Positions 1 to 42,420 of a stretch of DNA of 42,420 nt are shown piece by piece. Positions within the stretch are counted from its first letter, which is position 1, and every line of letters starts with the position of its first letter. The notes below the pieces were generated by a model, which was not told the origin of the DNA, did no database searches, and worked only from the letters and a program-made list of their open reading frames with translations. The translations under genes and the position numbers were made by a program. Origin of the DNA: Candidatus Omnitrophota bacterium (lineage in GTDB: Bacteria > Omnitrophota > Gorgyraeia > JABMRN01); the NCBI GenBank assembly GCA_028702395.1, contig JAQVOV010000002.1, positions 27,213 to 69,632 on the forward strand, in the 5' to 3' direction.

Positions 1-22
1 CTTGCAAATATTGTGCTAAACC

Positions 23-1732
23 CTATTTCATCCCCACTATCTCGCCATTCTTATCAATATCCATTTTAAACCCTGCAGGATTTTCAGGAAGTCCAGGCAT
101 TGTTCTAATATCACCGCAAATAACATATATGAACCCTGCTCCGCTTGAGATATGCATATCGGAAACAGGTAATTTAAAATTACGAGGCCTTCCTTTACGT
201 TTAGGATCATGCGAAAGCGAAAACTGTGTTTTGGCCATACAAATAGGGAAATTATCCATGTTTATTTTCTTTAAGAATTTCATTTTTTCTAATGCGTGTT
301 CAGAAAAAACAACTTCCTTTGCCCCATAAATACTTTTAGCTATTCTTGAGATCTTATCTTTTATTGGAAGGTCCAATGGATAGAGAAATCTGAAAATAGA
401 TTTACTGTCTTTTATGATCTTGATGATGGAACGAGCCACTTCAAGACCACCTTGTGAGCCCTTTGCCCACATTTCACTTACAACACAATCATCTGCTCCT
501 GCGGACATTGCACATCGTTTAACAGCATTTATTTCTTTTTCTGTATCAGTAGCGAATTTATTTATACAAACAACTACAGGTACCCCATAGACCTTTAAAT
601 TCTCTATTTGTTTATCCAAATTTGAAGATCCCCTTTCAATTGCCGATATGTTTTCCCTAAAAAGAGAACTTTCAAGAGGTTTTCCGCCTTTGATCTCAAA
701 ATCACCACTATGCATTTTTAATGCACGAATAGAACATACCAGAACAACAGCATCAGGTTTTAACCCGCTTTGTCTGCACTTTATATTGAAGAATTTTTCC
801 GCACCTATATCCGCCCCAAACCCACCTTCGGTAACAACATATTCAGAGAATTTCAAAGCTATTTTATCCGCAATTATAGAATTACTGCCATGAGCTATAT
901 TTGCAAATGGACCAGTATGGATGATAGCCGGAGTATTCTCAATAGTTTGAACAAGATTTGGTTTTATGGCTTCTTTCAGCAGTACTGTCATGGCACCAGC
1001 AACTTTAAGATCCTCTGTTGTAACTGGTTTTTTGTCTTTTGTATAAGCAACAATTATTCTCCCTATACGTTTTCTTAGTTCGTGTATATTTTCTGAAAGA
1101 GCAAGTATGCTCATAAGTTCACTTGCAGCAGTAATACTGAAATTACTTTTTCTTGGCACTCCATCATTTTTGCTTCCCATCCCTATCTGTATATTTCTCA
1201 AAACTCTATCACTAACATCCAGAACTCTATCCCAAATAATGTTATCTGTATCTATATGATGAGGATTTCCTCTGAATATTGAATTATCTAAATAAGCAGC
1301 ACATAAATTGTGTGCTGCTGCTACTGCGTTCATATCTCCTGTAAAATGAAGATTTATTTCTTCACAAGGTAAAACCTGTGAATATCCACCGCCTGTACCA
1401 ACCCCTTTTGTTCCAAAAATAGGGCCTAAAGATGGTTCTCTAAGACAAGCTATTGATGTTTTTCCCAGTTTATTGAATGCCATGGACAGACCAATGGTAG
1501 TGACTGTTTTGCCTTCTCCTAAAGGAGTTGGTGTTATTGCTGTAACTAATATGTATTTGCCATCTTTTTTTGATTTGCTTTTTTTTAAGATCTCATCTGT
1601 GATCTTGGCTTTATACATACCATAATTTTCAAGGTATTTTCCTGAGATCCCTATTTTTTGAGCTATTTTTTCGATTGGAAGAAGTTTTGTGTTTTGAGCT
1701 ATTTTAAAAGTTTCAGACTTAGCACCAGGCAT
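23..1732 (-). CDS. fhs: formate--tetrahydrofolate ligase
   Basis: 569-aa ORF with the PTPLGEGKT nucleotide-binding motif. It resembles FTHFS enzymes end to end in length and sequence. Confidence 0.95.
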   Translation of the reverse strand: MPGAKSETFKIAQNTKLLPIEKIAQKIGISGKYLENYGMYKAKITDEILKKSKSKKDGKYILVTAITPTPLGEGKTVTTIGLSMAFNKLGKTSIACLREPSLGPIFGTKGVGTGGGYSQVLPCEEINLHFTGDMNAVAAAHNLCAAYLDNSIFRGNPHHIDTDNIIWDRVLDVSDRVLRNIQIGMGSKNDGVPRKSNFSITAASELMSILALSENIHELRKRIGRIIVAYTKDKKPVTTEDLKVAGAMTVLLKEAIKPNLVQTIENTPAIIHTGPFANIAHGSNSIIADKIALKFSEYVVTEGGFGADIGAEKFFNIKCRQSGLKPDAVVLVCSIRALKMHSGDFEIKGGKPLESSLFRENISAIERGSSNLDKQIENLKVYGVPVVVCINKFATDTEKEINAVKRCAMSAGADDCVVSEMWAKGSQGGLEVARSIIKIIKDSKSIFRFLYPLDLPIKDKISRIAKSIYGAKEVVFSEHALEKMKFLKKINMDNFPICMAKTQFSLSHDPKRKGRPRNFKLPVSDMHISSGAGFIYVICGDIRTMPGLPENPAGFKMDIDKNGEIVGMK

Positions 1733-1846
1733 AAACCCTCCTTTGTCTATATAATTATGTGCTAATTATATAAAATATATTAAAAAAAAGTTAGACTTTA
1801 CCAAGTAGATTATAATCTATACATTATATAATGTCAATGTATATAT

Positions 1847-2024
1847 TGGTTGGACTAGTTTTACTAGTTGAACTGGTTGAACTAGTTAAACCTAGTCCAA
1901 CTATTTTATATTTTTACTGAAACCCACATTCAGGACGTTCCATTAGCTCGTAGCTCGCGGCGCGTAGCGCGTAGCTCAATTCAGAACATTCCACCCTTTT
2001 ATCTTTCATCTTTAATCTTTTATC
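1847..2024 (-). repeat. composite intergenic hairpin element (ACTAGTT-word palindromic block, two GGACGTTCCA-type boxes flanking TAGCTCG/CGCGTAGC inner arms, TTATCTT-word arm)
   Basis: TTGGACTAG (1850-1858) pairs with CTAGTCCAA (1892-1900). Boxes lie at 1931-1943 and 1979-1996, with inner inverted arms at 1944-1978. A heptamer arm TTATCTT TCATCTT TAATCTT TTATCTT (1997-2024) runs into the mfd stop. Confidence 0.7.
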
Positions 2025-3914
2025 TTATTGTCTATTCACCTTTGTCTCACTGAGTATCTTTATAGATTTACGTAAAAGTCTACAGTATAGATCAAATCCT
2101 ATCTGTTCAATAAAACCATGTTGTTTATCCCCTAAAATATTTCCTGCACCTCTAAGTTCAAGATCCTGCATAGCTATTTTGAACCCTGAACCAAAATCAG
2201 TGAATTTTTGTAAGGTTTCGAGACGTTTTTTTTCTTCGTAAGAGAGGTTATGCTTTTTTCTTACAATAAAATATGCAAAAGCCTGTTTATTAAATCTGCC
2301 GACTCTTCCCCTTAACTGATAAAGATCTGCGATCCCGAAATTCTCTGCTCTGTCAACTATCAATGTATTAGCATTAGGAATATCAATACCTGATTCAATA
2401 ATGGTAGTACAAATAAGAATATCCGTTTTGCCTTTAATGAAATTTATCATAGTAGATTCAAGTTCTTTTTCACTCATTCTCCCATGACCTACCGATATTT
2501 TAGCATCAGGAAAAAGCTGTTTGATTTTCCGTTCAACAACATAAATGCTATTGATCCTATTATGGACAAAGAATATCTGTCCTTTTCTTTTAAGCTCATT
2601 TTCAATTGCTTGTTTTATAAGTTTATCATTAAAATCAATGATCTCGGTCTTTATAGGATGCCTTTCAAGCGGAGGAGTGTTGATCACAGAAATATCCCTT
2701 CCTCCCATAAGAGCAAGATAAAGTGTTCGTGGAATAGGCGTTGCTGTCAATGTAAGAACATCTACAAGTAGCCTCATTTTTTTGTATTTTTCCTTATGTT
2801 TAACGCCAAAACGCTGTTCTTCATCTATGATAAGTAATCCCAAGTCTTTAAACTCAATATCATTTGACAACAGTCTATGTGTACCTATTATTATGTCTAT
2901 CTGTCCCTGTTTTACTTTTTCAACAATGTTTTTTTGCTGTGTTTTTTTTCTGAATCTTGAAAGCATTTCCACAGTAACAGGAAAATCTTTTAATCTCGTT
3001 GCGAAAGTACTATAATGCTGCTCTGCCAGAATTGTCGTAGGTACTAAAATAGCAACCTGTTTATTATCCATAACGGCTTTAAAAGCAGCACGAAGAGCAA
3101 CCTCTGTTTTCCCATAACCAACATCACCGCATAAAAGCCTATCCATAGGTTTTTCATTTTGCATATCGTTTTTAACATCTATTGTTGATCTAATTTGATC
3201 CTGTGTTTCTTTATAAGGAAAAAGATCTTCCATTTGTTTTTGCCATTCTGTGTCCTTTGAAAAAGAAAAACCTTTTTTCATCTCGCGTTTTGCCTGAACC
3301 TCCAGTATCTCCTGCGCCATTTGAAAAACATCTTTTTGTACCTTTATTTTTGTAGCCTGCCATGTTTTTGTTCCAAGTCTGCTTAATTTAGGCTTTTTCC
3401 TGTTAAAAAAAATATATTTTTGGATCTTATCCAGATCTGTTACAGGTACATAAAGGATATCTCCGTCTTCATATTCAAGCTTAACACATTCCTGCTGTTG
3501 GGAATCATTATGCAGAAACGTTTTTTCAATATATCTGCCTATACCATAATCAACGTGAACAACAAAATCCCCTGGTTCAATATCGACAAACGCATTAATA
3601 GGATCTTCTTCTGAAAAAATATTTTTTGAATACTTTGTTTTTTTTTGAGATATTATAATTATGGATTGATGCTGGTCAATGGTCTTAAAACTTACAGGAT
3701 CAATAGATACTATTCTTTCTATTTCATCCCCAAAAAACTCTATTCTGACAGGATATTCAAAAGTGGTTGGAAACAGGATAATATTTTCACCTTTTATACA
3801 AAAATCTCCCCATTGAGAAATACCGTCTGTTTTGGTATAGTTAAGCTCAACAAGTCTTTTGACAAGATCTTCTCTATCAACATGTGATTGTTTATATAGT
3901 TTGATGGGTTCCAT
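2025..3914 (-). CDS. mfd: transcription-repair coupling factor, compact form
   Basis: CarD/RID-like GDFVVHVDYGIGRY, helicase motifs GDVGYGKTEVA, IIDEEQRFG and QLRGRVGR, and TRG-like LGDKQHGFIEQIGFDLY. Only 629 aa, with about 113 aa before the RID and about 25 aa after TRG. Confidence 0.8.
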   Translation of the reverse strand: MEPIKLYKQSHVDREDLVKRLVELNYTKTDGISQWGDFCIKGENIILFPTTFEYPVRIEFFGDEIERIVSIDPVSFKTIDQHQSIIIISQKKTKYSKNIFSEEDPINAFVDIEPGDFVVHVDYGIGRYIEKTFLHNDSQQQECVKLEYEDGDILYVPVTDLDKIQKYIFFNRKKPKLSRLGTKTWQATKIKVQKDVFQMAQEILEVQAKREMKKGFSFSKDTEWQKQMEDLFPYKETQDQIRSTIDVKNDMQNEKPMDRLLCGDVGYGKTEVALRAAFKAVMDNKQVAILVPTTILAEQHYSTFATRLKDFPVTVEMLSRFRKKTQQKNIVEKVKQGQIDIIIGTHRLLSNDIEFKDLGLLIIDEEQRFGVKHKEKYKKMRLLVDVLTLTATPIPRTLYLALMGGRDISVINTPPLERHPIKTEIIDFNDKLIKQAIENELKRKGQIFFVHNRINSIYVVERKIKQLFPDAKISVGHGRMSEKELESTMINFIKGKTDILICTTIIESGIDIPNANTLIVDRAENFGIADLYQLRGRVGRFNKQAFAYFIVRKKHNLSYEEKKRLETLQKFTDFGSGFKIAMQDLELRGAGNILGDKQHGFIEQIGFDLYCRLLRKSIKILSETKVNRQ

Positions 3915-4136
3915 TTTAGTATCCGTGTCTGTGTCGGTGTCGGTATTGTTTAATGATGGTTAGATCTGGTATTAACATAAAGTAAAACACCTGTGAATTC
4001 GCAATCATTGTCATTTACTTTTGTCATACCGGTTTTGCAATATATAACGTCAGACAAATACCGGTATCGAAAGTTATTATGCAATAATATCTTTAAATCA
4101 ATTTCTGCAGACACAGAAACTGACACTGACACTAAT
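3915..4136. repeat. composite intergenic hairpin element (GTGTCN-word arms, TATCTTTAAATCAATT core)
   Basis: Arm GTATCCGTGTCTGTGTCGGTGTCGGTATTG (3919-3948) faces arm CAGACACAGAAACTGACACTGACACTAATC (4108-4137). Motif ATATCTTTAAATCAATTT at 4087-4104 lies next to the right arm. Confidence 0.75.
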
Positions 4137-5798
4137 CTACATCTTCTTCGGCAACGACACTCCGAGAAGTTTGAGTCCGTTCGCAAGACATATTTTCACA
4201 CAATCAATCAAAAACAACCTTGCTTTTAACAATTCATTGTCATCTGTTATAACCTTATATTTTCCATAAAAGTTATGGAATTTTGATGCAAGTTCGTTTA
4301 AATACGAAATAACAAAAAAAGGTTCCAGTTTTTCGGCACTGGATCTAACAGTTTTAGGAAAAACTCCTATCGTCTTTGCAATAGCTATCTCTTCTTCTTC
4401 TTTCAACAAAGAAAGATCTGCTTTTGACAAATCAATAGCACCTGCCTTTTCATGAATGGACCATATTCTTGCATGTGCATATTGAATATAATAAACAGGA
4501 TTATCTGCGGATTGTTCTTTTGCTTTATCAAGATCAAAATCCAAATGTGTATCAAGATTTCTCATAAGAAAACAAAATTTCGTGACATCCTCACCTACTT
4601 CATCCATAACTTCTTTAAGAGAAATGAATTCTCCTTTTCTCGTAGACATGGAAAGTTCCTGTCCGTTTTTATATATCGTAGCAAGCTGAACTATCAGTAC
4701 TTTAATAGCATCATGATCATGGCCTAAAGCTTGAGCTGCAGCTGTTATCCTTGGAATGTATCCATGATGATCAGGTCCCCATATGTTTATAAGTTTATCA
4801 AACCCTCTTTCATATTTGTTCTTGTGATAAGCTATATCAGGCGCAAAATAAGTGAACTGCCCGTCACTTTTTACAACTACCCTATCTTTTTCATCATTAA
4901 AATCCGTGGATTTAAACCACAAAGCCCCATCCTGCTGATAAATATAGCCCTTTTCTTTAAGCAAAGATAGAACTTTGTCAATATCGGATTTTGTAATGTT
5001 TTTCTGGCTGAACCATGAATCAAAATCCACTTTAAATTGTTTCAGATCCTCTTTTATTATATTCAAAAGAAAATCAGCACCATATTTCCTGAAAAAATCT
5101 CTACTGCTTTGAGGATCCTTTACAAATTTATCGTTATATTCATCTTTTATTCTTAAAGCAATACCTTTAATATACTCTCCCTGATATCCGTCTTCGGGAA
5201 AAACACCATTTTTACCAAAAGCAGCTAAATAATGATAAAGTATAGAATCACCTAAGACATTTATCTGCCTGCCTTCATCATTTATGTAGAATTCCTTTGT
5301 TACATTATTTCCCATGAATTTAAGTATGTTGGCTAGAGCATCTCCAACAGCAGCCTGTCTGCCATGTGCAACAGTCAAAGGCCCGGTTGGATTGGCACTG
5401 ACAAATTCTATCTGTATATTATGGTGGTCTTTGTTTTTTGAACTGCCAAAAGATCCCCCTTCTTTTTCTACTGTCTTTAACACTTCATATGCATATTCTT
5501 TTGATAAAATAAAATTAATGAACCCAGGGTTAACAACATTTACGCTCTCGATAAGACCTGGTATCTTTTTATCCAATAATTCAATAATATCCGTTTTCAG
5601 GGTTTCTGCGATCTGGACAGGATTTTTTTTCAATATTTTTGTCAATTGAAGTGCTATGCTGGAAGAAAGGTCTCCATGGGCAGGATCTCTTGGTGCACCT
5701 ACTATTATATCCGGACAACTTTGATCCCCCATTATTTTCTTAACAGCTTTTTTTATGCCTTGTTCTAATATGATCTCTGATATCTGGGAAAAATCCAT
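4137..5798 (-). CDS. argS: arginine--tRNA ligase
   Basis: 553-aa ORF with the class I motif region SANPTGPLTVAHGR and ArgRS-like N-terminal and anticodon-binding regions. Confidence 0.95.
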   Translation of the reverse strand: MDFSQISEIILEQGIKKAVKKIMGDQSCPDIIVGAPRDPAHGDLSSSIALQLTKILKKNPVQIAETLKTDIIELLDKKIPGLIESVNVVNPGFINFILSKEYAYEVLKTVEKEGGSFGSSKNKDHHNIQIEFVSANPTGPLTVAHGRQAAVGDALANILKFMGNNVTKEFYINDEGRQINVLGDSILYHYLAAFGKNGVFPEDGYQGEYIKGIALRIKDEYNDKFVKDPQSSRDFFRKYGADFLLNIIKEDLKQFKVDFDSWFSQKNITKSDIDKVLSLLKEKGYIYQQDGALWFKSTDFNDEKDRVVVKSDGQFTYFAPDIAYHKNKYERGFDKLINIWGPDHHGYIPRITAAAQALGHDHDAIKVLIVQLATIYKNGQELSMSTRKGEFISLKEVMDEVGEDVTKFCFLMRNLDTHLDFDLDKAKEQSADNPVYYIQYAHARIWSIHEKAGAIDLSKADLSLLKEEEEIAIAKTIGVFPKTVRSSAEKLEPFFVISYLNELASKFHNFYGKYKVITDDNELLKARLFLIDCVKICLANGLKLLGVSLPKKM

Positions 5799-5801
5799 GG
5801 T

Positions 5802-6194
5802 TTATACTCCTGATCCAAAGTTTTTTTGAGGCACATTATTCCATAGTCTTTCAAGATCATAGAACTTTCGTGTTTCCGTATGGAAAATATGTACAATAAC
5901 ATCCGTAGCATCAACAAGCACCCACTTATCATCTCTTATACCTTCCCGATGTCTTACCTTTTCTCCTATCTTTGAAAGTTCTTTGCCGATCGCTTCACTA
6001 ATCGCATTCATTCTAGTATTTGATGGGGCACTTAATATGACAAAATAATCACATATACTGGAGATCTTTGTCATATTTAACATAACTATATCTTCACCCT
6101 TTTTTTCAAGAGCAATATTTGCTATGAACAATGCTTTGTCTTTTGATTTCATTGTTTTTTCTTTTAATTTTATTGTTTTTTCTTTTGATTTCAT
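5802..6194 (-). CDS. rsfS: ribosome silencing factor RsfS with Lys-rich N-terminal repeat extension
   Basis: The C-terminal ~110 aa match the RsfS/iojap pattern (ALEKKGEDIVMLNM...CDYFVILSA). The start is placed at the Met preceded by TAAGGAG. The ORF-track start 6212 and the Met at 6152 are alternatives. Confidence 0.8.
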   Translation of the reverse strand: MKSKEKTIKLKEKTMKSKDKALFIANIALEKKGEDIVMLNMTKISSICDYFVILSAPSNTRMNAISEAIGKELSKIGEKVRHREGIRDDKWVLVDATDVIVHIFHTETRKFYDLERLWNNVPQKNFGSGV

Positions 6195-6212
6195 TTTCTC
6201 CTTAATTATCAT

Positions 6213-6327
6213 ATAGTGACTATTAACTAGAAATTAGTGACTGGAAAAGTCTACATAACGTTATCTTTAAATCAATTTATTCTAATCACTAGTCACTTGT
6301 CACTAATCACTAACCCCTATTAATCCC
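6213..6327. repeat. composite intergenic hairpin element (TAGTGAC-word arms, TATCTTTAAATCAATT core)
   Basis: Arms at 6214-6244 (TAGTGAC TATTAAC TAGAAAT TAGTGAC TGG) and 6282-6313 (CTAATCACTAGTCACTTGTCACTAATCACTAA). Core TTATCTTTAAATCAATTTATT at 6261-6281. Terminal CCCCTATTAATCCC at 6314-6327. Confidence 0.75.
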
Positions 6328-6331
6328 TACT

Positions 6332-6361
6332 AAAAAACATGAGTAGCGGATACACCGCTAC
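6332..6361 (-). terminator. rho-independent terminator candidate after the small basic-protein gene
   Basis: Minus strand reads GTAGCGG-TGTAT-CCGCTAC followed by TCATGTTTTTT. Confidence 0.55.
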
Positions 6362-6461
6362 CCATTAAAAATATAATTGCTGATCCAAATACTTCTAGTT
6401 TTTTGCAGAACACTTTTTTATGTTTGGAAAAACTAAGAATTTTTCCCGAACACTGGCATTT

Positions 6462-6629
6462 TTATTTCAACTCTGCTGCTTTAGCTTTAGAAACAACTCT
6501 CCAGCATTCATGTGTACCTGTTGGAGACTTTGCAACTGCAAAAAAACGACCTTTTTTATCCTCAATCCTGTATTCTGATGTTTTGAATTTTGCCTTTGAT
6601 TTTACATCATAAAATTCCATTGCTTCCAT
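6462..6629 (-). CDS. small basic protein, 55 aa (MEAMEFYDVKSKAKFKTSEYRIEDKKGRFFAVAKSPTGTHECWRVVSKAKAAELK)
   Basis: Hand-translated and below the ORF-track length cutoff. GGAGG lies 7 nt upstream of the ATG, a terminator follows, and a promoter-like TTGCCA-18-TACACT lies about 140 nt upstream. The K-G-R...P-x-G-T pattern recalls DUF5679-type small proteins, but the four Cys positions are replaced. That family match is from memory and tentative. Confidence 0.45.
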   Translation of the reverse strand: MEAMEFYDVKSKAKFKTSEYRIEDKKGRFFAVAKSPTGTHECWRVVSKAKAAELK

Positions 6630-7016
6630 TCGATAACCTCCTTTTTTCGTATTACATGCTTCGTATCTTGAGCTATGAGTTTTTTAAGATCATAGGATCT
6701 CTCAGAGCACGCAGTTGGTAACACGCAACTGATCCTTTAATATTAATATTTTATGTAGTGTATCATAGAATTTCTTTTTTGGCAAGAAAAGCTTATTTTT
6801 TATTTGAAAATGATAAATATTGGTTTTAAGACCCCTTTTTTCCTTTAGTGTTAATTAGTACCAATTGTATAAACCTATATAAATGTATTTCAAAAATCTA
6901 TTAAGTGTTATTTGTCTGCAGATCTATCCTAAGAATGTTGGTAAACCAATAATATTCAGCTTTCCACAAAAGACTCATTACTCACAGACACATAACACAC
7001 AACAAAGATCCTTTTA

Positions 7017-7078
7017 CCCCAATCTTATCTGTGTTCATCTAAAAAACCATTTTAACCCAATTCTTATCTGTGTTCATC
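7017..7078. repeat. two direct copies of about 23 nt (CCAAT(T)CTTATCTGTGTTCATC)
   Basis: Copies at 7017-7039 and 7055-7078, immediately downstream of the ftsA stop. Confidence 0.6.
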
Positions 7079-7105
7079 CTTATACTTCAAATCAAGTCCA
7101 ATACC

Positions 7106-8143
7106 CTAGAAATAGCTTTCCATCATATTGACAAGCCCTTTTATAGCTTTAGATAACCAATTTGAATCAATATTTTCCTTTATTTTTTTAGCCTGATATA
7201 AGGCTACTCCCAGTGAACCTGTATGACAAATGGTATCTGCAACTTCGATAGAACAGCCTTCTGCTGAAGCATGCCCCATTTTACAAGATATGCCCAGTTT
7301 AGTATCCATTTTCTCAATTAAATCTTCTTTTAAAGCTCCTCCGCCTGTACATATAACTTCATCTGTATGAATATTCTCAAATTCCTGTTTAATACTATTC
7401 ATGAACATTTCAATAGCTCCATCATTGGCCAGATCTAAACTTCCGAGATCAACACTAGCTATATGAAAAAGGGTTTTTCCTTTAAAAAAAGCTATTCCTG
7501 TTAAATGACTTCCAATATCAACAATAGCCGTTGTCATATCTTTGTTCTTGCCGAATGAGGAAAGGGCTTTTGTTATTGCAATAGGAGCAAAAACTGTACC
7601 ACTAAGGATGTATCCTGAATGTTCAACACATTTATACAGGTTCTTTATTTTGGCAATATCAGCTATTACAACATATAGTTCCATCCCCAGTTTTGTTGCA
7701 TAAAGGCCTTCCGGGTCAACAACTTTATCACCTTCATCAATATAAAAGCTTTGAATTTCTTTCTGGATTATCTGTTTTTCTTCAGGCATTCTTATCATGC
7801 TTGCTATCCTGACACATTTGTCTATGTCACTTGCACTTATTAATCTTGGTCGTTTACCTAATGCAAGCATTCCCTTTGCCTGCATACCTGATATTCCTAG
7901 ACCTTTGACAGAAACAAAAATATTTTTCAATCTTTTTTGAGTTTTTTCTTCTACTCTTTTTAACACATCTCTTATATCAGTTGACGCAACATCAAAATCA
8001 ACGATATTGCCAGAATCAATGCCTTTTGACGGAATGTTCTCTAAAGCTAAAACTTCCAATTGTCCATGTTTACTGACAGATATCATAGCTACACGTATAG
8101 TACTAGAACCTAAATCCAATCCGGTTATAATTTGATCAGCCAT
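7106..8143 (-). CDS. ftsA: cell division protein FtsA, short form
   Basis: Actin-fold motifs DLGSSTIRV, DIGSHLTG and TGGGALKEDL, plus a C-terminal amphipathic tail NWLSKAIKGLVNMMESYF. It occupies the last position of the dcw cluster. Confidence 0.85.
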   Translation of the reverse strand: MADQIITGLDLGSSTIRVAMISVSKHGQLEVLALENIPSKGIDSGNIVDFDVASTDIRDVLKRVEEKTQKRLKNIFVSVKGLGISGMQAKGMLALGKRPRLISASDIDKCVRIASMIRMPEEKQIIQKEIQSFYIDEGDKVVDPEGLYATKLGMELYVVIADIAKIKNLYKCVEHSGYILSGTVFAPIAITKALSSFGKNKDMTTAIVDIGSHLTGIAFFKGKTLFHIASVDLGSLDLANDGAIEMFMNSIKQEFENIHTDEVICTGGGALKEDLIEKMDTKLGISCKMGHASAEGCSIEVADTICHTGSLGVALYQAKKIKENIDSNWLSKAIKGLVNMMESYF

Positions 8144-8366
8144 TTTATCTCCTTTATAGCATCTGCAAGGTAAAAGTAAAAAGGTAAAAGTAAAAAACCT
8201 GTTTTCATTGTGGAGTCTTTTGTTTTTTTTGTAGGGGCGTATTGCAATACGCCCCTACAACGCTCTATTTGAACGTTCCATTAGCTACACGTAATGCGTA
8301 GTTCAATCCAGGACGTTCCACCCTTTTTACTTTTGCCTTTTTCCTTTTTACTTATCTTCCTATTAA
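8144..8366 (-). repeat. composite intercistronic hairpin element (GGTAAAA/GTAAAAA-word arms)
   Basis: Arms at 8167-8197 and 8324-8360. CATTGTGGAG box at 8198-8219. GC hairpin GTAGGGGCGTATTGCAATACGCCCCTAC at 8231-8258. Boxes GAACGTTCCAT (8271-8281) and AGGACGTTCCAC (8310-8321) flank an inner block at 8282-8305. Confidence 0.8.
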
Positions 8367-9173
8367 CTACTTTCTCGGTCCAAGCACAGGATCTTCAAAC
8401 CTAAGATCAATATATTCAAGTCCTTTAACATCAATATTCTTATCTTGTAAGATAAATTGAAGTTTCTTTATTTTTTCAGAAAAATCTTGTTGCCCCATTC
8501 GTATTTCAATAGGTCCATTCAGTTGAACAATGAGATTTTTGGGATTAGAAACATCTATGCTTTTTATGCCATGTTTTTTTATTTCAGGCACGTTATAAAA
8601 TATCGATAATACACTTTTTGCAAGTTCAACTCTATCTGAAGATATTTTTTCTCCAATAGAAGGTTTTGTCCATATTTTAAAACCTGTTATAAGCGGTAGA
8701 TCTGACATAGTTGCTTGATCATATACAAGAACAGTTGAATCATTATCAATAGCATATTGCCCAAAAGCATTTATTGATGCAAGCGGCACACGTTGATCAA
8801 CCATAAGTTCTATCCTATCAGGTAAAACTCTTTTAACAACAATATTCTTTATTTGAGGATAATTCTTGTTAAGCTGATATTCTAACCACTTAATATTCAC
8901 TTTGAAAATGTTCTCTCCTTTAATATTCTCAGTTTCTTTGATCGTCTTCAAAAAGCTGATATCCCTGCTTTGTCCTGTATTGTTTACAATAACAATACTT
9001 TTGACCCGAAAATACTTTATTCTCATAATATAATTTCTAAGGGCAAATCCCAAAACAAGTAGGATCAATAAAACAAGCAAAAAAGGGAAACATTTCTTGA
9101 ACACTGTTTTGATCACTTCTATTATTTTATCTTTTTTTTCTGAAAACACGTTACGTTTTCTTTTCCTAGCCAT
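8367..9173 (-). CDS. ftsQ: cell division protein FtsQ
   Basis: 268 aa with a basic N-terminus, one TM helix and a POTRA-like region. It sits between ddl and ftsA. Confidence 0.8.
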   Translation of the reverse strand: MARKRKRNVFSEKKDKIIEVIKTVFKKCFPFLLVLLILLVLGFALRNYIMRIKYFRVKSIVIVNNTGQSRDISFLKTIKETENIKGENIFKVNIKWLEYQLNKNYPQIKNIVVKRVLPDRIELMVDQRVPLASINAFGQYAIDNDSTVLVYDQATMSDLPLITGFKIWTKPSIGEKISSDRVELAKSVLSIFYNVPEIKKHGIKSIDVSNPKNLIVQLNGPIEIRMGQQDFSEKIKKLQFILQDKNIDVKGLEYIDLRFEDPVLGPRK

Positions 9174-9309
9174 TGTTACTCCTTTATAGCGATTTTAGCT
9201 GTCAGCTATCAGCGTTCAGCTATCAGCAAAGGATCTTTCTAGAATCATTTTTTAGATCCCCTCTTTTAGGACGTTCCACAAGCTGACAGCTGAAAGCTAA
9301 TGGCTGATG
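9174..9309 (-). repeat. intercistronic hairpin element (AGCTNTC-word arms)
   Basis: Arm TAGCTGTCAGCTATCAGCGTTCAGCTATCAGC (9196-9227) faces arm AAGCTGACAGCTGAAAGCTAATGGCTGATG (9280-9309). Box AGGACGTTCCAC at 9268-9279. Confidence 0.8.
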
Positions 9310-10260
9310 TTAACCGATCTCATCGTCCTGTCCATAGCGCACTTTTTTAAATACCGCAAGCTCAAGTATCTGTTCACATAGTTCGTCAAAAGATATCCCA
9401 AAAACTTTTGCTGCTTTAGGCAACAAAGACCTTTCAGTAAGTCCCGGGATCGTATTAACCTCAAGAACATATATTTTACCTTGATGATCCATCCTCATAT
9501 CAACTCGCGAAAAGTCCTCACAACCCAAGGTATTATGGGTCAATAATGCAATATCACTGATCTCCTGTTTTTTTTCATCTGATAATTCTGCAGGACAAAT
9601 ATATTCTGTTTGTTTATCTATGTATTTTGCATTAAAATCATACACATTGTCCTTAGCAATGATCTCAACAACAGGCAAGACAGATTTCCCTAGGATACCA
9701 ACTGTTAATTCTTTTCCGTCTATGAATTCCTCAAAAATTATCGTATTTCCATACTGAAAAGCCTTATTCATAGCTGTTTTTATATCTTTTTTATCAATTA
9801 CAATACTTAATCCAAAACTAGATCCTTCAGTAGCAGGTTTTATTACAACAGGTAAACCGAATTCATACGAATCAATATTAAAATATTGTTCTTTGTTTAC
9901 GATCATATACGGAGGAACTAGAATATTATTATCACTAAGGATCTTCTTTGTTAATTCCTTATCCATACAAACTTTTGAAGATAAAGGCCCTGATCCTGTA
10001 AAAGCTATACCATATTCAGATAAAAACTGCTGTATTGTACCATTTTCACCTTCTTTACCATGTAAAGCAATAAAAGCAATATCAATATTCTCATTTAGTA
10101 TCTGCTGCGGCATATTCTGTGTTACATCAATAAATACAACATTAAAACCTTTTCTTTGGAGTGCTTTGAATACAGCAGTTCCAGATACAAGGCTTATCTC
10201 TCTTTCGGAAGAAGTTCCTCCTGCAATAACACCAATTTTAAATTCGTGAAGCGTTTTCAT
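9310..10260 (-). CDS. ddl: D-alanine--D-alanine ligase
   Basis: 316-aa ATP-grasp protein with typical Ddl N-terminus (GGTSSEREISLVSG) and C-terminus (EVNTIPGLTERSLLPKAA). Confidence 0.95.
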   Translation of the reverse strand: MKTLHEFKIGVIAGGTSSEREISLVSGTAVFKALQRKGFNVVFIDVTQNMPQQILNENIDIAFIALHGKEGENGTIQQFLSEYGIAFTGSGPLSSKVCMDKELTKKILSDNNILVPPYMIVNKEQYFNIDSYEFGLPVVIKPATEGSSFGLSIVIDKKDIKTAMNKAFQYGNTIIFEEFIDGKELTVGILGKSVLPVVEIIAKDNVYDFNAKYIDKQTEYICPAELSDEKKQEISDIALLTHNTLGCEDFSRVDMRMDHQGKIYVLEVNTIPGLTERSLLPKAAKVFGISFDELCEQILELAVFKKVRYGQDDEIG

Positions 10261-11135
10261 ACTATTATTATCTCCATCTCAAGTTCTATATTTTTATTTT
10301 TTTTCACTACTTCCTTTATCTTTTTTATAAGAAACAATACATCTTCAAAACTTGCATTGTTCTGATTCACAATGAAGTTTGCGTGTTTACTTGAAACTTC
10401 AGCCCCTCCTTTAGTAAATCCCTTCAACCCACATTCGTCTATTATCTTTCCTGCAGAGATCCCCTGAAGATCAGGGTTTTTAAATACACACCCTGCAGAA
10501 TTCTTATCTATCGGCTGAATATCTTTTTTGTTTTCCAGTATCTTTTTATACTGACACATTACATTTTCAGGAAGATCTTTTTCCAATTCAAATTCAACCT
10601 GCAAAATTATATTATTCTTAAGCCCTGAACTTCTATATACAGGGTTCAACTGCTTTTTTGTAACTTCAAACAGATTTCCTTCCATATCCATTAGAATGAC
10701 TTTCTTGATAAATGAGCATATCCACTTATCGGAGCCTGCATTCATATAAACAGCTCCACCAACAGTAGCAGGTATCCCTGCAAAAATTTCCAAACCTTTC
10801 AATCCTTTTGCTGCAGAAAAAAGTATCGTTTGTGAAAGGCTCATCCCTGCTCCAACAGTTAGAACATTATCTTTTTCAAAGATATTAGAAAAATCTTTTC
10901 CTGTCAATTTGATCACAACTAGATCATGCTCATCACTTTTAAAAAGAATGTTACTGCCTGCTCCCAGAACAAAGACCTCTTTTTGTTCTTCTTTACATAT
11001 TTTAATGACGGTTTTAAGGTCTTCGATATCTTCACATAATACAAGGTTCTTTACTTTTCCTCCTATCTTAAAAGTAGTGTAAGGCCCTATTTCTATGTTA
11101 GAAAAAGCTTTTCCTTTAATGTTATCGAAGTTCAT
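10257..11135 (-). CDS. murB: UDP-N-acetylenolpyruvoylglucosamine reductase
   Basis: 292 aa with an FAD-binding region (GAGSNIL) and MurB C-terminal domain. It overlaps ddl by 4 nt. Confidence 0.95.
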   Translation of the reverse strand: MNFDNIKGKAFSNIEIGPYTTFKIGGKVKNLVLCEDIEDLKTVIKICKEEQKEVFVLGAGSNILFKSDEHDLVVIKLTGKDFSNIFEKDNVLTVGAGMSLSQTILFSAAKGLKGLEIFAGIPATVGGAVYMNAGSDKWICSFIKKVILMDMEGNLFEVTKKQLNPVYRSSGLKNNIILQVEFELEKDLPENVMCQYKKILENKKDIQPIDKNSAGCVFKNPDLQGISAGKIIDECGLKGFTKGGAEVSSKHANFIVNQNNASFEDVLFLIKKIKEVVKKNKNIELEMEIIIV

Positions 11136-12516
11136 ATTTTTGATCCAGTTTCCTTACAAGCTCAGGAATTATTTCATTCACATCACCGGCCCCTAAAATA
11201 AGAACAATATCTCCAACGTTGATCTCTTTGAACAAAGTCATGACAATATCTGCCTTAGGAACAATGTAGGCCTCTTTTATTCCTTTTTCTTTGACCCCAA
11301 AACATATATTGCAAAGGCCTATCCCATCTAGCGGATCTTCGCTTGCAGCATATATATCCGTAAGTATTAATTTATCAACCCCTGAAAAACATTCACAAAA
11401 CTCTTGTTCAAGATGCATTGTTCTGGAAAACCTGTGCGGCTGAAAAACCACTATTATACGGTTCTTTTTCAACAATTTTGCAACACTTATTATTTTTGAT
11501 ATTTCAGTAGGATGATGTGCATAGTCTTCTACTATTACAACCTCATTTGCGCTATATTTGACCTCAAATCTACGTTTAACATTTTTGAAATCCTTGATTA
11601 TTCCCGCAATATCCGAAAATGACATCCCCATCTTCTTTGCAACAGCAATTGAAGCAAGTGCATTATACACATTGTGTTCACCTAAAACCCCTAGAGAGCA
11701 TTTCCCTAATTCCTGTCCGTTAAAAAAGCAGGAAAACCGCATCCCGACATCTTCTGGTTTAACATTAATGGCAAAGATATCTGCTTTAGAAGAAAAGCCG
11801 AAACTTATCTTTTCACCTTTATACGATCGGCTAAGGTCACGTAATATCTCATCATCATAATTATAGAACAAAACCCCATCTTCTTTTGTGTTCTTTATAA
11901 AACTGTTAAAAGCATCCGTTAAATTATCCATTGTTTTATAATATTCCATGTGATCTTTTTCAATATTAGTTATAACAGAATATTTAACTGCCATATCCCT
12001 TATGAATCCGTCACTCTCATCCATTTCAGAAACAATGATCTCACTTCTGCCTTTTTTGGCATTTGATCCAAGAAAATCCATTTCACCTCCAACTAAGATC
12101 GTAGGATCAAACCCGCCCTTTTCCAGTAAAAATGATATCATAGCAGAAGTTGTTGTTTTTCCATGTGTTCCTGCTATGGAAATAGATACTTTCCTTGAAT
12201 CTATGATACGTTTAAGGAATTCCGATCTGAAAATAATAGGGATATTTCTTTCATGTGCTTCTTTTATATCTGAATTATTATTGCGGATATTAAAGGCTCT
12301 TACAACAAGATCAGGTTCATTAATGATACCTTTATGACCAATATTTATTTTAGCCCCTTTTTTTATTAACCTTTGAATAAGAGGATTATCTTTAATGTCA
12401 GACCCTGTTATCATTATTCCACTTTCTATTAGAAGCTCTGCGATCCCACTCATACCAATACCGCCTATACCTACCATATGTATATGTTTTTCTTTAATAT
12501 CAAAAGTATCAGCCAT
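11122..12516 (-). CDS. murC: UDP-N-acetylmuramate--L-alanine ligase
   Basis: 464 aa with N-terminal GIGGIGMSGIAE and the Mur ligase P-loop GTHGKTTT. Confidence 0.95.
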   Translation of the reverse strand: MADTFDIKEKHIHMVGIGGIGMSGIAELLIESGIMITGSDIKDNPLIQRLIKKGAKINIGHKGIINEPDLVVRAFNIRNNNSDIKEAHERNIPIIFRSEFLKRIIDSRKVSISIAGTHGKTTTSAMISFLLEKGGFDPTILVGGEMDFLGSNAKKGRSEIIVSEMDESDGFIRDMAVKYSVITNIEKDHMEYYKTMDNLTDAFNSFIKNTKEDGVLFYNYDDEILRDLSRSYKGEKISFGFSSKADIFAINVKPEDVGMRFSCFFNGQELGKCSLGVLGEHNVYNALASIAVAKKMGMSFSDIAGIIKDFKNVKRRFEVKYSANEVVIVEDYAHHPTEISKIISVAKLLKKNRIIVVFQPHRFSRTMHLEQEFCECFSGVDKLILTDIYAASEDPLDGIGLCNICFGVKEKGIKEAYIVPKADIVMTLFKEINVGDIVLILGAGDVNEIIPELVRKLDQKYELR

Positions 12517-12518
12517 TA

Positions 12519-13610
12519 TTACCTCTTCAAAATGTCTATAATAACTTCACTTAGTTTTTGTGAAGCATTCAGTTCAACTATATTTCTGGCATTTTCAATA
12601 AACTCTTCCCTTATATGTCTATTTTTGACCCACTCACTTACAATATTCTTTATTTGCCCCTGAGACATATTCTTTTCTTCAAGAAGAACTGCTGCCTTTT
12701 TATCAGCAAAGAACTTAGCATTCAAAATTTGAGAATTCTTTTCATTAGGATACGGAATAAGGATCATTGGTATCCCATAAAAAGCTAACTCAAAAACAGC
12801 AGATGCCCCAGCACGTGAAATAGCAATATCCACTATTTTATATATATTATTGATATTTTCAACGTAATTATAAACTTTTGCAATTATATTATGTTGTAAA
12901 TACGTATTTTGGACATATTCAACATCTTTATCACCTGCAATATGGATGATCTCTAATTTTGCTTTTATACTGTCCTCTATTAAACTCAGATCATTAACAA
13001 CGATCTTATTCATAGAGGTAGCTCCCTGACTTCCGCCAATAACAAGTAATTTAACAGTTTTTTGTTCATTTGACAACACTTTTAGTAGATCTTCTTTTTT
13101 ATCAGAGAGTATCTCAGGTCTGATAGGATTTCCTGTTATACATATCTTTTCTTTTAGTGCGCTATCTATCTTTGACGGGAAACTCAAAGCTATTTTATCA
13201 ACATATTTGGATAATATCTGATTAGCTCTGCCTAATACAATATTTTGTTCATGAATAACTGTTTTTATGTGAAACACCTTTGCTAAAAAAACAACAGCCC
13301 CTGTCACATATCCGCCGAAGCCAACAACAACATTTGGTTTTTCCCTGATCAAAATAAAAAAAGAAATTAAAACATCTGATACAAATTTAAACATAAAAGA
13401 AAACATTTTCAATGAAAACTTATATGGCATAGGATTCGCTGAAAGATAATATTTTTTATAGTTAGTATCTTTCAAAAGTTTTTTATCGATCCTTCTTTTA
13501 CTTGCAACAAAAACGACTTCCCAACCTTTTTTTATCATTGTTTGGGCTGTTGAAACTGCAGGGAAAATATGTCCACCGCTTCCACCTGCAACTATTAATA
13601 CTTTGTTCAT
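12519..13610 (-). CDS. murG: UDP-N-acetylglucosamine--N-acetylmuramyl-(pentapeptide) pyrophosphoryl-undecaprenol GlcNAc transferase
   Basis: 363 aa with the N-terminal GGSGGHIFPA motif and GT28 fold pattern. Confidence 0.95.
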   Translation of the reverse strand: MNKVLIVAGGSGGHIFPAVSTAQTMIKKGWEVVFVASKRRIDKKLLKDTNYKKYYLSANPMPYKFSLKMFSFMFKFVSDVLISFFILIREKPNVVVGFGGYVTGAVVFLAKVFHIKTVIHEQNIVLGRANQILSKYVDKIALSFPSKIDSALKEKICITGNPIRPEILSDKKEDLLKVLSNEQKTVKLLVIGGSQGATSMNKIVVNDLSLIEDSIKAKLEIIHIAGDKDVEYVQNTYLQHNIIAKVYNYVENINNIYKIVDIAISRAGASAVFELAFYGIPMILIPYPNEKNSQILNAKFFADKKAAVLLEEKNMSQGQIKNIVSEWVKNRHIREEFIENARNIVELNASQKLSEVIIDILKR

Positions 13611-13763
13611 GATTCTCCTAAAAAATATACTTTGTTATTAGTTATTTGTTATTAGTGTGAGTGGTGGATCGTCCTAAATACAGTTTTCAAACAAACCCTA
13701 TGAAGAGCCTTCTTTCACACACACTAATAACACACACTAATAACTAACTCCAATTAACTCGCT
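13611..13763 (+). repeat. intercistronic hairpin element (TTGTTAT/TAGTGTG-word arms), opposite orientation to the others
   Basis: Arms at 13631-13663 and 13726-13750. Here the box GTGGATCGTCCTAAATA (13664-13680) reads on the plus strand. Confidence 0.75.
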
Positions 13764-14843
13764 CTAATCTCTGGTTGCGTTCAGCAGCAACCCGATCGCT
13801 ATCATATGCACGATCAAAGAAGTTCCCCCATAACTGACAAATGGCAAAGGAAGTCCTTTTGTAGGGAACAGTCCTACTGAAACACCAACATTGACTATGA
13901 CCTCAAAAGCTATCATAAAAACAATTCCGAAAACAAGCATTTTCCTGAACGTATCATTTATTTTAAAAGCAGCTCTTGTTCCCTGCCAAACAAGTGCAAA
14001 AAATAATATGATCAAAGCAGTAACACCTATAAACCCCAATTCTTCTCCAATAATTGACAAAATAAAATCTGTATGTGACGCTGGTAAAAAGAAAAGTTTT
14101 TGTTTTGATTGTCCTAATCCTACTCCCAAAAGACCGCCTGAACCAAGTGCAATATATGATTGTACTATTTGAAAACCTGTGTCTCTTTCGTCTAACCACG
14201 GATTAATAAAAGCCATTATCCTTTTACGTCTGTATGGAACAGAAAAAATAAGATAATAGATGAAAGGTACAGTTGAAAGGATCGTAACAGCAATATGTTT
14301 AAAATTCGCACCCCCTATAAAGAGCATTAAGAACATCATAAACCCTATAGTCATAGTAGTTCCAAGGTCAGGTTCCAAAAGAACAAGACCCATGATGGTA
14401 CCGCAAACTACAAGAACAGGCAGATATCCTCTGAAAAGATTTATCATGCGGGATTCATTTTTATCTACAAAGTACGCAAGATATATAAGAACCGACAGTT
14501 TAGCCAGTTCTGATGGTTGAACATTGAAAAAAATAAAACTTATCCACCTGCTTGCACCACCTGCAGTGTGTCCTATTCCTGGAATAAGAGCGCATACCAG
14601 TAACCCTATTGTTGTTAAAATAATAAGTTTAGCATGTTTTTTTAAAATATCACAATCAATGGACATAAAAAACAATGCCGCTATCACGCCTATGATCAGA
14701 TTTAAAAGATGCCGTTTAAAATAATAAAGACTATCCCCGAATAACTGCGAAGCATAAATAGCGCTTGAACTGTATACCATTACAAGCCCGAACATAAGCA
14801 GGATAAAAACCGTTGAAACGATCGATATGCGTAAACTTGACAT
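13764..14843 (-). CDS. ftsW: SEDS-family peptidoglycan polymerase FtsW
   Basis: 359-aa polytopic membrane protein of the FtsW/RodA family, in the dcw position for ftsW. Confidence 0.9.
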   Translation of the reverse strand: MSSLRISIVSTVFILLMFGLVMVYSSSAIYASQLFGDSLYYFKRHLLNLIIGVIAALFFMSIDCDILKKHAKLIILTTIGLLVCALIPGIGHTAGGASRWISFIFFNVQPSELAKLSVLIYLAYFVDKNESRMINLFRGYLPVLVVCGTIMGLVLLEPDLGTTMTIGFMMFLMLFIGGANFKHIAVTILSTVPFIYYLIFSVPYRRKRIMAFINPWLDERDTGFQIVQSYIALGSGGLLGVGLGQSKQKLFFLPASHTDFILSIIGEELGFIGVTALIILFFALVWQGTRAAFKINDTFRKMLVFGIVFMIAFEVIVNVGVSVGLFPTKGLPLPFVSYGGTSLIVHMIAIGLLLNATRD

Positions 14844-15085
14844 ATTATTTCCTTTATATGACTTTTAAGTAAAAAGTAAAAAGTTAAAAGTTAAAAGTTA
14901 AAAATCTGTTATCATTGTAGAATCTTATGTTAGGCTCATTTTTAGTGTCTGTGTCTGTTTCTGTGTCTGGAAAGGAACATCCTAAATATAGTTTTTTTAC
15001 ATCTTTTAGAAGGATCCACCACTGACACAAACACAAACACTGACACTAATTACTTTTACCTTTTTCCTTTTTCCTTAATCTTCTA
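14844..15085 (-). repeat. nested composite element: GTGTCT-word element inside a GTAAAAA-word element
   Basis: Outer arms at 14865-14904 and 15050-15076. CATTGTAGAATCTT box at 14905-14926. Inner arms at 14942-14970 and 15020-15049 enclose GGAACATCCTAAATATAG...AGAAGGATCCAC. Confidence 0.8.
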
Positions 15086-16444
15086 TTAACTGAATCTCTC
15101 TTTAACGATCCGCTGAAACACCTCGCCTCTATGTTTATAACTTGTGAACATGTCAAAGCTTGAACACATAGGAGACAAAAGTATCACTTGATCCTTTTGG
15201 GCAATTTTGATAGCCCTATCTATCGCATCTTCCATTGACCCTGCCTTTTCAACAGGAACATTTTTTTTATCCATTACATCAAAAATTTTATCTGCAGCTT
15301 CTCCTATAAGAATTATTTTGTAGACCTTTTCTTTTATTTCAGGTAAAACACTTAAATAATCTCCTCCTTTATCTCTGCCGCCTGCGATCAAAATGATCTT
15401 CTTATCCAAAGACTGTATAGCTCTTTTTGTTGCATCAACATTAGTTGCTTTTGAATCATCCATGAATACGATCCCGTCCTTTTCATAAAATTTTTCGAGT
15501 CTATGGGCTAATGGTTGAAAATCTTCAATAGCACTGATAACAGCTTCAATATTAACTCCGGCAGATATAGCCATAAAAGAAGAGGCGCAAATATTTTCCA
15601 GATTATATTTCCCTTTTAATTTTGTTTTTGGAATATCAAAAAGTTTTTTTACATCATCATCTATCTTTGAATACATGACATTGTTCAATACAAACGCGCC
15701 TTCAACTTCTTCTGTTACACTATAAAAGAACTTTTTTCCTCTGCCTGGTATTATAAGGTCTTTTGAAGCTTTATCATCATGATTTATCAACGCAATATCA
15801 GATTCGATCTGATTTTCAAAAAGTCTGGCCTTCGTATCAGCATAATCATCAAACGAAGTATAACGCTCTAAATGATCATCCGTAACATTCAATATACATC
15901 CTATATTAACTTTAAGATCCACTATTTTTTCCAATTGAAAAGAGCTTATCTCCAATATAACAAATGTATCATCATCAATATTATCTATCTCTCCCGAAAA
16001 AGAGTTTCCTATATTACCGCAAACAATATACTTTTTTGAATCTTTTTCAAACATCTTTCCTAATAAGGTAACTACTGTCGATTTACCGTTAGTACCTGTC
16101 ACAGCAATTATTTTTCCTTTACAAAAATTATATGCAAATTCTATTTCACTTATTATAGGAATGCTGTTGGCGAAAGCATATTTAACAGGAAGACTGTTGT
16201 TATCCACCCCAGGACTAAGTACGATTATATCTGTGCCTGAAAGAAACTCTTCTGTATGCTGGCCGAATTCAACTTCAATAAAATTTTCCTTTAAAACATC
16301 AATATCCTGTGTGATCTTTTCTTCTGAACAACTATCAGTAACAGCCGCTATTGCGCCATGTTTGTGTGCCAGAATAGCAGCATCAAACCCGCTTCTGCCT
16401 AAACCTACAACAACTATTCGTTTGTTTCGTATATCCATCTTCAC
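15086..16444 (-). CDS. murD: UDP-N-acetylmuramoylalanine--D-glutamate ligase
   Basis: 452 aa with N-terminal GLGRSG and the Mur ligase P-loop GTNGKST. Confidence 0.95.
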   Translation of the reverse strand: MKMDIRNKRIVVVGLGRSGFDAAILAHKHGAIAAVTDSCSEEKITQDIDVLKENFIEVEFGQHTEEFLSGTDIIVLSPGVDNNSLPVKYAFANSIPIISEIEFAYNFCKGKIIAVTGTNGKSTVVTLLGKMFEKDSKKYIVCGNIGNSFSGEIDNIDDDTFVILEISSFQLEKIVDLKVNIGCILNVTDDHLERYTSFDDYADTKARLFENQIESDIALINHDDKASKDLIIPGRGKKFFYSVTEEVEGAFVLNNVMYSKIDDDVKKLFDIPKTKLKGKYNLENICASSFMAISAGVNIEAVISAIEDFQPLAHRLEKFYEKDGIVFMDDSKATNVDATKRAIQSLDKKIILIAGGRDKGGDYLSVLPEIKEKVYKIILIGEAADKIFDVMDKKNVPVEKAGSMEDAIDRAIKIAQKDQVILLSPMCSSFDMFTSYKHRGEVFQRIVKERFS

Positions 16445-16648
16445 CTCTAATGGGATTCAAGGTAAAAGTAAAAAATCTGTTACCATTGTGGAATCTTCTT
16501 GGATTTCTTTGTAGGGGCGTATTGCAATACGCCCCTACAAAAACCTCTTTCAGAACTTTCCACATTTTTTGTTCTTAACTAAATTTAGGACGCTCCATCC
16601 TTTTACCTTTTACCTTTTTACTTTTTCCTTATAAGTCTTATTACTCGC
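16445..16648 (-). repeat. composite intercistronic hairpin element (GGTAAAA-word arms)
   Basis: Arms at 16459-16475 and 16599-16628. Box TCTGTTACCATTGTGGAATCTT at 16476-16497. A GC hairpin at 16511-16538 is identical to 8231-8258. Further boxes at 16551-16565 and 16587-16598. Confidence 0.8.
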
Positions 16649-17740
16649 TTAACGCATCTTTAAGCTTGCTAATGACAGTAACACTAAAATTATTGCAATT
16701 ATCCAAAACCTTATTATAACCTTTGATTCATGCCATCCCTGAAGCTGGAAATGATGATGTATTGGCGCCATTCTAAAAACTCTTTTTCCTTTACGCAGTT
16801 TACAAGACGCAACTTGAATGATCACTGAGAGAGCTTCAGCAACAAATATACCACCAACAAAAAACAGTAAAAGTTCTTTTTTTATCAATACACTGATTAT
16901 TCCTATTACACCGCCTAAAGATAATGAACCTGTATCACCCATAAAAACACTTGCAGGATGACAATTGAACCATAAAAACCCAAGACCAGCCCCAACTATT
17001 GAAGAGCACAAGACAGTAAGTTCCCCGCTACCAAACAAATAATATACATTTAAATACTCGCTCATGTTAATATTTCCTGTAATATAGCTTATTATTGCAA
17101 AAGCCAATGCTACAATTGTCACACATCCGATAGCAAGTCCATCAAGTCCATCAGTAAGATTCACAGCATTGCTTGATCCTACGATCACAAGAACCACAAA
17201 TAGAATGTAAAAAATTCCCAAATTTAAAACAGCATTTTTAAAAAAAGGGAAATATAATGTCGAAGACATCTGCGGATCATTATAAAGATAAAGCCCTATC
17301 AAAAAGGCAATAATGACCTGCCCTAAAAACTTTGCACGACTTTTTAATCCTTTATTATGCTGATTTGATATTTTTAAAAAATCATCAATGAACCCTACTA
17401 ATCCTAGCCACAATATGCCTACAAGACCTATAATGATGAATTTATTATCCAGTCTTGCCCATATAAGTGTAGAGCCCACAACTGCAAGGAGTATCAATAT
17501 CCCTCCCATTGTAGGCGTACCTTCTTTATGAACATGTAACTTATGAAGTTCCTGAACATGATCTTTTCTAATAATTTGACCGAAATTCATTTTTGCAAGC
17601 CATCTTATAATAATGGGTCCCAAAATAACACTTATTAGAAAAGCTGTAAAACTAGCCATAGCTGCGCGGAAAGTTATATATTTAAAAAGATTGAACCCGA
17701 ACCAAACATCTTTTAATGGGTAAAGAAAATAATATAGCAT
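16649..17740 (-). CDS. mraY: phospho-N-acetylmuramoyl-pentapeptide-transferase
   Basis: 363-aa polytopic protein with MraY motifs (NAVNLTDGLDGLA, HHHFQL). Confidence 0.95.
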   Translation of the reverse strand: MLYYFLYPLKDVWFGFNLFKYITFRAAMASFTAFLISVILGPIIIRWLAKMNFGQIIRKDHVQELHKLHVHKEGTPTMGGILILLAVVGSTLIWARLDNKFIIIGLVGILWLGLVGFIDDFLKISNQHNKGLKSRAKFLGQVIIAFLIGLYLYNDPQMSSTLYFPFFKNAVLNLGIFYILFVVLVIVGSSNAVNLTDGLDGLAIGCVTIVALAFAIISYITGNINMSEYLNVYYLFGSGELTVLCSSIVGAGLGFLWFNCHPASVFMGDTGSLSLGGVIGIISVLIKKELLLFFVGGIFVAEALSVIIQVASCKLRKGKRVFRMAPIHHHFQLQGWHESKVIIRFWIIAIILVLLSLASLKMR

Positions 17741-17869
17741 TAGACTCCTTTATAGCAACTTTAGCTTTCAGCTTTCAGCAAAAAGATCGGTTTAACAAAA
17801 AGTTTCTTTAAAAAACTCATTTAGGATCTTCCTCTGGCTGAGAGCTGACAGCTGAAGGCTGAAGGCTGC
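17741..17869 (-). repeat. intercistronic hairpin element (AGCTTTC/GCTGAAG-word arms) overlapping the murF 3' end
   Basis: Arm at 17760-17779 faces arm at 17835-17869. Box AGGATCTTCCTC at 17823-17834. The right arm and the box lie inside the murF reading frame. Confidence 0.75.
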
Positions 17870-19223
17870 TTTTCATTAACTCTATCTTTCGCACAACCTC
17901 TTCCATCTTCGCTTTACGTGAACCTTTGACAAGTATTATATCATTAGGTTCAAGTATATTAAACAATTGTTTATACAGACTTTCTTTTTCATTAAAAACA
18001 AAAACATGTGCTTTTTCCATACCATTTTTTATTGCACCATTTGCTATATACGCGGCTTCTTTTCCGACAGTGATAAGTTTGTCTATTTTTGCAGATGCTA
18101 TGTTCTTCCCGATCTGAATATGCAGTTTTTTGGACTGTTCTCCGAGTTCTAACATATCTGAAACAATTATGATTTTTTTATTTTTCCCTATTTTATCCAA
18201 GGATTCTATTGCCTTTTGCATTGATAAAGGATTAGAATTGTAAGTATCATCAATAACTGTATATCTGCCTTTTCTACTTACAAAGAATCTGTTCTTGTTT
18301 TCTGCTCTATATTTTTTCAAACTCAGCGCCATTTTTTTTAAAGGTATATCAAAGATCTGTCCAACAGTTACTGCACATAATACATTATAAAGGTTATGTT
18401 TCCCAATTAAGCTCACTGTAAATTTAACACTACCAACATAAAACGAAAGAGCCCCTTTTTTATCATAATATTTGTCATTATGACTTTTCTTGTCTATGTT
18501 AAACATGACTTTTTTACAGTGTACCTTTATTTTGTTCAAAAGCTGATCATCTCCGTTCAACACAGCTATTCCATTATCAGGCAAAGAATTGATAAGTTCT
18601 TTTTTTTCTTTTAAAACATTAAGGCGTGTCTTAAATCCTTTTAAATGTGCATCTCCAACATTTGTTATCACTCCTACGTCAGGCTGTACTATCTGTGACA
18701 ATCTAGAAATTTCACCGGGTGAATTTGTCCCAAGCTCAACAACACCTACTTCATGTGTTTTCTTTAACTGAAATAATGTTAAAGGAACACCGATAAAATT
18801 ATTCTTTGTTCCTTCTGTTTTAAGAACCTTATAACTTTTAGATAAAAGAAAAGCTATTATTTCTTTTGTGCTTGTCTTTCCTGCAGAACCTGTTATTGCG
18901 ACTATTGGGATATCCATTTTACATCTGTAAAAACAAGCAATATCACCCATATTTTTGATCGTATCTTTTACGAAAAAAACGGGAATATGTTTTTCTACTG
19001 CAACGGCATCTTTTGTATTTTTTGAAGCAATAATGCAAACTGCTCCTTTTTTATATGCTTCGAGTACAAAATCATTACCGTTGAATCTTTCCCCTTTGAT
19101 GGCAATGTAAAGATCGCCCTTTTTCACCTTGCGGGAATCAATGCAAACACCTTTGATCTTTGTTCGATCATCTTTATATTTACGGTTCTTTAGAACCTGG
19201 GCTATTTCTGAAACAGTGAACAT
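17817..19223 (-). CDS. murF: UDP-N-acetylmuramoyl-tripeptide--D-alanyl-D-alanine ligase
   Basis: 468 aa with the Mur ligase P-loop GSAGKTSTKE. The last ~17 aa (SSLQPSAVSSQPEEDPK) are encoded by the repeat element. Confidence 0.9.
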   Translation of the reverse strand: MFTVSEIAQVLKNRKYKDDRTKIKGVCIDSRKVKKGDLYIAIKGERFNGNDFVLEAYKKGAVCIIASKNTKDAVAVEKHIPVFFVKDTIKNMGDIACFYRCKMDIPIVAITGSAGKTSTKEIIAFLLSKSYKVLKTEGTKNNFIGVPLTLFQLKKTHEVGVVELGTNSPGEISRLSQIVQPDVGVITNVGDAHLKGFKTRLNVLKEKKELINSLPDNGIAVLNGDDQLLNKIKVHCKKVMFNIDKKSHNDKYYDKKGALSFYVGSVKFTVSLIGKHNLYNVLCAVTVGQIFDIPLKKMALSLKKYRAENKNRFFVSRKGRYTVIDDTYNSNPLSMQKAIESLDKIGKNKKIIIVSDMLELGEQSKKLHIQIGKNIASAKIDKLITVGKEAAYIANGAIKNGMEKAHVFVFNEKESLYKQLFNILEPNDIILVKGSRKAKMEEVVRKIELMKSSLQPSAVSSQPEEDPK

Positions 19224-19436
19224 TGGACTCCTTTATTTAGTGACTAGTAACTAGAAACTAGTTACTAGAAATAATTGCTTTAAAGCTATTTCGTTTATGA
19301 AGTTTCTTACATAATCTCTCTAAAATTGTTGCTAATTAATCAATTAAATTTTTATTCTCTATCTTAGGATATCTTAAGATCAATTTATCCTAGTCACTAG
19401 TCACGAATCCCTATCACCTGATACCTAGTCACGAAC
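19224..19436. repeat. composite intercistronic hairpin element (TAGTNAC-word arms, ATCTTAAGATCAATTTATC core)
   Basis: Arms at 19237-19268 and 19390-19436. Core motif at 19369-19389. The right arm overlaps the last codons of murE. Confidence 0.75.
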
Positions 19437-20843
19437 TCCTATTAACTCCTTAACAACCTTCACATCATCAAACTTCATCTTCTTGTTTCCTATTATCTGA
19501 TATTTCTCATGCCCTTTTCCGGCAATAATAACGATACTATCCTTTTGTGCGATGTTCAAAGCTATTTTGATAGCTTCACGTCTGTCTTTTTCTATAATGA
19601 CTTTACTAATATATTTTTTTATGCCTTTTACAATATCATTGATAATACAAGCAGGATCTTCTGTTCTTGGATTATCACTTGTGACAAGGACTTTATCTGA
19701 TAACATGCATGCAACTTCACCCATTTTGGGTCTTTTAGTCTTATCTCTGTCTCCTCCGCATCCGAAAACTGTAATAATTTGTTTTGGTCTTATTTCCTGT
19801 AAGGTCCGTAAAACATTTAAAAGTGCGTCAGCAGTATGTGCATAATCGACAAACACTTTAAACTTTTTATTGATCTTTACAGGCTGCAGACGACCATCCG
19901 GTGGTTTAGCATTACCAATACTTTTTATAACATCTTTGATATTAATACCTAAAAAAACACCCGCAGAAACAGCTGCTAATATATTTGAAATATTATGTCT
20001 GCCGATAAGGGATGTTTTTACCTTGTACTTTTTATCAAAAACATTGAGATCAAAAGTTGAACCTGCCAAAGTCATTTCAATGTTTTCTGCATAAACATCC
20101 GTTTTTTTACCTACACTGAAGCCTATGCATCTGTTCTTAAGCTCTTTTTTAAGTATTTTTCCTTTTGGGTCATCAATATTGACAATAGCAATTCCTTTTT
20201 TTTTAAGGTTAACAAATATTTTTTTCTTTGCTTTGAAATAACTATTTATATTTTTGTGATAATCCATATGTTCTGGGGTAAGATTGGTAAAGACTGCCAC
20301 GTCGTAAAAAACATGTCCTGCTCTTTCCTGTTCCAACGCATGAGAAGAAACTTCCATTATGGAGTACTTTATCTTTTCTCTGACAATATCCGACAACAAT
20401 CTGTTGAGTGTAAAAGCATCCGGAGTAGTCCTATCTGCATCAACTGTCTTTTCACCTATCTTATAATAGATCGTTCCTATCAGACCTGTCCTTTTACCTG
20501 AATCCTTTAATATCTTATCCAGCAAAAACGAAACAGTTGTCTTTCCATTAGTACCTGTTATACCAATATTAAAAAGTTTTTTTGAGGGTTCATCGAAATA
20601 CTCTGAACAATTTCTCGAATACTCTTTATGAGAATTTTGTACGATCTTTATTTTTTTAGAAGAAACATGTACCTTTTTGGAAAGTTTCTTCCATATATCC
20701 TTTTGGACTATACAAAACTTTGCACCTTTATCTATTGCAGACTCAATATGCTGATGTCCATCGGAAACAGCTCCTTTTAAGGCAATAAAGATATCCCCTT
20801 TTTGAACTTTTCTTGAATCTGATGTGAATTTTGGTCGTTCCAT
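19425..20843 (-). CDS. murE: UDP-N-acetylmuramoyl-L-alanyl-D-glutamate--2,6-diaminopimelate ligase
   Basis: 472 aa with the P-loop GTNGKTT and a MurE-type DNPR motif (SDNPRTEDP). Confidence 0.9.
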   Translation of the reverse strand: MERPKFTSDSRKVQKGDIFIALKGAVSDGHQHIESAIDKGAKFCIVQKDIWKKLSKKVHVSSKKIKIVQNSHKEYSRNCSEYFDEPSKKLFNIGITGTNGKTTVSFLLDKILKDSGKRTGLIGTIYYKIGEKTVDADRTTPDAFTLNRLLSDIVREKIKYSIMEVSSHALEQERAGHVFYDVAVFTNLTPEHMDYHKNINSYFKAKKKIFVNLKKKGIAIVNIDDPKGKILKKELKNRCIGFSVGKKTDVYAENIEMTLAGSTFDLNVFDKKYKVKTSLIGRHNISNILAAVSAGVFLGINIKDVIKSIGNAKPPDGRLQPVKINKKFKVFVDYAHTADALLNVLRTLQEIRPKQIITVFGCGGDRDKTKRPKMGEVACMLSDKVLVTSDNPRTEDPACIINDIVKGIKKYISKVIIEKDRREAIKIALNIAQKDSIVIIAGKGHEKYQIIGNKKMKFDDVKVVKELIGVRD

Positions 20844-20949
20844 TTAACTCCTTTATAGCATGTTCGAAATTCGGTAATCGAAAATCGGAAATCGAATTGT
20901 TTTTTGTTTTCCGACTACCGTCTCCCGACTCCCGATTTACGAATGCTTA
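20844..20949 (-). repeat. minimal hairpin element: two 35-nt heptamer-word arms and a 12-nt loop
   Basis: Left arm TTCGAAA TTCGGTA ATCGAAA ATCGGAA ATCGAA (20863-20896). Loop TTGTTTTTTGTT. Right arm TTCCGAC TACCGTC TCCCGAC TCCCGAT TTACGAA (20909-20943). Confidence 0.85.
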
Positions 20950-22626
20950 TTAACTCTCCTCCGGCACCTCTAGATACCTTAATGACTTCTGCATAACTTC
21001 CCTGAATACAGGTGCAGCAACACTTCCTCCGAAATAATCGCCCTTAGGTTCATTTACACTCACAACAACAACAAGTTCTGGGTCTTTATAAGGTGCAAAT
21101 CCCATAAATGAAGCAATGTATTTGCCTTCTGCATACCTGCCGCCTATGACCTTTTGTGCTGTTCCTGTTTTACCGCAAGCATAATATCCATTCAATATTG
21201 CTTTTTTCCCTGTACCGCTTTGTACAGCTCCTTTTAATATTTCTTTAACAGTATCTGCACTTTTTCCGCTTATAACCCTTTTTTTTATTTTTGGCTTGAA
21301 TTTTTTTATCACGTTACCATTTTCATCCCTTATCTCTTTAACAATATACGGCTGCATCAGCAATCCTCCATTAGCAACTACGCTCAAAGCATCCGCCAAT
21401 TGTAAAGTTGTACATGAAACACCCTGTCCCATTGGGATAGTTGTCATATCAGATGGGGTCCACGTTCTCACGTTCCTTAAAATTCCATTTTCCTCTCCAG
21501 GGAGATCTATACCTGTTGACTGACCAATTCCAAAATTCAATAGATAATTGTAGAAATCATCTTCTCCTATTTTAGCTGTTGCTTTAACTGTTCCTATATT
21601 GCTGGATTTCTGTATAACTTGAGAAAAAGACAGGTTACCATAACCATGATAGTCATGAAGAACCCTTTTTCCGACGCTATACTGTCCATTCTCACAAAAG
21701 AACATATCATCAGGTTTGACCTTTCCAGTATCAATATCAGCACACGCACTTAACACTTTAAAAACACTGCCAGGTTCATAAACATCTGTTATACACCTAT
21801 TTTTGAGATCCTCTTTCTCTGCTTTTGAATATTGATTATTCTCATAACTGGGATAAGAACACATTGCATATATCTCTCCCGTAATAGGGGACATTACTAT
21901 TATCATTGCAGATTCCGGTTTTCTTTTTTTCACAAGCTCTCGCATTTCGGTTTCTACTGTATGCTGTATTACTTCATCAATAGTAAGTATAATATCATAC
22001 CCTTTTTTGGCAGGTAAGAACTCCTCGTATGATGATATTTTATTTTGCCTGGCATCCCTGAAAAAGCTTTTCCATCCGTATTTACCCCTTAAAAAATTTT
22101 CATAATAAAGTTCTATACCTTCGATCCCTTTGTTATCAATATCTGTAAAACCTATCACATGACATAAGAGATCACCTTTAGGATAACTTCTTTTTGTTTC
22201 CTGTAAAAGGTAAAGCCCGTTGATTTTTGATATTTTTATTCTGGTGGTTTCTTCAGACGAAAGTCCGCGTTTTATCCAGATGAACGCCTTATCTTTATTG
22301 ATACGTTCCCTCACAATGTTTTCATCAACATCTATCAGTTCACATATAGACCTTATAACTTCTTCTTTGTTGGTTATTTCACGAGGAACAGCATAAAGGC
22401 TTTCTATAGGCGTGTCAACTGCAAAAGCCCTGTTATTTCTATCAAAAATACCACCTCTTTCAGGTGCAAGTTCTATTTTAACTCTATGCTGTATATCTGC
22501 TTTTTTCTTGAAAAACTCATAGTTTATCACCTGCCTATTATACACTCTTAATATAAGACATATGAATAATATGCAAAACAAAAAAAGGACTATTAATTGT
22601 CTTTTACGGTTTATGTTTCTATACAC
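20950..22626 (-). CDS. ftsI: peptidoglycan D,D-transpeptidase (class B PBP)
   Basis: 558 aa with an N-terminal TM helix and the transpeptidase motifs SVFK, SSN and KTGTA. Confidence 0.9.
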   Translation of the reverse strand: MYRNINRKRQLIVLFLFCILFICLILRVYNRQVINYEFFKKKADIQHRVKIELAPERGGIFDRNNRAFAVDTPIESLYAVPREITNKEEVIRSICELIDVDENIVRERINKDKAFIWIKRGLSSEETTRIKISKINGLYLLQETKRSYPKGDLLCHVIGFTDIDNKGIEGIELYYENFLRGKYGWKSFFRDARQNKISSYEEFLPAKKGYDIILTIDEVIQHTVETEMRELVKKRKPESAMIIVMSPITGEIYAMCSYPSYENNQYSKAEKEDLKNRCITDVYEPGSVFKVLSACADIDTGKVKPDDMFFCENGQYSVGKRVLHDYHGYGNLSFSQVIQKSSNIGTVKATAKIGEDDFYNYLLNFGIGQSTGIDLPGEENGILRNVRTWTPSDMTTIPMGQGVSCTTLQLADALSVVANGGLLMQPYIVKEIRDENGNVIKKFKPKIKKRVISGKSADTVKEILKGAVQSGTGKKAILNGYYACGKTGTAQKVIGGRYAEGKYIASFMGFAPYKDPELVVVVSVNEPKGDYFGGSVAAPVFREVMQKSLRYLEVPEES

Positions 22627-22643
22627 TTATTATCAGTGGTAAG

Positions 22644-23000
22644 TTATTTAGAATCACGTGCTTCAGCTGTCAATGTGATACTATCAAAAAATCTATCTAA
22701 CATGCTTATACGCGGGCTCAAAGGTTTCTCTTGTTCAGCCTTTACACAAGCATAATAGATGTTTTGCACATCAGCCTCAACTAATTCTATACTTTCTGAA
22801 CTCAACCTCTCGCATAACGTAAACGGAGATTCAAGTTTATTTAGATTATACACCAATTGTTTATGCTCGTCAAGGTAAGTAGAAAGAAGCTGTTCCTGTT
22901 TTGTGATACCGTAGCCTATATTGATGATCTCAACATTTTGATATACATAAAGAAGTGTCAATAATGTCAATGTTATACTTATACTGAAAAACTTTCTCAT
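22644..23000 (-). CDS. ftsL: cell division protein FtsL-like
   Basis: 118 aa with an N-terminal TM helix followed by a coiled-coil-like segment. It lies between rsmH and ftsI. Confidence 0.6.
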   Translation of the reverse strand: MRKFFSISITLTLLTLLYVYQNVEIINIGYGITKQEQLLSTYLDEHKQLVYNLNKLESPFTLCERLSSESIELVEADVQNIYYACVKAEQEKPLSPRISMLDRFFDSITLTAEARDSK

Positions 23001-23132
23001 ATTATATTTTCCTTTCTCTTTATATATCCAAACTCGTAACCTTTATATTTGTTCTTTATTAACTTTCCCCTATCATCTGTAAGCTATCACCAAAAGAAGT
23101 ACCTAAACAACCATTACTAATCGAATTTTTTT

Positions 23133-23198
23133 AGGACCATCCACAAGCTGAGCCCTGCCTGCCGGCAGGCAGGGCTAATAGCTGAAAGCTGATGGCTA
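23133..23198 (-). repeat. hairpin-element arm (AGCTGAA words) carrying an inserted GC-rich palindrome
   Basis: Box AGGACCATCCAC at 23133-23144. The arm AAGCTGAG...CTAATAGCTGAAAGCTGATGGCTA is interrupted by CCCTGCCTGCCGGCAGGCAGGG (23153-23174). The partner arm near 23070-23095 is degenerate. Confidence 0.6.
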
Positions 23199-24110
23199 AT
23201 TTTTTTCTATAACCCTCAATTTCGCACTTCTAGCTCTAGGGTTAGCTGCTGTTTCCTCTTCAGTTGGTATAATAGGTTTTTTTGTCAATATTTTAAAATC
23301 TTCCTTGTTTTTAGCCAGTTCCCTAAAGAATTGTTTGATTATACGGTCTTCCAAAGAATGAAATGATATCACACACAATCTGGCTTTTGGCGCAAGGAAC
23401 GTTACAACTTTTTCTAGTGCCTGTTTTATTGATCCCAACTCATTATTTACTTCTATCCTTATAGCCTGAAAAGTCTTTGTAGCAGGATGTATACGTGACC
23501 TTTTACCGCCCCTGCTAAGCGCTTTTAAGACTATTCCGGCAAGTTCATATGTAGTCTCTATCTTTTTGGTCTTTCTTGCGTTAACAATATATCTTGCGAT
23601 CTTCCTTGATGCCCTTTCCTCTCCAAACTGATAAATTACATCTGCTAATTGTTTTTCAGGATATCTATTGACAACATCAAAAGCCGTAATTCTTTGTGAA
23701 AGATCCATCCGCATATCAAGCGGTCCGTTTTCTTTAATACTAAATCCCCTTTGAGGGGTATCTATCTGAAATGATGATATTCCAAGATCAAATAATGCAC
23801 CATTCAGCTTGTCTATGCCATTGTTCTTTAATATTACTTCAAGTTCATCAAAATTTGCATGCTCAATTTTATAGTTTTTTTCTGGATATTCAGCAGATAA
23901 CCTTTTTTTTGCGATATTTATCGCCTGGCCATCTCTGTCTATTCCTATTAAAAAACCTTGAGGCAAAATTCTTTCAAGGAGCCGTTTTGAGTGTCCTGCA
24001 CAGCCAACCGTGCCATCAAGTATCTTATCCCCATTAATTGGGTTAAGATACTTGATGACCTCTTCAGATAACACTGAAATATGCAACTCACTATTTGTAT
24101 TCAACTGCAA
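23196..24110 (-). CDS. rsmH: 16S rRNA (cytosine1402-N4)-methyltransferase
   Basis: 304 aa with HISVLSEEV at the N-terminus, a SAM-binding DGTVGCAGHS motif and DLGISS. Confidence 0.95.
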   Translation of the reverse strand: MQLNTNSELHISVLSEEVIKYLNPINGDKILDGTVGCAGHSKRLLERILPQGFLIGIDRDGQAINIAKKRLSAEYPEKNYKIEHANFDELEVILKNNGIDKLNGALFDLGISSFQIDTPQRGFSIKENGPLDMRMDLSQRITAFDVVNRYPEKQLADVIYQFGEERASRKIARYIVNARKTKKIETTYELAGIVLKALSRGGKRSRIHPATKTFQAIRIEVNNELGSIKQALEKVVTFLAPKARLCVISFHSLEDRIIKQFFRELAKNKEDFKILTKKPIIPTEEETAANPRARSAKLRVIEKN

Positions 24111-24273
24111 TTCTGTTGGAAGTTAAAAGAAAAGATGCATTAAACCCTAATCTTCTAGAGCTTGTAAGTCTTCTAGAATTAAGTTTTCTCATCTTTCTTA
24201 ACCTCTCAATGTTATTCAAAGGGTCCATGATCTCTGTTGTAGTATTTTCGTTCAAAACAAAAACAGTTCTCAT
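24091..24273 (-). CDS. hypothetical small protein (60 aa) in the mraZ-rsmH spacer
   Basis: The ORF is preceded by GGGGGTGGAAAATG and overlaps the rsmH start by 20 nt. No recognisable motif. Confidence 0.25.
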   Translation of the reverse strand: MRTVFVLNENTTTEIMDPLNNIERLRKMRKLNSRRLTSSRRLGFNASFLLTSNRIAVEYK

Positions 24274-24464
24274 TTTCCACCCCCTTTTTTTGGCACAACT
24301 ATACTTTTGCTGTACCTTTAAAATAAACTCTATAAAGATCGCTTATTTTTGCGATCTTATTCCTTAAACTTTGTTTCTTTGAATTAGCATATCTGAAAAG
24401 CTCTTGCTTATCTCTTTCCTTTATATGTAGTACTGCTAATCCGCTTATCATTTCATTATTCATT

Positions 24465-24905
24465 TTAGTCAAGCTCCATTAAGTTTTCTGCAATATCCTC
24501 GAAAGAACCCATCGTATTATTGTAAAATTCTTCCCATTTTTCTTTTGCCCATATTTCTATACGATTAGAAACCCCCACTATCCTTATATCTTTCTTTATT
24601 AGAGCATAATCAGTCAGGTATTTAGGGATAAGTATTCTGCCCTGTTTATCTGTGACAAGATCTACTGCTCCTGAAAAGAATAACCTGTTGAACTGACGAG
24701 ACTGCTTCTTTGTGAAAGACATTGTCTTGAATTTGTTTTCCTGCTGCTGCCACTCACTTTCAGTGAACATAAATAGACATGTATCAAGTCCCCTGGTAAC
24801 AAAGAACTTTTCTATATAATTATCCTTCATTGCCGTACGAAACTTAGACGGGATAATTATCCTTCCTTTATTATCTAATGAATGTTCAAATTCTCCGTAA
24901 AACAT
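24465..24905 (-). CDS. mraZ: transcriptional regulator MraZ
   Basis: MFYGEFEHSLDNKGRIIIP is the canonical MraZ N-terminus, and a second DxxGR-type repeat (DKQGRILIP) is present. The start is moved to the Met preceded by GGAGGATAAA, because the ORF-track start 24956 lies inside the promoter. Confidence 0.9.
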   Translation of the reverse strand: MFYGEFEHSLDNKGRIIIPSKFRTAMKDNYIEKFFVTRGLDTCLFMFTESEWQQQENKFKTMSFTKKQSRQFNRLFFSGAVDLVTDKQGRILIPKYLTDYALIKKDIRIVGVSNRIEIWAKEKWEEFYNNTMGSFEDIAENLMELD

Positions 24906-24912
24906 TTTATCC

Positions 24913-24939
24913 TCCACTTTCTTCCACTTTGCTCCACTT
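24913..24939 (-). promoter_or_regulatory. three direct AAGTGGA repeats with 10-nt period (candidate MraZ operator)
   Basis: Minus strand reads AAGTGGA GCA AAGTGGA AGA AAGTGGA, between the predicted -10 and the mraZ SD. Plus-strand TCCACTT copies at 24913, 24923 and 24933. Confidence 0.65.
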
Positions 24940-24947
24940 ATATTACA

Positions 24948-24976
24948 AATATACACATCTTGTAATATAAAGTCAA
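24948..24976 (-). promoter_or_regulatory. sigma70-like promoter of the dcw operon
   Basis: Minus strand reads TTGACT (24971-24976), a 17-nt spacer, then TATATT (24948-24953). Confidence 0.6.
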
Positions 24977-25250
24977 GCCTAAATCTCCCTTTTTAAAGAA
25001 ATTTTTTAAGCTTTCACAAAGACCCTATATGGGGTCTATGCATGGGGAAAAACACACTATATATGGTATCCCAAAAAAGCTTTTTTTTATTTCCGAGAAA
25101 AGATTTTACTTTTGGTTCAAATTGAGAAGGGATATTTTTATTTTTTGTGATCATAAAGCATTATAATGGCATGGATATAAAGCACATAAAAGTAATTTTA
25201 AAATGATCTACGACGGAAAACAAAGATCATGATCATTATAATCTAAAATG

Positions 25251-25282
25251 AAAAAGCACGGTTTTAAAAAACCGTGCTTTTT
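25251..25282. terminator. bidirectional rho-independent terminator
   Basis: AAAAAGCACGGTTTT/AAAAAACCGTGCTTTTT hairpin flanked by A and T runs, downstream of the XRE gene. Confidence 0.75.
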
Positions 25283-25313
25283 ATTTATAAAATAAATTAT
25301 TGCTTGGAAAAGA

Positions 25314-25532
25314 TCACTTCAAAAGATCAGACAGAGTAACTCCTAAAGTTTTTGCGATCTTTTTTAGAATATCGTCCGGAATAAGCGGAGGATCTATTCT
25401 TTCAATGCTTTTTAGAAACTCAATATCGATCTCTGTTTTTTCAGCTAAATTTTCTATTGTCATTACCCGTGCACGCCTTGCATTCATTATATTTCGTGCA
25501 ACTTTATATTGTCTATCTACGTTTTCCTGCAT
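25314..25532 (-). CDS. XRE-family helix-turn-helix transcriptional regulator
   Basis: 72 aa with an HTH_3-like segment MTIENLAEKTEIDIEFLKSIE. Confidence 0.75.
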   Translation of the reverse strand: MQENVDRQYKVARNIMNARRARVMTIENLAEKTEIDIEFLKSIERIDPPLIPDDILKKIAKTLGVTLSDLLK

Positions 25533-25721
25533 TTTGTCCTTTCTTTTTAATTAAACTAATACTTTTATTATCTTATTTATTTTTATATTATATCACAATT
25601 TTATATTTAAATTGTAACAGTTTTGTAATAGTTTTAATAAAAAGAATATCTATTAGATAAATTATAACAATCAATGGGTTTGAGCATAATAAACAGTATA
25701 TATTTAGGAAGGATAACTTAT

Positions 25722-25756
25722 AAAAAAAGCCCTATGTTTTCACATAGGGCTTTTTT
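25722..25756. terminator. bidirectional rho-independent terminator
   Basis: A7-GCCCTATG-loop-CATAGGGC-T6, downstream of the 25783-26127 gene. Confidence 0.75.
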
Positions 25757-25782
25757 AAAAATTACATTTGTTGAAAAATGTA

Positions 25783-26127
25783 TTATTCTGCAGCCAAATA
25801 TTGTGGTTCGTCTAGTATTGGCTCATAATCTGCTGGAACTGGAAATGGGAAAGAAACAACTTCATAAGCACCAACAACAGCTCTTACAACAGTGTTCTTA
25901 ACGCCATTAAATAGTCCTACAGTTAGACCTTTTCCAGCGCCTTCTGCATTACCTGTTCTCATCATTGTTCCTGGTATTTCGCACACAGCATCAACTATGT
26001 TCAAAAGACCTCTGCCTAATTTCTTTGCTGCAGGATGATCTACTACAGAATCACCTTCCGCTGCAAATGCTGGCATAACAGAAAGAACTAACGCCATTAC
26101 CATTAAACATGCAAAAACTTTTCTCAT
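25783..26127 (-). CDS. small secreted protein, exosortase-system-associated TIGR04073-like
   Basis: Signal peptide (VFACLMVMALVLSVMPAFA) and the pattern KLGRGLLN...EIP recalled for TIGR04073. The start is set at the Met preceded by AGGAG. Confidence 0.55.
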   Translation of the reverse strand: MRKVFACLMVMALVLSVMPAFAAEGDSVVDHPAAKKLGRGLLNIVDAVCEIPGTMMRTGNAEGAGKGLTVGLFNGVKNTVVRAVVGAYEVVSFPFPVPADYEPILDEPQYLAAE

Positions 26128-26320
26128 AACCACTCCTTTCATAAAAATAATATTACTACTTTGTTTTAATTATATACTATTTTTTAAAAAAAGCAAATAA
26201 AATTAACATTTTTCTTTTATCGCAAAGAAAACCTCTACTTTTTATGTGATCAGAAAAAACATAATTCAGTATTTCACATTATATCAGTGAACTAATATAT
26301 ATCCTTATATTCTGTTCTGA

Positions 26321-27403
26321 TTAAAACCATTTTTTGCGTTTGAAATATGTGACCATTCCAACTACTATTGATATCATAATGATCCATGCAAAAACATAAC
26401 CATATCGCCAATTAAGTTCCGGCATGTTCAAAGGTGATATCGCAGTATTGAAATTCATACCATAGATACCTGCAACAAAAGTAAGAGGAATAAATATAGT
26501 TGCGATTATGGTCAGCACTTTCATTACTTCATTCATTCTATTACTTACACTGGAAAGATAAATATCAAGTGTGCCTGAGACTGTATCCCTAAATGATTCT
26601 ATTGTATCTATTATCTGTATAGTATGATTATATATATCCCTTAAATAAACTGCGGTTGTTTTCTTTATCAATTTTGATTCGGTTTTCTCCAATCCATTGA
26701 TAACTTCTCTCAAAGGCCATATGGTTTTGCGTAAAAATATTATATCCCTTTTCAGATCCTGTATTGTTTGCACGCTTTTTGGAGTAGGTTCATTTATCAG
26801 ATCATCTTCCATACTTTCAATATTTTCCCCTACCTTCTCCAGAATGACAAAATAATTATCAACAAGAGCATCTATAATTGAATAAACAAGATAATCTGCG
26901 CCCATCTTACGTATCTTACCCTTTGCCATTTTTATGCGATTTCTCAAAATATCAAAAACATCTCCTTCTGTTTCCTGAAAAGATATGACAAAATTTTGCC
27001 CTACTATTAAACTGACCTGCTCACATTTAATGTCATTTTCTTTTTCATCAAAATATAGCATCTTTAAAATAAGGAACATATAGTTTTCAGCATCCTCGAA
27101 TTTCGGACGTTGACTGGTATTAACTATATCAGCCATGAAAAGATGATGAATATTAAAATGATTTCCTATCTTTTCTATCAATGCTGTATCATGGATCCCG
27201 TCGATATTTATCCAGGATACGGTTTTTGTATCCCTTAAAAGAAAACAGTCCTCTATATTATCTATATATTTTTGAGTGAATTTATCCTGATCATAATCAA
27301 TAATACTTATCCTTACATGCTCTGTTTTCTTTTCCCCGACATATACCAATGCCCCTGGTTCAAGACCTATAGTATTGGAAATTTTTTTTATGAATCTTGC
27401 CAT
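26321..27403 (-). CDS. corA: magnesium/cobalt transporter CorA
   Basis: 360 aa with two C-terminal TM helices and the YGMNF signature. Confidence 0.9.
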   Translation of the reverse strand: MARFIKKISNTIGLEPGALVYVGEKKTEHVRISIIDYDQDKFTQKYIDNIEDCFLLRDTKTVSWINIDGIHDTALIEKIGNHFNIHHLFMADIVNTSQRPKFEDAENYMFLILKMLYFDEKENDIKCEQVSLIVGQNFVISFQETEGDVFDILRNRIKMAKGKIRKMGADYLVYSIIDALVDNYFVILEKVGENIESMEDDLINEPTPKSVQTIQDLKRDIIFLRKTIWPLREVINGLEKTESKLIKKTTAVYLRDIYNHTIQIIDTIESFRDTVSGTLDIYLSSVSNRMNEVMKVLTIIATIFIPLTFVAGIYGMNFNTAISPLNMPELNWRYGYVFAWIIMISIVVGMVTYFKRKKWF

Positions 27404-27431
27404 ATAGCTGCCTCCAACATTTGCTGTTTTA

Positions 27432-27503
27432 GTAGGGACAATTCATGCCCTATACCAGAGTTTTGCTATGCAAAACACGGTATAGGGTTTAAATTGCCCC
27501 TAC
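27432..27503 (-). repeat. 72-nt compound hairpin, copy 1 (inverted relative to copy 2)
   Basis: This copy matches the reverse complement of 29503-29574 at 71 of 72 positions. A GTAGGG(A/G)C...GCCCCTAC outer stem encloses a second palindrome. Confidence 0.9.
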
Positions 27504-27540
27504 TACTTTATAATATTGCAATTAAAATGAAAATTGTTAT

Positions 27541-27978
27541 TTACACGCCGATATCTTCATTCCATAAAGAAGGATTTTGTTCGATAAAATCCTTCATCAT
27601 TTCAATGCATTGTTTATCCTGTAAAACCTCTATTTTAACACCTCTGTTTTTAAGAAGTTCTTCTTCGCCCATAAAATTCTTGTTTTCCCCAATAATGACC
27701 TTAGGTATACCATATAACAAAACAGCACCTGTACACATTATACAAGGAGAAAGTGTCGTATACAATTCACATTTTTTATATATTGCTGATGTTTTTCTTC
27801 CTGCATTTTCCAATGCATCCATTTCACCGTGTAGAATAACACTGCCGTTTTGTATTCGTTTATTATGACCTTTGCCGATTATTTTACCCTCATATACCAA
27901 TACAGCACCTATTGGTAACCCTCCTTCTTCAAGGCCTTTTTGAGCTTCTGCTATAGCTTCTTTCATATACTCGTTCAT
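27541..27978 (-). CDS. cytosine deaminase, FCY1/CDA-fold type
   Basis: 145 aa with HGEMDALENAG and PCIMCTGA zinc motifs. It is collinear with my recollection of yeast Fcy1 (GHN.R.Q.GS..LHGE...LEN.GR, YTTLSPC.MCTGA, WNEDIG tail). Confidence 0.8.
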   Translation of the reverse strand: MNEYMKEAIAEAQKGLEEGGLPIGAVLVYEGKIIGKGHNKRIQNGSVILHGEMDALENAGRKTSAIYKKCELYTTLSPCIMCTGAVLLYGIPKVIIGENKNFMGEEELLKNRGVKIEVLQDKQCIEMMKDFIEQNPSLWNEDIGV

Positions 27979-27996
27979 TTTTTCTCCTTATACTAT

Positions 27997-28094
27997 AAAC
28001 CGTTATGCGTTGTGCGTTATTGCGTTATGCGTAAATCGTAAACCGTGAACCGTATATCTTTAAATCAATTAATACTATTCACTATTCACTAAAG
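27997..28094. repeat. hybrid element: CGTNNNN-word arm Y, TATCTTTAAATCAATT core, ATTCACT-word arm
   Basis: Arm Y at 27997-28054, core at 28055-28070, arm AATACTATTCACTATTCACTAAAG at 28071-28094. The complement of arm Y lies 1.55 kb away at 29605-29690. Confidence 0.8.
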
Positions 28095-28099
28095 CCCTA

Positions 28100-29314
28100 T
28101 TAACCTAAAACCTCTGATAATAGGTCCAGATAATCTGATATCAGTCTGGTAGTAAGAAAATGTTTTCTGACATGTTCTTTTGCTTTTACACCCATTGATT
28201 CACTTAATTTAGGATCTTTAAAAAGCTTTACTACTTTATCTGCACATGCTTTAAGATCATAAGGATCAACTAAAAATCCTGTTTGTCCATCAATGATCTG
28301 ATGAGGAATACCTCCTACATTACCTGCAACTACCGGTTTACCTTTCCATAAAGCTTCTGCTACGACCAACCCAAATCCCTCTTTAATTGATTTTTGGATA
28401 ATGACAGTAGAAAATCGTTGAATAGCATTCACAAGAAGCTCATTATTACCTACAACGAATAGAACATCTCCTTTATCAATATAACTTTTTGCTTTCGCAT
28501 AAACTCTTTCAAATATTTTCATACCTTCAGGGTCATCTGTTGCAAGGTTATAGCAATAAAGAAGCCTGCAATCCACTTTTTCTTTTACAAGTTTAAAAAC
28601 CTCAAGTACTCCTTCAGGGTCTTTCCAAGGATCCATTCTTGACACTTGTGTTAATAAAGGTTTATCTGTTGGGATATTATTATCTTTTATATACTTCATA
28701 ATCTCTTCTTCAGAGAGCTCTCTGTTCTTTAAAGACAAAGGATCTATTGCAGGTTGAATTACCTTTTGAATGACCGGAAGATCAGGTTTTCTGTATTTTT
28801 CGCTTGATATGATAATAGCATCATAACGGATCATGAATTTTTTTAAATACTCCCATAATTCTTTATTAGGATCAGTAATATCTATATGGCATCTCCATAT
28901 CCATGGTTGTTGTTTTCTGTAATAAGATATTAAAGGAAGCGGCTGTGGATCATGAACTATCAAACAATCATATTTATTAAGCTGCGAAAAACTTGCATAT
29001 TCCTGATTTATATCAGTATAAATAGATTTTACTTGTGGGGAAAGATCAATAGGCCCGCTTTGAAGTGCATTGTGAAAACTTTTTGTTACATCAAAAAAAG
29101 CAGGGCTTCCGTGAATTGTACGCCATTCTGCGTCTAAACCAACCTCGTTCATAAGAGGAACCATTCTTCCCAGTATTTCAGCAACACCTCCGCCTAAAAA
29201 TGTTGCGTTTACATTCGCTATCTTCTTACGATATAATTTATTGGCTTTCTTGAATATCTTTGATATCGTTTCAACACCTACAATATCAATATAATCTGAT
29301 ATACTTCTCATCAT
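28100..29314 (-). CDS. treT: trehalose glycosyltransferring synthase TreT-like GT4 glycosyltransferase
   Basis: 404 aa, collinear with archaeal TreT as recalled (GGGVAEIL, FF.VTK.FHNALQ, VHDPQP, PW.WRCHID, VSR.DPWK, EGFGL.V.EA.WKGKPV). Confidence 0.8.
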   Translation of the reverse strand: MMRSISDYIDIVGVETISKIFKKANKLYRKKIANVNATFLGGGVAEILGRMVPLMNEVGLDAEWRTIHGSPAFFDVTKSFHNALQSGPIDLSPQVKSIYTDINQEYASFSQLNKYDCLIVHDPQPLPLISYYRKQQPWIWRCHIDITDPNKELWEYLKKFMIRYDAIIISSEKYRKPDLPVIQKVIQPAIDPLSLKNRELSEEEIMKYIKDNNIPTDKPLLTQVSRMDPWKDPEGVLEVFKLVKEKVDCRLLYCYNLATDDPEGMKIFERVYAKAKSYIDKGDVLFVVGNNELLVNAIQRFSTVIIQKSIKEGFGLVVAEALWKGKPVVAGNVGGIPHQIIDGQTGFLVDPYDLKACADKVVKLFKDPKLSESMGVKAKEHVRKHFLTTRLISDYLDLLSEVLG

Positions 29315-29502
29315 GTTTTACTCCTTTTTTTTAGGAAAAATTATTCTGAAAAGAACCATATATAAAAGTTAATATATTATAACACAATATCATCTCTTGT
29401 GTTCATTTTTTTAAAACGGCTTGATAATGGCAGATTGGTTTAACTAGTTGGACTAATCTGGTCTTAAAGATGAAAGTGTTGGAAATTCTCAACGATGTTT
29501 TT

Positions 29503-29574
29503 GTAGGGGCAATTTAAACCCTATACCGTGTTTTGCATAGCAAAACTCTGGTATAGGGCATGAATTGCCCCTAC
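29503..29574 (+). repeat. 72-nt compound hairpin, copy 2
   Basis: GTAGGGGCAATT + 44-nt palindrome (TAAACCCTATACCGTGTTTTGCATAGCAAAACTCTGGTATAGGG) + CATGAATTGCCCCTAC. Confidence 0.9.
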
Positions 29575-29604
29575 TGAAAAACATGCAATAGCACAATAAC
29601 AAAT

Positions 29605-29690
29605 TACGGTTCACGGTTCACGATTTACGACATACGCATAACGCACAACGCTTTACGACTTACGGCTTGCGACTCACGACTAACGGTTTA
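29605..29690. repeat. heptamer-word arm Y' (about 12 units, TACGGTT CACGGTT CACGATT TACGACA ...)
   Basis: The first 25 nt match the reverse complement of 28030-28054 with 1 mismatch. A further shared 14-mer, ATAACGCACAACGC, follows a one-unit indel. Confidence 0.85.
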
Positions 29691-29756
29691 CCTTAATACC
29701 TAAACTATGTTTTTTAAAAAAGTGTTAGATTCAAAACAAGATCCCATGACTTAAAA

Positions 29757-30470
29757 CTAAAATAACATTTTTATACCTATAAAAAACAAAGCTATCAGTA
29801 CTATCTTACGAAAAGTCTGTTGACTTATTTTCTGTAAAAGGATCTTTCCTGTTTTAACTCCTAAATATGCGCTGATGAACATAAAAGGAATAAGCATGTA
29901 ATACGAAGTATCCTGCACGATCTTAACAAATAGATAAGCAGGTATTCTGGTAAGATCTATAACAAAAGCTATCATAGCAGAAGTGCCGATATATATTTCT
30001 TTAGGCATGTCAAATGCTACCAAAAATGTTGATCTTATTGCACCACCTAAACCTATTAACCCTGCTAAAAACCCAGAAAGACCTCCTCCAATAAAAGCAG
30101 ATGATCTTGTTTTTTTTATGACAAATCTAGGTTTTACCAAAGAATACAGAGAAAAAACTATCAGAAATACAGCCAATATGCTCTTTACCACATCTACTGG
30201 AACAATAGAAATAAGTGCAGCACCTATCAAAGCAAAGCAAATGCTTGGAATACCAAAAAGCAAAAAGATATTAAGATCTATTTTATTCCAAAAAAGCTTG
30301 ATCTTAAAGGTGTTACTGAATAGATGAAAACAAGCTACAAGAAAAATTGCCGTTTTCAGATCCATGAACATAGTGGCAACAGGCACAAGAAGAGTTGAAC
30401 TCCCAAACCCGGCTAAAGTTGCTGCAATTGCAGCAAAAAAAGAGGCTATTAAAAATACAATGTTTTCCAT
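29757..30470 (-). CDS. TauE/SafE family sulfite/anion exporter
   Basis: 237-aa polytopic membrane protein with Gly-rich TM helices typical of DUF81/TauE. Confidence 0.75.
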   Translation of the reverse strand: MENIVFLIASFFAAIAATLAGFGSSTLLVPVATMFMDLKTAIFLVACFHLFSNTFKIKLFWNKIDLNIFLLFGIPSICFALIGAALISIVPVDVVKSILAVFLIVFSLYSLVKPRFVIKKTRSSAFIGGGLSGFLAGLIGLGGAIRSTFLVAFDMPKEIYIGTSAMIAFVIDLTRIPAYLFVKIVQDTSYYMLIPFMFISAYLGVKTGKILLQKISQQTFRKIVLIALFFIGIKMLF

Positions 30471-30495
30471 TAGTATCCTGATTGTAAGAAAGAAT

Positions 30496-31374
30496 TTACA
30501 CTTTCAGATCAAATCTTTTTCTATACCCGCATTTTCTGCAAAGGGATTCAACTACTTTTCTTTCCGAAAACCCTTTAAATAAAGCCTTTGCTCTTTTACC
30601 TTCAATGATCTGTTTAAAATTATTTTCATTTATGTTCCCAAGATCTATTGTTCCTTCACTATCCAAACAGCAGGGAACTACAGTCCCATCTACAAGGATA
30701 GCAGCCTGATGCCTAAGCCCTAAACAAAATCCTTCATCATTTATATCAGGTATCAACTCATTAGGCCATTCGAATAAAGAGCTCATATTCACATAAACAT
30801 TGTCTTTAAGTTTAAGTCCGTTCCCATCTGTAGGGATCTCTTCTATTTTCGATGGAACATCGCAGAACTTTTCGATCCTTTCTAACATATAGGCATTTAT
30901 CCATGTTGGCTGTATCTTTTTATTTTGTATGTTCCACAATCTAAAACATACAATAAAGCCTGGAGGATTCCCTGATAAAGATATAAGATCAAAAATTTCA
31001 TTAAGATATGCATCGACGACTTTTTTTGGTGTATTTTCATCAAAGATATGCAGGGAAAAATTCATAGCCCTAATAGCAGGTTTAAACAAAAGTTTTTCTT
31101 TTGCTTGTTTAACAAGAGTTCCATTTGTAGTGATATTTACCTTAAAACCTTTATCTTCGCAGATATCCAAAAAAGACCCTATCTCAGGATGTAAAAGCGG
31201 TTCTCCCATAACATGAAAGTGTAGATACCTGGAATGATCTTTTACTTGTTCAAGTATCCTTTTAAACAGGTCTACACTCATGAATTCCGGTTTTCGTTTA
31301 GTTTTCGGACAAAAAGTGCACTCTAAGTTGCATGTATTCGTTATTTCTATATAGATCTTTTTGAATTGCTCCAT
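30496..31374 (-). CDS. radical SAM protein with Cys-rich C-terminal (SPASM-like) region
   Basis: CNLECTFC (CxxxCxxC) cluster motif at the N-terminus. C-terminal cysteines at VPCCLD and CRKCGY. Confidence 0.8.
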   Translation of the reverse strand: MEQFKKIYIEITNTCNLECTFCPKTKRKPEFMSVDLFKRILEQVKDHSRYLHFHVMGEPLLHPEIGSFLDICEDKGFKVNITTNGTLVKQAKEKLLFKPAIRAMNFSLHIFDENTPKKVVDAYLNEIFDLISLSGNPPGFIVCFRLWNIQNKKIQPTWINAYMLERIEKFCDVPSKIEEIPTDGNGLKLKDNVYVNMSSLFEWPNELIPDINDEGFCLGLRHQAAILVDGTVVPCCLDSEGTIDLGNINENNFKQIIEGKRAKALFKGFSERKVVESLCRKCGYRKRFDLKV

Positions 31375-31573
31375 AATGTTCGTATTTTATATGAGATCTT
31401 TAAATAAGTCCATTTCTTTATTCTTCATTAACAAAAATATCATTGCCCCCATCCCAGAGTACAATGATATGATAAATTTGCAATTTTTCTGTTCAACGCT
31501 TATTGGTCAGATAACTACGTTTTTCAGCACTTATTGAAAAACCCTGCCTTTAGACTCATAGATAAAATAAAGT

Positions 31574-32227
31574 TCAAAACAAAAGCTTTAAACTGGTGCC
31601 GAAAATATTCCAATGTTCCCATTTTTCGTTCTTGGATGACTGGATCATATAATATATATCACCTTGAAGATCATCAGTCAGTTTAATGTTAAATCCCATA
31701 TAAATTCTGTTGCGATCCACTTTTTCCTTATCAAGATCAAAAAATATTTCATCAGCCGTATATGGTTGAATTTTAAATCTGGTCAATTTAAGAGGAAATT
31801 TAACAGTCAACTTATTACGATATCTCCAGTAATCATGTTTGTTTTTCCTGATCCTGTATTCGAACAAAGCACGATTACTGAGATCCAGATCAAAAAAAGA
31901 AAATTTGAAAGTAGCATTAAAATGCGGTCTATTTTCAAGCTGCCATTTACCTTTGTTTTTCTCATAAATATGCCTGTAATTAATTCCTAGATCAAGCCAT
32001 TTTGCTAACCCTGAATAAACTATCCCAATGTCTGTATGTTCATAATATAGTACACTACTGTTATCGCCAAACCGAAATTCTTCAGCTAATGTTACTTTCC
32101 AGCTTTTCTTTATTTTCAGGGAAACACTTTCATTGTTCCAGTACTGAAAATCTCCGTTCTCAAAAGCATAGGAACTTACTTCGATCAACATTGAAATGAC
32201 ACTTATCAATATAAATATTTTTTTCAT
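31574..32227 (-). CDS. DUF2490-like predicted outer-membrane protein
   Basis: Signal peptide, alternating beta-strand pattern, and conserved-looking R.R / DE.F / NR motifs recalled for DUF2490. Confidence 0.5.
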   Translation of the reverse strand: MKKIFILISVISMLIEVSSYAFENGDFQYWNNESVSLKIKKSWKVTLAEEFRFGDNSSVLYYEHTDIGIVYSGLAKWLDLGINYRHIYEKNKGKWQLENRPHFNATFKFSFFDLDLSNRALFEYRIRKNKHDYWRYRNKLTVKFPLKLTRFKIQPYTADEIFFDLDKEKVDRNRIYMGFNIKLTDDLQGDIYYMIQSSKNEKWEHWNIFGTSLKLLF

Positions 32228-32231
32228 TTTA

Positions 32232-33080
32232 TCATCCTGCTATTAGTTTCCAAAGAGTCAAAACTCCCAGAATTATAGTCAATACTGCAATTGCAAGTTT
32301 CAATCTTTTCTCAGTTATTTTTTTTACACTTTTCACTGAAAAAGGCACAGAAAGGATCGCACCGGCTGTAATACAAGTAACTAGTTGCAGATTTAGATTA
32401 TTCCCTGAAACAATAAAATATGTAGCGATCCCAACAGCACATGTCAATCCTTCAGCTAAGGATGTTATCCCAACTGCGCTTTTCCCTTCCACTCCTGAAA
32501 GTATCTGCCCGCTGGTAACTACAGGACCATATCCGCCTCCGCTAATTCCTTTGTTGAAAGAAGCTAACAATCCAAGCCCGATTATTTTGTTCCATGAGAA
32601 ACGAAAAGTCTTATTAAAGCAGATGAGAATAATAATACCCATAGAAATAACCAATATACCTATGTAAAGTTTTATCCAGAATTTCGGCAAGCTAACTGCT
32701 ATAAAAACAGCGCTTATAGTTCCCACTATACTGCACATAGCCAAGATTAAAGCTACTTTTAAGTGCTTTGGAAACACCTTTTTTGCTGTCTTAATGTAAC
32801 CGAAACTTTTTAGTTCTGAAATTATCTCAGGCATATCGATCATTTTTGGTCTGAAATCAACATTACCTTCTTTATGGTGCAAAGCGCCAGCCAGTAAACC
32901 GCTGAAAAGTTCTGATATTAGAACTACAGGTACCACTTGTAAAGGTTCATATCCCATGATCAAAAGAATCGGGGTTAGAGTTGTACCATAACCCATTCCT
33001 AATGTAGAATCCATATATTCACAGAAAAATGCCAGCACACCCATTGCTAATATTATCCCCAAAGTCATTTCTAATCCCAT
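32232..33080 (-). CDS. TauE/SafE family membrane transporter
   Basis: 282-aa polytopic membrane protein, DUF81-like, preceded by AGGAG. Confidence 0.75.
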   Translation of the reverse strand: MGLEMTLGIILAMGVLAFFCEYMDSTLGMGYGTTLTPILLIMGYEPLQVVPVVLISELFSGLLAGALHHKEGNVDFRPKMIDMPEIISELKSFGYIKTAKKVFPKHLKVALILAMCSIVGTISAVFIAVSLPKFWIKLYIGILVISMGIIILICFNKTFRFSWNKIIGLGLLASFNKGISGGGYGPVVTSGQILSGVEGKSAVGITSLAEGLTCAVGIATYFIVSGNNLNLQLVTCITAGAILSVPFSVKSVKKITEKRLKLAIAVLTIILGVLTLWKLIAG

Positions 33081-33097
33081 GCAAATTCTCCTTTCTT

Positions 33098-33143
33098 AAA
33101 AAAATGAGGCTAAGAATTTTGCTTAAGCAAAACTCTTAGCCTC
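33098..33143 (-). terminator. strong hairpin plus U-tract between yezD-like gene and TauE gene (terminator or attenuator)
   Basis: Minus strand reads GAGGCTAAGAGTTTTGCTTAAGCAAAATTCTTAGCCTC followed by ATTTTTTT. Confidence 0.7.
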
Positions 33144-33179
33144 CAGTTTTCCGGTCAGCTCTGATAAAAAATAATTTCT

Positions 33180-33374
33180 TTACCGTAATCTGATTTTATC
33201 TATTTTGTCTATTTGAATTATTCTGCCATCCTGAATATGGACCTGAACAGTACCGTGCTGTACTGATTTAATTGCATCCATCATTTTTTCAACCGCTTTT
33301 CCGCTTAATTTTTCTGCGGTTTTTAAGTTATTAACATCGCTTTTTGATATTTCGTTCTTAACTCTGCTATTCAT
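33180..33374 (-). CDS. YezD/DUF2292 family small protein
   Basis: 64 aa with the C-terminal HGTVQVHIQDGRIIQIDKIDKIRL pattern typical of YezD. It overlaps the Rrf2 stop (ATGA). Confidence 0.65.
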   Translation of the reverse strand: MNSRVKNEISKSDVNNLKTAEKLSGKAVEKMMDAIKSVQHGTVQVHIQDGRIIQIDKIDKIRLR

Positions 33375-33772
33375 ATTAGATCCGCTATTTTTAACCGCTC
33401 GACTTTATTTGAAATATAATCCCGAATTTCCTTGAATACACTCATGATCTTTTTCTCTTTTTCTATAGGTGTATGCTCAAAGAAATATTTACTGACAACC
33501 AAAGTTGGCGCTAAAGCCCCATCCATTAACCGTATGATCTCGGCAACTGAAATTTTTTGAGGAGAAACAGCTAATTTGTATCCCCCGTTCGAACCTCTTT
33601 TTGCTTTCAAATATTTAGCCTGTTTTAATGATAAAAACAAATGCTCCAGATACTTTTTGGAAATATCATACTTTTTGCATATATCTTCTATCTTTACATA
33701 ATCGTTATTTCCGGATCTGGCTATATAGACCAAAGCCAGAAGGGAATATTCACTTTTAGTTGTTAATTTCAT
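33371..33772 (-). CDS. Rrf2 family transcriptional regulator
   Basis: 133 aa with the MKLTTKSEYSLLALVYIA N-terminus and a winged helix typical of Rrf2/CymR/IscR. Confidence 0.85.
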   Translation of the reverse strand: MKLTTKSEYSLLALVYIARSGNNDYVKIEDICKKYDISKKYLEHLFLSLKQAKYLKAKRGSNGGYKLAVSPQKISVAEIIRLMDGALAPTLVVSKYFFEHTPIEKEKKIMSVFKEIRDYISNKVERLKIADLI

Positions 33773-33831
33773 ACCAAGACCTTATCTGTGTTTTATATCT
33801 TGTTTATTTTGTCTATCTTGTCTATGGAGTT

Positions 33832-33866
33832 AGTATACAAATAAAACATGGAATTGTCAACAATTG
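33832..33866 (-). promoter_or_regulatory. promoter of the Rrf2 operon with a palindrome over the -35
   Basis: Minus strand reads TTGACA (33855-33860), a 17-nt spacer, then TATACT (33832-33837). The palindrome AATTGT-(CA on the plus strand)-ACAATT at 33852-33865 overlaps the -35. Confidence 0.55.
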
Positions 33867-33962
33867 ATTTTTAAAAGGTATCTTAAAAACATCAAAAGAG
33901 TCTCAAGAAGATTTTTTTAAGGATGGTTCAAGTGGTACCTCAGAAAGCCGCGAATGACAAGT

Positions 33963-35009
33963 TCAAAAACAACGCTTATTTTTCTTTTTTTGGCAGACTT
34001 TGTTGCATTTATAACAGATCTCGTTCTTTAAATATCCCCCTTTAAAGAACTCCTGAACATTTGATAATGTAGTATCTGCAATGTTTGTAAGAGCTTCTTT
34101 GGTAAAAAACCCCTGGTGTGAAGTGATCAAGACATTTGAGAATGTCAGAAGTCTTGCAAGTACATCATCCCTTATTACAGAGGAAGAAAGATCTTCAAAA
34201 AAATAGTCGCTTTCTTCTTCATAAACATCCAATCCGGCAGAACCGACATGTCCTTTTTTCAGCATTTCTATAAGATGCCCTGTATTGATAAGGCCGCCTC
34301 TTCCTGTATTTATTATCATGACACCTTTTTTCATCTTTTTCATGGTTTGTTTATCTATGAGATGAAAGGTATCTTTTGTCATAGGGCAATGCAGTGAAAT
34401 AATATCAGAATCTTTATAGAGCTTATCAAGGCTTACATATGAAATTTTGTTTTTTTTAGCATAATTTTTATCAGGTAAAATATCATAAGCAAGGATGTTC
34501 ATTCCAAATCCTTTTAAAATATTTATGGCACATTTCCCTATTTGGCCTGTACCTATAATACCTGCTGTTTTACCATGTAGATCAAAACCCATAAGACCAT
34601 TAATAGAAAAATTTCCATCCCGTGTTCTATAATAAGCCCTATGGGTTTTTCTGTTAAGTCCAAGAATAAGAGCAACTGCATGTTCTGCAACTGCATAAGG
34701 AGAGTATCCTGGAACACGTACTACATGTATATTTCCATATACAGACTGCAGATTCACATTATTATAACCTGCACATCTTAAAGCAATAAGTTTAACACCG
34801 TTCTTTATAAGAGCGTCTATAACTTTCTTGTTAACTATATCATTAACAAAAACGCAAACAACATCATATCCTTTAGAGAAAGAAACTGTTTTTTCATTCA
34901 AATGTTCGTTAAAATAATCAATTTCAAACTTATATTTTTTATTTATTTCATTGAAAAAATCTTTGTCATATTCTTTTGTATCATAAAATAATATCTTTTT
35001 CTCTGCCAT
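33963..35009 (-). CDS. ldhA: D-lactate dehydrogenase / D-2-hydroxyacid dehydrogenase
   Basis: D-isomer-specific 2-hydroxyacid dehydrogenase pattern (GIIGTGQIG, catalytic R/E/H region). The start is set at MAEKKILFYD, preceded by AGGAG. The tail NEICYKCNKVCQKKKNKRCF is unusually Cys/Lys-rich. Confidence 0.85.
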   Translation of the reverse strand: MAEKKILFYDTKEYDKDFFNEINKKYKFEIDYFNEHLNEKTVSFSKGYDVVCVFVNDIVNKKVIDALIKNGVKLIALRCAGYNNVNLQSVYGNIHVVRVPGYSPYAVAEHAVALILGLNRKTHRAYYRTRDGNFSINGLMGFDLHGKTAGIIGTGQIGKCAINILKGFGMNILAYDILPDKNYAKKNKISYVSLDKLYKDSDIISLHCPMTKDTFHLIDKQTMKKMKKGVMIINTGRGGLINTGHLIEMLKKGHVGSAGLDVYEEESDYFFEDLSSSVIRDDVLARLLTFSNVLITSHQGFFTKEALTNIADTTLSNVQEFFKGGYLKNEICYKCNKVCQKKKNKRCF

Positions 35010-35231
35010 TTTAAACTCCTTTTCATCTATCAAGGTCAACACAGATAGAACTTAGGGACATTATATAGTTTTAAAATGCATCCTTTTTATAAACCAATGG
35101 TCTGGCTATCTCTGGTCCCGAATACTAATATGTTACCAAGCGAATAGCTTTTTGTCAATTGTGCAAAACTTGATCGAGTTAAAATAACACTTAAAAGAAG
35201 ATATATTCTTCTATAAATATAAGATCGTTCA

Positions 35232-35399
35232 TTAAAGCTTTTTTTCAATAGGGTTGCCGCATTGATCACAATTTACTTTTAAAAATTGACAAAAGAACTG
35301 GCTCATTAGTATTTTGCTCCCGCAATGAGGACATTCATACCATTCAGGCGTTAACAGAAGATCCTGTTCAAGAAACTCTAGTTCATCTCGTTCATCCAT
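35232..35399 (-). CDS. small zinc-ribbon protein, 55 aa (MDERDELEFLEQDLLLTPEWYECPHCGSKILMSQFFCQFLKVNCDQCGNPIEKKL)
   Basis: Hand-translated. GGAGG lies 7 nt upstream of the ATG, and the protein has CPHC...CDQC cysteine pairs. Confidence 0.4.
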   Translation of the reverse strand: MDERDELEFLEQDLLLTPEWYECPHCGSKILMSQFFCQFLKVNCDQCGNPIEKKL

Positions 35400-35457
35400 A
35401 ATATTCCTCCTTTTTTGTGTTATTGTGTAATGGGTAGTAACACTATTACTCAGTACT

Positions 35458-35723
35458 CATGACTCATGACTCATGACTCATGACCCATTACCCATGACCC
35501 ATTACCCATTACCCATGACTCATGACCCATTACCCATGACCCATTACCCATGACCCATTACCCATGACTCATGACCCATTACCCATGACTCATGACCCAT
35601 TACCCATGACTCATGACCCATTACCCATGACCCATGACCCATGACTCATGACCCATTACCCATGACTCATGACCCATGACCCATTACCCATTACCCATGA
35701 CTCATGACCCATGACCCATTCCC
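35458..35723. repeat. 38-unit perfect-register heptamer tandem array (CATGACT / CATGACC / CATTACC)
   Basis: The 266 nt parse without indels into 38 units of three variants. The last unit, CATTCCC, is degenerate. Confidence 0.95.
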
Positions 35724-35787
35724 CCTCTATTATTATATACGATCAAAAAGCCATTCTGTCCCAAATTATTTTAAAAAAGAAGTGAAA

Positions 35788-35891
35788 TGCGGAGAAAAAG
35801 CCGCCTAATCTCCGCACATTACATAAAATACCTTGTATTTACTTGACAATGCGGAGAAAAGCAGGTATAATCTCCGCATAAAGTGCGGAGA
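35788..35891 (+). promoter_or_regulatory. Fic promoter with two 8-13-8 palindromic operators and a half-site
   Basis: TGCGGAGA-N13-TCTCCGCA occurs at 35788-35816 and 35850-35878. The promoter is TTGACA (35843-35848), 17 nt, TATAAT (35866-35871). A half-site TGCGGAGA at 35884-35891 lies over the SD. Confidence 0.75.
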
Positions 35892-35899
35892 TTAATAAT

Positions 35900-37003
35900 A
35901 TGAAATATATTTATCAAAATGAACAATGGCCATCTTTTTCATGGGACATAAAAAATGTTCTTGAAGCTTTAGTCTCATTAAAATCTGTTCAAGGTACCTT
36001 GTTGGGGAAAATGAATTCTTTAGGATTTGATCTTCAACAAGAAGCTATCGCAAGTACTTTAACTGACGAAGTAATAAGGTCTTCTGCTATTGAAGGGCAC
36101 ATTTTAAATACAGAACAAGTGCGTTCTTCAGTTGTAAGACGTTTAGGATTACCTGTTGAAAAAGAATATCAAACTGACAGGTATATTGAAGGCATTGTTA
36201 CCATTGTTTTTAATGCTGTTGAACACTATGATAAGCCTCTAACAAAAGAACGGCTATTGGGCTGGCAGGCCTCTCTTTTTCCTACTGGATACAGTACCAT
36301 TAATAAAATATTAACAGGGCAGTTTCGTGATGATAAAAAAGGGCCTATGCAAGTTGTTTCAGGACCAATGGGAAAAGAAAAAGTACATTTTCAAGCACCT
36401 GAGGCAAATCAATTAGAAAAAGAAATAGAAAAATTCTTAAATTGGTTAAATCAAACAGATAAAACCGATGGTATTATAAAAGCTGGTATAGCCCATTTAT
36501 GGTTTATTACACTTCATCCTTTTGAAGATGGTAATGGCCGTATAGCAAGAACTCTAACTGATATGATGTTAGCAAAGGCTGAAAAGTCTTCTCAACGTTT
36601 TTATAGCATATCAAAACAAATGCAGGAAAACCGAGATGATTACTATAATATATTGGAAAAAACTCAAAAAGGGTCTTTGGATATTACCTTTTGGCTACTT
36701 TGGTTTATAAAATGTGTTACAGATGCTATTGCTTCTTCGGAAACAACCTTGAACTCTATTTTAAATAAAGCTTTATTCTGGCAAAAGCACTCATCAATAA
36801 CATTTAATGATCGTCAAATAAAGATCTTGAATAAATTACTTGATGATTTTATTGGAAACCTAACATCTTCCAAATGGGCTGCAATTTGCAAGTGTTCACA
36901 GGATACTGCAAACAGAGACATTAACGATCTCTTGGCTAAAAATGTTTTGGTCAAGCATGGTCAAGGCCGAAGCATAAAGTACACCCTTAGCAGTCAAAAT
37001 TAA
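35900..37003 (+). CDS. Fic family protein (AMPylase-type) with autoinhibitory motif and C-terminal wHTH-like region
   Basis: Fic motif HPFEDGNGRIAR, N-terminal inhibitory motif SSAIEG of type (S/T)xxxE(G/N), and a C-terminal helix-rich tail (SQDTANRDINDLLAKNVLV). Confidence 0.9.
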   Translation: MKYIYQNEQWPSFSWDIKNVLEALVSLKSVQGTLLGKMNSLGFDLQQEAIASTLTDEVIRSSAIEGHILNTEQVRSSVVRRLGLPVEKEYQTDRYIEGIVTIVFNAVEHYDKPLTKERLLGWQASLFPTGYSTINKILTGQFRDDKKGPMQVVSGPMGKEKVHFQAPEANQLEKEIEKFLNWLNQTDKTDGIIKAGIAHLWFITLHPFEDGNGRIARTLTDMMLAKAEKSSQRFYSISKQMQENRDDYYNILEKTQKGSLDITFWLLWFIKCVTDAIASSETTLNSILNKALFWQKHSSITFNDRQIKILNKLLDDFIGNLTSSKWAAICKCSQDTANRDINDLLAKNVLVKHGQGRSIKYTLSSQN

Positions 37004-37044
37004 CTTGAAAAGTTATAGTATATATAATTTCCACAATGCAAAAA

Positions 37045-37097
37045 AGAGGGCTGTCCCAAACTACGCTTTAACAGTATCAGTGTACAGCCCTCTTTTT
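37045..37097. terminator. hairpin terminator shared by the convergent Fic and channel transcripts
   Basis: AGAGGGCTGT (37045-37054) pairs with ACAGCCCTCT (37083-37092). An A-run lies upstream and a T-run downstream. The loop is a large 28 nt. Confidence 0.55.
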
Positions 37098-37129
37098 TAT
37101 AGCCCGAGCAGGAAACCTCAATCTTTTTC

Positions 37130-37218
37130 AGTAGGGGCAATTCATGAATTGCCCCTACAAAACCTCATCCAGGACGTTCCACTGGCTGACAGCTGAAGGC
37201 TAACAGCTAAAGGCTAAC
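37130..37218 (-). repeat. one-armed element: simple GC hairpin, AGGACGTTCCAC box, GCTGAAGG-word arm
   Basis: GTAGGGGCAATTCATGAATTGCCCCTAC at 37130-37157, box at 37170-37181, and arm TGGCTGACAGCTGAAGGCTAACAGCTAAAGGCTAACC at 37182-37218. No clear partner arm. Confidence 0.75.
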
Positions 37219-37227
37219 CTTCCTTTT

Positions 37228-37614
37228 CTATTTTAGATCCGCGACAAACCGTCTGACCAAAGATACAACAAAGCAGCTTAAAGTTATAACCCCAAGAAAA
37301 CCTTCAACAACACATAATCCTCTGGAAAAACCAAGCGGCTGAATATCCCCGTATCCAATAGTGGTCAAAGTAATTCCTGAAAAATAGAAAGCTTCCGGCA
37401 AGGTTAAAACCCTTTCTAAAGAATTTATAACGAACATGCTCTTTGACAACCAAAAGATCATAGAAAAAATAAACCACAAAAAGATGCTCAAGATCAGAAA
37501 TCTGGACGGTTTAATAAAACCTCCACAAAGCCACATCATTGCTTTAAACAACCTGTTTTTTTGATGAGCTTTACTTTCAAAAAACACAATATCACTTAAA
37601 GCCTCTCTATCCAT
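37228..37614 (-). CDS. two-TM potassium-channel pore module
   Basis: 128 aa with two TM helices flanking the selectivity filter TLTTIGYGD. Confidence 0.75.
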   Translation of the reverse strand: MDREALSDIVFFESKAHQKNRLFKAMMWLCGGFIKPSRFLILSIFLWFIFSMIFWLSKSMFVINSLERVLTLPEAFYFSGITLTTIGYGDIQPLGFSRGLCVVEGFLGVITLSCFVVSLVRRFVADLK

Positions 37615-37632
37615 TCCAACATTAGTATGTTC

Positions 37633-38343
37633 TCATATAAAAGTTAATGTGTCCTTTATCCTTTCATTCTCGATATGTTTGATATGCTGTGTACTATTCC
37701 TGGAAAAAGCCTCAGTTAAAACAAACAAATTTCTATTCAAACCTTTTCCTTTCTGTGATCTTCCTAACCTGTTCAAGGATTTTTTTATATTTATTTGAGA
37801 ATGATCGAATTTTACTTCTTTAAACCCTCCTGCCTCAACATTTAAAGAATTTATGTTGTTCCAATAGAGAACAAAAGAATCAGCATTCATATATTCCAAT
37901 CTAAGATCCAAAACACTACTTTCCATCATATATACATTCTTGACATCTACTATATGAAATGTCAAACAAGAAAAATTAGAGCGTTTTATTGACACATCAA
38001 TCAATTTATTGCTATTGACGATCTTACAACCTTTTAAAAATATACAACTATCTATATCTATCTCTGTTAACTTTTCTTCCTCGTCATAGATCATGACATC
38101 ACCGATAAAAACGCAATTGTGAAATTTTACAATAGAAGCATGCGTTATCCTTATACTTTGAAGATCAATGATCTTAGTGTCAAGTTCTAAGGTTTTATCA
38201 TTAATACGATCTTCCTCGTTGATTATAAGCTCTTTTTTATTTATTCGAGAGAAACCATTCTTTTCCAGTTCATCCAGTACTTTCTCTACATCTTTTTCCT
38301 TGAACAATTTATTTTCTTTATAGATCCTAAAAATGTCCTTCAT
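37633..38343 (-). CDS. hypothetical protein with degenerate pentapeptide/beta-helix-like repeats
   Basis: 236 aa with a repetitive hydrophobic pattern (F.NC.F.G.V, ID.C.F.KGC.I, SNFSCLTF). It is in the same reading frame as the channel ORF, separated from it by a single TGA. Confidence 0.5.
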   Translation of the reverse strand: MKDIFRIYKENKLFKEKDVEKVLDELEKNGFSRINKKELIINEEDRINDKTLELDTKIIDLQSIRITHASIVKFHNCVFIGDVMIYDEEEKLTEIDIDSCIFLKGCKIVNSNKLIDVSIKRSNFSCLTFHIVDVKNVYMMESSVLDLRLEYMNADSFVLYWNNINSLNVEAGGFKEVKFDHSQINIKKSLNRLGRSQKGKGLNRNLFVLTEAFSRNSTQHIKHIENERIKDTLTFI

Positions 38344-38382
38344 ATTACTATCCTTTCATAGGTGCCCCTAAAGCTTTCTTTG

Positions 38383-38415
38383 AAAAAACAGTATGTTCCA
38401 AAACAGAACATACTG
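38383..38415 (-). terminator. rho-independent terminator after the higBA-like pair
   Basis: Minus strand reads CAGTATGTTC-TGTTTTG-GAACATACTG followed by TTTTTT. Confidence 0.75.
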
Positions 38416-38463
38416 CCTGCAAAACTACCTTCTCTATTTTAGATCAAATATGTACTTTCTAAT

Positions 38464-38787
38464 TTATTTTTTCTTTGGTGATAGATCTATACTAAGTTTA
38501 GCATCTAAAGCTAAAGCGATCTTACTTAATGTAGATACAGAAATCTCAGTATTACTAGCATCCTCTAGTCTAGAAATAGTCTGTTGAGTTGTATTGACCT
38601 TCTTGGCTAATTGAGCTTGAGTCAAATTTCTACGTTTTCGAAGTTTCACGATTTTCATGGCAAGTTCTAAGCGTTCGATTTGCTCTATATATGCTTTCCG
38701 AAACTCTTTACTTTTCTTAAACTCACTATCTATATGAGAGCTTATAGTTTCTGGTATATTCACCTTTATTTTTTTTGGCTTTTTCAT
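38464..38787 (-). CDS. XRE-family HTH antitoxin (HigA-like)
   Basis: 107 aa with the HTH LTQAQLAKKVNTTQQTISRLE, directly downstream of the toxin gene. Confidence 0.8.
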   Translation of the reverse strand: MKKPKKIKVNIPETISSHIDSEFKKSKEFRKAYIEQIERLELAMKIVKLRKRRNLTQAQLAKKVNTTQQTISRLEDASNTEISVSTLSKIALALDAKLSIDLSPKKK

Positions 38788-38798
38788 TTCTTTCCCCT

Positions 38799-39167
38799 TT
38801 ATTTTAATTTTATTTTTCCTTCATTATATTGAATTTGAAAATCTATCATTCTCTTTTTTGCTTTCAATTTATCATTTTCAGATATCTTTGATGTTTTCTT
38901 TAAAATACCATGTAATAACACAATATAATCTTTAAACATATATCCATAAAAAACTCGAACATTGTTAGATGAAAACTGAACTCTGAGCTCATATAGATCA
39001 TCTCCTAAATACTCAACTATTGGTCGTTTCAATTCCTTCCAATTGTCACATAAAAAATTAGTACTTGCTAATACTTTAGCCCTTGTATGCACATCTAGTT
39101 TATTTATAAATTCTTTAACAGGCTTTTTCCCACGTTTATCCTGATAATAAATTGCTGTCTTTGCCAC
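38799..39167 (-). CDS. RelE/ParE-superfamily toxin, Gp49/HigB-like
   Basis: 122 aa with a GTG start 4 nt after GGAGG. The pattern KPVKEFINKL...LYELRV...RVFY is typical of Gp49-like toxins. Toxin-first order is as in HigBA. Confidence 0.75.
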   Translation of the reverse strand: MAKTAIYYQDKRGKKPVKEFINKLDVHTRAKVLASTNFLCDNWKELKRPIVEYLGDDLYELRVQFSSNNVRVFYGYMFKDYIVLLHGILKKTSKISENDKLKAKKRMIDFQIQYNEGKIKLK

Positions 39168-39176
39168 ATCCCCTCC

Positions 39177-39228
39177 AATACATTATTATTGATGTATTAA
39201 ATATACACTATTATTGGTGTATAATCAA
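39177..39228 (-). promoter_or_regulatory. higBA-like promoter with two 7-8-7 palindromic operators
   Basis: AATACAT-TATTATTG-ATGTATT at 39177-39198 and TATACAC-TATTATTG-GTGTATA at 39202-39223. The minus-strand promoter is TTGATT (39223-39228), 17 nt, TATATT (39200-39205). Confidence 0.7.
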
Positions 39229-39366
39229 GCGAATTTTAAAAATTTTTCCATATAACATTTTATCTTTCAAAGTCGTTAGAATTATTCTGCCTACACCTAT
39301 TTGCAACCCATTTATGTTCAGTATGTTGTAAACATATAGCTTTAAAGCAAAACTTCTGAATTCAGA

Positions 39367-39413
39367 TCTGCCTGCTTGTTAAAGCAGGCAGGGTCATCCC
39401 CGCCTTAAGGCGG
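39367..39413. repeat. two adjacent GC-rich hairpins (CTGCCTGCT/AGCAGGCAG and CCCGCC/GGCGGG)
   Basis: Seen directly in the sequence. The first is related to the CCCTGCCTGC...GCAGGCAGGG palindrome at 23153-23174. No U-tract follows. Confidence 0.7.
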
Positions 39414-39495
39414 GCCCATGCCATAATTACGTTTTTTGGTCTTTAGCAAAAAAAAATTACCTAATTACTGAGCTAGTACATCTGACCCTAAGTTT

Positions 39496-40692
39496 TTACT
39501 TTTTTGCTATTTCAATTAAATAATTCAAAGTTCCTTCAGCTTTAACTTGTAATGCTTGCAATTGCTTCTTATCAAACGAATGTCGCACCTTGTGTGTCCC
39601 ACCTTGGAAAAGATCAATGAACGCTAAACTAGAGGTTACATCTGTAGAAACAAAGTGTTCAAGTTTACCTGTCTTTATATTACGACATATATATTCTATT
39701 CTTGCTTTTCGTGTCGGTTTGTTATTCTGGTAATATTGTGGCTCTGAACTCCACTTTTCCACTTTTTTTGTTGGTGCTAAAGAATGTAATAAATGTGTGA
39801 AAAGCTCTCTTATCGAAACGCAAAAATGTCTAACTCTATCTGGATTATTTGAAGCTAAAGCATTACAAGCCCCTCTCCACATATTAATAAAATCTGAATC
39901 TATCATTTGAAGGTTTTTTTCAAGCTTATTTGTAATATATTCTTCAACAACTTTCTTTTTTTCTTTTTTAAAACTATCATCCAAATCAGTTCTGGTAGAT
40001 ATGTTTTTATATAAATCAACTTCATTAAAATATTCTATTGAGGTTAACTCCGTTAGTGGCATTCCTAACTCAACCATTGTATTAGGGGAAGTTCTCCAAG
40101 TATTACACATATCATTAAAATTGTGTGTCATACTTTCTATACCTGTAAATAAGCTATGTTTGTCTTCATGTTCAAAAGGAAGAAACGTGCCTACGTTACT
40201 GGGATAAATCAAACTAAGATCTTGTTCTGCAAATATACTGTTTTCTGAAATTTTAGTTAAACTTGACTGATAAGACAATTCGGATAACTTTAATGTTACA
40301 TCTTCTCCTAAATTGAGATTTTCAAAACCTGTCAATGAAGCATTCTTATAGGGATCATATATAAAAGGATTGTTTTCGTGATTATACTCAAGAGCTACAG
40401 AACTTATTATATCTTGTGTCATAAGCCCTGCCATATTAAGATTAATATCTCTTCCCATTCTAAGCAACTCAGTACTTTCTTTATACAAATTTAGTTCTGG
40501 AAGAGAGGCTACCATTTTGGTAGTATCTTGAATTCCCCAAGATACTAAATTGTCCACTTTCAAATATAAATTATTATCTTTAAAAAACTCCGAATTGTTT
40601 TCTAAACCAGTGAAAAACGGTTCTGTTCTTATCTTGTAACATTCCATACAATTAATTGCGTTTGAATACCCCTCATATATTTCTTTATCCAT
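39496..40692 (-). CDS. hypothetical protein with C-terminal R-x4-H (HEPN-like) motif
   Basis: The start is set at MDKEIYEGY, preceded by AAAGGAGGGAAG. The ORF-track start 40755 would run through a terminator-like hairpin. The motif RELFTH lies in a helical C-terminal region. The N-terminal ~280 aa are unrecognised. Confidence 0.6.
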   Translation of the reverse strand: MDKEIYEGYSNAINCMECYKIRTEPFFTGLENNSEFFKDNNLYLKVDNLVSWGIQDTTKMVASLPELNLYKESTELLRMGRDINLNMAGLMTQDIISSVALEYNHENNPFIYDPYKNASLTGFENLNLGEDVTLKLSELSYQSSLTKISENSIFAEQDLSLIYPSNVGTFLPFEHEDKHSLFTGIESMTHNFNDMCNTWRTSPNTMVELGMPLTELTSIEYFNEVDLYKNISTRTDLDDSFKKEKKKVVEEYITNKLEKNLQMIDSDFINMWRGACNALASNNPDRVRHFCVSIRELFTHLLHSLAPTKKVEKWSSEPQYYQNNKPTRKARIEYICRNIKTGKLEHFVSTDVTSSLAFIDLFQGGTHKVRHSFDKKQLQALQVKAEGTLNYLIEIAKK

Positions 40693-40707
40693 CTTCCCTC
40701 CTTTATC

Positions 40708-40732
40708 AAAAAAGGGACGCTGAAGGCGCCCC
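40708..40732 (-). terminator. terminator-like hairpin between the TPR gene and the HEPN-like gene
   Basis: Minus strand reads GGGGCG-CCTTCAG-CGTCCC followed by TTTTTT, immediately upstream of the SD. Confidence 0.5.
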
Positions 40733-40757
40733 TTTCCCCGTAATTCTTCCCCCAAAT

Positions 40758-41336
40758 TTATTTCTTTAACCCTTTTAATCTTTCTAAATCTACCTTTTGC
40801 TCCTTAATAATCCTTTGCGGGAAATTATCATACTTGTTTTCCATCACCCAAATAGCTTTTTCCTTGTTTTCTATAGCTCTTTTTATATTTCCCTGTTTTT
40901 CAGCAACAGCTGACATTCCCAAATAACCAGCAGGTGCATCACCAGCTTTATTAATCAATATTTCATTAATACCTTTGGCACTATCCAAATCCCCCATTAA
41001 CACATAGACTTTTTCTAAATCATTTAATCTTTGAAAGTTCATTGCTTTATCACGATCTCTCTTCATTTGAGAAAACAGCAAATCTTCTGCCTCTTTGTAC
41101 ATTTTATACTCAATACAAGCGTTATAAGCAGCTACTTCATATTCAGTTTTTTTCGGGTTAAGACGAAGTGCTTCTTTAAGAAAAACTACTCCTTTTTGAG
41201 GATCACCATTTGAGAGGTAAAAATAACCCTTATCTGCATATTCTCTAGATTTATATACTTGAGAAAATAAAACTCCAGCAACAATTAAAAAGAAAGAAAC
41301 AAAAACTAAAACCAATATTACTATTTTTTTTATCAT
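40758..41336 (-). CDS. membrane-anchored TPR-repeat protein
   Basis: 192 aa with an N-terminal TM helix and at least three TPR-like helix pairs (GDPQKGVVFLKEALRLNP, GDLDSAKGINEILI, GNIKRAIENKEKAI). Confidence 0.7.
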   Translation of the reverse strand: MIKKIVILVLVFVSFFLIVAGVLFSQVYKSREYADKGYFYLSNGDPQKGVVFLKEALRLNPKKTEYEVAAYNACIEYKMYKEAEDLLFSQMKRDRDKAMNFQRLNDLEKVYVLMGDLDSAKGINEILINKAGDAPAGYLGMSAVAEKQGNIKRAIENKEKAIWVMENKYDNFPQRIIKEQKVDLERLKGLKK

Positions 41337-42319
41337 ATTCCTATCCCTGCCTTTCTTAATAAATCTTTTGCCCTTTCCTCATCTTCTACTCTATGCAATT
41401 GCACACCAACCCCATCATCAACTTTGACGCAAACACTCCATCTATACAAATCATCTTCTCCTTGCAATAACTTCCCAAGTCTTTCTGTAGTTATATAATA
41501 TGTTCCTTCTCCATTAATTAAAGGTTGAACAGAATCTAGCCCTGCTTCTAACACACTCCAATAAGCAGAAATTTTGTCGTTTGCATCAGCCTGCTCTATA
41601 TCAAATCTATTACCTAAATCATCTAAAATCTCTTGATTCGGCAAAGAACCAGAACTCCCGCCTCCTAATTTTTTAAAAAACCTAACTCCCATTGAAGCAA
41701 TTTTATCTTGATAACTTACAACAACTAATTCCTGATCTGGTCTCCACACATTAGAACCAGAACCATAAATCTCTCCCATATCACTAGGATCATTGTATAA
41801 CTTTTCCTCATTAGAAGATCTCCCCCCATCATAAAAACTAATATTTTCTAATTGAAGTCTTCTCTCTATTTTTTCAAAAACTTCTGGTTCAGATTGATGA
41901 AATAAATTTATTTTAGTCTTATCTATTGCCCTATCTATTTTAAAAAACAAATTATTCCAACCATCAGAAACAACTTCCCATAATGAAGGATTAGTCTGTG
42001 ATAAAATCTCTGATATTTCTACTATTTTATCATTTTTATAATTTATAACATCATCTGCAAAAGCATCTGGAAACCAAAAACTATTTCCTCCAGAACTAGA
42101 AGAAACTGCAAGAGCATCTAATCCAAGTTCTAATTGCATTTCTGTTAAATTATACTTTGCCATCAAAAAGTCATCTTGCTGAGAACTTAAATCATTAACT
42201 TTAAAAGAAGTAAGTTCAGGAAAACTAATAGCACCTTCAGAAAATTTAACAGTTGCATCTAAATCATAAGAATACAAAAAACCATTGTAAACATACGAAA
42301 CAGGGTCAGGTCTCCACAT
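41333..42319 (-). CDS. hypothetical protein, 328 aa, no recognisable motif
   Basis: Long ORF whose stop overlaps the TPR gene start (ATGA) and whose start overlaps an upstream partial ORF. Confidence 0.65.
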   Translation of the reverse strand: MWRPDPVSYVYNGFLYSYDLDATVKFSEGAISFPELTSFKVNDLSSQQDDFLMAKYNLTEMQLELGLDALAVSSSSGGNSFWFPDAFADDVINYKNDKIVEISEILSQTNPSLWEVVSDGWNNLFFKIDRAIDKTKINLFHQSEPEVFEKIERRLQLENISFYDGGRSSNEEKLYNDPSDMGEIYGSGSNVWRPDQELVVVSYQDKIASMGVRFFKKLGGGSSGSLPNQEILDDLGNRFDIEQADANDKISAYWSVLEAGLDSVQPLINGEGTYYITTERLGKLLQGEDDLYRWSVCVKVDDGVGVQLHRVEDEERAKDLLRKAGIGI

Positions 42320-42419
42320 TCCACACTTTTTCTATTCTACTAATTATTTTATCCAGTTTCTTATCTTTTTTTCTTTTCTTTTCTACACGTTTACATAATA
42401 TACTAATTCCTGTATCACC
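42306..42419 (-). CDS. 3' end of an upstream ORF entering from beyond the window (…KRVEKKRKKDKKLDKIISRIEKVWNVET)
   Basis: Hand-translated open frame from the window edge to the TGA at 42306-42308. It overlaps the next start by 14 nt. Confidence 0.35.
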   Translation of the reverse strand, partial: GDTGISILCKRVEKKRKKDKKLDKIISRIEKVWNVET

Positions 42420-42420
42420 T

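What the first reader, a model, noticed from the sequence alone, without database searches (positions are those of the whole stretch)
35458..35723. A 38-unit, indel-free heptamer array with three alternating unit variants
The 266 nt parse exactly into 38 heptamers with no register shift: CATGACT (9 units), CATGACC (17), CATTACC (11) and a terminal CATTCCC.
- The order is patterned, with frequent ACT-ACC-TACC triplets, rather than random or homogeneous.
- The array lies between the divergently oriented zinc-ribbon ORF (start 35399) and the Fic promoter (35843).
- It is built like the word arms of the hairpin elements but is about 8 times longer.
- It has no partner arm in the window. Only a 10-nt complement, GTAATGGGTA, lies at 35428-35437.

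The array is not CRISPR (no spacers) and not coding (stops in all frames). Three possibilities:
- a source or expanded orphan arm of the element family;
- a slippage-prone contingency tract, spacing two promoters, that changes length in 7-nt steps;
- a binding array for a sequence-specific protein.
Basis: seen in the sequence. Interest (0 to 1): 0.65.

Follow-up and report, generated by a model that had tools for sequence, protein, structure and literature searches.

The report
Expanded heptamer repeat in gene leader
This is a real 38-copy, 7-base tandem repeat of a kind long known from cyanobacteria, sitting here in the upstream leader of a tiny zinc-ribbon gene of an uncultured landfill Omnitrophota bacterium; a related lineage lacks it at the same site, so it looks like a dispensable local expansion and not a new kind of element.

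Summary
The array is real. Positions 35458-35723 parse into 38 heptamers with no indel. The true unit counts are CATGACT 10, CATGACC 15, CATTACC 12 and CATTCCC 1, not 9/17/11/1. The order is non-random: there are 6 ABC triplets (P = 0.00035).

It is an STRR-type heptanucleotide simple-sequence repeat. Arrays of the same words (CATTACC, CATTACT, CATGACC) occur in at least 120 stretches from other species' genomes, mostly filamentous cyanobacteria, and reach 64 units. The host is a deep-branching Omnitrophota lineage, and period 7 stands out among tandem-repeat periods in the window.

The main new result is comparative. A related lineage (JGI contig L127 and a groundwater unitig in run X25) has the same zinc-ribbon gene, ribosome-binding site, promoter-like block and Fic-side operator. 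It carries 24 nt where the window has 310 nt (35417-35726).

The array therefore lies between a conserved promoter-like block and the ribosome-binding site. It does not lie between the two divergent promoters, and it is dispensable.

Its sense strand is (GGGN4)n. That strand holds the only canonical G-quadruplex motifs in the 42 kb window and folds twice as stably as the antisense strand.

I found no evidence of hypervariability, but short-read unitigs cannot measure copy number. Verdict: a new member of a known kind, of moderate interest.

The parts
35458..35723 (-). 38-unit heptamer array. On the minus strand, which is the sense strand of the zinc-ribbon gene, the units read GGTCATG, AGTCATG and GGTAATG. 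That gives (GGGN4)n with 28 GGG tracts.
   Evidence: Exact unitigs from independent metagenome runs tile it.
35417..35726 (-). 310-nt segment comprising the array, the loop hairpin and the short partner arm. In the related short-leader allele it is replaced by 24 nt (GGGTATAAAAAGTACGGGTAAATA).
   Evidence: Alignment with L127. A unitig in run X25 joins 35416 to 35727 with 24 letters in between.
35424..35436 (-). Short partner arm of about 2 units (TACCCATTACACA on the minus strand). It is complementary to GGGTAATGGGTA words anywhere in the array.
   Evidence: 12-15 nt, 85-92% complementary to many positions in the array. It pairs with the array in the centroid structure.
35436..35457 (-). Degenerate tail of the array (AGTACTG AGTAATA) that forms a small stem-loop between the array and the partner arm.
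   Evidence: The tail keeps the heptamer phase.
35397..35416 (-). Conserved ribosome-binding site and start block AAAAAAGGAGGAATATTATG of the zinc-ribbon gene. It is left unpaired in the predicted leader fold.
   Evidence: Identical in L127. Unpaired in the minimum-free-energy structure.
35232..35399 (-). 55-aa zinc-ribbon ORF (CPHC...CDQC), acidic (pI 4.4). It is a real gene under purifying selection.
   Evidence: Zn_ribbon_3 hit, below the curated cutoff. One homolog, P0121, in 5.8 billion proteins. 18 differences lie in synonymous codons and 2 in non-synonymous codons. Charge and pI.
35727..35775 (-). Promoter-like block (GGGACA-N17-TATATAAT) on the far side of the array. It is conserved with the short-leader relative.
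   Evidence: 45 of 48 identical to L127 positions 1-48. 73 nt with 3 mismatches in the X25 unitig. Coordinates. Promoter function is inferred, not shown.
35789..35891 (+). Fic promoter (TTGACA-17-TATAAT, 35843-35871), overlapped and preceded by GCGGAGA-N13-TCTCCGC inverted repeats (35789-35815, 35851-35877, half-site 35885-35891). This is neighbouring context and is not part of the array.
35900..37003 (+). DUF4172-Fic-winged-helix gene, divergent from the zinc-ribbon gene.

Best explanation
**What it is.** The array is an STRR-type heptanucleotide simple-sequence repeat. It grew in place inside the 5' leader of a small zinc-ribbon gene in a deep-branching Omnitrophota lineage whose intergenic DNA is unusually rich in heptamer tandem repeats.

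**How it probably grew (inferred).** It grew by replication slippage or unequal exchange in blocks of one to three units (7, 14 or 21 nt). That gives the ABC/BC higher-order pattern and leaves no private mutations outside two variable positions. The CATG core makes each unit quasi-palindromic, which would stabilise slipped, folded-back intermediates. That may explain why this arm ran away to 38 units while its partner arm stayed at about 2.

**Where it lies (shown by comparison).** It sits between a conserved promoter-like block and the ribosome-binding site. A related lineage has 24 nt there. The array is therefore dispensable for the gene.

**What it probably does (inferred).** If the conserved block is the promoter, the array is transcribed as a roughly 340-nt G-rich leader. 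That leader self-pairs or forms G-quadruplexes while leaving the Shine-Dalgarno sequence free. It would then act, if at all, as a passive damper or modulator of mRNA yield or stability, not as a fast on/off switch.
For: **Structure of the array.**
- 38 indel-free units with a patterned order.
- Only positions 4 and 7 of the unit vary among 37 units.
- Identity is slightly higher at lag 21 than at lags 7 and 14.

**Heptamer repeats in this genome.**
- Period 7 stands out among periods 4-12 in two window-wide scans. It is the only period with arrays at a strict cutoff and gives 9 arrays against 0-3 for each of periods 5-10 at a looser cutoff.
- Heptamer arms fill most of the gaps between genes in the division and cell-wall (dcw) cluster.

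**Same words elsewhere.**
- The same word family forms arrays in at least 120 stretches from other species' genomes, mostly filamentous cyanobacteria.
- Among those arrays the median length is 7 units, the 90th percentile is 16 and the longest is 64. Mixtures of unit variants are common.

**Comparison with the short allele.**
- L127 and the X25 unitig share the promoter-like block, the ribosome-binding site, the gene and the Fic-side operator, but have 24 nt in place of 310 nt.
- The gene is under purifying selection: 18 differences in synonymous codons against 2 in non-synonymous codons.

**Strand asymmetry.**
- Sense-strand RNA folds at -108 kcal/mol (z = -12.4). Antisense RNA folds at -57 kcal/mol (z = -8.6).
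- All four canonical G4 motifs in the window lie in the array, on the sense strand.
- The Shine-Dalgarno sequence is unpaired in the leader fold.

**Stability.** Identical internal words recur in three metagenomes from 2019-2022.

**Literature context.** PMC4679880, PMC4692102 and PMC12721329.
Against: - No transcript data exist, so the promoter assignment and transcription of the array are inferred from conservation alone. The -10/-35 match is imperfect, and the consensus scan did not flag it.
- The direction of the event (expansion here versus deletion in the relative) is not polarised by an outgroup.
- The short allele offers only weak seed similarity (AGTAC, GGGTAA).
- Copy-number stability cannot be judged from k=31 unitigs.
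- Arrays of this word family in other genomes sit mostly just after stop codons and least often between divergent genes. This position is therefore atypical and could reflect a specific role.
Confidence: 0.6

Rival explanations
1. Phase-variable 'rheostat' contingency tract. It would work like the H. influenzae hmw (ATCTTTC)n repeat in the 5'-UTR: the unit number changes often by slippage, and a longer leader lowers expression of the zinc-ribbon gene.
For: - The unit size (7 nt) and the position between a promoter-like block and the start codon are the same as in hmw (PMC12721329).
- The leader RNA can form long hairpins and has a short partner arm.
- Presence or absence differs between related lineages.
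Against: - The tract is heavily interrupted. The longest pure heptamer run is 3 units, and the longest exact internal repeat is 62 nt.
- The same unit-order words recur in samples from different years and studies.
- The gene is a cytoplasmic-looking acidic ORFan, not a surface or restriction-modification gene.
- No length variants were seen, but k=31 unitigs could not have revealed them.
Confidence: 0.15
2. A selected structural or binding element. The (GGGN4)n strand would form G-quadruplexes (with an i-motif on the other strand), or the roughly 21-bp ABC super-unit (two helical turns) would array a sequence-specific protein. Either way it would regulate or insulate the divergent zinc-ribbon and Fic pair.
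For: - The only four G3N1-7 x4 motifs in 42 kb lie here, all on one strand, with 28 GGG tracts.
- G3N4 heptamer repeats of Xanthomonas and Nostoc form G4 in vitro (PMC4692102).
- The non-random ABC order could reflect constraint.
Against: - The short allele works without the array.
- The G4Hunter mean is only 0.93 (maximum 1.4), and A units interrupt the G tracts.
- Rehm et al. found a preference for 4 units and under-representation between divergent genes. Neither fits this array.
- No candidate binder is evident. The neighbouring zinc-ribbon protein is acidic, and the Fic winged helix has its own GCGGAGA operators.
Confidence: 0.1
3. A pre-formed mobile hairpin element (or one arm of one) that inserted into the leader, not a repeat grown in place. 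Its true partner arm would lie elsewhere in the genome, as for the arms that bracket gene 28100-29314.
For: - The whole 310-nt unit (array, loop and short arm) is present or absent as a block.
- TAATAG occurs at both edges.
- Elsewhere in the window, complementary heptamer arms can lie 1.5 kb apart around a gene.
- The contig (69.6 kb) extends beyond the window.
Against: - The family core motif and Shine-Dalgarno block are absent.
- There is no second array of these words in 42 kb.
- No transposase or target-site duplication beyond a 5-6 nt AT-rich word was found.
- The degenerate in-phase units at the array's 3' end look like local decay.
Confidence: 0.1
4. Assembly artefact: a mis-joined or mis-counted repeat.
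For: - Short-read k=31 contigs break inside the array.
- No long reads are available.
- The same words occur at 10-40 times higher depth from other community members.
Against: - Exact unitigs at flank-like depth tile the array in two libraries and partly in a third.
- The longest internal exact repeat is 62 nt, well below read length.
- Both junctions are reproduced exactly.
Confidence: 0.03

Closest known systems
STRR (short tandemly repeated repetitive) heptanucleotide sequences of filamentous cyanobacteria, and heptamer 'long simple sequence repeats' in general (Mazel 1990 and Mrazek 2007 as cited in PMC4679880)
   Same: - 7-nt unit, head-to-tail, non-coding.
- Many different heptamer words dispersed through one genome.
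- The very words found here (CATTACC, CATTACT, CATGACC) form arrays in Nostoc, Calothrix, Dolichospermum, Symploca, Mastigocoleus and other genera. Those arrays reach 64 units and often mix variants one base apart.
   Different: - The host is an Omnitrophota lineage, not a cyanobacterium.
- CATGAC units dominate here but are rare elsewhere (39 of 755 units).
- The array lies between divergent genes, the rarest context for this word family.
TAACTGA direct repeats of marine Beggiatoaceae, some Cyanobacteria and Bacteroidetes (MacGregor 2015, PMC4679880)
   Same: - Heptamer arrays in intergenic DNA just upstream of start codons.
- Patchy cross-phylum distribution.
- Long arrays of up to 43 copies in a few genomes.
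- Close relatives lack the array at the same intergenic site.
   Different: - The word is different.
- Most Beggiatoaceae sets have only 2-6 copies and lie within a few nucleotides of the start codon.
- This array is 38 units long and ends 58 nt before the ATG.
H. influenzae hmw1A/hmw2A (ATCTTTC)n 5'-UTR repeat (PMC12721329)
   Same: - A heptamer repeat between the promoter and the start codon.
- It is transcribed and folds with a partner arm into a long hairpin.
- Its length tunes expression.
- The layout here, with a promoter-like block, array, short partner arm and ribosome-binding site, is analogous.
   Different: - hmw units are identical and hypermutable. The units here are three interleaved variants.
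- The partner arm here is only about 13 nt.
- Transcription, RNase III processing and length variation are all untested here.
G-quadruplex-forming GGGNATC / GGGGA(C/T)T heptamer repeats of Xanthomonas and Nostoc (Rehm 2015, PMC4692102)
   Same: - G3N4 heptamer units.
- Non-coding and strand-asymmetric.
- Extensive length variation between close relatives.
   Different: - Those repeats prefer about 4 units and avoid divergent intergenic regions.
- This array has 38 units in a divergent region.
- About a quarter of its units (AGTCATG) lack a G tract.
Heptamer-arm hairpin elements of this same genome (window 8144-8366, 9174-9309, 14844-15085, 20844-20949 and others)
   Same: - Built from tandem heptamers.
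- Sits immediately upstream of a minus-strand gene.
- Has a complementary 3' arm before the ribosome-binding site.
- A TAATAG-like word lies 5' of the first arm.
   Different: - Arms there are 2-5 units and roughly balanced. Here they are 38 versus about 2 units.
- The core TGGAACGTCCTRAA and the GCTATAAAGGAG block are absent here.

Membership tests
Heptanucleotide tandem repeats (STRR-type / long SSR) | Unit of 7 nt repeated head-to-tail without spacers | tested here: met
   38 units, 0% indels, TRF score 370.
Heptanucleotide tandem repeats (STRR-type / long SSR) | Non-coding (intergenic) location | tested here: met
   Stops in all six frames. The array lies between ORFs 35232-35399 and 35900-37003.
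Heptanucleotide tandem repeats (STRR-type / long SSR) | Many arrays of different heptamer words dispersed in the same genome | tested here: met
   Period 7 is the only period from 4 to 12 with arrays at a strict cutoff. It gives 9 arrays against 0-3 for each of periods 5-10 at a looser cutoff. About 20 short heptamer arrays are listed.
Heptanucleotide tandem repeats (STRR-type / long SSR) | The same words form arrays in recognised repeat-rich taxa (filamentous cyanobacteria, some Bacteroidota) | tested here: met
   At least 120 stretches match (CATKACY)x4. Most are cyanobacterial and reach 64 units.
Heptanucleotide tandem repeats (STRR-type / long SSR) | Host is a heterocystous or filamentous cyanobacterium (the original, narrow STRR definition) | tested here: not met
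   Every named top hit for ArgRS is Candidatus Omnitrophota, and so are most named top hits for D-LDH. The array is therefore 'STRR-like', not STRR in the strict sense.
Phase-variable contingency SSR (hmw type) | Long tract of identical units | tested here: not met
   The longest pure run is 3 units (AAA). Three variants are interleaved.
Phase-variable contingency SSR (hmw type) | Tract lies in the promoter or 5'-UTR of the regulated gene | tested here: met
   The array lies between a block conserved with the short allele (35727-35775) and the ribosome-binding site. That the block is the promoter is inferred.
Phase-variable contingency SSR (hmw type) | Unit number varies within and between populations | tested here: inconclusive
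   Only k=31 unitigs are available, and their words are identical in 3 samples. No long-read run was found. The only variation seen between lineages is presence or absence.
Phase-variable contingency SSR (hmw type) | Controls a surface, host-interaction or restriction-modification gene | tested here: not met
   The downstream gene is a 55-aa acidic zinc-ribbon ORFan with one homolog in 5.8 billion proteins.
G-quadruplex-forming heptamer repeats (Rehm 2015) | At least four G3 tracts separated by short loops on one strand | tested here: met
   Four G3N1-7 x4 motifs and 28 GGG tracts, all on the minus strand. There are none elsewhere in the window.
G-quadruplex-forming heptamer repeats (Rehm 2015) | G4 actually forms (CD spectroscopy, K+ dependence) | not testable with these tools
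   Only pattern and G4Hunter scores could be computed (mean 0.93, maximum 1.4).
G-quadruplex-forming heptamer repeats (Rehm 2015) | Typical context: about 4 units, between co-directional ORFs | tested here: not met
   This array has 38 units and lies between divergent ORFs.
Heptamer-arm hairpin elements of this genome | Two complementary heptamer arms of comparable length | tested here: not met
   38 units against a 13-15 nt partner. Other elements have 2-5 units per arm.
Heptamer-arm hairpin elements of this genome | Core motif TGGAACGTCCTRAA next to an arm | tested here: not met
   17 matches in the window (5.7 expected by chance), none within 35400-35830.
CRISPR array | Repeats separated by unique spacers of similar length | tested here: not met
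   The units abut with no spacers.

The most novel reading that the evidence does not exclude
In this lineage, heptamer arrays would not be passive slippage debris. They would be the arms of transcribed hairpins that lengthen in 7-nt steps by a transcription- or RNA-structure-coupled process, as recently shown for the hmw repeat and RNase III in H. influenzae. The 38-unit tract would be a runaway arm caught next to its empty-site allele. It would give a natural before-and-after pair for working out how STRR-type repeats arise and spread across phyla.
Probability: 0.1. Interest if true: 0.7.

Novelty: new member of a known kind. Interest (0 to 1): 0.38.

Why it matters
Heptanucleotide tandem repeats have been known in cyanobacteria for over 30 years, and more recently in Beggiatoaceae, Bacteroidota and Xanthomonas. 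No function or generating mechanism has been agreed for them.

This locus adds three things.
- It extends the same repeat words to an uncultured Omnitrophota lineage whose nearest sequenced relatives lack heptamer arrays. That fits lineage-specific bursts or horizontal spread.
- It provides a clean filled-versus-empty pair at one site. The pair shows that the array is dispensable and sits in a gene leader.
- It shows that the array is the only G-quadruplex-capable sequence in 42 kb of a genome with 33.5% G+C.

It does not reveal a new class of element. Its value is as a well-delimited test case.

Tried and rejected
- **CRISPR and coding readings.** Rejected: there are no spacers, and there are stops in all frames.
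- **Rfam.** A scan of the whole window at gathering thresholds gave no hit.
- **Left junction in JGI metagenomes.** An exact 23-mer search gave 0 hits.
- **Promoter-block 19-mer in JGI metagenomes.** It gave 67 stretches, but only L189 (the same contig as L127) has extended similarity. The other 66 match over only the 19-21 nt around the query word and show no similarity to the gene or the rest of the block.
- **Long reads.** I searched for Nanopore runs to size the array and none could be listed. No RNA run was found, so transcription is untested.
- **Source genome.** I looked for it among GTDB representative genomes through the array pattern.
- **Distant relatives.** Those at 60-71% protein identity (L124, L125, L195, L196) are not syntenic around the array. 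They have at most one heptamer array in about 20 kb each, so they do not help polarise the event.
- **Do the window's hairpins act as RNA on the sense strand?** I compared sense and antisense folding energies of 21 intergenic regions. The sense strand was more stable in 16 of 21, but base-composition skew could explain that, so the result is inconclusive.
- **Elhai et al. 2008.** This paper on small dispersed repeats inside cyanobacterial heptamer repeats could not be read. I use it only as a recalled lead.
- **Zinc-ribbon protein binding its own leader.** I judged this unlikely from its acidity.

Full report
**1. The observation**

Positions 35458-35723 are 266 nt and parse into exactly 38 heptamers with no register shift. 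Tandem Repeats Finder gives period 7, 37.4 copies, 0% indels and score 370.

There are 10 CATGACT (A), 15 CATGACC (B), 12 CATTACC (C) and one terminal CATTCCC. The order is AAABCBCCABCBCBCABCABCABCBBABCABBCCABBx.

- Only positions 4 (G/T) and 7 (C/T) of the unit vary. No unit carries a private mutation apart from the terminal one.
- The order is non-random. There are six ABC triplets (P = 0.00035 in 100,000 shuffles). After the opening AAA run, A is always followed by B (8 of 8) and never by C.
- All six frames contain stops.
- The longest internal exact repeat is 62 nt, so ordinary 150-nt reads can bridge it.
- Exact k=31 unitigs from two libraries of one landfill study tile almost the whole array at flank-like depth. 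A 2019 run from another study matches parts of it.

The array is real. Its exact copy number is plausible but has not been verified by long reads, and none could be found.

**2. Host and genomic setting**

The window has 33.5% G+C, and nearly all its genes are on the minus strand. Positions 7-24 kb hold the cell-division and cell-wall (dcw) cluster.

- Every named top hit for ArgRS is Candidatus Omnitrophota, and so are most named top hits for D-lactate dehydrogenase. Identities are only 58-71%. This is a deep-branching Omnitrophota lineage, found in landfill, groundwater and manure metagenomes.
- Period 7 stands out among periods 4-12 in two window-wide scans. At a strict cutoff it is the only period with arrays. 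At a looser cutoff it gives 9 arrays against 0-3 for each of periods 5-10.
- Short heptamer runs (2-5 units) occur as complementary arm pairs that fill most gaps between genes in the dcw cluster. The word differs from element to element. Many of these elements carry the motif TGGAACGTCCTRAA (17 matches against 5.7 expected) and end at a GCTATAAAGGAG Shine-Dalgarno block.
- The nearest sequenced Omnitrophota (ArgRS 60% identical) show no period-7 arrays in about 20 kb of partly syntenic DNA. The heptamer proliferation is therefore lineage-specific.

**3. Same words elsewhere**

I scanned one genome per species (185,579 species) for (CATKACY)x4.

- Most hits are filamentous cyanobacteria: Symploca, Nostoc, Calothrix, Dolichospermum, Planktothrix, Microcoleus, Mastigocoleus and others. 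The rest include Bacteroidota, Caldilineaceae, Psychromonas and others.
- Extended arrays have a median of 7 units and a 90th percentile of 16. The longest has 64 units, in Mastigocoleus testarum. Many mix variants one or two bases apart.
- CATTAC[CT] is the common form (716 units). CATGAC[CT] is rare (39 units), so the composition here is unusual.
- This is the phylogenetic pattern described for TAACTGA and other heptamer repeats, where arrays of up to 43 copies are reported (PMC4679880).
- In those genomes the arrays are mostly intergenic. With the G-rich strand as sense, they typically sit 10-24 nt after an upstream stop codon. A divergent intergenic position is the rarest class, at 10 of 86 (rough ORF-based census).

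**4. The key comparison: a filled and an empty site**

The 55-aa zinc-ribbon ORF has a single homolog among 5.8 billion proteins, P0121. It lies on a 1.69-kb JGI contig, L127.

- L127 comes from a related genome. It has 32% G+C and carries a heptamer array and a GTGGAACGTCCT core of its own.
- The two genes differ at 20 nucleotides. Eighteen are in synonymous codons, so the ORF is a real gene under purifying selection.
- Upstream, L127 reads TTTAAAATAATTTGGGACAGAATGACTTTTTGTTCGTATATAATAGTAG, then 24-25 nt, then AAAAAAGGAGGAATATTATG.
- In the window the first block (45 of 48 identical) lies at 35727-35775, on the far side of the array. The last block lies at 35397-35416.
- A 158-nt unitig from a groundwater metagenome (run X25) independently shows the same short form. 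On the window it joins 35416 to 35727, skipping 310 nt, with 24 letters in between. It then continues for 73 nt (3 mismatches) and its overhanging end carries the TCTCCGC/GTGCG operator words found next to the Fic promoter.

The locus is therefore orthologous on the Fic side. The relative carries 24 nt where the window carries the 266-nt array, a 22-nt stem-loop tail and a 13-nt partner arm.

Three consequences follow.
- (a) The array is dispensable for the gene.
- (b) The conserved block is the best candidate for the zinc-ribbon promoter (GGGACA-N17-TATATAAT). The match is imperfect and the consensus scan did not flag it.
- (c) Both divergent promoters lie on the same side of the array. The array cannot be a spacer between them.

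**5. Anatomy and predicted behaviour of the leader**

On the minus strand, which is the sense strand of the zinc-ribbon gene, the units read GGTCATG, AGTCATG and GGTAATG. This gives (GGGN4)n, interrupted by the ten AGTCATG units.

- There are 28 GGG tracts. All four canonical G3N1-7 x4 motifs in the whole 42-kb window, counting both strands, lie inside the array. The G4Hunter score is moderate (mean 0.93, maximum 1.4).
- The CATG core is a palindrome, so the array can pair with itself.
- As RNA, the sense strand folds at -108 kcal/mol (z = -12.4). The antisense strand folds at -57 kcal/mol (z = -8.6). The difference comes from G-U pairs. As single-stranded DNA the C-rich strand folds weakly, at -25.6 kcal/mol.
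- Many registers compete, so the centroid structures are almost empty.
- In the 361-nt leader fold, the stem that persists in the centroid pairs a GUAAUGGGU word near the 5' end of the array with ACCCAUUAC at 35424-35436. The Shine-Dalgarno region stays unpaired.
- No terminator-like site is present.
- The layout resembles the window's heptamer-arm hairpins, but it is extremely lopsided (38 versus about 2 units). It lacks their core motif and Shine-Dalgarno block.

**6. Most likely explanation**

*Shown:*
- It is an STRR-type heptamer repeat with higher-order block structure.
- It lies between a conserved upstream block and the ribosome-binding site.
- It is absent from the orthologous site of a related lineage.
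- It is strand-asymmetric and G4-capable.
- Its internal words are the same in three samples from 2019-2022.

*Inferred:*
- It expanded in place by slippage or unequal exchange in 7-, 14- and 21-nt steps. The pattern and the absence of private mutations point to recent block duplication or homogenisation.
- The quasi-palindromic unit favours folded slipped intermediates.
- It is transcribed as a roughly 340-nt structured leader.
- Any effect on expression is a passive damping of mRNA yield or stability.

I give this explanation about 0.6.

**7. Rivals**

- **hmw-like phase-variable rheostat (0.15).** It has the same unit size and the same position (PMC12721329). The interrupted tract, the recurrence of identical words across samples and the gene class argue against it. 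Copy-number variation was not measurable.
- **Selected G4 or protein-binding element (0.1).** It cannot be excluded. The short allele shows the array is not required. The adjacent zinc-ribbon protein is acidic (pI 4.4), and the Fic winged helix has its own GCGGAGA-N13-TCTCCGC operators.
- **Insertion of a pre-formed mobile hairpin arm with a distant partner (0.1).** This is suggested by the block-wise presence or absence and by arms that bracket a whole gene elsewhere in the window. No second array, core motif or transposition signature is present.
- **Assembly artefact (0.03).**

**8. Verdict**

- 'Expanded arm' captures the anatomy.
- 'Spacing two promoters' is contradicted by the comparison with the short allele.
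- 'Binding array' is untested.

This is a new member of a known kind, heptanucleotide STRR-like repeats, in a phylum where I am not aware of a previous report (from my own knowledge; the papers I read name Cyanobacteria, Beggiatoaceae, Thiocystis, Bacteroidetes, Xanthomonas and a few others). Its most useful feature is the filled and empty allele pair. Interest is moderate-low, at 0.38.

Noticed in passing
window 8144-8366, 9174-9309, 13611-13763, 14844-15085, 16445-16648, 19224-19424, 20844-20949, 23001-23195, 37168-37218: Most gaps between genes in the dcw cluster are filled by hairpin elements. Their arms are 2-5 tandem heptamers, with a different word in each element and complementary arms. 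Many sit next to the motif TGGAACGTCCTRAA (17 matches against 5.7 expected) and end at GCTATAAAGGAG just before the start codon. Some are nested; 14844-15085 has inner arms of period 6. The sense strand folds slightly better in 16 of 21 gaps, which is inconclusive.
   Followed up: partly
window 27996-28054 and 29605-29662: Complementary heptamer-word arms (33 nt, 91% complementary) lie 1.55 kb apart and bracket the entire TreT-like glycosyltransferase gene 28100-29314. It looks as if the gene sits in the loop of one of these hairpins or is flanked by an invertible or mobile pair.
   Followed up: partly
window 35789-35891: The Fic gene has a perfect TTGACA-17-TATAAT promoter (35843-35871). Two GCGGAGA-N13-TCTCCGC inverted repeats and a third half-site overlap and precede it, so this is a likely operator. 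The Fic protein carries a C-terminal DIP2311-like winged helix that could bind it.
   Followed up: partly
window 8229-8260, 16508-16541, 27430-27505, 29498-29579, 37131-37158: GTAGGGGC...GCCCCTAC palindromes, which look like REP elements, recur inside or beside the hairpin elements. Two copies are identical (GTAGGGGCGTATTGCAATACGCCCCTAC).
   Followed up: no
window 6213-7105: No ftsZ follows ftsA at the end of the dcw cluster. Instead there is an 893-nt stretch with only a roughly 55-aa ORF (MEAMEFYDVKSKAKF...) and another heptamer run.
   Followed up: no
runs X5, X8, X18, X20 laid on window 35443-35739: Sequencing runs of four coded organisms (labelled by organism, not as metagenomes) hold very large depths of CATGACC-like heptamer words. 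They hold nothing else from this region. Neighbouring words in those runs are other heptamers (TTTGACC, CCCTGAC, CATGACT). The organisms are coded, so I could not identify them.
   Followed up: partly
runs X1, X2, X4, X22, X25 laid on window 35470-35550: Within the landfill and groundwater metagenomes, the array's words occur at 10-40 times the depth of its flanks. They continue into unrelated flanks, some of them G+C-rich. Other community members therefore carry the same heptamer words.
   Followed up: partly
L127 500-640: The relative's contig carries four tandem copies of a roughly 27-nt unit (GGTTAATAGGGCTTGGTGATAAGGAC) downstream of the zinc-ribbon gene. The unit contains the TTAATAGG word that precedes many heptamer arms in the window.
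   Followed up: no
window 38464-39167: A toxin-antitoxin-like pair lies near the Fic gene: a 122-aa ORF followed by a 107-aa ORF whose sequence looks like an XRE-type helix-turn-helix protein. This suggests that the 35-40 kb region is an accessory or defence-type islet. The reading rests on ORF sequence only; I ran no family search.
   Followed up: no

What the first reader, a model, noticed from the sequence alone, without database searches (positions are those of the whole stretch)
39496..42419. Uncharacterised operon: unknown proteins, membrane TPR protein and an R-x4-H (HEPN-like) protein, next to TA, Fic and channel genes
Four co-oriented ORFs are tightly packed.
- A partial ORF from beyond the window overlaps the next start by 14 nt.
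- A 328-aa protein has no motif I can recognise.
- A 192-aa TPR protein has an N-terminal TM anchor, and its start overlaps the previous stop (ATGA).
- After a terminator-like hairpin and a strong SD comes a 398-aa protein. Its C-terminal ~120 aa are helical and contain RELFTH, which fits the R-x4-6-H signature of HEPN RNases.

The neighbourhood is typical of defence or conflict islands. It holds a HigBA-like pair immediately downstream, then the split channel gene, then an autoinhibited Fic, and this is the only part of the window without housekeeping genes. A TPR sensor or scaffold plus a HEPN effector plus unknown partners is a plausible but unproven anti-phage or toxin module. The R-x4-H match is a 6-residue pattern and could be fortuitous.
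Basis: inference. Interest (0 to 1): 0.65.

Follow-up and report, generated by a model that had tools for sequence, protein, structure and literature searches.

The report
Three unrelated units, not one operon
The supposed four-gene defence operon is three unrelated things lying side by side: the end of a mobile element, the cut-off tail of a giant surface-protein gene with its helper gene, and a stand-alone predicted nuclease of a known but untested family.

Summary
They do not form one module.

1. The partial ORF (42306-42420) is the 3' end of a REP-associated Y1 transposase gene. Its terminal repeat (42301-42318) is multi-copy in the source metagenome and contains the ATG of the 328-aa ORF.
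2. The 328-aa ORF has only three relatives. In each it is the C-terminal domain of a 624-2384-aa protein; two carry a C39-peptidase-like domain and one also RHS repeats. Homology starts at residue 7, exactly at the element's end, so it is most likely a 3' remnant.
3. The TM-TPR gene is that domain's conserved downstream partner in both loci where it could be checked.
4. After a hairpin comes the 398-aa gene. It is a clear member of Pfam PF18165 (pP_pnuc_1, E 1e-31). Relatives occur across many phyla with no conserved neighbour, often beside restriction-modification or other defence genes, and never with the TPR or 328-aa genes.

R295 and H300 are conserved in 57/57 and 55/57 relatives. The HEPN link is recurrent but below threshold, and RELFTH sits in the wrong helix for the canonical motif.

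Verdict: ordinary mosaic, plus one uncharacterised ApeA-like candidate defence nuclease.

The parts
42306..42420 (-). 3' end (last 37 codons plus stop) of a REP-associated Y1 (IS200-like) tyrosine transposase gene. The rest lies beyond the window.
   Evidence: 24/37 identical and 34/37 similar to the C-terminus of the 313-aa L039 protein, ending at the same residue. That protein has Y1_Tnp (E 9e-15) plus a DnaA-C HTH, and scores 79.6 bits on NCBIfam REP_Tyr_transpos against a cut-off of 80.
42297..42333 (.). REP-like terminal inverted repeat of the element (exact 18-mer CAGGGTCAGGTCTCCACA at 42301-42318). It holds the transposase stop codon and the ATG of the 328-aa ORF.
   Evidence: The same sequence flanks the L039 transposase gene in inverted orientation at both ends. 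It occurs once in the window. In landfill-metagenome assemblies it is a 37-nt node of depth 43.9 joined to at least 3 different sequences on each side. The transposase-side contig has depth 30.5x and the 328-aa contig 11.1x.
41333..42319 (-). 328-aa ORF: most likely the 3' remnant (C-terminal domain) of a giant C39-peptidase-like (in one relative also RHS-repeat) protein gene. Its first 6 codons are supplied by the element's end.
   Evidence: Only 3 relatives among 1.8 billion representatives. All match through their C-terminal ~310 aa, in proteins of 1079, 624 and 2384 aa. Peptidase_C39 is present in P0062 and P0064, and RHS_repeat in P0064 only. The BLASTP alignment to P0062 starts at query residue 7, matching P0062 residue 749. 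There are no Pfam, PADLOC or NCBIfam hits.
40758..41336 (-). 192-aa membrane-anchored TPR protein, the conserved downstream partner of the 328-aa-type domain. Its start overlaps the previous stop (ATGA).
   Evidence: TPR_19 E 3.9e-6. Homologous TM-TPR genes of 208 and 202 aa follow the giant genes within 1-4 nt in L036 and L038, at 30-31% identity and E 3e-25 and 4e-26.
40708..40738 (-). Intrinsic-terminator-like hairpin (13-bp stem, 5-nt loop, U-run) ending the remnant/TPR unit. Only ~3 nt separate its foot from the SD of the next gene.
   Evidence: RNA fold dG -19.2 kcal/mol; sequence read directly.
39496..40692 (-). 398-aa stand-alone two-domain protein: an N-terminal all-alpha region (residues 1-255, no known family) plus a C-terminal PF18165 domain. 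SD AAAGGAGGG at 40696-40704.
   Evidence: Pfam pP_pnuc_1 at 109.6 bits against a cut-off of 26.3. PADLOC Aga_Nuclease E 4.7e-13. 59 relatives, all carrying PF18165. AF2 pLDDT 87.5, pTM 0.88.
39520..39909 (-). PF18165 (pP_pnuc_1) predicted nuclease domain, residues 262-391. Conserved core: R288 H289 S293 R295 E296 H300 W314 P326 T327 R328 R331 R337 G365 T366 H367.
   Evidence: Domain-only AF2 model pLDDT 90.8.
39793..39810 (-). RELFTH (R295-H300), in the middle of helix 286-305.
   Evidence: R in 57/57 and H in 55/57 relatives. Helix assignment.
39592..39600 (-). GTH (G365-H367), just after helix 342-361. This is the position that corresponds to the canonical HEPN catalytic His.
   Evidence: H367 in 56/57 relatives. 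Secondary structure. Canonical position as described in PMC3710099.
39368..39414 (-). Two G+C-rich hairpins downstream of the 398-aa gene, probably its transcript end.
   Evidence: Fold of 39340-39500: dG -52.8, z -4.24, 0 of 200 shuffles as stable. Unique in the window. No Rfam family.

Best explanation
The region is a mosaic of three independent units.

**(A) Mobile element.** 42297-42420 is the right end of a roughly 1-kb element: a REP-associated Y1 tyrosine transposase gene flanked by inverted REP-like repeats.

**(B) Gene remnant and partner.** The element abuts, and most likely interrupted, a very large gene. That gene encodes a secreted or membrane protein of a family with a C39-peptidase-like domain, and RHS repeats in one relative. 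What remains is its last ~320 codons, now opened by an ATG inside the element's repeat. It is followed by its conserved partner, a membrane-anchored TPR protein, and this unit ends at a terminator hairpin.

**(C) Stand-alone nuclease gene.** The 398-aa gene is a self-contained member of Pfam PF18165. Inferred mechanism, not shown: it works like single-protein HEPN defence enzymes such as ApeA or DARNA. A variable all-helical N-terminal region would sense an infection cue or hold the enzyme inactive. The C-terminal four-helix domain, probably as a dimer, would then cleave RNA (tRNA or mRNA) and arrest growth. The active site would be built from the invariant polar cluster: R288, H289, R295, E296 and H300 on helix 2, R328 and R331 on the inserted hairpin, and H367 after helix 3. 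The catalytic His is more likely H367 than H300.

Sub-claim confidence: the mosaic, about 0.8; the remnant reading of the 328-aa ORF, about 0.65; RNase or defence function of the 398-aa protein, about 0.4.
For: **(A)**
- motif, transposase homology and inverted copies.
- a multi-copy node; 30.5x against 11.1x depth.

**(B)**
- no relative in a word-seeded search of 5.8 billion proteins.
- three relatives, all matching through their C-termini.
- C39 in two relatives, RHS in one.
- homology begins at residue 7, which is the element boundary. One search shows an in-frame stop 5 codons upstream of the ATG.
- the TM-TPR partner is conserved immediately downstream.

**(C)**
- family membership.
- invariant polar residues.
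- 27 loci with an ORF across the match, from many phyla, share no neighbour at blastp 1e-5.
- of 72 neighbours, no Pfam family occurs more than 3 times. Restriction-modification methylases, ResIII/DEAD helicases and RhuM recur.
- the gene lies beside Hachiman, type II R-M, RES, ABC-3C, patatin and reverse-transcriptase genes.
- confident all-alpha models.
- HEPN proteins dominate the weak fold hits, and the HEPN_Apea profile matches the same domain.
- ApeA and DARNA architectures and mechanisms: bioRxiv 10.64898/2026.01.26.701840 and 10.64898/2026.02.22.705581.
Against: **(B)**
- The sequence beyond 42420 could not be read, so the 5' part of the giant gene was not seen.
- A natural short form exists (P0063, 624 aa), so a stand-alone C-terminal module is conceivable.

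**(C)**
- No fold hit reaches E < 0.4.
- No HEPN profile reaches its gathering score; the best is 20.5 bits against 24.4.
- A profile search of PDB sequences found no HEPN protein.
- RELFTH is not at the canonical HEPN position, and there is no Arg 4-6 residues before H367.
- No member of PF18165 has been tested, as far as the held literature shows.
- No promoter fits between the hairpin and the SD. The gene may therefore be read by terminator read-through from the TPR gene, so co-transcription is not excluded.
- Some neighbours of relatives are housekeeping genes.
Confidence: 0.6

Rival explanations
1. The four ORFs are one anti-phage or toxin operon in which the TPR protein is a sensor or scaffold, the 398-aa protein the HEPN effector, and the other two unknown partners.
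For: The ORFs are co-oriented and tightly packed, with 14-nt and 4-nt overlaps. There is no room for a promoter between the hairpin and the SD of the 398-aa gene, so read-through co-transcription is possible.
Against: The first ORF is a transposase. The 328/TPR pair occurs without PF18165 in L036 and L038. PF18165 genes occur without the pair in 27 genome loci, 3 other contexts and 4 plasmids. A terminator-type hairpin separates the units.
Confidence: 0.05
2. The 328-aa ORF plus the TM-TPR gene is an intact, expressed two-gene module: an orphan C-terminal toxin-like domain with its immunity or helper protein. On this reading it is not a dead remnant, and the transposon end merely supplies or replaces its start.
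For: The frame is open for the full 328 codons, and translational coupling to the TPR gene (ATGA) is preserved. The domain sits at the C-terminus of a protein with RHS repeats (P0064) and is followed by a small conserved gene, as in polymorphic toxin loci. A shorter natural form, P0063, exists. An in-frame ATG or TTG start is available.
Against: Homology to the giant proteins runs right up to the element boundary, as expected for a cut gene. There is no recognisable SD before either candidate start. The three relatives share the region upstream of the domain as well, so the domain is not shown to be a swappable cassette.
Confidence: 0.25
3. The PF18165 domain of the 398-aa protein is not an enzyme. 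It is a nucleic-acid-binding or protein-binding regulatory module, and the 'nuclease' label is an untested prediction.
For: There is no significant match to any solved nuclease. The canonical HEPN motif position lacks the Arg. Pfam's name is only a prediction.
Against: Fifteen invariant or near-invariant residues, mostly Arg, His and Glu, are concentrated in ~80 residues of a protein with no other candidate catalytic domain. The one published helical pAgo-binding 'switch' domain that could be tested, the EcbAgaN N-terminal domain, is unrelated (hhalign probability 0.04%).
Confidence: 0.2
4. The 398-aa protein works with a prokaryotic Argonaute encoded elsewhere in the genome, as the family name implies. 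An example would be a guide-generating RNase like Agap-HEPN.
For: The family is named for its association with pPIWI. All 57 relatives hit the PADLOC model Aga_Nuclease. One of 72 neighbours of relatives is a pPIWI-RE protein. Agap-HEPN is a pAgo-linked RNase with an R-x4-H site, R262 and H267 (PMC11162769).
Against: There is no PIWI gene next to the window gene, nor in 26 of the 27 genome loci or any of the 4 plasmid loci. Agap genes overlap their pAgo gene by 4-8 nt, which is not the case here.
Confidence: 0.05

Closest known systems
Pfam PF18165 pP_pnuc_1 ('predicted pPIWI-associating nuclease'); PADLOC model Aga_Nuclease
   Same: The C-terminal domain matches the whole profile (positions 2-132 of 133, E 1e-31), and all 57 relatives do too. 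The core motifs are the same.
   Different: There is no PIWI/Argonaute neighbour here or in nearly all relatives. The domain is fused to a ~255-aa N-terminal helical region that has no family. The PADLOC model is matched only at positions 12-82 of 267.
ApeA (single-gene HEPN anti-phage system; Pfam HEPN_Apea PF18739)
   Same: Both are single, predominantly alpha-helical proteins with an N-terminal region of no known homology and a C-terminal nuclease domain. The HEPN_Apea profile aligns colinearly with the PF18165 domain in 5 of 10 close relatives. The proposed logic is the same: a sensor pocket plus an RNase (bioRxiv 10.64898/2026.01.26.701840).
   Different: Scores are below the gathering threshold (14-20.5 bits against 24.4), and the window protein itself gives no hit. 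ApeA is larger, with its HEPN region at 335-583, and has the catalytic R/H in helix H3. Here the conserved R-x4-H is in helix 2.
DARNA / PD-T7-3 (HEPN tRNA anticodon nuclease activated by SSB-bound ssDNA)
   Same: It is an all-alpha single protein of ~450 aa with one HEPN-type domain plus one helical sensor domain, acting by abortive infection (bioRxiv 10.64898/2026.02.22.705581).
   Different: The domain order is reversed, with HEPN at the N-terminus in DARNA. The PADLOC scan gave no hit other than Aga_Nuclease.
Agap-HEPN of Alteromonas macleodii (pAgo-associated RNase, R262/H267)
   Same: It is a pAgo-associated predicted-then-proven nuclease with an R-x4-H site and an extra uncharacterised domain (PMC11162769).
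   Different: Its gene overlaps a pAgo gene, and its role is guide-RNA production. Its sequence could not be obtained, so homology to PF18165 is untested.
REP-associated tyrosine transposases (RAYT; NCBIfam NF047646) with flanking REP sequences
   Same: The partial ORF matches the C-terminus of a Y1_Tnp protein that scores 79.6 bits on the RAYT model. Inverted repeats flank that gene, and the repeat is dispersed in many contexts in the metagenome.
   Different: The protein has an extra DnaA-C-like HTH tail and is ~313 aa long. The score is 0.4 bit below NCBI's cut-off. Only 37 codons lie in the window.
Rhs/YD-repeat polymorphic toxins with a downstream immunity gene
   Same: The 328-aa-type domain is the extreme C-terminus of a protein with RHS repeats (P0064) and is followed at once by a small conserved gene.
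   Different: No PxxxxDPxGL-type demarcation was seen. The three relatives also share the region upstream of the domain, so polymorphism is not shown. The partner is a membrane-anchored TPR protein, and no toxin family matches.

Membership tests
Pfam PF18165 (pP_pnuc_1) | Profile HMM score above the gathering threshold over the whole domain | tested here: met
   109.6 bits against 26.3; residues 262-391 match profile positions 2-132 of 133.
Pfam PF18165 (pP_pnuc_1) | Family-wide conserved polar core | tested here: met
   R288, S293, R295, W314, P326, T327 and R328 are invariant. H289, E296, H300, R331, R337 and H367 are at least 90% conserved in 57 sequences.
Pfam PF18165 (pP_pnuc_1) | Genomic association with a prokaryotic PIWI/Argonaute gene | tested here: not met
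   No PIWI family among the window neighbours. Only 1 of 72 neighbours in 27 loci is a pPIWI-RE protein. None in 4 plasmid loci.
HEPN superfamily | [quoted passage not shown] | tested here: inconclusive
   The AF2 domain model has four long helices, with a short helix, beta-hairpin and helix inserted between the 2nd and 3rd. Foldseek top hits include 1wty, 2hsb, 2q00, 3o10 and HepT entries at TM 0.4-0.56, but E is 0.4 or more.
HEPN superfamily | Rx4-6H at the end of helix 3 / start of the loop to helix 4 (PMC3710099) | tested here: not met
   RELFTH lies mid-helix in the 2nd long helix (286-305). The canonical position carries F-Q-x-G-T-H with no Arg 4-6 residues upstream. This mapping rests on secondary structure only; no coordinates were available.
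HEPN superfamily | Conserved acidic residue in helix 2 (Ex3[KR]) | tested here: inconclusive
   E296 (56/57) lies in the 2nd helix and is followed 4 residues later by H300 rather than K or R.
HEPN superfamily | Significant profile match to a HEPN family | tested here: inconclusive
   HEPN_Apea matches 5 of 10 close relatives over the same domain at E 0.076 to 6.9e-4, all below the 24.4-bit cut-off. There was no hit for the window protein, and no HEPN protein in the PDB profile search.
HEPN superfamily | Metal-independent RNA cleavage by a dimeric composite site | not testable with these tools
   Needs biochemistry.
EcbAgaN-type long-B pAgo nuclease | Sequence similarity to the EcbAgaN N-terminal switch domain or PD-(D/E)XK domain | tested here: not met
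   hhalign probability 0.04%; BLASTP E 0.55. The EcbAgaN sequence came from the supplement of PMC10620215.
REP-associated Y1 transposase element | Y1 (HUH) transposase domain | not testable with these tools
   The catalytic part lies beyond the window. The closest relative of the 37 visible residues (65% identity) has Y1_Tnp at E 9e-15 and scores 79.6 bits on REP_Tyr_transpos against a cut-off of 80.
REP-associated Y1 transposase element | Inverted REP-like repeats flanking the gene; repeat dispersed in the genome | tested here: met
   L039 has the 15-mer at 389-403 (+) and 1409-1423 (-). The window has the right-end copy. The repeat is a high-depth branching node in 4 metagenome assemblies, and one contig has two copies 20 nt apart.
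Rhs-type polymorphic toxin C-terminal domain plus immunity gene | Domain at the extreme C-terminus of a large RHS/YD protein | tested here: met
   The domain is C-terminal in all three relatives. RHS_repeat was found in P0064 only (E 1.8e-9) and Peptidase_C39 in P0062 and P0064; P0063 has no Pfam family.
Rhs-type polymorphic toxin C-terminal domain plus immunity gene | Small cognate gene immediately downstream | tested here: met
   TM-TPR homologues follow within 1-4 nt in L036 and L038. An immunity function is not testable here.
Rhs-type polymorphic toxin C-terminal domain plus immunity gene | Variable C-terminal domains on a conserved body, after a demarcating motif | tested here: inconclusive
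   Only three relatives exist. They share the upstream region too, and no DPxGL-type motif was seen.

The most novel reading that the evidence does not exclude
Stand-alone PF18165 proteins, with a variable helical N-terminal region plus the pP_pnuc_1 domain, are a new Argonaute-independent single-gene anti-phage system. It would work like ApeA or DARNA but with a rearranged HEPN active site. In that site, helix 2 (R295, E296, H300) and the post-helix-3 His (H367) would together replace the canonical Rx4-6H.
Probability: 0.3. Interest if true: 0.6.

Novelty: new member of a known kind. Interest (0 to 1): 0.3.

Why it matters
It mainly corrects an over-reading. Tight packing and co-orientation here arise from a transposon insertion and from neighbouring but unrelated genes, not from an operon.

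Two modest leads remain.
- PF18165 is a rare, widely scattered, experimentally untested family. These data show that it is mostly independent of Argonaute and sits among defence genes, so it is a reasonable candidate for a single-gene defence nuclease.
- The 328-aa-type domain and its membrane TPR partner form a very rare conserved pair at the end of giant C39-peptidase-like proteins (one of them with RHS repeats). The function of the pair is unknown.

Tried and rejected
**Looking beyond the window**
- An exact-sequence look-up of the 328-aa protein found nothing.
- The only contig returned for the 398-aa protein stops at the repeat.
Padded to 40 residues, it found no candidate.

**Searches that found nothing useful**
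- A genome-collection scan for the 328-aa protein found no relative.
The domain-only alignment was used instead.
- Rfam found nothing in the window.
- The consensus terminator scan found none, although a hairpin plus U-run is present.
- Full-length fold search against the PDB gave only noise, with TM below 0.25.
- Fold search against viral structures gave nothing informative.
- PDB sequence searches with the protein and with the domain profile gave no nuclease or HEPN protein.
- tblastn against phages gave no match.
- No RNA runs hold the region.

**Hypotheses tested and dropped**
- hhalign against a DUF4145 (HEPN) protein from L042 gave no signal.
- PF18165 as the EcbAgaN N-terminal 'switch' domain: rejected.
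- A CRISPR repeat at 42297-42333, suggested by the branching short contigs. Rejected because there is one copy in the window with long unique contigs on both sides, and the same sequence forms the inverted ends of a transposase gene.
- A frameshift at the A5 run (42326-42330) splitting one gene. Rejected because the upstream frame is a transposase.

**Not obtainable**
- Literature searches for the family name or accession found nothing.
- The Agap-HEPN sequence could not be obtained.

Full report
**1. Observation**

All the genes lie on the minus strand.
- The partial ORF stops at 42308-42306 and overlaps the ATG at 42319 by 14 nt.
- The 328-aa ORF (41333-42319) overlaps the 192-aa ORF (40758-41336) by ATGA.
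- The 192-aa protein has a hydrophobic N-terminus and TPR hits.
- A 13-bp hairpin with a U-run lies at 40708-40738 (dG -19.2). The consensus terminator scanner missed it.
- AAAGGAGGG and the ATG at 40692 follow directly.
- The 398-aa ORF ends at 39496, and RELFTH is residues 295-300.

The description is therefore accurate. The R-x4-6-H pattern on its own means nothing, since shuffles of the protein give one match on average.

**2. The partial ORF is a transposase end**

Contigs from four landfill-metagenome runs were laid on the region. They show that 42297-42333 is a short, high-depth node (43.9x). It is joined to at least three different sequences on each side. The sequence upstream of it has depth 30.5x, and the contig carrying the 328-aa ORF has 11.1x.

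A 26-mer from the node occurs once in the metagenome collection, in L039. There it is the end of a 313-aa ORF whose C-terminus matches the window's 37 residues (24/37 identical, ending at the same residue). That protein has:
- Y1_Tnp (E 9e-15);
- a DnaA-C-like HTH;
- a score of 79.6 bits on NCBI's REP-associated tyrosine transposase model, against a cut-off of 80.

The 15-mer GGGTCAGGTCTCCAC flanks its gene in inverted orientation. The window holds the right-hand copy at 42301-42318.

So the window ends inside a small multi-copy mobile element. The ATG of the '328-aa ORF' lies inside that element's terminal repeat, and there is an in-frame stop five codons upstream of it.

**3. The 328-aa ORF and the TPR gene**

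The 328-aa ORF has no Pfam, PADLOC or NCBIfam family. It has no relative in the word-seeded search of 5.8 billion proteins or in the species-representative genomes.

An exhaustive HMMER search of 1.8 billion representatives found three relatives:

| Protein | Length (aa) | E-value |
|---|---|---|
| P0062 | 1079 | 2e-29 |
| P0063 | 624 | 1e-28 |
| P0064 | 2384 | 3e-5 |

Each matches through its C-terminal ~190-310 residues. P0062 and P0064 carry a Peptidase_C39 domain, and P0064 also RHS repeats.

BLASTP aligns the window ORF to P0062 from query residue 7, matching P0062 residue 749, to the end. Residue 7 is the first codon outside the transposon repeat. Homology that runs up to an insertion boundary is what a cut gene looks like.

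In both loci where the downstream DNA is available, the giant gene is followed within 1-4 nt by a ~200-aa TM-TPR protein homologous to the window's (30-31% identity, E 3e-25 and 4e-26). Neither locus has a PF18165 gene.

I read this unit as the 3' remnant of a giant secreted or membrane protein gene plus its partner. The arrangement resembles an Rhs-type C-terminal domain with an immunity or helper gene, but polymorphism and toxicity are not shown.

**4. The 398-aa protein**

Family and structure:
- Residues 262-391 match PF18165 (pP_pnuc_1) at E 1e-31, and the PADLOC Aga_Nuclease model at E 5e-13.
- There are 59 relatives, all carrying PF18165, at no more than 45% identity over the aligned stretch (37% for the best-scoring ones). 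Many also cover the N-terminal region.
- The alignment shows an invariant or near-invariant polar core: R288, H289, S293, R295, E296, H300, W314, P326, T327, R328, R331, R337, G365, T366, H367.
- AlphaFold models are confident and all-helical: full length pLDDT 87.5, domain alone 90.8.

Genomic context:
- A scan of 185,579 species genomes gave 28 loci from Bacteroidota, Chloroflexota, Cyanobacteria, Planctomycetota, Verrucomicrobiota, Acidobacteriota and others.
- In the 27 loci with an ORF across the match, no neighbour family is shared at blastp 1e-5.
- Among 72 neighbours, no Pfam family occurs more than three times. The recurrent ones are restriction-modification methylases, ResIII/DEAD helicases and RhuM. 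One neighbour is a pPIWI-RE protein.
- Other contexts include Hachiman.
- On plasmids the contexts are a type II R-M system, RES, ABC-3C, patatin and reverse-transcriptase genes.
- There is no phage copy.

The gene is therefore self-contained, rare, horizontally scattered and often found in defence neighbourhoods. It is essentially independent of Argonaute despite its name.

**5. Is it a HEPN domain?**

For:
- The domain-only fold search returns mostly HEPN structures at the top: 1wty, HepT 8xdj/7bxo/6m6w, 2hsb, 2q00 and sacsin 3o10, at TM 0.4-0.56 and probability up to 0.85.
- The HEPN_Apea profile aligns colinearly with the PF18165 domain in 5 of 10 close relatives. The best is E 6.9e-4, and P0007 residues 292-417 match profile positions 6-133.
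- The helix order fits the HEPN description in PMC3710099, with four long helices and an insert between the second and third.

Against:
- Every fold E-value is 0.4 or more.
- Every profile score is below threshold.
- PDB sequence searches found no HEPN protein.
- RELFTH lies in the middle of the second helix, whereas the canonical motif ends helix 3.

At the canonical position the family has F-Q-x-G-T-H, with H367 conserved in 56/57 sequences. My inference, from secondary structure only, is this: if the domain is a HEPN, then H367 is the canonical His and E296 the canonical helix-2 acid, with R295 and H300 lining the same site.

The published EcbAgaN N-terminal domain is not related. The Agap-HEPN sequence could not be obtained, so its relation to PF18165 is open.

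**6. Mechanism proposed (inferred)**

The 398-aa protein would work like ApeA and DARNA. Both are single, largely helical proteins that couple a sensor region to a HEPN RNase and cleave tRNA anticodon loops on infection.
- The N-terminal ~255 residues would sense a cue or autoinhibit the enzyme.
- The PF18165 domain would cleave RNA.

This is unproven. A non-catalytic role is the main rival.

**7. Transcription**

The hairpin foot is only ~3 nt from the SD, so no promoter fits between them. No convincing promoter is seen upstream either. Read-through from the TPR gene may therefore be how the 398-aa gene is transcribed. This is a physical linkage, not evidence of shared function. No RNA data exist for the region.

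**8. Verdict**

The finding is an accurate description with a mostly wrong synthesis. It is a mosaic of a transposon end, a gene remnant with its partner, and a stand-alone member of a known, untested predicted-nuclease family.

Noticed in passing
window 42297-42336; runs X1-X5: The REP-like repeat is a branching node in all landfill-metagenome assemblies examined. One contig (X3, 84 nt) carries two direct copies 20 nt apart, which suggests dispersed REP or REPIN-like copies beyond the transposase-flanking pair.
   Followed up: partly
window 42301-42319; L039 1398-1424: The element's right end contains ATG and GTG codons that open into the downstream gene in both the window (frame of the 328-aa ORF) and L039 (a different frame, into a glycosyltransferase-like ORF). 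ORF finders therefore extend downstream genes into the repeat. Whether this gives real translational starts is unknown.
   Followed up: no
window 39368-39414: Two strong G+C-rich hairpins lie in the 328-nt spacer between the 398-aa gene and the HigB-like gene (fold z -4.24). They are unique in the window and match no Rfam family. Together with the upstream hairpin, the nuclease gene is bracketed by G+C-rich stem-loops in a 33% G+C genome.
   Followed up: partly
L043 (Leptospira noguchii plasmid NZ_CP091952.1) 991-6450; L040 (Dinoroseobacter shibae pDSHI01) 5542-10018: In two plasmids the PF18165 gene lies next to reverse-transcriptase genes. One has a co-oriented 1167-aa RT plus a 3'-5' exonuclease plus the PF18165 protein. 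The other has an adjacent, divergent RT plus DNA polymerase pair. This may be a linked system or just a defence-island neighbour.
   Followed up: no
L038 7928-8866: A second, more distant member of the same Y1_Tnp plus DnaA-C transposase family (34% identity to the L039 protein) sits directly after the TM-TPR gene of the giant-protein locus.
   Followed up: partly
P0062 residues ~40-180; P0064 ~1370-1510: The C39-peptidase-like domain of the giant proteins appears, by eye, to have Ser or Gln where the catalytic Cys motif is expected (HFGQSAF). It is followed by a long Gly-rich hydrophobic region. It may be an inactive C39-like domain plus membrane segments.
   Followed up: no
window 37228-38343: The 128-aa ORF has an Ion_trans_2 pore domain (E 3.6e-14). 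The co-oriented 236-aa ORF just upstream has no family.
   Followed up: no
   Followed up: yes
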